Notes: generated by a model from the letters alone, not told the origin. Positions 1-64,000 are shown, numbered from the stretch's first letter. The stretch is DNA of 64,000 bases from Ministeria vibrans ATCC 50519 (GCA_943704425.1 CALSCP010000388.1:64131-128130); one strand, 5' to 3'. Numbers and translations are program-made.

Positions 1-271
1 CGTGCAGAATGGCATGCAGCAGCCACCATGCAACGGCCGCCTTCAGGCCGTCCGACGAATAGACGGCTTGAAAGGCGGCGGCCGCTGATTCGGGGAGCGC
101 CGATCGGATGACGAGCCAAGCGCCCGTTGGATCGGTCAGGAGAAAGCCGAAATCGGCCCAGGTCGGACACGATGTGTTGTTGCACGACAGCAGAAGACCG
201 TACACGACAAGCGGCAACGACGTCATGATGAATAGCGCGCCGGGTGGGCCCATGAACTCATACTTGGTCAT
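1..271 (-). CDS. ERG24: Sterol C14-reductase (ERG24/TM7SF2/LBR family), N-terminal part; runs off the window start
   Basis: Manual translation from ATG at 271: MTKYEFMGPPGALFIMTSLPLVVYGLLLSCN...AAVAWWLLHAILH. It matches the family N-terminal (Y/L)EFGGPxGA-hydrophobic-LP pattern followed by a W-containing TM helix. Not in the ORF track. Confidence 0.72.
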   Translation of the reverse strand, partial: MTKYEFMGPPGALFIMTSLPLVVYGLLLSCNNTSCPTWADFGFLLTDPTGAWLVIRSALPESAAAAFQAVYSSDGLKAAVAWWLLHAILH

Positions 272-352
272 GGTGAAAATAAAAAGTGATTTTCTCAAAA
301 GGGAAAATCGATAATCATTAATCTCTTTCTCTCTTTTTTAGTGACCATACCC

Positions 353-2454
353 ATGTCCAAGTACGTGACGCAGACTGGAACCCTCGTCGCCGACGAAGAG
401 GATGATTTTTCCTATGACAAAGTGGATGTACAAGCGGTTGTCCCTGGCAACGCACATCTCGAACAGCCCGACGACAAACTCGATTTGATTGTTCGAAACA
501 CACTCACCACAAGGAGTGCAGACGAGCAGGGCGAGAAAAAGAAACAAGAAAACGTTGCCAGCGCCGGAACGGTACGTGTGAGTGCACACAAGGCGTCGCT
601 TCAAACACCACAAATATACACTCACTCTCCAAGTACGGACATAGGCTGCACCTGCGACGCGTTGCCCGACGCCTGAAGAGTTTGTTCGATTGTTCCTTTG
701 CCAAATGGGCTTGTTGCGCACGCTGGATACATTCGAAGAGGAGTGGAGCTGTCGTTTGCCCGACATTGAGCGACTCCACCTCTCAACAACCGTTGACGAT
801 GCTCTCCAGCGCAACACAGTCCTTGTCGAGGCCGCTCAGCGTGCCTCCGAGGAAGTACAACGTCTAAAACAAGAACTACAGTCTTCACACAAGAGCCAGG
901 TATACTACACCCAAAAAATGTTGTGTTATTTGCTCATACTTGTGTATGTGTATGTGCGTGTGTGTGCCATGAACACCCGTGTACATCATAATTATATAGG
1001 ACACTTTGCGAAAGGAGCGTGATTTTCACAAAATGCATCATCAACGAGTGATACAAGAGAAGGCTCAAGTAGGCGGAAGTCTACGTCGCTTGGAACAGCA
1101 AACAGAGCAACAAATGGCACCGTACATTGAGCGCCTGCGAGCCGAGGCAATGCGCGACGCTGACGCTGCACAACAGGAGACACGACGTCTCACTGCCGCC
1201 TTACACTCGGCGGGACTTTGCATCATGGAAGAGGCGACGACCAGTCGTAGTGGCACTACGTCCACGGGTATTAGAGAGTGCTACTCTTTGACACGAATTG
1301 ACACAGAGCAACCGCCGATCGCGATCACGCCCGATCGCGAGCACGGCGGGTGGGTGCAACGTGAACGATGGGCGAGCGAGCGCGAGCCAATGCCAATGGA
1401 CAAACTGATGATGCTCCGTTCATGGCAGAACGACAGCAACGGCGACAACGCCATGACAAACGAAAGCGACTTGCAAGATATCTGTGTGACGAGTGTTGTG
1501 GCGCACCAAAGCAAAGCATTGGCAGTGACTGCCGCGGGCGCGGACGGCCTGTGGCGACTGTGGTCGACGGAGACGGGCGCCAAAGTAATGGAGCAGCGCA
1601 GAGACACAACTGTGCCTCGCTCGTCGAGTCGTCACCATGCAGATCATCCAGTGGGCGTGGGCCGATGTGCGTTCGTGGGAAGTGCGGAGGGTACGCGAGT
1701 AATTACTGCACAGAGTTGGACGGGCGAGATGGGAGTGTGGGATTTGGCGCGTGGAGAGCGCATTGGGACACTGCCGGCGGTGGGGGGATCAGGCGGAGGA
1801 TCGGGAGGAGTGTGGGGACTGCGGGAGGCCGTGGGAGGTGGAGGAGTGGTGGGCACTGCGTCGGCGGATGGACTGGGGCGCGTGTGGGATGTTGAGAGAG
1901 GGATTGTGACGAGCGTGCTGGTGGGTCATGTGGCGTCGTCACGTGTGCTCTCGCTTGACTTTCGGGGCGGGTCCACCACGGAGATGTGCACAACAGCGCA
2001 AGACGGAGCAGTGTGTGTGTGGGACACGCGTATGGCAGCGTCATCAGCGACGACGAGTGAGTGCACGTGTAGTGCGCCAGTAATGCGACTGGTGGGTGCC
2101 AAGCGAAGAGTGCCCTGTGTGGACGCGGTGTGTGTGCGAGGTGGTGGCGTGGTGGTGGGCGACGCGGAGGGTATTGTGCGCCTTTGGGATCTCCGCAATG
2201 GTCGCAGCAGTGTGATTGGAGAGGTGTCCGAGGGTGCGGTGAACCAACTGGCTGTGGATTCGAGTGGATCCCTCGTGGCAGCTGCAGGTGCCAGCGGGAA
2301 AGTGCATGTATGGCGGGTGACGGGCGTCGGGGCAAGTGAGTGTCCTCTGAGCTATGCTGGTCATACGGCTGCTGTCCATTCGATTGCTTTTGATTCTTAT
2401 CATTCGGGTCTATTGAGTGCCACTGGGGACGGACTGGTTGCATTGTGGGCGTAA
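353..2454 (+). CDS. SPAG16: SPAG16/PF20-like axonemal central-pair WD40 protein (3 exons; introns 572-644, 900-999)
   Basis: LisH-like EEFVRLFLCQMGLLRTLDTFEEEW, the hallmark LRKERDFHKMHHQRVIQEK, then WD40 repeats (WRLWS, GVWDL, RVWDV, CVWDT, RLWDL, HVWRV, ALWA). GT-AG introns keep the frame. Confidence 0.87.
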
Positions 2455-3698
2455 ATACAAGCGTGATTTCAATGATCATAATAAATTTACTATGAAGGAA
2501 TAAGAATTATAATTAAAATAATAATAATTAAATTATTTATAATAATTATTAAAATTTTAATTAATAATAATTATTGGGAGTGATCAAAATGAATCTATAA
2601 TATGGATTTTTGATATTTCCATTTGCAGGTTTTTGCGCTTTATCAATCTTTACCCAAAAGCCCATTCGCAGGCAAAAAGTCGCGCACCGAGTTTTGACCG
2701 AGTCGGTTGCACAAAAGCCGGTCATCGTTCATACGAACGTAAAAACTTTAAACAGCTGTAACTCAAATAGACGAAAAAGGCGTTCCAGATGAAACAAGTA
2801 GTAATAGCAATCACTCCCAATTAATAATCCAAAATAATAATAATAATAATAATAATAATAATCATTAATAATAGTAAGAAAAAATTAATATTATAATTAT
2901 TATAAATTATATTATCTTGCAAGACATTGCGTCATTGCAAGTCGAATAACTCGAGGATTTTGATGGGATTAAATTCGTTGGCCCAATTACGGTCTTGTCA
3001 CTTATGAAGTTTACTATTCTCATATAAACCTAAAGGGACAACCAAAATGTTAAATAGTTCATTGTTGACATAAAAACTTCGCGAAAACACAAAAATTGAG
3101 AAAATGCTCAGTAAAAGAAGAAAAACGCGTAGAACACTACACGCAACATATCAAGCGATTGCAGGCCGTACTTTCAACCAAACCGCTGTGAACCCACCTA
3201 TATTAATGTTTTCATTCATCTCAAACACAGATCCGGCGGCAAAGTTGACATTAGCGGACAGAGGAGACGTTGAAAAATCGCTGAAAATCACAACGAAATC
3301 ACAACAACATTTTTCTTTCAAACCTTTGAATTGCTCTCGACAAGATTTATTTCGGCGGGAACGAACAGCCTTACACATCAAACAGGTATCCCTGTTAAGC
3401 TGGCTGGCACAAAACAGGAGAAAAAGAAGAATTCGTGTAATCGTGTTTTTTTTTTGGAGATTCTTAAAAGAGCGTGGACGCGAGAACTCCGTGGCAGCAT
3501 GGTGTCACTAACACTCTTAACATTTAACAAAGTGTGAAAGGCAATAGAGTACTAAAAAAAAGACGTGCAATTTTTCGTTCGGTTATTAAAATTGAAACCT
3601 TAACTAACTTTGGACTAACATTAATAGTGTTATCATAGTCATTCAGACCAAACCTCAAACCAAACTCAGACCTTCTTTTTTTTCTTTACTTATTTTCC

Positions 3699-4760
3699 AT
3701 GACTTACTCGGAGAGAGGCTCTCGCGTCCGACAAAAACCATTGTCATTGAACAACACGCATCGACGGCGCAGGTTGGGCGTGTGGATCTTTGCTGTGGGC
3801 GTCATTGTGCTGTGCGGCACAGCCGGATTTGTCATTCGCCCCGCTCTCTCCGAATCGACCTTCACCGCCGACTCGTGCGTCGCTTCCAACATCACAATGT
3901 TCAACGTCACCTGCTCCCACTCGATGGCGCCCTGTACACTGCTGATGGTAGGACACTCATGACCTCCTCATGACTCTAGATCCAGTCTATTTTTGTCTCA
4001 AATATATTTGACAAACAATTATGTGTTCTCGCTGACACAGGCGCTCACGACCAACGCCGGCCAACTCCCATGCTACTACACCGTCAATGATGCTTATAGT
4101 AGATCGTGTGCCTTCCATCCGTGTGGCGTAGAGCGCTCACTTCCCGCAGTGAATACCACTTTTTCGTGCTATGTGTCGAGGCAACAGCGAGCCGTCATCA
4201 TGCGAAAATTCTACAGCAAATCAGCCATTGTAAATGCGCTGCTGTGGCCCCTCCTCTCCATCACGCTTGGGATTGTCGTATTTGTCTCGGCACTAGGACC
4301 AGCGACGCCCGACGAGCAAAAGGCAGCCGAGGATCGTCAGCAGGCGCGAGAGCGACGCAGTCGCATGCAGAGACGTCTCAAGGAGGACCGACACAGAGTG
4401 CGTGCTCAGCAAGAACAGCAACGACGTCGTCAACAACAACGACAACAACAACAACGGCAACAGCAGCAACAGCAACGACACCAAAAGCGGTCGTCTACGA
4501 GGCAAACTCCTGTGCGGCAGTTGATGCGTGCCGAGGCATATCGGGACGAGGCACGTGAGGCCGAGATAGCCGAGCTACTCATGATCCACGCCGCACTCGT
4601 TGCCGCCAACAGTCCCTCCGACGCTCGTCCCTGCCTGCTGCATGGATCCTCCAACACCTCGCTGCCCAGCTACAGCAATAGTCAGCTTGAGTACCTTCCC
4701 ATGACTCAACTCCCGTCCAATATTAATCGCAGCGCGCAAACGCCGAATGAACTGGTATAA
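3699..4760 (+). CDS. Two-TM protein with Cys-rich extracellular loop, BK-channel beta subunit (KCNMB/CaKB)-like; Q/R-rich cytosolic tail (intron 3948-4040)
   Basis: TM1 LGVWIFAVGVIVLCGTAGFVI; loop with 7 Cys and sequons NIT, NVT, NTT; FSCY...AVIMRKFYSKSAIVNALLWP-TM2 resembles the KCNMB FxCY...VILxKLY...LFWP segment. Confidence 0.62.
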
Positions 4761-5154
4761 CGGTGTTGAAACATTGTATCCTTCAACACAAAGGAAGTAG
4801 TTGAAGTGTTCTAAGTTTACACATACAGTGAGTCATATACACACACACACACCCACACGTACTGTGAATCCTTCATAAATACTAACAAAGCAATTTTGCT
4901 TTTTGCGTCAAATGGACATTTTTTTTCGGGACATAAGACATTATCATAATATCGTCTAGACTCTAGAGGTGACAGTTCAGAGTTCTACCGAGTACCGACT
5001 AAATTCCGACTTATTCGACTACCGCCTACGGGTGAAGTATTGTGCTGCTTTTTGTTTTGTACTTTGTCTTGTTTTGACATCACTAATAATATTATTAATT
5101 TCATATTTTGACATATTTTTATAATCTTTTTCTCTCTTTCTTTTTTTCTTTGTC

Positions 5155-5674
5155 ATGACCGACAACGAGGAGGACGCTTCGAACGGTGCTGTGCTTTTGG
5201 CGTCGTACCTTGACTTGGCGGTTACGGAGCGACGAAGGGTGAGTGAGAGAGACAGTCAGTGATCAAACGAAAATGTTGCGAAAGATTCTTTTGCCTTGTC
5301 AGCAAGAAATGAAATCCTCGCTGAGCCAATGCGAAAGCGCACGCGAACTGCGAACACTCAGTGGGGTGTAAGCGTACGCCGTGCGTTGAATTCCCCGCTC
5401 TCTTTGTCGGCCCATGCGATCGTTGAAAATCTCGTCTCAACTCTCAGTGCGACTCTCTCTCGCTCTCCTTGGCATCTGCTGCCCTCGGGTGTCCATCTAG
5501 CAGTGTTCCGTGTTGCTGCACCACTTGTGATTGCTCTATGTGCACTAACTCGATCTGTGTTTTTTCCTCTCTCTCTCACTTTCCTCTCTCTCCATCCCTT
5601 TGTTTCTCTCTCCTTCTCCTCTCTCTCTCTATCACTTTTGTTCTCTCTCTCCTTCTCTCTCTCCTTCTCTCTCT

Positions 5675-5730
<56 letters not shown>

Positions 5731-5822
5731 NNNNNNNNNNTTCCTCTCTCTCCATCCCTTTGTTTCTCTCTCCTTCTCCTCTCTCTCTCTATCACTTTTG
5801 TTCTCTCTCTCCTTCTCTCTCT

Positions 5823-5917
<95 letters not shown>

Positions 5918-8013
5918 TATCTCGTCTATTGGTAGGGAGACCATTCCAAGTTTGTGGGTCTCTTGTCGGAGGTTGAGAGTGCGGTTGCGCCCGGTCAAGG
6001 CGAGCTACTCCGCCGCTGGATCGAGTCGTTTCGCGTTGCTATTGGTGCACTGGGCAAGGATCAGAGTTCGGTAGGCTGTTGCTGTCAAAGTGTTGATCTG
6101 ATAACAAGGATTCTCGTTGCAGCTGGTCGATTTGGTTTTGCGCGCTCCATGGGCAAGCCAGTCCGCCGAACTCGCACGCGACTACACAGACTTCATTGCG
6201 GAACTAGTGTCGACACATCCCTTTTACACAACGCGTGTTGTCGAAATGCTCGTGCAGCAGTTTGTACCAGCAGTACGTGTCAACAATAACACGCTGTCGA
6301 GCGAGTCCCAAGCCGCACCACCTGCTCTGGACGAGGCTCAATTCACCATGTGGCGCAATGTTCACGGTGCTCTTAAGACAGTGCTTGCGGCTGTGCCCAC
6401 CTCGTCGACGCCACTTGCAACTGCCCTGCGTCGTTTCTTTCCCCACCGCAAACGTCCGGCACCCGCACAAGAATGGTACACGCGCAATCTGCTTGTCATT
6501 TCTGCCTATCTACCTTCGCTACGACGCGACCTGTACCAACTCATCATCGGCAACATGGTAACATTGGATGTTGAAATTGGAGAAGACGACGAAGACGACG
6601 ATGACGACGATGACGACGATGATGAGTCAAGTTCGGACGGCGACTCGTCCGACTCGGACGCAATGGACGAAGACGACGACGACGCGGATGATGATGATGA
6701 TGATGACGATGATGGGAGAGGCAATGGGCATGACATGGCGATGCAAGAGGATGACGTAGGCCGTGACACAGTCGTTTTTGAGCTGGACGAGGACACGCAG
6801 CGACGCCTGGCACAAGAGGCGACCAAGCAGGCGCAGCTGGACCAGGCGCGGGCTCAGTCAGCCGAATTTCGTCTCAAGGTCGACGCCATGCTCGTGCTGG
6901 TGCTGGACGTGGCGCGCTCGAGTGCACGCGACGATCTGTTTCAGGTGCTTCTTGAGTGCTTCCAGGAGAGTGTTATGCCGACCCTCCATTGCAAGTACGT
7001 CCAGTTTATCATCTTCTTCATGGCCTCCCTCCGCCCCCACTCCTTTGCTCTTTCCTTCCTCGACATGTGCTACGATCGCATTGTCGACGACTGTCTTCCG
7101 GACCATCTCAGACACGTTGCTGTGTCCTACCTTGCTTCCTTTCTTGCTCGCGCCCGTTTTATTCCGACACAAACGGTAAGAGGAGAAAAATGTTGGGAAA
7201 AATGGGAGAAGATTCATTAATAATTCTTTTTTTCACATTATTAATTATTTTGGTTTGGGGCGATAGGTGTTGTGCTTCATGGAGAAGCTGTTCGCGTACG
7301 CAATGTGGTACACCGAAAACTACACGAAAAGCACCGCAGCGCACCCCCACGCACAATCCCAGTCACACACACAGCCATTGGATGTCAAGAGTCACTCTGT
7401 GTTCTACGCCGTCGCCCAGTCGCTTTTGTATCTGCAGTGCTTTCACCACGACGCACTCACCACCACCACCTCCACCCCCACAACACCCGCCATTGCCACC
7501 ACTGCCACTGCAGCATCAGGCACAGCAGCCACTGCCGCCATTGTGTCCTTCCCGTGGACCCGTCTCATCTCGTCGCCCCTCAACCCGCTCAATGCCGCCT
7601 TCCCAGCCATTGTGACACATTTTGCGCGTATTGCCAACGATGCTCAGCTGTGCTACTGCTACACCATCATCCAGCGCAACAAGCACATCCCCCTCAGCGC
7701 ATCCGACCTTCCCGCCTCCCTCTCCTACTTTCCCTTCGACCCGCATTACCCGGGTCCCCTCTCCCGCACCCACCTCGAACCACTTGTCCGCGAATGGTCT
7801 GACTCATCCACACACCACCACGACCACATGCCCTCCAGCAGCAGTGCCATCGACGCTTCCTCCTCCACCGGTGCTGCGAGTGCTGCAAGTGCTCGCCACC
7901 ACTCCGCCTCCCGTCTTTGCGTCGTGGGCACTCCCGACGATGACATGTCCACCACTCCCGAGTCCCCCTCAGTCCTTCTTCAGTTTCACAATAGCCCAAG
8001 CTTTGTCCTGTAA
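5155..8013 (+). CDS. RRN3: RNA polymerase I initiation factor RRN3/TIF-IA (multi-exon)
   Basis: FFPH...WYTRNLL, LDVEI followed by an acidic loop, [48 protein letters not shown]. Confidence 0.92.
5566..5915. repeat. Intronic (CT)n microsatellite spanning an assembly gap (N 5731-5740)
   Basis: Long CT runs; about 90 bp is repeated on both sides of the gap. Confidence 0.95.
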
Positions 8014-8050
8014 AACACAGATGTACACTTTGCAAATACAAAACAGAAGA

Positions 8051-9684
8051 CTATACAACGTTCTTCTCTAGAATCGGCTCATTGCGAGATATCCTATCGA
8101 GTCCCATTCGTCCCAAATCGATAGTTTCTATATAAAAAAGAGAAAAAAACGGGGGGGGGGGGGGGGGCTTAGTGAGCGTGGCTGGTTTGCTTTGTGTGCG
8201 TGTACGAAAGGAGCGATCCAGAATAAGTTCCGACAAAGCTCTGCCAATGGCTGGGCCATGTTGGAGCCCATGGCCGGAAAAGCCCGTTGCAACGAGCATG
8301 TTAGAGCACAGTGGAGCTCGGCCGATGAGCGCATTGCAGTCGAGCATATTCATGTCGTAGTGCCCTAATAAAAGAAATTAGTCTGTTTCTGTTTCTCTCT
8401 CCTTCTCATACCGGCCCACGCACCAACGACTCGAGCAGCATCAAAAACACCCGGAGCGCGGTCATAGAGCGCGGGCCAGAGACGATCGTGCCACATGGCA
8501 TCGTCGACAGAATAGTCGTCGACCTGTGCCTCGTCGTCTGGCTCGCCTGAACGCGGACACGCCCCGCAAATAAACCCCTGGCCCTCGGGTCGCACGTACT
8601 CCCCGCCACTATAAACGTAGAGAGTAGGTTTCGCATCAGTCGGAAGCAAACGAAAAAAAAGACAAAACGTGACAGTTTACGGGTTGATGATCATTGGGCA
8701 GTCCGGTGCGGGCTTTTCCGTCAGAAAATTGAAGACGAAGCGTTTGCGTGCGACCACCTTAAAACAAAAGGGGGGCAGGGTGAGAGAGAATACAGGAGGA
8801 GTCGCCATGTAATGATGCGTACGGGAATGTCAGAGACACCGGCGAGACGAGCAACGGCGGGAGAGGCAGTGCCAGCACAGACAACAAGCGAGCCCTCGGG
8901 AGCAAGAGTGATAGTGTCGCCCGTCGAGAGTGTCACGCTCTTGACGGAACGCGCGCTGACAAAGTTCTCATTCTTGTCGTAGTCTGTCTCGATGGCGACC
9001 GCCGACGCTGCAATATAAGTGGTGCCTGCAGCAATGGCTTTGCGACGAAACGCCTGTAGCAACTGGTACGCGTCCATCCAACCCTCACCACGCTCACCAT
9101 AGGCTGCCAGAGCAAAGTCAGATGTGTCCATCCACGGCCAGCGTGCAGACACTTCGGATGGCGTCAGAAGTGTCGTCTGCGCACCCAGACGGTTCTGCAA
9201 GGCAGTGTTCTCCTTCAGCGTTGCAGCGCCGCCTTGAGTCGCAAGAAAGAGATATCCTGCGCAGAAGACGGGACGCATTAGACCATGTAGCACACACACA
9301 CACACAGGCTGCGGCGCGACTGAAGATGCGCGTACCTCGCTCAACGTACGAGACAGAGACTGTCTCGTCTGCGGTCACTTGTAAATGATCATTGATGTTT
9401 TGGACAAAATCGATGCCAAAACGCGACATGCGGATGTTCTCTTCGTTGCTAAACTGTAGCCGGATGCCTCCGGCACTCAGAGGAGTCGCGGCACGCTTGT
9501 ACAACGGATCAGGCTCGAGACAGACGACTCGTTTGCCACTCTTTCGCGCGGTGACAAAGTGGGCTGTAGCGCTTCCCGAAAGAGCGCCTCCCACAATGAT
9601 CACGTCCGCTTCGCAAATACCACTCGAGTAGGGTCGCGCAAATGGAGTCACAAAGACGCGCGTGAGGAAGAGAAGACGAAACAT
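8051..9684 (-). CDS. FOXRED1: FAD-dependent oxidoreductase FOXRED1-like (DAO/sarcosine oxidase family), likely mitochondrial; multi-exon
   Basis: Presequence-like MFRLLFLTRVF; DVIIVGGALSGSATAHF; TPLSAGGIRLQFS; EGWMDAYQLLQAFRRKA; ATGFSGHGLQHGPAIGRALSELI; C-terminal EPILEKNVV. Confidence 0.88.
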
Positions 9685-9867
9685 TTAGTAATCAGAAATT
9701 CTGAATACGACGAGTGATGAAATATGAATTCAAAATTAATATTCATTTTCGCCCCTTTTGGTCTTCTCTCCGTCTGTGCATCGTGTCGAGTCTCGAGACC
9801 AATTGCTAAGCGGGCTGCCCCCTTCTTTTTTTGTCTTCGTGTTGAAACCGACCAAAACAGTCTTGTC

Positions 9868-10320
9868 ATGGTGCGCAAACGGTTGTGACTGACTTGGTTG
9901 CCATGTCGCTCTGTCCGTGGCCCATGTTGTTCTCCAAACTCATTTGTATCTGCTGTATGTGTGTAGGGCCGCGATGCACGCACCAAGAGAACGCGAAAGG
10001 TACGAAACAGCCGTTGCTAAGGTTTCGGTCGTTTGTAACAGCTTATCGTTTCTCATCTCTCACTGAAAGACGGTGGAGCCCTTTGTGATTCCCGGCTATG
10101 ATTGTGTGCGACCATCAGATTATGTGGGGCTGCCGGGTGCAGGAGCGCCCTTTTCGGAATTTCCTGTGATTGAAAAGTACATCAAAGACGCACAACCAGG
10201 TTCGTACATACGCGCTCAGCACGCGCTCAACAGTGTGTGTGTGTGTGAGAGAGGACGGGTTGCAGGGAGAAGACAGTGCATAATAAGTATTATATATGAT
10301 TCTATGTTAATATATTGTGT

Positions 10321-10365
<45 letters not shown>

Positions 10366-10928
10366 GCCAGTCAAAGTTTGGTATGAGTCTAAACATGGGG
10401 CTCCGACTGCTTAGCGCTTGTGCTGAGACCACTGCACCAGTTGCTGTACAACACGGCGGGCACTGCACACGAGATCAAGAGCAACCTGCGCAAGTTTTCG
10501 GGCTTTGTCCTTATCAATCCGGGGGACAAGGAGCGTCGTCGAGAGAAGCTGCACAGGAAACCCATCGGGGAGTTGCGGGCGTACGCCAAAATATTTGGAC
10601 TGGGAGCGCACGGAGAGCACAATGAGCTTGCTGAGCGCGTCTTCAAGTTCTGCCTCTGTCCAACGGTACGAACCTGAGCGGCTGTGAGTGGGTAGTAGTG
10701 CCCATGACCTACCGACTGGTGTTTATATAACTTAATAATAATTATTCTATATTAAATATTATATTTTGTGTGTACAGCATACATATTTGCAGAAAAATGG
10801 GTCACCTCCACCAGCCAAAACGAAATTCACATCAACACAACTGACAGAGCACAAGGAACAACGGAAGAAGGTGCTGCAGAAGACACTACCAAGCAAGAGC
10901 AAGAACGCGAGTAAGAAGCGCAAGCGAC

Positions 10929-10962
<34 letters not shown>

Positions 10963-11680
10963 AGAAGAAGAAGAAGAAGAAGAAGAAGAAGAAGAAGAAG
11001 AAGAAGAAGAAGAGTACGAGGGAAGTGAGAGCGATGAGGACAGTAGTGAGAGCGATGAGGACGGTCGTGAGAGCGATGAGTCTGTCTCGCACTCTCGCGG
11101 CAGCACGCGCACAGCATCCCCCACCAAAAAGAAGAAGACGACGACGACGACGAGAACAACGGCAACGACTGCTGCTGCTGCTGCTACTACTACTACTGGC
11201 AAGAGAACACCAGCGGGCACCAAACAACGCAAGAGTGACCCGCCGCAGACGGCGTTGTCAACGTTCGCCCGCCGCCAGAGTCCTCTTCCACCCGCACCCC
11301 GGCGCCCCTCCCGCAAGGCCTCCACCGCCCACATCTCATCCGACGAGCTCTTTCCCGTCCTGCCTGCCCTCAACATCTCATCAAAGTACACAAAGTGAGA
11401 GAGGGAGGAGAAAGAAACCAATTGATAGAGAGAAATGACACTCACACTCTCTCTGACACCCACTCACAGTGACGACCCCGAGATTGTCTCGGGGCTCAGC
11501 AATGCGTCACTGCGCACTGCAATTATCAGCATCCTCCACACTGTCGAGCTCGCAACCACTTCGCGTCGCAACGTCCGACAGCGTCTGATGGAGGACTATC
11601 CCTCCTTTGACTTTGAGACGCCGAAGAAGCCCCTTAATGCACTCATTGGTGAGCTCGCGCAGGAGCTCATTTTGAAATGA
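9868..11680 (+). CDS. DEK: Chromatin protein DEK (SAP-like region, poly-Glu tract, C-terminal DEK_C domain); start approximate
   Basis: PLHQLLYNTAGTAHEIKSNLRKFSGF, SAP-like IGELRAYAKIFGL...ELAERVFKF, (GAA)n poly-E at ~10931-11013, and DEK_C-like SLRTAIISILHTVELATTSRRNVRQRL. Confidence 0.82.
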
Positions 11681-11782
11681 AACAAACAATATTTCTTCCC
11701 ATTTCTCCGAACAAGGCGTAATATATTATTCAATGTTGACTGTATTTTGTAATCTGTATTCAAAATAATTCTCCCTATCATT

Positions 11783-13335
<1,553 letters not shown>

Positions 13336-14359
13336 TTATTATTATTATTTTATTGTGTCCTTGCGTGGTGACTGTATCCAGCACGATATATAAATGGGTT
13401 GTGTAGTATTGTATTCAATGTTGTTTATTAGTTGTATAATGGTTAGACTAATACTGCTTCTTATTTACCAGTGAGTGAGACTCCGCAGACTCAACAAGAA
13501 AGCGTGTTACTGTCACTCTCAGAGGTACACTTTGACACGATAAATAATAAATAATAAATATTAAAAGTCAAAAGACTCTATTTCTTTCAATACTAATAAT
13601 ATTATTAAATTCATTATTAATATAATTATTTTAAAATTTGCAATTAGGTTCAGAGAGTGATTTTGAGCGAACGAAAAGTGTTTGGCCAACTTCAAGCGAT
13701 TCTTCGCGAGCTGTGCGCCGTGTTTCGGGTGGAATCGCTAAAAGACCTTCTTCCGTCTGCTCGTCGGGTCGTGCCGCAGTGAGAGACACGCTCGAGACAG
13801 TTTGGATGAGAAGTTCTTTTTTTTTTTCTTCTTTTTTTTCTTTTTTTTTTGTACGTCTTACTTTGTGAATGAAAATAAGCGAGTCCGTTTACACCACGGT
13901 CGGTCTGGTCACCCCAGACACTTTAGACGATTGCATTGGCCGCTCGTCGATTCCCGTGCGTTCAGTCTGTCTATCTTATTACAATCTCGATTGGATCGCT
14001 TATTCGACGTCAGACAACGTCATAAACCTTTTCTGCCGATCCGAAGTCGAAACAAGAGGGCGTCGGCCAAAGCGCGTACACATCAGCTAGCTATGCCCTG
14101 TAGTAAGCAATGTATTGTGCATTTTGGTGCAGTCGGTGAGTCAGTGAAGGGAAATGGAGATCAGGAGAGTCACTCAGGATGCTTTTCGTCATATGTTTGC
14201 TTTTGCAATGACGCTGATACCAAACTGACTCCATCGCGACTCACAGTCACTTTTTTTCATTTATCCTTGTCCGAGGACCTACTCCACACCCACCCTCACC
14301 CGTCTGCCCCACCCTTGCCCTCCCGCCTGCCCCCGCAATCGCACACATCGTCTACTCAC

Positions 14360-17623
<3,264 letters not shown>

Positions 17624-17714
17624 AGTCATTTACAATTCTTATGTCAATCATTAATAAATTAATAATAATCCTTCAGACTAATAATAATACTTTAATACTT
17701 AAAAAATAGAAACA

Positions 17715-17747
<33 letters not shown>

Positions 17748-17750
17748 GAC

Positions 17751-17794
<44 letters not shown>

Positions 17795-17895
17795 TTAAAA
17801 AGAGAATCGATGCCAAATAAAATATAACTAAAATAGAGCAATGTTTTCGAGAGACTATCTCCTATTAACGAATGAGGTGCACGTTTAGTTTTATT

Positions 17896-18823
17896 TTATT
17901 GCTCCAAGATGTCGGGAAAGGTGACGGTAGAAATGCGAGAAGGAGGAGTGTTCGTATCAGGAGTGGGCGAGGGCAAGGTCCGCTTGAAGATAGAGGCAAG
18001 TTTGGAGCGCCTTGGCGGGGATGGGGAGGGCGGGTGGTCGGGGCAACTCTTTTGCGAGCGACCAAGCTTGCGGCGGAGCGACTGGAAGAAGCGCGGATTG
18101 GTGGAGCCGGAGACGGGCGAGGGAGCAGGCAAGGGTGGGCTGGATGAGGTGCAATGCAGGGAACTGGTCACCTGACTTGGGAGACTCATGGCGGGCGATG
18201 AACCCGTGCTGGCGGGTGAGCCGAGCTTTTTCTTGACATTTGTGCTCATCATGTCGGGCATTGTGGGATTGGACAGTGCGCGAAGACGCTGCGGTGCTTT
18301 GCGAGGGACTTTCTTGGGCTCACACCGACGGATCCGAGACGTGGGAGTCTCGGAAGTGGTGGACTTGAGCTTGTGACCGTCGTTCGTGCAAGTGGGCGAT
18401 GGTGATTGTGCGCGGCTTGATTTTGGAGGGGTGACTGTTAGCTGAGCAGGAAGCATCTGATGAAGCTGATGAGCAGCTTTGCATGAGGTTGGAGACGATT
18501 GCGACGACGTCGACGAGCAGCTAAAGCCTAGGGGGCTTGGGGTTTTGGGGGTTGCTGGCGCTGGTGGCGAGGGCGCAGGAATCACCTGCAAGGCGTCTTC
18601 CAGGTCGCCTGTGCTTGATGATTTTCTCATCGGCCTCGTCGTACTCACCACTTCTGACACGGGAACAGCCGCCACCGCATAGTCCTTGACAACTGGTTGT
18701 TCGCGCAGCAGTGTCACAGTTGCAGACACAATATCGTAGCGCGGATTCCGAAGTGCCTCAATCGTCTCCGCAGCGGAGAATCTAATATAAAAATAATAAT
18801 AATAATAATAAACGTTATTAGAC

Positions 18824-18871
<48 letters not shown>

Positions 18872-19181
18872 GGGATCAAATTAAAGTGCTTGCGTTACCC
18901 GAGAGCTTGCATGCGCTGAACAAGAAGTGGCTCGTCTTTCTCAGTAGGCATAATGTTGAGAGACATGGGGTCAACGTAAGGGCTCAGACGACACCAGTCT
19001 GTCTCGGGGCTCACCCATGGGTGGTCCATGAGGTCTCGCGCACTCGCTCGCCTCCTTGGATCCTTTTGGATCATTAAGCTGATCAAATGAGCTGCACCTG
19101 TGGCACACGCCATTAAGATAAAAACAACGATTATCAGTTGCTGCGTCGTAAATAATAACAATACAAAAATAGATTAATAAA

Positions 19182-19214
<33 letters not shown>

Positions 19215-21022
19215 CATAATTATTTTATTATTATTATTTTTATTCTTCTTCTATATATTTTTATTATTGGTTTTGTTGTTTAAAATTAATAATAATTATT
19301 GTTAATATGATACCTTCAGACACTGTGCTTGGCAGAGAGTACTTTGCTTTTGAGACCTTTTTCGTCAGTTCCTCAAGATTGTCTGAGTCAAACGGTCCTA
19401 CTCCCGTGAGAATCTTCACCAGCAACACACCTAGCGCCCAAATGTCAACCTACGACAAAGAGGAACTTGTAAATTATTTGACTTGACTATTGGTCTGAGA
19501 CTTACCGCGGGCCCAGTGTATTTTCTGCCCTCAAACAGCTCGGGACAGGCATGCGAAGGAGTCCCACAGCTCGTCAGTAGCATTTCTCCGTCACTGAAAC
19601 GCTTCGCGAACCCAAAATCGGCCAGTTTGACGTTCCCATCAGTGTCCACCAAAATGTTCTCAGGCTAATTATAAGTCCACAACATGAAACAATTTTGTCA
19701 TAATTATAATAAAAAAATAATAATAATAGCACGTACTTTGATGTCGCGATGGACAATATTGCGTGCGTGCAAATATTCGAGCGCACTGAGAACCTGTCGA
19801 AAATAGTGTCTCGCCTACATCAAAAAGTAACAATGTTAATAATAATAACAATAATAATAACAATAATATAATAATAATAACAACAATAATAATATAATAA
19901 TAAAAATTAATTATTAATGATACAGTCACCACGCGAAGATAATAATAGAAAAGGGATTAAGATGATTGTGGCTTACCTCGTCTTCGCCAAGAATTCCCCC
20001 TCGAATGACATGTGCAAGCTCAAGGCCTCCTTCCACCAGGTCCAGAACAAGGAAAAGTCGTTGGCTTGTCTGATAGACTTGAAGAATGCGCACAATGTGA
20101 GGATGACGCAGCATTTTCTAATAGTTTAAAAGTGTGGGAATGAAGTGGGAAGTTTTTTTTCAGTATTCTTCTCTTGACGTCAATTGACACTTCTGCCGTC
20201 GCTCTTGACTTTTCTGAATTTCTGTAATACCATGACGCGAACTTCTCGAATGTGATCCATGTGCGGCGTACGTGAGATCACTTTCAAAGCTACCTATATT
20301 GTTAACACATTTATTGGAAATTAAAAAAAAATTATTAAAATTAATTATTTTTAGTTTTTTAAAAAAGTTGTTTCTTCTATTTCACATTGTTCTAAATGCG
20401 ATGATCAGTATCTATCTTTGAGACTTGATAAATGATAATTGATGTACATGTACGGAAAGGTGCGGCGATATAGTATACGAGTATTGGCGGCAGAATAAAT
20501 ATGATAATCTCGCACCGTAAGCGAGATTTCCACCCCCAACGTTGATCGCCAAAAAGTGAGCGATTTTCTCACTTTCAGGGATAACCGCCCCGTCTGCTAC
20601 CATATTAATAGGGTGGATTAGGTGTCGAGGCAGCGGCGGAGCAAATCAAAGCAAAATTTGACGACGATAGATCGGAGCAAAAGTATCGCAGTCAAACGAA
20701 AGCAAAACGACGACTTGTCCGAAATCATTCCCCGCCAGCCGTTAAACCGCGATGAAAGAAGTTGAAATTGTATCAATCCTGAATGTATCATGCGCCAGAA
20801 ACGAGTCGATTTAAGCTGACGCGAATGCGAGAGAAGCGAAAACAAAAAAAAGAAGCGAGCGAAAAAGAAATCTTTTTGGCTTGAGTGAAAAGGTAGTTTG
20901 CCGTGTGTTTCGAGTGCACGTACGTCAAGCAGCGTGTAATCATGTCGGGCATGATACACTTTCGCAGTCGCGCCAGCCCCAAGAAGACGCACGACATTAT
21001 AGTCACCGACTTTACGGTTCAT
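17896..21022 (-). CDS. AMPK-related Ser/Thr kinase 2, tail-to-tail paralogue of kinase 1
   Basis: MNRKVGDYNVVRLLGAGATAKV, VALK, HRDIK|PEN, DFG, TSCGTPSHACPE, UBA-like LLVQRMQALG-FSAAETIEAL...SATVTLL; intron positions shared with kinase 1. Confidence 0.92.
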
Positions 21023-21788
21023 GGGCAGAATTTGGCGCAGGGTTTGTTGAAGGTTTGTTTTGAGTTGTGTATGTGGCGCCGCTGACGTATTCGGTTGTGT
21101 TTCGTGTGACGTGGGTATCAGCGACCAGCGTGTGTAACAAAACTGATAGTAAATGGGGCGAGAAGATTCAAGATTGAGAGAAAAAAGTGAAAGTAGAAAA
21201 AAGCTAAAAAAGCTAATAATAATTATTTTTTTAAAAAACAACAAAAGTGAAATATCAGCTCCTGAGTTTTAGAGTCTTGCCGTTAGGACCCACTTTGGCC
21301 GCGGTAGACGCTGAATATTTCTTTGACATGGTCAATGTGCTGATTAGCAATCTTTGCCCTTCTACACGAAGTTTCAGGTTCGATTTCGTTTCAGTGACGT
21401 CTTTCATTATAACTCCCGTGAGAAACTGGTTGTCAGTCACCGACAGACGTACATATGTCGTTTATTCGGTGCCGTATCACGTTTGGACAAAGGTTGTGTG
21501 TTGATTCTGCGCATGCGCGACGGCAGCCAGTGCGCATGGAGTGGTGCACATGGGAAATTGAGGTTTGGAATAAAATTTGTATGCTACACTTGTGCCGAAA
21601 AATCTTGGCAGATGGAAGTTACGACTGAGATCGTTCGTTTCAATTCATATTACTTCTTTGCGCTAGCCGAGTTAGTGATAGTGGCTTTATAGATTGTTTA
21701 CTACCCTGAATCCAGTCTGACCGTCTTGTCCGTCTGGTGTATCAATTGTCAGGATAGAATCAGCAGCTGAAAATTCCCCATTTTAAAA

Positions 21789-22640
21789 ATGACTGCCAAA
21801 GTCGGGCGGTATCAGTTAAAGACCAAGGGTATTGCCTCAGGTGCCAATGGATCTGTGCACGAGGCAGTAAACGTGGACAACGGGAACCTGGTAAGCAACG
21901 TAGTGTTCGTTTGTTCGCTTCATTTTCTTGCGTGTCGCTGTCGTCCATCTGATCCAGGGACAGATCTATGGCTGATCGTCCCATAGCACACGGGAGGCGG
22001 ACAATGCCCATCCCCCATCCCCTCTTTGACTACTTTAGTACTTCCTGCTCTGAATTATGGCCTCGCGCCTCGTGCCTCGCGACCTTGGGTGTCAAAATGT
22101 CACCGCAACGTTTCGTCGACTTTTCTTTTAAACTCCGTCGGAAGGAATCGGCTTGTGTCCACAGTCCAATGCGGACTCTCCGACGCAATGCGACACGGAT
22201 GAACATGTTGTATATGTACTGTTGCTCGAGCGACGTTTGCAACGGGCGCTTGTGGATCGTGTCAGGACGGCGTTCGTTTATTTGATGTCTGACTAACATT
22301 TTTTTTATTTTTATTCTTATTTTGCCTGTTTTAGGTTGCGATTAAAATCGTTAAAAATCGTAAGAACGACCCCAACGCTCGCAAAACATGCGCCCGAGAA
22401 TCGACAGTGCTTCGACGACTTGCTCACCCTCATGTGATTCGTCTGCTTGACGTCGTGGAGACGCGGGATGCCGCCTACCTCGTGACGGACCTAATTCCCA
22501 ACGGCAGAAATCTGACGTCGCTACTGCTGTCACAGCCATGCCATCGTTTGCGCGAGCTGACCGCCCGCAAACTCTTCCGCCAGTGTCTCAGTGCCATTGA
22601 CTATTGTCATCGTGTTGGCGTTGTTCACCGGGACCTTAAA
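21789..22640 (+). CDS. AMPK-related kinase 3, N-terminal half only (Gly-loop to HRDLK); truncated at poly-T and N gap
   Basis: IASGANGSV, VAIK, HPHVIRLLDV, HRDLK, then donor GTACGA at 22641 running into poly-T and N 22683-22690. Confidence 0.88.
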
Positions 22641-22682
22641 GTACGAACGTGCGTCTTTTGTTTTTTTTTTTTTTTTTTTTTT

Positions 22683-22690
22683 NNNNNNNN
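22683..22690. other. Assembly gap next to poly-T, truncating kinase 3
   Basis: 8 Ns. Confidence 0.98.
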
Positions 22691-22756
22691 CTTTGTAAAC
22701 TTTTCACAGTTTAATCTCTGAGTTCTCTCACTTCATTTAACGTTATTAAAAAAAGA

Positions 22757-23498
22757 ATGCCGTGCTTGAGGTGGACGTACGTCTTGATCTTGATCGGTAC
22801 GGCAGCGCTGGTCGGGAGCGAGTCCAGCAGCGACCTGCCGGTGGCGTCGCGCGACGAACTCGTCCGCGCATACAATGGCAAATACTCGCGCTTCCTTGCG
22901 CTGCTCATGCCCTGCGCCAACACCCATCTCATTGGCATTGTGGCCAACCTACGCCTTCAGTTGCCCTATGTGAAGGTACTCCCGCGACCCCACGCGACTC
23001 ACGACGCGCTCTGTCAGCAGAGCACTTTATATATATACCATTCGTTTCAAATCTGCAGAGGAATCTGAAGAATGGACAAACCCATCTCACTGTCTCACTT
23101 AGGTGTTCGCGGTGAACAACAGCGACCTGCAAACAATCACGATGGCGACGGACGGGATGAATATCACCGAGGGGGTCATCGTGCACAAGCGAGCGGAGGC
23201 GGCGCTTGAGATTTATGCGTCGCCGCGACTCAGCGAAGATGTGCTGGGGACGCTGGGGAGGACGGGCGTGTATGATCCCGACGGCAAGCTGGGCAAGACG
23301 GAGGAGAGTCGTGTGCGAGCGGAAAAGGAGAAGGAGAAGGAGGAGAAGAGAAAGCGCAAGGGCAAGAACAACAACAGCAAGAAGAAGAAGAAGAGCAACA
23401 ACAGCAAGACGTGCAAGAGCAAAGGAGACAAGACAGGCACTGCCACCATGTGTCGCAACGCAACGCCCTTTGATCGCTATCGGAAAAAGAGCCCCTAA
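22757..23498 (+). CDS. Uncharacterised protein with signal peptide and Lys-rich C-terminus (2 exons)
   Basis: Hydrophobic leader WTYVLILIGTAALVG; intron ~22976-23103 joins ORFs 22757 and 23103 in frame; K-rich tail. Confidence 0.6.
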
Positions 23499-23598
23499 TT
23501 CTTTTCTCTGACATGAATATGTGACTTGGTAGTTGTCTCATACATACATACAGTATACTAATAATATCATAATAATGATGTACAAGGAGGACGTTTCT

Positions 23599-24724
23599 TT
23601 ACTCGGGGTACGGGTCGTCCAAGGGCACATGACACTCGGCCTGAGCCAGAATCTACTTGAACAAGCAGAGTCAATACACTGTTGTTCACAGCACAGTTCT
23701 ACTGGACCTTGCGAGCGTGCGGTACGCGATTGATGAGCATGGTGGCGAAGAGGCGCGCGGCCGTGTCGGGCGAGACGGGCGCATCAAGCAGATGGCGCGT
23801 GCGCAAGTGCTCGAGCGTCACTGCAACGCTCACACCGACATTGAAGGACTGTGTCAGGCCACTCATCGGTATTTTGTAGTGGATGTCGGCTGGAAGAGTG
23901 AGAAATATCAAAAGGTGCAGCACGACGGAATCAACGAGGGGGTGGAGAAAGAGGCAGGTAAGAATGTCAAATGAATGAGTTAAATGACACAATATGTCAA
24001 ACGTCGAGCATTGCAATGGTACCTGCTTGCGTGAATTCGGCACTGACTCCTTCAACTTCGTTGCCCACCACGAAGGCCAAGGGCCGTCTGTCCCGCAGCT
24101 TGCTCACCATATCGTCGAGCGAGACCGACTCGTGCGTCAGGTGGGCCACACACACCGTGTACCTTCTTCGGCGCAACTCTTCAATGCACGCTTGGCTCTT
24201 TTGGTGCAGGTGGACTCCGAGTGCACCTATGATCATGGATCAGAGGACTCAAGCATGACTACAATCGTGAAAGTACTTACTCTCGGCTCCCATGGACGTG
24301 CGAAAGGGATGCACTGTAGGAATTTCATTTTGAAGGGCCACGACGTGGACATCGCCGACTCCTATGTGTCGCGACAGCAGTGAGGGCCCGAATGCGAAAG
24401 GATCAGATATTCAGATGTAGTACCGTATCCGTCGCATGTTCGCATGATCGCACCAATGTTATCGAAAGATTGAACATTGTCAAGCACCACGCGGGTTTGT
24501 ATTCTCCGCTGGGCTGCCTAGGAGAACGAGAGCGAGAGAGAGAGCGAGAGAGAAATTGAGAATGAGAGGCGTTTTCCATTTGTCCTTTTGGGTACCGCTC
24601 GCAGCTTCTCCAGGCGCGCTGTTGATGAAAACGGAGCCAATATATCAATAGCTCGAACCCAGTGATTCAATCCACCCATGGTATGTGCAGTATTGGTTGA
24701 ATGTGAGTAAGTTGGATTGATCAT
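23599..24724 (-). CDS. trmH: SpoU/TrmH family tRNA 2'-O-methyltransferase, stand-alone bacterial-type architecture (multi-exon)
   Basis: SPOUT motif 1 VVLDNVQSFDNIGAIMRTCDGYG, motif 2 AFVVGNEVEGVS, motif 3 IPMSGLTQSFNVGVSVAV. Confidence 0.85.
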
Positions 24725-24919
24725 TCCTTTGATTCCTTCAGTCCTTCACCTTTCACATTTCACTCTCTTTGACTAATCACACTTTTTAATTTCCTTCTGT
24801 TGAATCAGCACCCCATTCGTACGAAACGGTTCCTCTCTACTGTGCCCTTGACTACTGTGCCCTTGACCATTCAGCGCCAATATATCAACTCCCTTAAATT
24901 TTTTGTGTTTTTTCAGAGA

Positions 24920-26224
24920 ATGGGCGGAGGAGATATTCAATCGGAAGTTCAAAAGGGCAAATTGGTGCCACTGGCTGACTTAAGCGAACTGGATCTACTT
25001 GCGAATAGGTATACCTGCTGTACCAGGCTATCCTGGCCTGTCGATTTCCACGTTACATGCTGACAAGCACTGACGTGGACGTTTTTTTTAACTCTCTCTC
25101 TCTCTCGCTCTTTCTCTCTCGCTCTCGCTCTTAGCCAGCTCAGTGAGTCTCAGGTGGACTTGCAACGTTGGGTCATTCTTGAGGACGACGTTGTGAGCGA
25201 GGAAGAAGAGGGTGTCCAGGAGGAGGAAGACACAGAGGAGAGTGACGCAAGTTCAGGCAAGGTTGCGGTCGAGGAAGGCGCTGACAGCCGTACTGCCGTG
25301 GCCACTGACGCCTCCTGCACCACCCACGACAATGCCAGTGGAGTTGTCGACGACATTGCTCCGTCTGCGCTTGCCGATAGCTGCCCCGCTGTACCCACTG
25401 GCTCAACTGCCACCTCATGTGTTTCTCCGCTCACAACAAAGGAGACTGCCAGCCGCATTGGCTGCGACCTACCTCAAGTCAATCACAACAACAGCAACAA
25501 CAACAACCAGATCATTCCTTACCAGTCTCCCACTCCTACGCTTCGGGAGACTCTTCGCCAGCGCACCTACCGACCCACCACATCGGCTCCACCACAGCGT
25601 GTTCAGGTGCAGCGCTCCATTCTTTCAACGACGGCAACAAACGCACCCAGCGATAGATTCCGCAGGCACTTTATGCGCACCATCTCGCGAGCACGTCCCT
25701 ATGGACGCCTGTATGTTGTGGTGGGCGCTGTCTCGCTTATTGCGCTCTTCATGGGCGTTGCTCTGCACCAGCGCGCCTCCATCACGCATCAGCAGCGCGA
25801 ACTGGACCAGCTACGGTTTCAGCTGGGCAATGTCCAGCAGGCCTACGAGGAAGAGGTTGCGCTGCGCTCGCAGGAGCACACCCTTCGACGCTCATGCAAC
25901 ATGGAGCGTGAGGAGAGCCGACACAAAGTGAAGCTGCTCAATGAGGCGCTCGAGAAGGAAAGAGAGTTGCTCAAGGAGTCACAAGCATCGCGTCGCTCGC
26001 TCTCCTCTTGTCGCCTTGCTTACGAGCAGCTTGCCAGCGACACCCTCGACGAGCTCATTGCCCAATTCAATCTGCTTGCGGAGCACATTGCGCGACGAAG
26101 TCCTGATCGTCTGAGCAAGCTCATGTCCGAGCTTGCCACCAAGCCAGTTGTCAATAGCATCCTTCAAGGGTCTCGCAAGCTCAGCAAGACGGTGAAGGGT
26201 CTCGTCCGCTCCATCATGAAATAA
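24920..26224 (+). CDS. Single-pass membrane protein: acidic disordered N-terminus, TM, C-terminal coiled coil
   Basis: Exon 1 from ATG 24920, intron ~25009-25134, TM LYVVVGAVSLIALFMGVAL, heptads downstream. Confidence 0.65.
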
Positions 26225-26312
26225 AAAAATATTATCATTATTAATTTGAAGTCCATTTGAAGTTGATTAAATTTTTTTTATTTTCTTTATTATTATTATT
26301 ATTATTATTATT

Positions 26313-27774
26313 ATGCGCCCGGTGCGTTGTGTGAGTTGTCGGTGCGTGGTGAGAACCGTCGCCGTGGCTGCATCGGTCGCGGTTCTCCTCCTCGCACCCT
26401 TCTTCTTCACCGATCATCTGCATGCACTTTCTACTCTTCATGTGTCACACGTACAACGCCCATCGGGGCTCATTCCATCCTTAGAGGGGCGCTCCGGCGA
26501 TCGCGAGTCACATGAACGACTGTCGGAGTTGGGTACTTTTGAAAAAAATTCCTTTCAATCAGTGTCACTGACGTGTGCACGTCGCTGACGTACGCGTAGA
26601 GGCTCCTGCCGACGCACTGATAGCTACAAGTACTGCTGCGTCGAAGCAAACATTTAAGTGGGGGGAAAGACGTTGCTCTTCAGGCTGGATGGCGACGCAC
26701 GGTGGTCGCTGGATGAACGACACGACTTTTCAGACCTCCACCGACTGTGTGCTTCCGAGCCTGTCTGAAACGGCGCGCACGCTGATGTCTCTTGCGCGCA
26801 ACGCTAACGCTGCCAACAGCCGTCGTGTTCGCCTTGCATTTCTGGGTGACAGTCAGAGTGCAAGATACTATGGTGAGGTTTTGAAAGAGCTTCGGGTGAT
26901 TTGTGATGGGCGTCTGGAGCGCGCGAAGGAGCGTGTGGACACTGGCCGGTGCAACAAGACTCTATATTTTGGACTGCAACCCTCATCTGTGTATGGGCTG
27001 CCTGCTGACGAGTGGATTGCGCACATTCGGCGTGTCCCCGGTCGTGGTCCCGCGTCATTTGGACTCATGAATCGCGGCTGCTCCGATTGTAATTTGTGTA
27101 GCGGCGAGCTTTGGTCGACTGAGCGTCGCGACCCAAGCGCGCCCGTCTTTGAGCTCGAGTTTATTCCCGTCGAGTTTGCATTGGACATTGAGCAAGTGGC
27201 GAGTGTGTTTGGCGAATCGACACAGGACACTGTCGCCTACTACTTCTGCCACAACGTGACAGGAGCGTGTGTGCAACGGCGTGCACAGCCGCGACCAGAT
27301 CACGAATTTGAAGGCAAGCAAGAGAAGAGTCTGCTCTTTGTGGTGTGGAACACGGGCTTGCACGACCGTGTCGTACCATCGTACACCAAAGAGCTGTATA
27401 CCAAGAATGTGCTGGACGCCATTCACAAGTTTTACGCGTCGGGTGCCAGCAGCGTCTCCTTCATCCACACCACTGCCACATGTGACGCTCGCCATCCCGA
27501 GCGCTATCGCGAAAAAATCAAGGGCCGCGACAACCTCAACATATTTCAAATGAACGTCGCGCTGCATCATGCGCTGGCCATCGAGCGAGCGACGGATGAT
27601 TCGCTGCGGCGACTGCGTGTCCCTCAAGTCGATGCCTTTGCTCTCTCGGCTGGTCCCTACTTGTACCAACATCACGACGATGGCGTCCACGTCACTACCT
27701 CCGTCGCCCGTCTCATTGCGTCTGCCGCCCTCATTGATGTCGTCAATGCGCTCGCTAAGAGCCAACGTATCTAA
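26313..27774 (+). CDS. Type II membrane SGNH-fold O-acetyltransferase/esterase (TBL/PC-esterase/Cas1-like)
   Basis: Signal anchor VAVAASVAVLLLAPFFF; LAFLGDS; WNTGLHD; terminal DGVH (DxxH). Confidence 0.78.
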
Positions 27775-28083
27775 GTTATCAGTTATGTGTATTATGTATG
27801 AGAAGTAAATAAGACACGAATGTGTGAAGAATGTTAGACCTAAATCCAGTAATTCACCTGTTCACTTACGCTTCTGTTAACGTACGTTGAACGGTTGGGG
27901 ACTTGTCACTTGGGAGTTACTCTAGTCTCTATGGCGGAAGCATTGCGTTACATATTACTCTATGTGTATTAGTACTTTTTTTCGAACTTTATTCTTCCTC
28001 TCAGTCGTTGATCTAACATGAAACTTCTTTCTTCATCTTTTTTTGCTGCTCAATACATCTCGGGTTGAAGAGCAGCGGCAACC

Positions 28084-28318
28084 ATGTCATTCTGGGACTC
28101 GATGAACTCTATCTCGTCGAATCTACAGAGTAAGCTCGAGAGCATTGTGGACGACAAGCCGTCGAGTGCGCTGCGAGAGAAGCCTGCCGACCGCGACCCG
28201 CCATCGTCGCACACCAGCAGTGCACAGCCGACTGCCAGCGAATCAGAGGTAAGAGCGCGCCGATGGACGAGTGGCGTGGAACTGTCTACTTTTCTCACTT
28301 ACTCTCTCTATCGCTCTC

Positions 28319-28357
<39 letters not shown>

Positions 28358-31300
28358 GTTCGCAGATCGCCTCGCTTCGCGCGCAGAATGAAGAGCTCAG
28401 GCGCACAGTCGGGGAATCCGAGAAGCAGATGAAGGTCGTGCTGCAGCAGTACCATGACGCTGTGAGCGTCACTGCCACCCAACAGGTAAAAAGCCAAAAT
28501 CACATCAGCTCAACTTTTTTTTTTTTTTTTTCTGACTTTTGCTTCTTTCAGAGTTCCGACTCGGAGCTTGCGTCGGAAGTGGCGCGTCTCAAGGCACAGA
28601 TTGCGGAGAACAACACGCGCGGCGAGGAGAAGTTCAACAAGCTGAAGATGCAGGCCAAGTCGAAGATTGGGGCTCTTCAGCGTGCGCTTGAGACTGCCGA
28701 GGCGCAGGTGGCTGCTGCTGCTCCTGCTGCTGCTGCTGCTGATGTTGATGGTGTTGCTGCACCAGGCGATGACGCTGCCTTCGTGCAGTTGCGTGACGAG
28801 CTCGATGCGACGCAACAAGCTCTTGTGGCTCAGCGCGCCAAGACGCAAGCTGCCGAGTCGCTAGTGAAGGAGATGGAGCAGAAGATGCAGACGAGTGGAG
28901 GGACGGCGACGGATGTCGAAGATCGCGAAGAAGAAATTGCTGAGCTTCAAGAGGCACTTGACAAAGCAGACGCGCTTGCGAGCGAACGGGCGCGCACGAT
29001 CAAGGAACTGCAGAGCAACCTGAACGACACACACTCTCATGTGGCACAGCTTGAGAGTGATGCAAGCGAGGTGGCAGCTTTACGTACACGAGTGAGCGAG
29101 CTGGAACAGACGCGCGACCGTCTGGCGGCCGTGATTGCTCCGCATGACGACGATGAAGAAGAGAGCAGCTCAGCGAACGAAACTGTGTCGCGACTGCAAA
29201 CCGAGTTGGGCGATGCCGAACGAGCAGCGGCTGCTCTTCAGCTGGAGTTGGAGGCGCTTCGCGAGCGCCTGGCGAGCAGTACCGCCGAGCATGTTGCTGC
29301 TCAAGGACAATTGGCTGCGTTGCAGTTGCAACTAGATGAGGTCCGCTCAAGCGCATCGAATGAACTGGAAGCGGAGCGCGGGCGCGCCGAATTGCAGCGC
29401 CAACAGGCAGAGAAGCAAGTGGAGCAAGTGCAACGCGAACTTGAAGAGGTACAGGCGGAGTTGCGAGTGGCAAAGGAACATGCGGTCGTGGCGACTGTGC
29501 AGGTTGACGCGGCGCCTGTGTTGGACGCAGAAAAGCGTGTTGTGGCGGCCGAGACACGTGTGGCAGAGGCGGAAGAACGAGCGGTGAGTGCTGAGGCGCG
29601 CGCCGTTGATGCTGAGGAGCGTCTAGTGTCTGCAAAGAGGCAACTGAGCGATGCGGAAGAGCACTTCAAGGCGCAGGTGTCAAGCCAAGTGGAGACGACT
29701 CAAGCGCAACTCACGAGTGCGGAGGAGCGGGCTGCAAGTGCAGAAAAACAGATCAGCGCACTTCAGGCACAAGTGACGGAGGCGGAGGGACGAGCGAGAG
29801 CGAGTGCGACAACTCAACTGACGGAGGCTGAAGAAAGAGCCGTGAGTGCAGAGGAAAAGATCAGCACACTTCAGGCACAAGTGGCGGAGGCAGTGGAGCG
29901 GGCCGCAAGTGCTTCAGCTCAACTGACAGAGGCAGAGGAGCGAGCTGCGAGTGCAGAGGAACGGATCAGCACACTTCAGGCACAAGTGGCGGAGGCAGTG
30001 GAGCGGGCCGCGAGCGCTACAACACAATTGTCGGAGGCGGAAGAAAGAGCTACGAATGCAGCGGAACAGATCAGCGCACTTCAGGCACAAGTGACGGAGG
30101 CAGTGGAGCGGACCGCGAGCGCTACAACACAATTGTCGGAGGCAGAGGGGCGAGCTGCGAGTGCAGAGGAACGGATCAGCACACTTCAGGCACAAGTGAC
30201 GGAGGCAGTGGAGCGAGCTGCGAGTGCTACAACACAATTGTCGGAGGCAGAGGAGCGAGCTGCGAGTGCAGAGGAACGGATCAGCACACTTCAGGCACAA
30301 GTGACGGAGGCAGTGGAGCGAGCTGCGAGTGCTACAACACAATTGTCGGAGGCGGAAGAAAGAGCTACGAATGCAGAGGAGCAAATCAGCGCACTTCAGA
30401 CACAAGTGGCGGAGCGGGCCGCAAGTGCTGCAACTCAACTGACAGAGGCAGAGGAGCGAGCTGCGAGTGCGGAGGAACAAATCAGCGCACTTCAGACGCA
30501 AGTGACGGGTGCGGTGGAGCGGGTCGCGAGTGCGACAACACAACTGTCGGAGGCGGAAGAACGAGCTGCGAGTGCTACAACTCAACTGACAGAGGCGGAG
30601 GAACGAGCCGCGAGTGCAGAGGAACGGCTCAACGTGCTACAGAGTCAGCTGAGTGCGTCATTAGAGCGCGTTGAATCAGCGGAACGTCTGGCTTTGAAGG
30701 CAGAAGAGCGGGCGACTCGGGTTGAGTCGAGTGTTGGAAATGATCTGCGTGAGGCACTGGACGCGGCTCAGAGCCAAAGCAAGGCGCTTGAGGCGCGCCT
30801 ACAACAGGCAGAGGCTCGGTGTTTGGACACGGAAGCACGTATGCGCGAAGAGGCAGAATTGCTTCAGACCCAACTGAGAGCAAGTGAGGAGCGTGTCGTG
30901 GCGCTGTCGTCACTTGAGGAGCGCCTGTACGCGGCGGACGAGGCGCGGGCGGCGGCAGTGGATCGCGAAAAAGAAAGGAGTGCTGAGCTGGGATCGGCGC
31001 AAGAACGACTGGCACAATTGGAGACGCAGCTGCACGAGACGCGCGAGGGGGAGGGAACCCAACTGCGTGAGGTGCAACAAGAGCTTCAACAGGAAAGGCA
31101 TTGTCTGACTGAGGCGCAAGAGAAGCTGGCGGCGGCCGAGGCGCGTGTGTGGGAGCTTGAAGACCAGCGAGACTCGACCGAGAGTCTTTTTGAGCAGCGC
31201 ATCGCCGCAGTGCAAGGCGATCTGGAGGCAGAACGTGCGTCGTCGGCCGTCAAGCTCGCCAATGAGGTTGGCGCTGTGACCGAGAACCTCGAGGGTGTGC

Positions 31301-32485
31301 GACTCGAGTGCGAGGCGCTACGTTCGACTGTGGCACAGCATGAACAGACGCTGGCGCAGCGGTTGCGCGAGGCCGAAGAGAAGGCGCAGCGGGAGCTGGC
31401 GCGTCAAATTGAGCAGCAAGAGGAGCACTGGTCAGCGCGTTTGCTGAGTGTCGAAGCGGCGCTGCACGACGCTCAGGTACAAGCGTCGCAAGTGACGAAC
31501 GAACGTGAGCGAGTGGAGCAAGAGACGCTCGTATCGCACGCCGCGACCGATGCAACACGTCGCGAGATGGAGAGCCGTCTTCTTGAGTTGGAACACGAGA
31601 TGGAGGCGTTGCATCATCGCAACGAGGAACTCGTGCAGCAGACGACGGTTGAGCAGGAGGCACATGCAGATGCCGAGGCACGTGTCGCGCAATTGAGTGA
31701 GCAGGTCAAGAATATCGAGCGTGAGCGTGACCATGCCGTGGGCTTGGCGGCTCAGCAGCAACAGCAACAGCCATCTCAGCAAAACCAGTCTAGAGAACGC
31801 CAACTTGCAGAGACTGCACTTGCTCGCGTCCAGCAGGAGAATGAGCGTCTGGTCCAGCAACTGACAGCGATGCAACAGGAGCGGGAGCAGCAGGTGAAGC
31901 AAGCGACTGTCGAAGAGGAGCGGCGTGTGCGCAACGTTGAAGAGCTCGCACAGGCGTCCCTGTGGCAATTGCAGCGACAAGTGGACTCAAGCAAGGAGGA
32001 GCTTGCTCGCGAAGCTGCCGCACGACAACACGCCGAACAGGCACTGGCAGTTGCATTGCAGTCGAGTGCACGGCACGGCAGCTGGGACGACGACGACGAC
32101 CGAGTGAGCGAGCCTTCGCTCAGTGACAGCTTTGAGTTTGGTGGCGTCAATGCTGATGTGGACTTGGAGAGCGGCGACGGTCGATGTAAAGCCACCACCG
32201 CATAAATATCTCAGCTTTGCCTTTCTAATTTTGTTTATTCTTCTTGTAGCACTGACAACGCGCGAGCGCGCCATGGTACGTCTGGCCAAAGCGGTGCGAT
32301 GGGTCAACGAGTACAGGTGCAAACACAAATGGTCCATCTCACTCGAATGGCTGACCCTATTTCTTTGGGCGGGGTTTTATAGTGTCTTTGCCAGTCGTAA
32401 GTTCCGGTCGCGTCCGCGTTTCCGCGTGTTTATCATTGGCTATCTCGTTCTACTGCATCTCGCCTGCTTTGTGTGTCTCCTCTGA
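28084..32485 (+). CDS. Tail-anchored golgin (golgin-84/CASP-like C-terminus) with very long coiled coil
   Basis: N-terminal MSFW motif typical of golgins, over 1200 aa of E/Q/A/R heptads, last exon FRSRPRFRVFIIGYLVLLHLACFVCLL resembling the golgin-84 TM with its Y...H pair. Confidence 0.75.
29700..30630 (+). repeat. Coding tandem repeat, 105-bp/35-aa unit, roughly 8-9 copies including variants
   Basis: Unit TQLSEAEERAASAEERISTLQAQVTEAVERAASAT; the word gctacaacacaattg recurs at 30016, 30121, 30226 and 30331 (105-bp spacing). Confidence 0.92.
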
Positions 32486-32666
32486 TACAAATGCGTCTTT
32501 TATATTATTATTATTATTAATTATTATTATTAAATTATTATTTACAAAGGCATCGGGTTAGCATGTCGTAGTCGAAGCCGACGTTGTCCGGCGCATGGTT
32601 GTCTGCATCGTGTGGTACCTGAGGTGTGGGGTTGTTTGCGAACAAATTAAGCTTCTGGTGGCTTTC

Positions 32667-34630
32667 CTACATGTCAAATCCACTGTCAACGCCATCATCA
32701 TAATAATCATCGTCGTCGTCATCATCGTCATCATCGTCATCATCGTCATCGTCGTCGTCGTCGTCATCGTCATCGTCGTCATCTTCATCGCCATTGTCCC
32801 TTGCCCTGGACGGGCGTGATCTCGGCATTTCGAGACGCTCAGCGCGGTCAGGTGCAACGTCGACGCGTGCGTCGCCCAAACGAGACGCTGGAAGAGCGGC
32901 AAGGGCATGGTCGTCGATGACGAGGGACATGTCGAGGCACCACAGGTCGTTGCAGGTGGGTTGAGACGACTGAGTGGTAAAGCCACCGAAAAAGAAGGCA
33001 TGTGTGCCACGCCAGACGGACACAGCACTGAGGCGGGGCACGGGGAAGGCATTTTCAGGGGATGGCTGGGTGTACACATGCGACCAGGTGTGTGTGAGTG
33101 TGTCAAAGTGGGCCACGCGCGATGTGTGGGGGAAGCCACCAAAAGCAACGACAATCTTGTAGCCGACAAGAAGCGACGAGTGACAGCGAAAGGCAGCACG
33201 AAATGGACGTGAAGGGTCGTCGGCAGGCGAAGCGAGATGCCACTCGCATGAGTCCAGGTCGAGATAGTAGACAGTGGACATCTCGCGTGGGTTGGTGAGA
33301 AGCCCACCGGCACGGTTACCGCCCATGACGTACATGCGACGCGTGCCACGCACCTCAACAATGTGCGCCGAGTGACCAAAGCGGGGTGTGGGCATGTGGT
33401 CGCCACGGGTCCGCAGACGCATCCACACGCTCGAGTTGAGGTCAAAGTGCTCGACGACGTTGGTGCAATCGCCGTTGCTGATGCCGCCAAACGCGTACGC
33501 ACACTGGCGCACCTTGTCAACTGCCATGGAGTGGTAGCCGCGTCGCATGGGCTCATACGCGTCCGCATCGCCTTTACGCGCGTTAACTGCCCCTGCTGCA
33601 CCACCACCACCAGCGCCTCTTCCCCCACCCATCGGGCGACCAGCCGCATTCCCACTACCACCGCCACCACCAGCAGCGGGCCAGGCGTTGTTGGGTTGAG
33701 GAGCAAAGTTGCCCTGAAGGTTGTTGCGTTGGTCGCTGCGTCGCGATTGCAACTCAAGCCGTTCTGGCGTTGTCCAGGCAAGCGAAGCAGCGGCCGCAGA
33801 CGCTGACGACAGATCACGACAAGTGAGAATGTATGAGCTCGAGAGTTCGCCCTGGTAACCACCGGCCGACATACCACCGTGTAGCAATACGCTGTCGTGT
33901 GAGATGGCGGTAAGCGTGTGGCCATAGCGTGGCGATACCTCAGATCCTTTGACCAGATCTGTGCACCACTGCTGCTGGTCTGGCACATCGTCAGTAGTAG
34001 TAGTAGCAGCAGCAGGAGCATCAAGAGGGGGCAAACGAAAAGGAGAATTGACTGCGTCATCAAGCGATAAGATATGCGCATCGTTTTGAAGGCGATCGAA
34101 TAGCGCCCAGCCACCCCAGACAAGGAAATATTTGTCGCCCAGCAGTGCGCCAGCATGCCCTTCGCGCGCACAGGGCCACTTCAGCACACCGAGTCGTTCC
34201 CACTGGCCCATCTTGCATCTGGTGAGTCGCAGCAGATGCTCGTAGACGAGGGAGGGGTGTTGGGTGTCGCAGAGGGCGAGTATGGGTTGGGTGTGCGGAG
34301 TGAGTTGACGAAAGTCGCGCAGACACAGCTGACGCCACAGGTTGGGCGTAGAGCAAATGACGTGGAAACGACGAGATACTTGTGAGACTTGGGCAACCTG
34401 CGGTCGACGTGGGAAGGGGCGAGGAGGGCAAGCGACACAAAAGAGGTCAGCAAAATTCGAGGAAGAAAAAAAAAAAAAGTCGGAGTAAAAAGACAAAAAC
34501 AATGAAATGGAAGGGGCTTAAAAGGTAGCGCATGTGGTACAAACGCAGTAGTACTTACGTCCATTCCCTCTAGAAAGCGCAGGATGCACAGGACAATGTC
34601 GTCTGACAGACGGTCGAACAGCGACATCAT
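32667..34630 (-). CDS. F-box/Kelch-repeat protein (FBXO42-like) with acidic tail
   Basis: F-box LFDRLSDDIVLCILRFLEGMD|VAQVSQVSRRF...LWRQL; Kelch units AREGH..VWGG, PRYGH..LHGG, RRGYH..AFGG, PRFGH..VMGG; poly-Asp end. Confidence 0.88.
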
Positions 34631-35140
34631 CTCACCCGCCTCTCCTGCCAGATCGCCAAGCGGAATCACGTGAAAAAGCCACCGGCCAAGGTGTCGTCTC
34701 TAGGCTGAGGTGAATGGTACAAAGACACGCTTGCGAGCAAGCTCAAGAGGATTATGGAAGAAAAAGTCTGGGAAAGCTGTGGGCAATGAACCCAAAAAGG
34801 ACGTTTTAGAAACAAGTTTGAAAGTGACGACGGGCAGTGCGAAACACGCAGAGTTCGTTTCGGTGGAACATATATAGCACGTTGAACACAGTCGTGGCAG
34901 TGATACCTAATTTAGCACTCATTCAGCAGTTCGGCTGCGTCTCCCTTATTTCCACCGTCTCAAACGACCGAAGACGTCGACTGCTGCCTGGCCGCCCTCT
35001 TCGCCCCCGACAAGACGCGTTGTCCCGCCGCTGAGTCGCTGACAGTGCTGTGTGGTATAAGTCTCTTTCAAACAACAAATACGGGCCAAGCCAATTGAGA
35101 CACTATCACACTAATGACGATTTTTGATTTTACACTTTCT

Positions 35141-37066
35141 TTACATTAATCGTTTCCGCAGGGCCGCTCTCACTCTCTCGCGCACCCCCCGCTCGGCGTC
35201 TTCGTCCTCCTGTTCCTGTTCCACTGCCAGTCCGGCGTCGACCTCCTCGTCCAGCCCACTGTCATAGTTCCCAGCAACACCGTTGTTGTTATTTTCACTA
35301 TTGACCTGTATGAATGGCATCACTGTGCCCTGAGTGTTCAGGCGCGCCTGCAGCACTTGCACCTCCGCAGTGCGTTTAGCGACCACACTCGCCTCCACCG
35401 TCAGTCGTCGCTTTAGGTCTCGCTCGCGGTGCGCTGCCGCCTGCCTTGTGTCCTCCACCTGTGCGACCAGTTGACGCGTCGTCTCGTTGGTCACCCGTCG
35501 ATATTCATTCACCATGCGCACGCGTGTACTGCGCTCGCGCTCTCGTTCTCGTTCACTGGCCTTGTGCTTGGTCACTGCTCTTTGCAGTGCTTCTTCTGTC
35601 CGTCTCCGTGCCGATTCTGCCCGCGTCAGTCTCTTCTGCTCCTCTGTCAGCTCACTCTGCAGTTGCTGCACCGTCTCTTCCAACGCGTGTACTGTCTCTT
35701 CGAGTCGCTCTGCCCGCTTCTCCGACTCCTCATACTGCCTGGCAAGTTCTCCTTCGCTCCTAGCGTGCTCTGCAACACTTCGCTCAAGCTCTTCCGCACG
35801 CATCCGCCAACGTTGCTCCGACTCGTCCGCCACGCTCAAGCGACCCTTCAACGAGCGTACGTCGTGCTCGAGTCCGTCGCACTGTGCCAGTCGCGTCGAC
35901 ACCCACCGCCCCAGTGCTTCTGCCTCCATAGACCGTCCGCCCTCCACCGCCGTGTACACTCCATTCACAATGGTCTCCAGTCGCTCGTTCTCGCTCACCA
36001 GCACATCTGCCGATGCGCGCAGTGCGTCCAGTGCCGTTCGCGTGCGCTCGCCACTCGCACGCAGCGCATCGCGCTCACTCTCTACCTCTTCCAACTCTCG
36101 AACGCGTGCCTTGAGCTGCGTCACGTTCACAAGCGTTTGTCGCTGTTGCAACTCACTTGTAGATTTGCTCCGCTCCAGCTCGTCGCGCAGCTGTTCCAGT
36201 TGCCCTCGTACGCGATCCGCCATCTGCTTTTCCCGCGCCAGTTGTGCCTCCATTTCTTCCTTGCTGCGTGCCTGTAGCGTGCGCACCTCGTGCATTTCCG
36301 ACTCATGCACTCGACCAAGTCGTTCCAGTTCGCTCACATAGCGTTGCTGTGCCTCATCCGTTCTCTGTGTCTGCTCCCTCATTGTTCCCCGTGCTTCTTC
36401 CTCCATTTCTTCCACTCGACGTTCAAGCAACATCACCCGCGCACGCCACTCCGACTCACGCCTGACCAGATCCGCTTCTGTACTCAACGCAACCTGGCGC
36501 GCCTCATTTAGGGACTCGCGTACCGCAGCGAGACACGATGACTCGGCCGCAAGGCGTGTCTCCATCTCACGCTGCGTGAGCGTTGCCCTGTGCTGAACGC
36601 GCTCCAGCTCGGCGCGCGCCTGTGCAATTGTCGCAGTCTCTTGTTCGTCGAGCCTCGCCAAGAGTTGCAAATTCTCGCGCTCCATCGTCTCGCACAGCTG
36701 TACCAGCACTTGCCGATCGCCTTGCTCGAGGAGACGCGCATCGCTCAATTCCAGGCGAGCCTCCCTCACCCGACGCTCAGCTTCGTCCACACGCGCACAC
36801 AGCGCATCGCGCTCCTCCGTCAGCTGCTCAATAAGAGCGTGCAGCGCAGACACGGTAGCCTCCACTTCCCGCGCGCGCTGCTTCGAGCGGACACGGCCGT
36901 CGTCGTGAACGACACTCAAAAGCTGTGCAAGTTCGCGTGCTTTTCCCTCCGTCTCCCGAACGTCCCGCACCGCCTCCGCAAGCGCATTCTCACCCATGTA
37001 CGCAAAACGTTTCGTTGACAATGTACCGTTGAAGCGTGAGCGTGATTGGGATTGACAGGTTGACAT
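35141..37066 (-). CDS. Intronless long coiled-coil protein, function unknown
   Basis: 641-aa ATG-started ORF of continuous E/R/L/A heptads. Confidence 0.72.
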   Translation of the reverse strand: MSTCQSQSRSRFNGTLSTKRFAYMGENALAEAVRDVRETEGKARELAQLLSVVHDDGRVRSKQRAREVEATVSALHALIEQLTEERDALCARVDEAERRVREARLELSDARLLEQGDRQVLVQLCETMERENLQLLARLDEQETATIAQARAELERVQHRATLTQREMETRLAAESSCLAAVRESLNEARQVALSTEADLVRRESEWRARVMLLERRVEEMEEEARGTMREQTQRTDEAQQRYVSELERLGRVHESEMHEVRTLQARSKEEMEAQLAREKQMADRVRGQLEQLRDELERSKSTSELQQRQTLVNVTQLKARVRELEEVESERDALRASGERTRTALDALRASADVLVSENERLETIVNGVYTAVEGGRSMEAEALGRWVSTRLAQCDGLEHDVRSLKGRLSVADESEQRWRMRAEELERSVAEHARSEGELARQYEESEKRAERLEETVHALEETVQQLQSELTEEQKRLTRAESARRRTEEALQRAVTKHKASERERERERSTRVRMVNEYRRVTNETTRQLVAQVEDTRQAAAHRERDLKRRLTVEASVVAKRTAEVQVLQARLNTQGTVMPFIQVNSENNNNGVAGNYDSGLDEEVDAGLAVEQEQEDEDAERGVRERVRAALRKRLM

Positions 37067-37249
37067 TAATAAAACTATTGCGATTTTACATTAATTATTT
37101 TTGAAATTTCGTCGTATTCGTAGTTTCCAAAGAGTCAAGACGTATCTCAACTATTCAAAAATATCTGATCTCCTTGTTTGTTCTCTTTCTCTCGCGCTTG
37201 ATCGCCGTATCCTTTGTGTTTCTTTGAATTTGCCATTGAGCAAAACAGG

Positions 37250-37388
37250 ATGGTACACGCCTCAGTTGGGTGTTTTGCAATCTAACTCGCAACGTCGCTC
37301 TCCCCTTTGTCTTTTGCAGGGACGCACAAGCGATGCCAAGAAGGGCGAGACGCTTGAGGATTTGCAGAAGCCCGTTTCGAAAATCGAG
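37250..37388 (+). CDS. POLR3B: Displaced 5' exons of RNA polymerase III subunit RPC2 (ATG-only exon, then GRTSDAKKGETLEDLQKPVSKIE)
   Basis: ATG|gtacac...cag|exon 37320-37388|gtaag. The peptide joins in phase 0 to DKWKLLPAFLK at 44776, giving the typical RPC2 N-terminus LxxPxxxxE(D/E)KWxLLPAFLK. Confidence 0.78.
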
Positions 37389-37635
37389 GTAAGAACGGAC
37401 GAAACACGTTTGGTTTCATCAGGGGATCTCTCTCTCTCTCTCTCGCTCTGTCTCTCTCGCCCTCTTCCCTCTCTCTACACTCTCTCCTCTCTCTCTCTCT
37501 CTGTGCTCTCTTTCGCCTCCATCCCACCCTACCTTGATACCCACGACACTCATGCGTGCCCAGTGCACCTGTGCATGCCGTTGCCGCCCTCCCTCGACCC
37601 CAACAGCCTCCGCTAATCACACGAGTCTGACACTG

Positions 37636-37667
<32 letters not shown>

Positions 37668-37780
37668 TGTATTTGCACTTCCGATGTGAGAAATGCCCGT
37701 CTGTACTTTGCGTATTCATTTCAACTGGGAAAGGCATCGGTAGTATATTATGAGTGATTAAACTGTACCGTTGTGTTTAG

Positions 37781-39356
37781 CTGGAGAACATTTTGCTGAC
37801 AGAGGACGACGATGTTGTGATTGCTGACTTTGGCTTTGCGACATGGGTCAACACGGGCTTTGACCTCTCCACCACCTGTGGCACTCCCACCTACGCATGT
37901 CCCGAGCTGTTCTCCAAAGAGCCCTCCTACAACGGTCGAAGTGTACGAAACGAGATGCACAAGGAGAGGAGTGTCTTTGTGGTGTGTGTGTGTGTGTCTT
38001 TGTGGTGTGAGTGAGAAATCTGCATGACAAACAGTCTTTCTCTCTCTTTTTCACTCTCTCCCGATACGTCTGTGTGACAATCTTTCACGCTCTCTTTATC
38101 ATTTTCTCACTCTCTTTTTCACTTTCTTACGATGCACACTCAGGTTGACATTTGGGCGCTGGGCGTTGTTCTCTTCCATCTGATCGCTGGGTATGGCCCC
38201 TTTGACGCCTCCACAATTGCCGCCGTGCGCAATCTCGTGCTCAAAGGCGACTTTGACATGCCTACTTTTTTCAGTCAAGGTATAATTGTACACATCAAAA
38301 ATAGTATTACTATTATTATATTCATTATTCTATTATTATTATTATTATTTTTATTATTATTATTATTATTATTGTTGTTATTGTTGTTGTTGTTGTTGTT
38401 GTTTTTATTATTATTGGGCGACATTCTGCTTGATTGAGCTGTGACGGCCCGCGTTAAATTGATCTTATGCTGGTGTAGACGTCCGAGATGTTATCTCACG
38501 CATGCTTGAAGTGGAGCCGATGAAGCGGATTACCATGGCCGAGCTCATTCAACATCCGTGGGTGGTTGCCGGCGAGGGCGATGGTACTGTGTTGGGCGCA
38601 TACACAGACGACCTCACCAAGAGCTATGGGCGTCTCATGGCTACTGTGGAAAATAGTCTCGGCTCGGAGGAGGATGCACAAGTGGTGGCTGAAGTCACAA
38701 CGTCACCACCACCCGTCTCACCCCAGCTGGTGGCGTCCTCCTTCAATTTCCACGACTGTGACCAGATCTTGATGCCCGTCGACATGGCCGTCTCGCCCGT
38801 GGATTCGGCCGAAGACTCCGATTGCTACAGTTTCGGCATGGACACAAATTCTCCCATGCGTCGTGCTCGTTCGCGCGGCGACAGCGGCCGAGACGAGAAC
38901 GTGTTTATCGTAGTGGACGACTACCACGACGACGATGGTCATCAAAGAGGAATCACCTCCGGCCAACCGCGCGTCAAGCTGACGACCACTCGTAGCGAAC
39001 CCCTGTTGCAACACTTACGCGTTCCTTCCAAGAGCAGTACCGCCGCCAGCCGCTCGCGACCGCGCAGCAGAGGCGCCTGCACTGCACATCGTCCAGCCAA
39101 ATCACCGACCCCCTCTGCAGTACAGGATCCACAACCCCGCATCCGTTATGCCTACCACTCCCTCTCACGTGGCTCTTCTGTGCACTCCTCACTATCCTCT
39201 CCCACCTCCACCTCGCAGTCCAACCCGATCACACCCACTCGCACACCCCCTTCGTCTCACACGGTCCTTCCCGCCGCCACCAAGCCCAAGTCTGCTTCCA
39301 CTCCCTTGTTTCCCTTTTTCACGCACATGTTCCGTCGCAAGAAGACAAAGCACTAA
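37781..39356 (+). CDS. AMPK-related kinase, C-terminal half only (from LENILL); complements the half at 21789-22640
   Basis: Acceptor ttag|CTGGAGAAC; IADFG, TTCGTPTYACPE, DIWALGV, EPMKRITMAELIQHPW, S/P-rich tail; no N-lobe immediately upstream. Confidence 0.88.
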
Positions 39357-39626
39357 ATCCACACACTCTCTCTTCCACGCCATGGTCTATGCACCGATGT
39401 AACCGACAATACTTATAATGCACAGTTCATTTACTATTATTGATAATTTATCCAGACAAATTAAGATAACGTCATTGTTCTTTTATTATCCTTTATAATT
39501 ATTATTATGATGCATGGCGTACCATTGCGATTACCTCACTGAATAGCGATTGAACTCGTGCTTTTGATGTTGATCCTGGTGACTGTATTATTAATAAATT
39601 AAATGGGTTGTATTCTTCCTTTGTTA

Positions 39627-42600
39627 TTATGCACTCAGAGCACACTCAATGATCGCGCGGAGAATACGCTCATGGCCATCATGTTCGGAGGACATCGGCT
39701 TCCCGAGTGCGGCGCCTGCTGTGCACAGGGTGCGCTGGAAGGCAGCCACGAGGGTGTCGCGCAACAGCCACCGCACAAGCAACGCGTATGGTGAGCCTCC
39801 TTTACACGACTCGTCACCGGCGCCGCTCGACACACCACTATTTGCCTGTTCACCACCCAATGCCCGCTCCATTTCCTTGCGCTCCATGTCAAGCCAGTTG
39901 TCAAAAAGAGATGTGTCCTGCTCGCCCGTGTACGGCGAGAAGAAGTCACTGCGCTCAAAGGCAAAGTCAAAATCGACTGGTGCAATAAGCTGCCCGGCCT
40001 CCGTCGTCTGTTGCAGCACCACAAAATTGTTGGGGTGTGCATTGCAGTGGGGCTCGACGGGCGAATGATCAAAGAAAGTGCCCCAGTTGATGGACTCGCG
40101 CTGGAGCGCACCCAGCACAAGAGCCACCTCTGTCCCAAGACGACTCATGAGAGACACCAGTGCCACGGTGACGGAGAGTGCGTCGTGGCGTGCGGTGATG
40201 GTGGGAAACATGAGGGACACGGCGGGTGCCAGAGCACATCGCAATAGCAGCACAGAGTGGTGAAGATCAGGATTGTCGTCGCTCATGCTGCAGTGCGCGT
40301 CGACGGGTTGCGCACGGGAGTCGGCACGTCCCGTTGAGCAGGCACTCCACGTTGGTGCCATAGTGCCGTCCTCATTGACGACGCGCGTACTCTCCGTGCT
40401 GTCACAGTGCCGACGAATAGCACTGGCAAGAGCGTCCAACTGTGACTGCGAAGGAGGCACACGAGTGAGAAGGAGCCGTTCGAGTCCACCGAGCAGGTCG
40501 GCATCAAGTCGTCGCTCACCGACCGTCTCAAAGATCCCACAGCAGGGACGTGCGTCCCCCGCAAGACCTGCAAGCAACGAGGAAGAGTCCCCGTCAAAGT
40601 CATAGCGCCATTGACCTACAGAGCGGTTTCCAGCAATCATGTGCAGAGGCTTGAGCACGCGCGCGACACGCTCGGTCATGGCAAGCTCGCGTTCGACAGT
40701 CGACGGAAACTGAGAGCCACGCAACTCGGTGCCGTCGAGAAGTGCCTGGAACGGCATGCCAGGGAAAGAGAAGGTACACAGAGGAGGGGCAGCACAGCCA
40801 ACAAAGTTGCCGCAGCCCTTGAGGCGGAGGTATACGTCGGTGCCGTCGGATGTGGAGATGGGCATGACGGCAGAGCGATCGCCGGAGCGCCACGCCCAGC
40901 GAGCGCCCGCAGGAACCTTGAGCAGTGGCTCAGCGAGTAGGTGCGCGTAAGCAATGGGAAACCCTTGAGGTTCCGACGACGCAGACGGAGGGTGTGGAAG
41001 AAAGTCTGCTGAGGGCACACAAGGAAGGTAGAGGGAAGACCCTTTATGAGATAACGGCTGAAGGCGCGAGTGCGCTGCAATGCGTGCTGCCTTTGACACG
41101 CGCGCAAGAGACGCCACAAGCGAGGTACCATCCGACACGATGGGTGAAGCAGCGGTCTTTGGAGGCGGGGACTGGGCGTCGTTGATGTTGTGTGTGGGAA
41201 GCGAGAGGGAGGAGGGAGCGACGAGCGAGTCGGGCTGATGGGGCATAGCGACACCCGAGACGGGTGCAAGGAAGACGCGTTGGTGTGCGCCGCGACTGAA
41301 GAAGAGCGCGCTCTTTGACGACACTTGAACTGGCGAGTCCATCGGAGAACTGGCGCAGCTACAGAACATGCACGTTGGATTGGGGTCGACACAATAGGAG
41401 AAGCACTCGTGTGAGGCAAGGTCCATTTTGGTCCAGTGTGGCAGCGCAGGGGCAGAATTGTCATAGCCGTCGACAAAGAGCGACTGGAGCCAGACTGAGA
41501 TGGCTGCACCTGCGCCGGCGGTGCAGGAAAGGACGGTGGAGCCCACGGAGGCGGTGGGAACGGCAGAAGAGGCGTCGTGTGCAGGCATCAAGTGGGCAAT
41601 ACTGGAGTGCTCCAGGATGTGCTGGGGGGTGAGCGTACTCAGGGGAATGGTGGTAGAAGTGCGCGAATCGACGTTGTTGCAAGCAAAGCAAGGTTGGCGC
41701 GAAGGGCGAGGGAACACGTCGGAGACCCACGCGAGTGCCCAGGAAGAGGCAGAGAGATAGGAGAGATTTAGACGGGTACAGAGTGACGAGATGGCCAAGT
41801 CGTACGTGGCGCCCACATCGACGGCATTGAAGATGCAGGTGGCACGCTGGGCAAGACGCGTCACCAGGTCAAACTGGGTCACTACATTTGCATGGTACGC
41901 TTCGATGGTGGGTGTGGTGGCAACGCGATGGGTGTGTACGAGGGTTTCACGGGCGGCGTCTACTTTGCGCTGGCCAAGGTGGCGCTGGTGGAAGAGCACC
42001 TGTCGGTTGAGATTGGAGGCATCCACGGTGTCACAATCAACTAACATGAGGTGGCCAATGCCCAAGCGGCACAAGTGCAGTGCAGCGGCACACCCAATGC
42101 CGCCCACGCCAAGCAGTAGGACACTTTGGCCGGCGAGCGTGTCCTGGCGCCACTTGTCGACGGCCGATTGACGCGAGAACACTTCGGAGACGGACGCAGA
42201 TAGTGTTGGGCAATCGGAAGAGGAGGAGGAGGACAAAGGAGGGGAAACGGGCGGGTGGAAGAGGGGTCGCATTGCGTCGAGAACATCGAGCAGTTGCGGG
42301 AGAAGGTCAATATCGCTGTCGGAGGCGCGCACAAAGGCAGCGGTGCGCTCAATCCAATTGATCATGCGTACTTGGTCCGCCGGCGCAGTATGGTGGAGGG
42401 CGTCGAGATCGCGCAGAAGCACAAGGTCGCGCGAGCGGAGTGCAGCGGGTGGGTTGTACGACTCGAGCCATTGCAAGAGGCCGGGAAGGGAGAGGTCGCC
42501 GCAGTCGGTGTGTGCGACGGCATCGAAGGTAGTCAGTAGCGCATGCAGGTGATTGCCAAGGAACCAACGGCGCACCGAGGTAGTGCCACAGAGAGCCTGT

Positions 42601-43647
42601 CGAATGAGCAAGATACTTTTGCTGAAGACCTCGTGGTAGCGCAATGATCGGTGTGTAAGAGCGAGGTCACAGTCGTAAAGACAGTCGTCCTTGTCGGCAT
42701 TTTCGCCATTTGAGGGTGCATTTATTGCAGCTGCTGCACGATCTAATCGTTCTTGGCGACGTCTATTTTCATGATGGACGCCCACAGAGACGGCGAGCGT
42801 GTCGAGGCGCGCGGGAGAGGAAGAAGAGGCAACGGCAAGGATGGGCGCATTGAAACTGTCGAAGAGGAGAATCTCAATGGAGCCTGCCAGTGGCACATTG
42901 ACGAGAACGCTGACCCAGTGATCGACGACGCCCAGCAAGAATGCGCGCGTCGAGCGCCTCTCCGCTACGCCCAGGTCGATCATGACTTTCTCAACGTCCT
43001 TGACGTCTGCTGCGCTGTGCATTTCGACCAAGGCAGTCATCGGCACAAAGGAGACTGCCTGGATAGCCTGCTCAACATGACTTCGTTCAAAAATGCATTC
43101 CTCAAGCGTGGCGCACTCGCGTTCCGCCTCCGTCTCGTGTGGTGCGATGGTTGTTTTGAGCCGTCGACAAAACTCGCCAAAGCCGTCCGTTCCATCGCCA
43201 TTCTCCTCGCCACGCAATCGTGCCAGAGCCTGCGCATTTCCCATGGCTGCCTGGTAGCACAGGGTCGCATTGTAGATTGCATGGTAGCCGCAGTTTCTGT
43301 CCTGAGGCGGGCGCGGCCGGTGAGAAGACAAGATGGTCGAGCAGAGAGTGGAGGAGAGAGTTTACCTTCGAATTTTGAGCCCGCACTGCGATTTGCGCAG
43401 TCACCACGTTGTGTGCGTGATCATGTTCGACAAACACAGCGCGGTCGATAAGCTTGGGAAGGACATTTTCCGTCATTTCTTCAAAAATATTAAAATTAAT
43501 GGGTGTTCCGTACTTCCGTGTTCCAGATGGCTGGTGACTAAACATCACGAAACAGGCCAACGCGTCATTCAAAGATCAACAGGCAAGTGAGGCAACAGCG
43601 AAGTCACTCAAGTCAGCGATCAGTTAACACTCAAATGCTAGTGCCAT
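39627..43647 (-). CDS. Three-domain fusion: papain/Josephin-like Cys peptidase + ThiF/E1-like domain + SelO-like kinase-fold domain (start approximate; intron 43302-43365)
   Basis: AQNSK|DRNCGYHAIYNA, DHWVSV, LLFDS; then LLGVGGIG, VDCDTVDASNLNRQ, KV, NAVD, CFAC, CMFC; then SGDRSAV, LRLKGCGN, ELRG...ERE, HCNAHPNN, APVDFD. All lie in one open frame. Confidence 0.8.
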
Positions 43648-44170
43648 GCCACTGTGCCCTTGCCGAACAAGAAGAATTTGAAATAAATAACAGAACTGCA
43701 GACCCTTTTCGCCCGAAACGGCACAGTCTGCCTCTAGAGAGGTCTATACGCTTATTATAGACAATAATCTGGTCCCAATCGTTTACGACAGACCATTGGC
43801 TCAGCGGACGGGCTTTGCAATTGTATTTACTTTTCTTTTGCGAAACAGTTTCGCGCCCCACGCGCCTTGGTGCTGGTTAATCGTTCAAACGTTGGTGGTC
43901 CAAAGTGTAGTTGTACAACGTAGTACCCAGATCGGACAATTTGAAGGTCGTTCAAGTGTCCGATCCCCGGTTGCGCCGTTGCGGTTGCGTACGGATCTAA
44001 CTGGAACGGATTTTTTTGCGACAGGAATAAGGCGCGACCGAAGTCCAAACTCCAATCACCAATGAACTTGGTCCAAAACATTCTTATTCACCTTCCTGCT
44101 CGCGCCACCTTTATTTCCATTGCCTTTTGTGCCTTCACATCCCTACCCTCAGAGAGCCATCATTAACGCC

Positions 44171-44262
44171 ATGCCTGAGAAAAAGAAGACCACACGCAAA
44201 GTTGTGGCAGCCTGCGTTGCTTGCCGCGAGAAGAAAATCAAATGCGACGGATCGAGACCATG
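44171..44262 (+). CDS. First exon of a Zn(II)2Cys6 (GAL4-type) transcription factor; remainder missing beyond the gap
   Basis: Manual translation MPEKKKTTRKVVAACVACREKKIKCDGSRP(C)|gtaagc fits CxxCRxxKxKCD(x)4C. Too short for the ORF track; no second exon found before N 44726-44735. Confidence 0.85.
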
Positions 44263-44725
44263 GTAAGCACCGTTGCGCAGCGTCGATCCATGCATCGCCG
44301 GTTGCAGACCACTCAGGGTCGTTTGCGGCGGCCGCCCCTTTCTGTGAGCGTAATGCGTTATCGAGCGGGGGAGCCGTCGGAAGACGTCGTTGTGTCACCC
44401 GACACGCTCGAACCCGTCCGACAGCTTCCCTCCACCCTCCGGGGCTCCCTAGCACGACAGTTGTACCCATGTCGCACCGCCGCAGTCGCGTGCGATCGTT
44501 GGGCGCAAAAGCAGACCCATTTGGAATGAGTCAGTTCGATACGATTCTCTCCTGTGTGGCTCGTGCAAAAAACCTGTTCTTTGTTTCGCTCCCGCTTGTC
44601 TCAGTCACCGTATCATATGCTGTTTAATCACTTTTCCGTGCGCCGATTCGCAATCAGTGGCAATTTTCCTTATCTCGGTCCGTTGTCTCACTTTTTTTTT
44701 TTTTTATCGTTTTTTTTTTTCTCCC

Positions 44726-44735
44726 NNNNNNNNNN
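44726..44735. other. Assembly gap between the Zn2Cys6 intron and the RPC2 body
   Basis: 10 Ns followed by a T run. Confidence 0.98.
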
Positions 44736-44775
44736 TTTTTTTCGCTCTGTCTCTCTCTCTCTCTTTCTTCTCCAG

Positions 44776-49815
<5,040 letters not shown>

Positions 49816-49884
49816 CGAGACTTTATACAAACACAATACAATACAGTATATTTTCATATCGTTACAACCCAATGATTATTGTGA

Positions 49885-51098
49885 TTAGGAATCGTTGAGA
49901 AGCGAGTCAGCGAGCGCCTTGTTAACCTCGTGGTGAGACATCGGAGAGTGAACGCGAACCGAGACAGAACCAGAGGGGAGAGAGAGCACTTGAACCCAGT
50001 GAGGCACACGGCGGGCAAGGTCATGAACAAGGTGGCGGGCGCGGGCAGCAGCAGCGACTGCGGCCGAGCCCGTCTTCTGCTGCGTTGCCACAACGGCCTG
50101 CACTACACTCTCGAGGTCGACGCCGCGCGCTTCGCTGCACGTCTTGTGGACGATCACTTGAATACACGCGCGGTACTCGATTTGACGCGCACTTGCTTGC
50201 GCCTCCTAAACACATTTTGAGTGAGATATGAGTGGGAGAGTGATGTGAGTAAGTGATTGTGTGTGTGTGTGGGTGTGGGTGGGTGGGTGTAAGTTGAACT
50301 TACGGGAGTGTTCATACTGTCAAGCTCGCGCTGAAACGATCGTTGTTTGCGCGCAACCTAAATAGAAAATCAAGTGTGTCAGAGAACGAGACAGAGAACA
50401 TGATCAAAGTAGTAAAGAAGTAACCTTTTCGAGAAGCTTTGCGGAGAGTGACGTTCCAGGACGTTTTTTAATGACGGGAGGAGGAGAGAGAGTCTAAGGA
50501 AGAGTGCGTGAGCCCAATCGAGAGGAGGGAGAGGGAGAAACAGAAGAAGAAAGAAAAAGAGATCAATTTACCTCGGGTGAGTCTGCAGCAGTCTGTTCAA
50601 GAGCAGCTTTGGTCTAGAAAGGAAGGAAGCAAGTTCTGAGTATGATGCGTGCGTGTGTGTCTCTCTCGGTGTGTACTGCTGGCGAGAAGGCACAGTCTGA
50701 GCGGAGGAGAGACTTTGCCGTGACTGGAAGAGCCTTCTGTAGATGAGGGAGGGTCGCCAGTGGGACTAGAGCGTCTTGCTATGTTGTGTGAGGTGTTAGT
50801 GTGTGGGTGTGTGTCCCGCTTCTCTTTGTGCCTTACCTGAAGGAATTCCGGATCCCAGCCATTCAGCTCGAGAGTCGTCTCCAAAAATTGCTATTATAAG
50901 ACAAAAATGAGATGGAGAGAGACAAACGCTGAAGTCATACCGTTTGGTGGGCACGCGCAATGGCCAATAAATTCGCATTGAAAATGTGAAGTCGATTGCG
51001 CAACATTGAATGGGACACTGCATGAGTAATAGTAAAAGTGAGCCAACGCAGAGATAAAGAGAGCCATACAGACAAGACAGAGACAGAGACTGACAGAG

Positions 51099-51146
<48 letters not shown>

Positions 51147-52100
51147 CCCTGATCGGATGGGGAGATGGGGGCGGTGGAGGGAGCCATGTCTGCGGCCTCT
51201 GACATGATGCAGTGAAGTATGAGATCGTAGCCCAGTTGCGCCCGCAGGTGGTTCAACGCCTTGCCCTCGTTGGTGCTCTGACTACCCTCTGTCGTGCTCT
51301 ACGTTGCAGAAGGGTTGTTGTTGTGAGCAAATAAGGGTGTGTGTATGTGTGTTTGGGGGTACCAATTCAAAGGCGTATGCTTCCGGGTACACATGCGCGA
51401 TTTTCGCAAGCACTCGGAGATCAAAGTCTCTTTTGGCAGTATGTGCAACATTTTCGCACACAATCGTGTAAGTGCTTCCACGAGACTGCATTTTGCGATA
51501 GCAAACAACAGTCTCGAGTGCAGCAAACACATCGTACAACGCTTGGTATTTAGGTGGCAGTCGCACTGTCGCTGTCTGCGCGAGAACGTGCGCGTAGCTG
51601 GCAACTGGAGACGGAATGACGACTGTCTTGCACGGTTCCGCGCTGACCGATGGAGCCACAAGCGGCAGAGGGGCAATGGGGTCTGAGCGAGCCGGCGTTT
51701 CTGCTTGGACGGCCTCCAGCTGCGGCTGTGGCGGTGGCGGTGGCGGTGCGGCCGGACGACGGCGTTCGACACGGAGCACACGTCGTCGACGAGGAGGGCT
51801 GCGTCTGTCGGTGACAACGGTGGGCGGAGAGGGCTCTCGAAGGTCGCTTGAGGCGTTTGCCGGTTTTGATGCGAAAAGCCGACTTTGAAAAGCGCTTGCC
51901 TCCTTTGGCGTCTCCGCAGAGCCCGAAGAGCGTGTTGAGCGCGTGGATCTGGTCTTTCTGGGAGGATCCTCTTCCGTGTCGCTTAAAACTGCGGCAATTG
52001 GGCGCTTGTGTGACTACACAGGCGAAACCGACAGGTGTTGATTTTTTATTTTTTTTTGTATGTTTGCAAATTTCGCAAATGTCTCTTCTCAGCAGACCAT
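49885..52100 (-). CDS. CDT1: DNA replication licensing factor CDT1 (multi-exon; start inferred)
   Basis: Geminin-binding winged helix LPPKYQALYDVFAALETVV...RDFDLRVLAKIAHVYPEAY; C-terminal winged helix HLVHDLARRVPHWV. Confidence 0.85.
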
Positions 52101-52194
52101 CTTCTTCTCTACGCATGTGTACGTACCAATTGCGGGCCGATAGAGGCCACCAAGCGAGCTGGAGCGGCCCCCGCCTTCGCAGCAGCCGCATCGT

Positions 52195-52256
52195 GCGCTC
52201 CCGGCAAATGGCGCGCTCCCGGCAAATGGCGCGTAGTCGGCAAATGGCGCGCCAAT
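52195..52256. promoter_or_regulatory. Three tandem 18-bp repeats, each with AAATGGCGCG (E2F-like sites), upstream of CDT1
   Basis: gcgctcccggcaaatggc x2, gcgtagtcggcaaatggc, then gcgccaat; the last copy forms the near-palindrome AATGGCGCGCCAAT; ~95-155 bp upstream of the inferred CDT1 ATG. Confidence 0.62.
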
Positions 52257-52435
52257 GCTTCACGAACCATTTTCTCGCCGCGGCTCGTGCTGCGAACTTT
52301 AGGTGGCATTCCTGGGCAACAGTGTCGAGAGAGGAAGCGAGAAGGCTCAAGAAAAATTGAAAATACAAAAAATAAATAATTTCAAAGTTCAGTTTACTCA
52401 TTGAAATAATACAATGTTAATCATCTTGCTCTCTT

Positions 52436-55400
52436 TTACAACACGGACTCGTTGTTATTGGGGCGGTCAAGTTCAGTATGCTCGGCTGCCAGAAGCTGAT
52501 CGAGTTCGCCGGCGGACGATTCCAACACGGAATCATAGCGACTCTCAAGCTCGGTCTCGTGCAATTTGGGCCGGTACGGAAGCACGGCGGAGCCATCGGA
52601 CTCACTGAGTTGCGTGAGGGTGTGTCGACGGCTCGACAACGCCGACAACGCCACGTCATCTTGGGGCGTCTTCTGGCGGTGCGCAGGAACGGTGATGAGC
52701 TCTCCGTCGCGCGTGAACGAAGCGTCGCGCTGCCTGCCAATGGTTGAGACAGGCGGATCCCACACAATGGCAGTGGGTTCGGTGACATGAAGGACCTGAC
52801 CTGGCAGAGGCCAGTGGCGAGGCGGCATGGTTGTCATGGAAGACGATCTGGCGTCGAGCACGGGATGTTGCTGCCGTTGCAGAGTCTCCTTCTCTTGCAG
52901 CATCTCCATATCAAACTCGCGCTGTGCCCGCTCATAGAGCAGCTGAGTCCCGCGGTCGACGTCGATGGACTCATCCCAGGCAGTGGATTCGGATGCGGAG
53001 CGGGTGGATAAGGAGGAGAGCGACGGATGAACCTGAGCGGCGCGCAGACCTTTCCAATGGTTTGCGACGCCAGCGGTGCGTGCGCGACGACGTTGCTGCT
53101 CGCGCAGCTGCACGATATACGGTTCATCACTGAGCGCGAGAAACGCCGCAAACGTGTATCCCTCCATGGGATTGCCGATATGGCGGTTGGGCAGTCGCTT
53201 TTCGGCGCGCACACCACATACAATGGCCAGGAAGTAGACAACGGCCAGAATGAAGAGACAGAACCACACGACGCTGATGGAGACGTTGAGGGAGTCGCAG
53301 ACGACGCCGGCCAAGTAGTACACGTCGGCATTGAGAAGACCGCAGGCGAGGGAGCGGGCAAGGATGCTGGAGACGGCAGAGTGTAGGGCAGAGAGGCGAA
53401 CGGTGACGAGGGACGCGACGAAGGCGACGGCATGGGCGGGCACGAGAGACGCGCTATGGTTGGTGAGGAAGGAGCCGGTGAGAGTGAGTAGCTGCTGGTC
53501 GTCGGTGGTGCGCGTGAGGGCACTGAGTGTGTCATTGAGGGCCGTGTGTGCGTCGAGGAGGTCCGTTGCGTTGTGCTGCAGTGAGGTGTAGAGGGGCATG
53601 AGGGATGCGTCGAGATCGGCGAGGAATGCAGTGAGATTGGTCTGCAGCTGGGCGTCGGTGGTGGTGGAGGCGAGGGAGACGAGGGAGGCAGATGCATTGC
53701 GGAGGGAGGCAGTGAGGCGGGCGTGGTCGGTGGCGGAAGCGAGGGTAGGCCACAAGGGGTGGTGAAGGGCCGGGTGTGCCGAGAGGGCACTGGCGTTGAG
53801 CAGCACGGCGAGAAACGGGGCCGTGTCAAGGGCAGTATTATTGAGGGGAGTGAGAGTGATGGCGGCGAAGTGAGACTCGATAAGGGAAGACGTGTTGAAA
53901 AGCCGCGAGTAGTTTGCGGTAGGACGGAGAAGGGCGAGGGCGTCGGAGTTGGCGTTGTGCAGAGCCAACGCATCGAGGAGGGTGTCGCCCGCAGAGTTGA
54001 CAGGCGTGTCGAGGACGCTTGTGTCGGCGGCACAAGCGTCAATGAGGTGGAGGAGGTTGATGGGGATGGCGGAGGCATTTCCGGTGGTGGTGAAGGAGAC
54101 GTTGCGTGTGAGGAGCGGCGCATAGACACGACATGACTCGTTGGACACAGCGCCCACAGACCAGTGTGCGGCAAAGAGGATCCATACGGCGATGGAAAGG
54201 AGGAAGCAGGCGTGCACGAGGCATCCTGGTCCACCGTCGCGGTAGCGCACCGTGTCGCATGCGGCGTAGGCAAAGCTCAGGAGAGTTGCAACAAAGACGA
54301 CAGCACACGCGTAGAAGCGGTACTGTTCGTAGCGACTGTACTCGTCGTACGTGTCAAGCGTGTCCCCTTCAAACAGAAATAATAATAATAGGAAGAAGAA
54401 AAAGAAGAATACAACCCAGTTATTCATGATACAGTCACAATAAGACATTGCATAATAATAATAATTATAAGCGTATTATTGTTACTATGGCGTTATACGT
54501 ACCACTAATGTCGTCAACCTGAGTGCGGAGTTGGTCGAGCTGCTGTGAGACGTCGGCGGTGGCAGAGATGAAGGAGGCGGTGTCCAAGGCTCTGTGGAGG
54601 GCAGTAGTAAGGTTGGTGAGAGCTGTGGCAATGGGATGGGCCAGGGCGTCACGTGCGAGGGTCAAATTGGTGTGCAGGGGCCCGATGGGAGTTATATCGA
54701 GCTGAGCAAGAGGAAGGGAAAGAGCATTGAGGGACATGCGAGACGACGAGAGGTTGTCGCTTGTAAATGGGATCGATGGGTGACGAAGGGTACTTGTGGC
54801 TTGCTCGAGCACCGCCAGGGTGGCATTATCACTTGTGTTGTTTGCAAGAAGTGCCAAGCGATCGCCGAATGCGCTGGAAAGAGCGGTAAGGAGGATGAGA
54901 GAGTTATTAAGGCTGGGCATAAGGTCGTTGGTGAGACGTGTGAGGCTCTCCTGCGAAGTGTTTGTTGTGGCCTGGAGCTGTTCGCCAGCAGCTATGAGAT
55001 TGCTTGTGGGTTCCATGAAGGGCGCAAGAGGACCGTCGGCACTGAACAAAGGCAGCGTATTGAGCAGAGAGACGACCGTGTCTGCGGACGATGCATAGAG
55101 ACGACCCATTGTCACAATGGACGTGTCGGCGTTGTTTACAAAGCTGCTCACGTCCGAAAAAATACCCTCGATGCCGTCGCGAGCATACGACACATTATTG
55201 GAGGTGTCTGTGTTGTAGCCGAGACCGATCGTGGCGAACACAAAGGCGGCTGCCGTAAGCAGCAGCAGAGACCAGAAGGCCAGTTGGATCTCGCGTCGCG
55301 TGTAGCCGCGAGGACGAGGCCGATTGCCGCCGCACCAGCCTTGGCCATCGATGTGGTCGGAGGTGTAGCGACGGCACAGGAAGAAGGTGGGATAGGCAAC

Positions 55401-56013
55401 CGCATAAACAATCGCAAGCGCCAGCGCAAGACCCGCCACTGCCGCCACTGGGGCTGCAAACGACACGATGCGCGACGAGCTACTAAACAACTCACTGTAG
55501 TCCTCTAGCTTCGCTATGGGCAGGCGTTCCGTGTCCCAAAGGAGAGACTGTGAGTGACAGGGAAAGTTCAATTTGTGTCAGAGGAACAACGTTTCACAGT
55601 TTCGCTTGCAATTGCGCTTTCTTTTACCATAAGGTTGTTCGCTCCGCGACCCAACTCGCCAGCCCATCCGCCTGCATAAAGCTAGAGAAAGCGAAGCAGC
55701 AATGAAGGGCAGGAAGAGTGAACGGGATATTTTGACGTCGTAGTGATGTCACGTACGGGCAGGGACTCATCGACCACCGACACGGGCTGGCTGGGGAAGC
55801 GGACCGCTTGCTGGAACAGCAAATGCCGTTGACCCACGACTGTGGCGTCTGGAGAAGGGTTGATCAGCGCAATGCGCGATGCGCAGAACCAGATCAGAAC
55901 GAACACTCACCTGAAGAATCATCTATCACTCTCTCTCCGTTCGTCGATACCGCCATCACTGCATCCAAACCACACAACACATATACCACGGCTACCAGTA
56001 ACCCCCGAGGCAT
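52436..56013 (-). CDS. Prominin/Tweety-like pentaspan membrane glycoprotein
   Basis: Signal peptide MPRGLLVAVVYVLCGL; TM1, Cys/Arg loop (LCRR...WCGG), TM2; large sequon-rich loops; YRFY-TM3/TM4-ESC; C...VVCDSLNVSISVVWFCL-TM5-KRL typical of prominins. Confidence 0.72.
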
Positions 56014-56118
56014 TGCGTGATGCGTCGTGCAAGCAAGAAGCTGTAAAGATAAAATATTACTGATTAGTTATTCGACAATCAAATCGAAAGTCGAAACTAA
56101 CTTTTTTTTTCTTTCGTA

Positions 56119-59100
56119 ATGTCGCAAGCATACAGATATGACCTGTTGAACGAATCGGAGCAAGGCGCCGACGAGCACGTGCAAATGGAGGCGCTGTCAA
56201 CGTCGGCCGCGCCTCCGGCCTACCACGAAGTTCCCTCGTCGTCAGCGCTCCCTGCCTACTCCGTCGTTCTCGAAGGTGCGTCTCTTGCCCCATCTCTGTT
56301 CTCTCTGTGTCTTTTTGCTCGGCGTGTGTGTGTATGTGTGTGTGTTTTTCGTTCTTGGACGGAATGTCTTCATTTGCAATTCAACCTTTGCGTAAAAAGT
56401 CCCACCAGACTCCCACTTCCCTCTTGCCACCATCCCCCCATCACCCATACCCATACACTGCCCGTATTCGACTCCAAAGTGCTCTTCTGCCGATTAGCAA
56501 GTGACTTGTTCGCGAAAAACAGAAAAAGTTTCTCGAAAAAATACTTCTTCCACCAAAGACACCCTGTTCGCAGTTGTTGCATGTCAAACGATGTTGTCTC
56601 GCTTGTCCGCAGTCGAGAAATCGCCCCAAGTTGGCCTGCTTCACCGAAACAGTCCCAAGTTCTGGTCCCGTCATCTTACAGCGTCTCCCTCACCCACACG
56701 CCCCGCTCCTTTCTCTTCCTCCTTCCATCAGCCTTTGTCTGTACCGTGTCGTCACATCTGAGCGACACGGCGACTTCGTAGTCTGTGTTTTTTTTTTTTT
56801 TTTTTTTTTTCTGGTCTCTCTCCCTTCCAAACCCGCTTTTTGCCTGGAAAGCCACTCTGCACGGGGGTCACCGCACCGACCCAGTCAACCTCCCGCATGC
56901 GGTCCATATCGCACAGCTGTCGTGCGCCAAAAGGAACGCAATATGAAAAAAAAAAAAAAAAAAAAAAAAAACGCAGTCATCGCAACAAACTGTGACGTCG
57001 GTAGACCTACGGAAAATTAAACGAGAGTGTCGTCGTTCGCGTCGCACCCGCCCCAGGGCTTCCTGCTGCGCTCTCTTCCACGTCCCTCTGCCTTTATCGT
57101 TGCCCATTTCGCCTTGTGTCGCCGTCAAAGCACAGTCGGAGATTGTTGCCGCCTTCCTTATCACCACTCCGTCACGCGCCCGTTCCCTCCAAATGTCGCT
57201 TTCCGCCACGCTTACACAGCGCTCCTGTGGCCTTTGACTGCTCTGCTGCATTGGTTCACTCGTCAGTGCCCCTTTTCCGCTTTCATATGTGTGTTGGTTT
57301 TTCAAAAACCCAACTCCGAGCCATCCCCGCCTTCCCCCGCTCTCTTCTCTGCGCTCTCTCGCCCCATTCGTATTCTACTGACTTTCTCACTCACTCACTC
57401 TCGACTCTTTTTCGTGCTCCGTTTCGTTCCTTCTCACATTTGTGTTTCGTTATTTTTTTGTTGCACCTCCCAGATCGTGTGCGCTCTCCTTCTCCGTCTC
57501 GCGACACCCTCTTGGCACACGCGACGCGAAACAGCATGAAGATTAAGCAAGCAAAGTCTTGCGAGCATCTCATCACTGTGATGCCGCCCTCACCAACAGT
57601 GACGGAGTGTAGGAGGCGCTCTCAGAGCTCCGAAAGCGCTCTCGTCACCTTCGAAGAGGAAAATCTTCAAGGTGAAGAGCGGTTTGAGTCACTGGCGCGT
57701 CTGCACACTGGCCCGCGACGTCGGCTTTCCAGCACCGTCTCCGCCAGCTCGATCGTCACCCCCCAGCCGCAACAGGGCGTTGTCGCCAGCACACATTCTC
57801 CTTCACGCCTCCCCTCCGCCATGGCCACCGAGGCCTCCGTAAAACGACGTCGCTCCACCCACGTCGGCTCCACCGCACACTTCCTCGTGCCCGATCCTAC
57901 GCCGGCCGAGGTCGCGACGCGTCCCATCTCGTGGCATGAAGACGAAACGGTTGCCCTCGAACCCGAACTCTTCGACTCAGACGACGACATGGACGTGCAA
58001 ACTTTCCAGGTGTTTGGTCTGGAATCCCCACCAAGACCTCACTCTCAGCTGCAACAACAAAATTCGCACAAGCGTTCCTTCAAGCGCAGCTTCAAACAGT
58101 CCAAGTCGGGGGGCGCCTCGTCGTCTGCCGCCGTCTCCTCACACACCTCGGCCAATAATAGCATTGCATCTTTCACTCCAGACCCCTCCTCTTCTGCATC
58201 CAATGCCACTGCTTCTTGTACCGCGACTCCTCCCGCTGGCACATCGCCTCATCTGCTCAAGGTCATGTCACAGCCCATGCTCAAGGTTTCCACCAAGGTT
58301 CTGCGCGAACAGGTTGAACAGGATCTCAAAGCGGAACGTCTACAGCAGCAAAAGCAACAGAACCGTCTGAGCAACAGTAGCAACGGCAGTGGCGGTGGTC
58401 GAAGACGCAGTCTCACCCTGCCCTCACAACACTCCCTGCTGACTCCTCCACTTTCCACCAACGACTCGGACGCTCATCGCACTTCATCTTCCGCCGCCAC
58501 CTCCTTCACTGCGTCGGCTTTGCCCACCAATCAAAATGGCGCCTCTCCATCGCGCAAGGAGAAAGGGTTTATTATGTCGCTACTGTCGCGCGGTCGTCGC
58601 GAGTCGGCCGTTCACGCTTCTTCTTTCGCCACGTCTGGTGCCTCTCCTCTCACCTCCACTGTCAGTGCCTTTGTCGTAAGCGACAGCAGCCTGCAACGCC
58701 GCGGTACCCCTCCGGCACAACGTCGACGCGAGTCACGCGCCCGCGCAGACTCGGCACCGCAGCTCATCGTCAAGGGAGGCAAAGTGACCATTGAGGACTT
58801 CCGCATGCCTATCCCACGCGTTGCGGCTGTTCATGCTACCTACCTCAGCCGCCTCGACACGGCACAGCCCACCTCAATCGCCTCCGTGCCGCACAAAGTG
58901 AAAATTATCCCGTCTCCTCGCACGAAGCGTCGAGCCGAGCGCTACGTCGAAATCCAGGAACAGCAACAAGAGTTCTCCACCGAAAACATGACCTCGTCCG
59001 ACGTACTTCGTCATGGCCGTAAGAAGGGGGGTTGAAATTCTTGCTTCATCGCGCTTGTTTTGTTCCTCACTTACATTCCGCTCTCTTCTTTTGTGGTTTT

Positions 59101-61023
59101 TCTTTTGTTTTTTCAGTGAAAACTCCGCCATCTGCTCCTCGCATGCAGCGAAGAAGACGCTCCAACACAATTGATGCTGCGGTGCTCATTCTGACGCGCT
59201 CTCTCACATCCATGTCTGTTCCCGATCCCTCATCTGACATCTCGTCGCCCACGCCACAACGACGAGCCAAACTGACTCCTCGCTCGCCTCTCGTTCCCCA
59301 GTCGGCGCGAGGCTCCACTCAAATTGTCCACGATCGACTGTCGACGCGCACCTCTATGCCCTCCGACATGGTCTCCACCAGCTGCAGCGTGTCGGCGCCG
59401 TTCCTCTCTCAAGCACCCAGCCACACCAACACCAGCTGCAACACCTTGTCGCTGGTGCCGTCGTCCACGTCGACTCTGTCGTCATCGGGCGAGCCTTCGC
59501 CTGGCTCCAGCGACCATACGCTCAGCTCGCATAAACACAGTAGCTCGTCCATTACGAGCCCTAGCTGTCCCAACTTTCCCATGGTGGGCGTCTCGTCTGC
59601 ATCCATTCTGCCAACAGGCAATGGACTCCGTCAAGTCAGCGAAAGTCCCATTGACGATGACGATGACGGCAACAACAATGAACTTGACATGGTGCCTTCC
59701 TTGCCGAATGGCCTGAGCCATCGAATGTCACTTGCAGCGCGTTCAATGGACACGTCGACGTCGGCGTCGCCTAATTCCCGTGCTGTGCGTCGTGTCAGCC
59801 TCACCCTTCCCGTCACGCCCGTCTCTGAAGACCCCCCTGGCAAGTATGTGGTGCTGCGCAAACGTGCCTCCATTGCTTGCACGCGTCGAGCGCGTGCCGA
59901 CAGTGACCCTGAAATGCTCCGCTATGGATCGCTCACGTCCATGTCGACCTTTGCCGAAGACGAGTACGCTTCAACACCGCACTCGGTCGCCTCCAACGCC
60001 GTGCCATCGCCGGGCCTGTCTACTCTGCTCTCGCTCACTGCCTCGCTCGAGCAAGGCGCAGTGGACGTGTCGTACGAGAATGACGACGACGACAACGGCG
60101 ACGATAAAGGAACCGGCAGCAGCCAGTCTGTCTCGCGTCACGGCTCCAAAAACTCGAAGAGAGGAACGTCGCGCGTTCTCCGTCGTACCAGCAGTTACAA
60201 TCCCTCCAAGAAACACTCTGTTTCGTCGATGGCCTCTGTTTCTTCGCCTTCCGTGCCGCAGGTTGACCCAGAGTCTCTACGGTCACTCTCCACGTCGCAA
60301 GTCTCAGCGCCTGGCGAGACCGCGCAATTTTTTGAGCCAGCCTCGCCCAAGGTGATTGCGTTCAGCAACGCAGGTATGCCCTCGGGCGCGTCGTCCGCCA
60401 CCAACAGCAGTGTCAGCAGCCCAAGCAACAACGGCACTGCGACAGACACGGTTACAGGTATTGTGTCGGCGTTACCGCTGCGACGCTTTGCCGGACGCTC
60501 TCTTGCTGATCGCAAAACGCGCGGTGCCTCGTGTCCCCTGCACGAGGCTGTCGGACGGGCAGTGATTGCCGAGGTCAGTCCATTGCGTGCACTCCAGCGG
60601 GCATCACCGGGCGTCGCTGACAGCGTATCCCCACGCGCAGGCAGCGCCAGCAGCTGTGAGAGCGACTCGCGCAGTCCAATGCAGAGCATCGTTTCGCGCA
60701 GCCCCTCCCCGCGACTACGCTCAACACGAATGCGCAGCGACTCGGTCACCACAATGGAACTTCCAGTTGTCACTGCAGCCAAAGCAACAGTGCGTCTTGT
60801 GCGCGGCTCCAGCTCCACGCAACTTCCCTCGCTCAAGTCTCCTTCCTCTTCCTCTGCCTCCACCGTCTCTTCTTCTCTCGCTCCTCGCTCTCCCGTGTCC
60901 CCCACCCTCTCGTCCCGTCCCGTCCATCCCCTTCGCACTGTGTTCCACCCTGATCAAGAACAGCCGCATCTACAACTACCCGTTTCTCCAAAGAAGCGTG
61001 TTCTCACCGAAACGACCGTTTAA
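56119..61023 (+). CDS. Large Ser/Arg/Pro-rich intrinsically disordered protein with N-terminal PY motifs (introns ~56276-57473 and ~59019-59116)
   Basis: Exon 1 with PPAY and LPAY splices in phase 1 into ORF 57116-59035, then into ORF 59032-61023; no globular domain recognisable. Confidence 0.62.
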
Positions 61024-61204
61024 TGTTCTGTACTCTCTCTTTCTTTTCTATTTTTTGTTTCTGTTATACTGTACTAGTGACCTGTTAATAAATTATTATC
61101 ATAACTAACATCTTCCTATTCATATAATTTTCAAATACGTCTTGAGATTTGTACAGAGACCCAAACGAAAGAGAGAGAGGAATGAAAAAGAAAACGGAGA
61201 ACAT

Positions 61205-62738
61205 TTAGGGGTTGTAACAGGCGCCCGGAGACCCAGAGGGGAGCACAGTGATCCAGTAGGACTCTTGCAGCTGCGGAGGCTAAACACAAAGAGGGAGAGA
61301 GAGCGCGAGAGAGTCAGCGAGGAGGGAATAAGAAACACAACCAGAGAAGAGAGACGAGGGAGAAAGAAAGAAAGTGATAGAAAGAGGGTGGAGAGGACAC
61401 AAAGTGATTAAAAAGAGATGGGGAGTGTGTGTGATGCAAGTTCGCGTACGCCCATCGTAAGTGGATCGTTGCTGCTATCAAAGTCTGCCTGCACTCCGTT
61501 CATGAAGAGTCGGCTGCTGTTAAGCGCACTGTCCGTGGTGAATGTCTGTGCCGGAATCACAAGGTTGTCGCCGCAGAAGTAGGGATCTGAAGTGCATAAA
61601 AAATTCCTCAGATGATAAATATTTACAAGGCAATATTAAAAGCTGCTCTTTACCTTCTTCACCCAAACAGTTTGCGGTCACAGCAATGCCACACTTGGTG
61701 TAGCCACTACCATCGTTGCCTCCAAAGTTCCACAAGTTTAGGGCAAACTCCTCGCAAACAAGGAGGCCCTCGGCGCAACCGGCCGCGCCACGACTGGATT
61801 TGGTCAGACAGAGGCTCTCGTCGATGGGATAGTTGGACAGGGGCACAATGTAATCGGGCAGTTGGGGATCGCACGACATGCAGTACAACTTGGCCCAGGG
61901 ATGGTCGCGCGCATCACCGCGAATCTGGCAGCCACGACCAAGCGAGTCGCCTGAAGAGACGTACAAGAAGAGAGAGAGAGGAAAAAGAGAAGAGAGAGAG
62001 TGGAGAAAGAGAGAGAGAAAGAGAGAGGAGAAAGAGAGAGAGAAAGAGAGAGAGAAGGAAACAAAGTGATAGAGACAGAAAGGAGAGAGAAAGAAACAAA
62101 GTGATAGTGAGAGAGACGCAAAAAAGACGGTCAACACCACACACATACTCACACACACTCACTCCACCACAACCCCCATTGCTTGGCTTCGCTCCCCTTA
62201 CCACCCATAAGTGCATAGAAGAGCTCTTCGCTCTCCTGATCCATCTGGGGAATGCAGCATGCCTTGGACTGGAAGCGGTCGCAGAAGCGAAGTCCGTAGG
62301 GCTGAAGGAGAGACGCAGAAGCGGATTAGCACACACCATGGGGGTAGATTCAAGTCGGTGGAGGGTCCACAGAGAGTTGGACACACTGTGGTGGTCAACA
62401 AAACGGCTTCTCAGCGCTGTTTGAGCGCGCAGGAGAGGCGAGAAGACAAAACAAAAAAAAGAAGAGAGAGAAAAAAAAGGAAAAAAGTAACCACAGAGGA
62501 AGAAGAAGAGAAAGGATACCTCGGACGGGGGCGCATCCAGGTTGGGACAGTCACCAGCAGCACGTCGACTCCGCCCGCGCGCGGCATAGTGCCTGCGCAC
62601 CGCAAAGGAGCGCTCGCTCGACGACTGAGCGGACGGATCGCCATTCCACGCTCTGGTCGCCACAAACACCGTCCCAATGACCACAAAGGCCATGCAGTAC
62701 ACGCCGATCGTCATATTCCACGAGGCCCCGCGACGCAT
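61205..62738 (-). CDS. Uncharacterised type II membrane/secreted Cys-rich protein (multi-exon)
   Basis: Signal anchor IGVYCMAFVVIGTVFVAT; in-frame exons rich in Cys/Gly ending PGACYNP*. Confidence 0.6.
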
Positions 62739-63036
62739 GACGAATTGTTTTAAAAGTTGTGTGAAGTTGAAGTGAATGACTGAATGACTATGTTTGTTGT
62801 GACTGAATTGTTGGGAATTCGAATATAACCCCTTCTGCAAATTGATCACACGTCTCAGCGTATGACCAAGAGCCAAGCGTGCGGCGTCGACCATTCACAG
62901 CGCCGATCAATCAGAAAAGTGAAAGCAAGCGTGACGACGACGACGAATGGCGAGACTACCTCCAGACTCCCGTTACCCTACTCAATAGGAAAGTCGAGAG
63001 TACATTCAAATGTTACATTTTGCCACTGCCACCAGC

Positions 63037-64000
63037 TCACTCGGTGGCACTGGAAGTGGCGGCGGTGAGAGAGGGAAAGTCAGAATCAAGAAGAAAAAAC
63101 TCGCGTTCAGCCGAAGTCGCAAGCTCGTCAATGAAACCAAACCAGTATATAACCAGACCAGGACCAAACCGATTGTGATATGCATAGTACTGCGGAAGGT
63201 ACTGTCGGTGGCTGTAGGCGTCACCAAACGTCGCCTTGCTCTCGATCCAGTTGACTATTCCGCGATTGTGTGGCAGCACAATGGGAACCTGTACAAACGA
63301 ATACAACACTAGTCAGTCCCTCGCTTTCGACTGTGTGTGCGTTGCAGACCTCCAGTTTGACGTCGGGTGTCTTGGGGTATCCTTTGAGGCGCATTTCGTC
63401 TTCGGTAATAAACGGTATTTCGTTGACTCGCAACTTTTCGTACAGCACAAATTCATACTCGAGACCCAAACTCCTGCAAAAAATAATGGATTAATTCTCT
63501 TTTTTTTTTTCTGTGTAAGTCGTACGCTCGAACTTTAGTCACGAGAGGAGAGTAATTGTCATCGGCACGCACACACTCGGCAATCTCCCAATTGAGCCGC
63601 GCAGCTTGGTCGCTCCACGACATCTCCGCCTGCCGCACCTTCCCTGCATCGTCCTCGTCTTCTGTCGTCCGCGCATCCTTCTCGTCTCTCTCTTGTGCCC
63701 ACTCTAAGAGAGCGGCCGGATCGCGCATTGCGCGGTTCACGCGGTTCTTCACGTCTCGGCCATCTACATACAGTTGCAAACGTAAACAAACAGCAGGCAT
63801 GCCTCGCAGCAGCCACGCTCTAGGCCCGACCTTCGTGCGACTGAAAGAACAGGGTGACAACCTGGCGTGCCAGTAGACACGGCGCCAAATTGATGGTCTC
63901 GGCAATGCGCACGAGCACGGCATCGTCGCAGTCGCGGTCTGCCGCAACGCCCTCGCGATACTGTGCAAAGTACTCGTGTGCGCGCGTCTTGTGTCGTCCA
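63037..64000 (-). CDS. CDIN1: CDIN1/C15orf41 homologue (TPD, PD-(D/E)XK-like nuclease fold); 5' end outside the window, 3' end approximate
   Basis: [53 protein letters not shown]. Confidence 0.92.

Follow-up and report, generated by a model that had tools for sequence, protein, structure and literature searches.

A single-copy, transcribed gene of Ministeria vibrans ATCC 50519 encodes a product of about 1,284 residues in which a putative Cys-peptidase-like module, a ThiF/MoeB-type adenylation domain and an atypical protein-kinase-like domain are joined in one chain. The gene lies on the minus strand of the window, the stretch of 64,000 nucleotides analysed here, and all positions are counted from its first letter. 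The three-part fusion was seen only in this gene, whereas the ThiF domain paired with the kinase fold occurs in a sponge protein and in other eukaryotes. No characterised protein with the three-module layout was found in the literature, in agreement with the preliminary description of this DNA. We suggest tentatively, at somewhat less than even confidence, that the three modules share one substrate, a C-terminal carboxylate that probably belongs to a ubiquitin-like protein (Ubl) or a peptide tail. The features of the gene, in the direction of transcription, are as follows.

43546..43711, minus strand, 5' leader of the mRNA, at least to 43711 (X1 contig collinear over 43365-43711; ATG scan)
43366..43545, minus strand, coding part of exon A, 60 codons, 3' end ..VVTAQIAVRAQNSK; supplies the Gln of Q-x6-C
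43302..43365, minus strand, intron of 64 nt, GT..AG, phase 0; skipped by the X1 and X3 contigs, kept in the X12 genomic contig
39630..43301, minus strand, exon B, 1224 uninterrupted codons carrying all three modules; collinear with the X1 and X3 contigs
42807..43301, minus strand, Cys-peptidase-like core, exon B aa 1-165 (invariant columns; secondary structure of the model)
43278-43295, minus strand, NCGYHA, Cys codon 43290-43292 (exon B)
42906-42923, minus strand, DHW (exon B)
42849-42866, minus strand, FDS (exon B)
42222..42806, minus strand, helical region of the N-terminal module, aa 166-360, common to stand-alone homologues
41352..42188, minus strand, ThiF/MoeB-type adenylation domain, aa 372-650 (Pfam PF00899; PDB relatives; invariant residues)
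42168-42179, minus strand, FSRQ (exon B)
42093-42110, minus strand, GVGGIG (exon B)
42000-42038, minus strand, DCDTVDASNLNRQ (exon B)
41679-41690, minus strand, CFAC (exon B)
41361-41372, minus strand, CMFC (exon B)
41022..41351, minus strand, low-complexity linker from the ThiF to the kinase-like domain (gapped in the pairwise alignment with P0001)
39630..41021, minus strand, atypical protein-kinase-like domain, aa 761-1224 (homologues, AF2 model, structure comparison)
40872-40886, minus strand, SGDRS (exon B)
40809-40826, minus strand, RLKGCG (exon B)
40677-40697, minus strand, RE (exon B)
40026-40049, minus strand, HCNAHPNN (exon B)
39957-39977, minus strand, DFD (exon B)
39627-39629, minus strand, stop codon TAA, ends exon B
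39529..39626, minus strand, 3' untranslated region, at least to 39529 (X3 contig collinear from 39529)

The minus-strand open reading frame spans 39627..43331, and its frame is open from 43361. Contigs of runs X1 and X3 join position 43300 to 43365 (cut +1), which is evidence of splicing. The reading frame of exon A differs from the genomic frame of exon B, and removal of the intron joins both. The three enzyme signatures had been placed in a single frame; all of the motifs were found at their places in exon B, but the Gln of Q-x6-C lies in exon A. The likely start codon is the ATG at 43545, the first one from which the frame stays open to the exon end. The ATG at 43647, where the gene had previously been taken to begin, meets a stop after 7 codons; it is one of two 7-codon upstream ORFs that the ATG scan showed in the 5' leader, the other starting at ATG 43568. 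A further small intron, from about 43630 to about 43540, would make ATG 43647 the start; it was ruled out because the X1 contig is collinear over 43365-43711. An intronless gene of trypanosomatid type was also dropped, as the frame upstream of the Cys closes and the GT..AG intron was confirmed. Transcript-like contigs of these two runs show the entire gene as a single molecule lacking the intron, which contradicts transcription as separate genes and bears out the single polypeptide proposed earlier, one exon carrying all three parts. The X12 genomic contig is collinear over 39523-43509, and both flanking modules are single copy in the genome. The X1 contig ends, right at the stop codon, in 30 unlike letters that are absent from the window. 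All searches and models were run on exon B, whole or in part. Exon A was scanned for domains as an 80-residue frame stretch (43333-43572, reading on into the intron), in which nothing was found.

The assignment of the middle part to a genuine ThiF/MoeB-type adenylation domain is solid. It matched PF00899 in Pfam with E 6.5e-32 (111 bits versus a cut-off of 28.1), was found again in the whole-genome search, and has as PDB sequence relatives SAE2 (5e-17), MoeB (8.5e-16), ThiF and Uba4 (E 5e-17 to 2e-12); the PDB matches are confined to the adenylation core (query 405-576). The ATP-binding core of the preliminary description was thereby confirmed. In seven fusion proteins F17, R19, Q20, G40/42/43/45, D64, D66, N72, N74, R75, Q76, K88 and D137 are invariant, residues which we take to map onto the ATP-Mg and adenylation residues of MoeB. 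The domain has every residue that MoeB/ThiF-type enzymes use for binding ATP-Mg and for adenylation of a C-terminal carboxylate. As a MoeB-like dimer it would adenylate the exposed C-terminus of the substrate. The Cys4 site formed by CFAC and CMFC (C180, C183, C286, C289) and an additional Cys, C235 (VLxC), are invariant in the same seven proteins. Such a Cys4 zinc motif is present in MoeB/ThiF and absent from the tRNA enzyme TcdA (PMC4405576), whose match to the query covers the Rossmann part only, with E 8e-6 versus about 1e-16 for MoeB and SAE2.

The likeness to MoeB, ThiF and Uba4 extends over the Rossmann GxGGxG, the Arg finger, DxD..NRQ, the Lys, the Asp, the Cys4 zinc site and the short crossover region. 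Unlike these proteins, the ThiF domain is here fused to a kinase-fold domain and a peptidase-like module, and there is no rhodanese domain. Both the inserted catalytic-Cys domain and the UFD of canonical E1 (UBA1, SAE2 and UBA3 type) are absent, about 45 residues leading from the last core strand to the second half of the domain with no insertion. The linker to the kinase-like domain is poorly conserved and longer than that of the sponge proteins. Prokaryotic E1-JAB operons and fusions reportedly link an adenylating domain of E1 type with a peptidase that processes C-termini or deconjugates. In these bacterial and archaeal systems the peptidase is a JAB metallopeptidase, which an E2-like protein usually accompanies, whereas the present fusion has a peptidase-like module of thiol type, no E2 that we could see and an added kinase fold, all in one eukaryotic polypeptide.

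The C-terminal domain is, as modelled, a kinase fold of an undescribed and widely scattered eukaryotic family. The AF2 model (pTM 0.75) shows the canonical order of strands and helices, with a long helical insert of low confidence at about residues 190-280. Structure comparison gave Z >= 8 to 182 PDB representatives; among the top 50 listed nearly all were kinases or kinase-like, and Z reached 10-13 with many kinases over about 200-245 residues. The best structural neighbours were PRPK/Bud32 and Bub1/BubR1 (Z 12.4-13.1, rmsd 3.4-4.5, 190-245 residues), PRPK/Bud32 standing at the top with Z 13.1 over about 203 of 230 residues and Bub1 having Z 12.7; they differ from this domain in that identity is 11-14%, the catalytic Asp is kept and there is no sequence-level relation. 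The Foldseek and VIA matches included small-molecule kinases (choline kinase, maltokinase, glucosamine kinase, APH).

The motifs follow the order SGxRS, RLKGCG (beta3 Lys), RG, RE (helix C Glu), HCNAHPNN, DFD and RD. The domain has 17 homologues, with E down to 5e-66, and every motif described earlier is invariant among them. The 40 invariant columns of the family include RLKGCG, E112, HCNxHxNN and DFD. In domain numbering, K68, E112, N332 and D350 are invariant as the beta3 Lys, helix C Glu, catalytic-loop Asn and metal-binding Asp, and R49, R66, R101 and R171 are near-completely invariant across very distant eukaryotes and one bacterium. The domain keeps the nucleotide and metal ligands Lys, Glu, Asn and DFD, and the position of the catalytic base is always Asn. 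The domain had no match in Pfam, kinase-clan models did not match any of the 18 family members, the family profile had no true match among PDB sequences, and the family HMM matched neither the SelO exons of this genome nor the kinases of the window.

A kinase-like domain had been proposed, and the model, the Z scores of up to 13.1 and the absence of the HRD Asp agree with it; the label 'SelO-like' did not hold. Membership in SelO was rejected by the SelO Pfam model, by the family-wide Pfam search and by profile-profile comparison, hhalign giving a probability of 0.3% against nine bacterial SelO proteins. In this genome the SelO Pfam model matches three other loci (1e-17 to 1e-53) and not this gene. 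Like SelO/YdiU, the domain has a kinase-like fold, has lost the HRD Asp and carries Lys-Gly-x-Gly downstream of the beta3 Lys, and YdiU and SelO are among its structural matches (Foldseek probability 0.99, Z 10.9), but PRPK/Bud32 and Bub1 outscore them by about 2 Z units. The SelO genes of this genome carry GHQFG..GDGRA, KGxGxTP[FY]SR, HGVxNTDN and IDYG, and the present family SGxRS, RLKGCGN, HCNxHxNN and DFD, so that KGxG alone is common to the two; the catalytic loop reads HCNAHPNN here versus HGVLNTDN in SelO, the metal motif DFD versus DYG, and GHQFG..GDGRA is absent. Because there is no sequence-profile link to SelO, AMPylation is an analogy here and not a matter of homology. SidJ offers a precedent (PMC6858067): its kinase-like fold does not phosphorylate but adenylates a carboxylate, which is then ligated. 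SidJ is a calmodulin-dependent Legionella effector; its analogy to the fusion is mechanistic only, and no homology is claimed.

In the reading that we prefer, the kinase-fold domain would carry out nucleotide-driven, non-classical chemistry on the same substrate or on an acceptor. Candidate reactions are AMPylation, or acyl-adenylate-dependent ligation, as in SelO and SidJ, and such chemistry would resolve the adenylate without an E2. The domain could also be non-catalytic, because the catalytic Asp is absent in all members. As a true pseudokinase it would be a nucleotide-binding or structural scaffold that recruits the substrate or regulates ThiF, and the only chemistry of the protein would be adenylation and, in this organism, proteolysis. 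In 18/18 members the HRD Asp (position 327) is replaced by Asn and the catalytic-loop Lys by His, and the family shows no similarity to the catalytically characterised kinase-clan Pfam families. However, near-complete invariance of the Lys, the Glu, Asn-Asn, DFD and the four Arg is more typical of an active site, and SelO and SidJ are kinase-fold enzymes without the classical base (PMC6858067). We consider the scaffold role rather unlikely.

The N-terminal module plausibly represents an unclassified Cys-His-Asp family with a Josephin-like pattern, the model (pLDDT 53) being too poor to confirm a fold. In the model (exon B numbering) Cys4 opens a helix, His128-Trp129 opens a strand and Asp148-Ser149 closes the next strand, an order of elements that fits the peptidase reading. 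Five homologues (P0019-P0023) were found among 1.84 billion proteins, with E 1.5e-6 to 9.5e-4; across them C, G, H, W, D and S are invariant and the Q..C, HW, DS pattern is kept, and Trp278 and Pro285 are invariant in the helical region. The Gln of Q-x6-C and a second, upstream Gln are conserved across the splice junction. Confidence in the model, which has no peptidase fold match, may be lowered because the first 60 residues (exon A) were absent from the query. Fold searches with this poor model returned only helical bundles from the C-terminal half and insignificant rows; a few clan CE enzymes stood among the matches at E 1.6-2.2. In Pfam, the peptidase search of the module and its homologues gave no match better than E 0.04, the weak ones being C48 (E 0.04-0.07, two homologues) and ElaD/SseL_C (E 0.054, query). 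The family profile had no match among PDB sequences, where the only one for the flanking modules (E 0.38) was spurious. Ulp1/SENP of clan CE (PF02902) was rejected, as it needs the order His, Asp, Gln, Cys and the module has Gln, Cys, His, Asp; no conserved Cys follows the Asp in the alignment.

Josephin (MJD, PF02099) has the same order of Gln, Cys, His and Asp/Asn. As in Josephin, the Cys is followed by CxxHx[LI]xN and later by an [ND]S..P stretch, and the AF-x6-HW spacing is identical to that of this genome's own Josephin. Weak language-model leads pointed to clan CA families (Josephin, C58 and herpes tegument families, 0.79-0.81), with Josephin clusters at the top (0.80-0.81). Against these likenesses, the Josephin Pfam model had no match at E <= 10 in six family members, the whole-genome Josephin search at E <= 1 returned only the genuine Josephin gene, and hhalign set the motifs in register without significance (E 0.06 and 0.45). 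The module is also about twice the length of Josephin, with an extra helical half. Of the matches that had been predicted for the three thirds of the protein, ThiF (PF00899) and the kinase-like fold were obtained, and for the third expected to be Josephin/papain-like the model was too poor for a fold match.

From the Q..C..HW..DS signature we infer that the module acts as a thiol peptidase that would trim or recycle the substrate. The earlier proposal of processing, activation and transfer is plausible as a hypothesis. Papain-like Cys-His-Asp centres can also run acyl transfer, as in transglutaminases and NlpC/P60-type acyltransferases. The module might then be a thioester or acyl-transfer site (a surrogate E1 Cys/E2 or transglutaminase-like), passing the adenylate to Cys4 and on to an amine in a self-contained ligase. 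This would fit its position ahead of the E1-like domain within a single polypeptide and a ThiF domain that is devoid of the inserted catalytic-Cys domain. Yet sponge-type proteins with ThiF and kinase fold do without the module, its stand-alone homologues lack ThiF, and the invariant C235 of the ThiF domain could serve instead. Acyl transfer at Cys4 is, in our judgement, distinctly improbable.

Proteins P0001 (Oopsacas minuta), P0002, P0005, P0006 and P0007 showed 30% identity to the query in alignments covering 69% of it. L036 has both the ThiF and the kinase-fold parts with a 35-nt intron-like insert between them, and P0003 is a 5'-truncated fusion. The fact that the pair is fused in the sponge and several other eukaryotes indicates that ThiF and kinase fold form a conserved functional core. 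Sponge-type proteins lack the peptidase module, as does, probably, the closest relative; the module is therefore not essential to the core function. The kinase-fold family was present in 1/401 genomes of the searched bacterial order and is thus no bacterial staple. The bacterial member has HANAHTNN at the catalytic loop, and the next gene in its genome encodes a UFSP/C78-like Cys peptidase, a single case. This neighbour was rejected as a relative of the N-terminal module because it belongs to a different peptidase family, as was the gene upstream of the L038 ThiF and kinase-fold gene, which encodes a RING-finger protein. Gene neighbourhoods in eukaryotes carry little functional information.

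The two peptidase associations, with the N-terminal module and with the bacterial C78-like neighbour, point to protein or peptide substrates. No acceptor, E2, Ubl partner or substrate was identified in the analysis, which counts against the proposed function. The ubiquitin and NEDD8 genes of this genome are split by introns, and a search of the genome for a free Ubl gave a single-exon candidate ending in ERGGRKK, presumably the C-terminal ubiquitin-like domain of the splicing factor SF3A1. ThiF-like enzymes as a group act on many carboxylate substrates (PMC12596934, PMC12250964), and the substrate could instead be a small molecule, a ribosomal peptide or an RNA nucleoside (compare MccB, PaaA and TcdA), with the kinase fold serving metabolite or tRNA modification. 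The place of PRPK/Bud32, of the t6A pathway, as top structural neighbour and the small-molecule kinases among the matches would suit such a role. On the other side, the zinc site with its four Cys follows the MoeB/ThiF type and is lacking in TcdA (PMC4405576), the TcdA match is the far weaker, Rossmann-only one, Bud32 keeps the catalytic Asp, differences in Z among kinases are small, and the peptidase associations favour a protein or peptide. A substrate other than a Ubl is, like acyl transfer, of low probability. It is scarcely credible that an error of assembly or gene modelling has joined separate genes into this three-part one: the first-exon model alone is uncertain and the X1 contig ends in unlike letters, against a 1224-codon frame free of stops, the collinear X12 contig, two transcript-like contigs spanning all modules and an exon junction conserved in the homologues of the N-terminal module.

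Adenylating domains of E1 type and atypical kinase folds have each been a repeated source of new protein chemistry, such as Ubl conjugation, sulfur relay, microcin C and the AMPylation and glutamylation carried out by SelO and SidJ, respectively. New here are a fusion of ThiF and kinase fold conserved in a sponge and scattered protists, a kinase-fold family, so far unclassified, whose active site always has Asn for Asp, and an unclassified Cys-His-Asp family, with one natural protein joining all three modules. The fusion names likely partners of two orphan families, and the protein is a compact, expressible target for substrate discovery. There is a slim chance that ThiF and kinase fold are the core of an undescribed eukaryotic pathway of E2/E3-free conjugation or C-terminal modification, in which ThiF would make an acyl-adenylate, the Asp-less kinase fold would perform a new nucleotide-dependent transfer or ligation, and the Cys-His-Asp module added in this organism would give a self-contained writer/eraser or a thioester relay. 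If the kinase-fold domain is catalytic, a new reaction would be added to the Ubl-type pathways of eukaryotes.

An open frame on the minus strand runs from 43361 to 39630. It is shut by a stop a short way 5' of the putative catalytic Cys, and its sole in-frame ATG lies 3' of that residue. The 64 bases at 43302-43365, bounded by GT and AG on the gene strand (splice sites AAG/GTAAAC ... CCTCAG/GAC), are absent from contigs of the public sequencing runs X1 and X3 but are retained in the genomic run X12, which indicates that the X1 and X3 contigs were derived from RNA. Each of these contigs covers the whole gene as a single piece (X1, 39630-43300 and 43365-43711; X3, 39529-43300 and 43365-43452), and no further joints were seen in them inside the 3.7-kb exon B. 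Exon A is in a different frame from exon B. The first ATG not followed by a stop before the end of this exon is at 43545; from there exon A contributes 60 codons to a predicted product of about 1,284 residues. The start proposed in the preliminary description, ATG 43647, opens only a 7-codon upstream ORF, as does ATG 43568, both in the 5' leader (43546-43711); ATG 43545 is the likelier start, and the two upstream ORFs may serve in translation control. The features are as follows.

43366..43545, minus strand: coding part of exon A (60 codons)
39630..43301, minus strand: exon B (1224 codons)
43290-43292, minus strand: Cys codon of the peptidase-like module
42915-42920, minus strand: His-Trp of the peptidase-like module
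42855-42860, minus strand: Asp-Ser of the peptidase-like module
42179-41361, minus strand: span of the ThiF motifs FSRQ, GVGGIG, DCDTVDASNLNRQ, CFAC and CMFC
40886-39957, minus strand: span of the kinase-like motifs SGDRS, RLKGCG, RE, HCNAHPNN and DFD

The motifs listed in the preliminary description were thus found in place in all three modules, apart from the Gln of Q-x6-C. This motif is present, but its Gln is encoded outside the main frame, as the last-but-five residue of exon A, and is joined to the rest by splicing. The spliced stretch AQIAVRAQNSK/DRNCGYHAIYN (slash, junction) aligns with SQIRALKQNKNDSCGYYALFN and similar stretches of homologues, in which two Gln are kept across the junction; this conservation adds support to the gene model. 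The single exon B frame and the two RNA-derived contigs bear out the proposal that all three signatures lie in one polypeptide, and an artefact of assembly or of the gene model can in practice be dismissed. All searches and structure predictions used exon B (43301..39630) alone or portions of it, with exons A and B unjoined.

Right after the last sense codon (39630) the X1 contig departs from the genome, with 30 unlike letters in place of TAA that occur nowhere else in the window. The X3 contig, which belongs to the same study, stays collinear past this break as far as 39529. The X1 contig may be chimeric; its end may also reflect a 3' variant or a strain that was engineered or tagged. An assembly gap (a short N run, read as XXXX in ORF 44554..44919) lies at about 44700-44760, approximately 1 kb upstream of the gene.

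The proposed ThiF ATP-binding core was confirmed by a Pfam match (6.5e-32). The nearest solved relatives were SAE2 (5e-17), MoeB (8.5e-16), ThiF (7e-13) and Uba4 (2e-12), all matched in the adenylation core only. When the domain was aligned with six further fusion proteins, the invariant positions comprised the Arg finger FxRQ, GxGGxG, DxDxV...NxNRQ, one Lys, one Asp and the four Cys of the two CxxC pairs. This Cys4 site is shared with the MoeB/ThiF type, unlike the tRNA enzyme TcdA, which lacks the motif typical of MoeB/ThiF (PMC4405576). Both the inserted catalytic-Cys domain and the ubiquitin-fold domain are absent from the protein; by homology, therefore, the central domain is a compact adenylating enzyme and not a full E1. 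Three more Cys of the alignment are invariant (C53, C150 and C235), of which C235 sits in VLxC. Some small E1-like enzymes have a reactive Cys in the region corresponding to C235. The other ThiF-type loci in the genome are the usual set, and both flanking modules are single-copy.

For the C-terminal domain, neither the query nor any of the 17 homologues gave a Pfam match, and the profile of the domain matched no PDB sequence. The homologues include ThiF fusions of about 760 residues (P0001 from the sponge Oopsacas minuta and four close relatives from ENA assemblies), the closest relative P0004 on a transcript-like contig (L036), a fusion truncated at the 5' end (P0003), stand-alone proteins of about 480 residues (from Rotaria, one EukProt entry and one protein under a GI number) and proteins on gut-metagenome contigs rich in eukaryotic genes. 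On L036 (810-850) a 35-nt GT..AG insert, identical in two runs, separates the ThiF and kinase-fold frames; the insert is a very short intron or else marks an unspliced copy.

Forty columns are invariant across the kinase-fold family, including SGxRS, RLKGCG, RG, one Glu, HCNxHxNN, DFD and RD. The AlphaFold model of the domain (pTM 0.75, mean pLDDT 67.6) showed a kinase-like order of strands and helices, and structure comparison gave Z scores of 13.1 for PRPK, 12.4-12.5 for Bud32, 12.6-12.7 for Bub1/BubR1, 11.5 for WaaP and 10.9 for SelO/YdiU. Foldseek matches (choline kinase, YdiU, mTOR and others) were weak (E about 2e-3). Aligned to HRDLKPEN, the loop HCNAHPNN shows Asn at the position of the catalytic Asp and His at that of Lys, and it retains Pro and the metal-binding Asn; DFG is replaced by DFD. 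The domain had been described as a SelO-like pseudokinase. The kinase-like fold and the missing HRD-type Asp agree with this, but membership of SelO failed three tests. The SelO model matched three other loci in the genome and not this gene; the genome's SelO genes carry GHQFG..GDGRA, KGAGKTPFSR, HGVLNTDN and IDYG, of which only KGxG is common to the studied domain; and hhalign against nine bacterial SelO proteins gave a probability of 0.3%. "Atypical protein-kinase-like domain" describes the studied domain best, and its family is new. The three canonical SelO loci (contigs C313, C2753 and C2175; L001-L008) are each split into several exons and show no kinship to the gene studied.

A word-indexed search with the N-terminal module gave no match. 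When 1.84 billion representatives were scanned in full with HMMER, five proteins were recovered, 374-450 residues long (E 1.5e-6 to 9.5e-4); their sources are EukProt and short transcript-like contigs. Cys4, Gly5, Ala8, Phe121, His128, Trp129, Asp148, Ser149, Asn151, Trp278 and Pro285 (exon B numbering) were invariant in the alignment. The predicted model was poor (pLDDT 53) and fold searches with it were uninformative; it places Cys at a helix start, His at a strand start and Asp at the end of the next strand, a layout that would be expected for a papain-like centre. Language-model look-alikes of residues 1-170 all belonged to thiol peptidase families (Josephin at 0.81 and 0.80, C58, herpes tegument protease and the N-terminal region of ShET2), every score being below evidence level. 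The module and the genome's own Josephin share Q..C..H.[LI].N, an identically spaced AF-x6-HW and [ND]S..P, and hhalign set these motifs in register at a non-significant score; the Josephin family model did not match. Clan CE models matched weakly at the same two motifs (E 0.04-0.07), but the order of residues differs from that clan. Of the proposed Cys-His-Asp protease, the conserved residues and their Josephin-like order stand; the papain-like fold is putative. To judge from its motifs, the module is probably thiol peptidase-like with a Josephin-like active-site pattern; its family is unclassified.

The ThiF and kinase-fold pair recurs in distant eukaryotes and is thus a conserved unit. The fused peptidase-like module was seen only in the gene studied: sponge-type proteins begin at the ThiF domain, and in L036 an in-frame stop lies 6 bases before the start of ThiF. 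The gene just upstream of another such fusion (P0005), on the same strand of a eukaryotic ENA contig, encodes a coiled-coil protein with a RING finger for which no Pfam entry is recorded (L038:8518-9810). In the bacterial collection one family member was found, in a Cellvibrionales MAG and with predicted membrane spans; searches of 400 further genomes of this order gave no other. The gene directly downstream of this member encodes a UFSP/C78-like Cys peptidase of 225 residues, with its Cys in SWSCTYNAF and YDPH after that (Pfam E 1.4e-4, under cut-off). This pair could have been acquired from a eukaryote. At this locus (L009:3136-5680) the kinase-fold gene is interrupted by an N run and the adjoining peptidase has a hydrophobic N-terminus. 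Members of the family are therefore found alone or accompanied by an E1-like adenylating domain, a Ubl-type thiol peptidase or both, and the simplest common denominator is the C-terminus of a ubiquitin-like-type protein or peptide. The host genome also has a single-exon ubiquitin-like domain ending in KERGGRKK (L045, contig C1735:22971-23249), which we take to resemble the C-terminal Ubl of splicing factor SF3A1 and not a free modifier.

The peptidase-like module would trim a precursor or take off a tag, the ThiF domain would adenylate the C-terminal carboxylate, and the kinase-fold domain would act on the same substrate, or on an acceptor, in a second nucleotide-dependent step, so that the adenylate would be resolved without an E2. 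We put this scheme as a whole at slightly less than an even chance. The kinase-fold domain retains nucleotide and metal ligands and lacks the general base. It may be a dead pseudokinase scaffold; by analogy, a SelO-like way of working, with nucleotide-dependent chemistry without a classical base, is possible. The Cys module could be a thioester relay or ligase in place of a protease. The substrate might also be a metabolite, a ribosomal peptide or a tRNA and not a Ubl; the resemblance to PRPK/Bud32 speaks for tRNA, which is however weakened by the MoeB-type zinc site of the ThiF domain.

As the preliminary description had supposed, full-text literature searches found no paper on ThiF fused to a kinase-like or Josephin-like domain, and the only named homologue is annotated merely as a hypothetical THIF-type fold protein. 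The adenylation domain is of a known kind; neither the domain conserved in fusion with it nor the N-terminal module belongs to a classified family.
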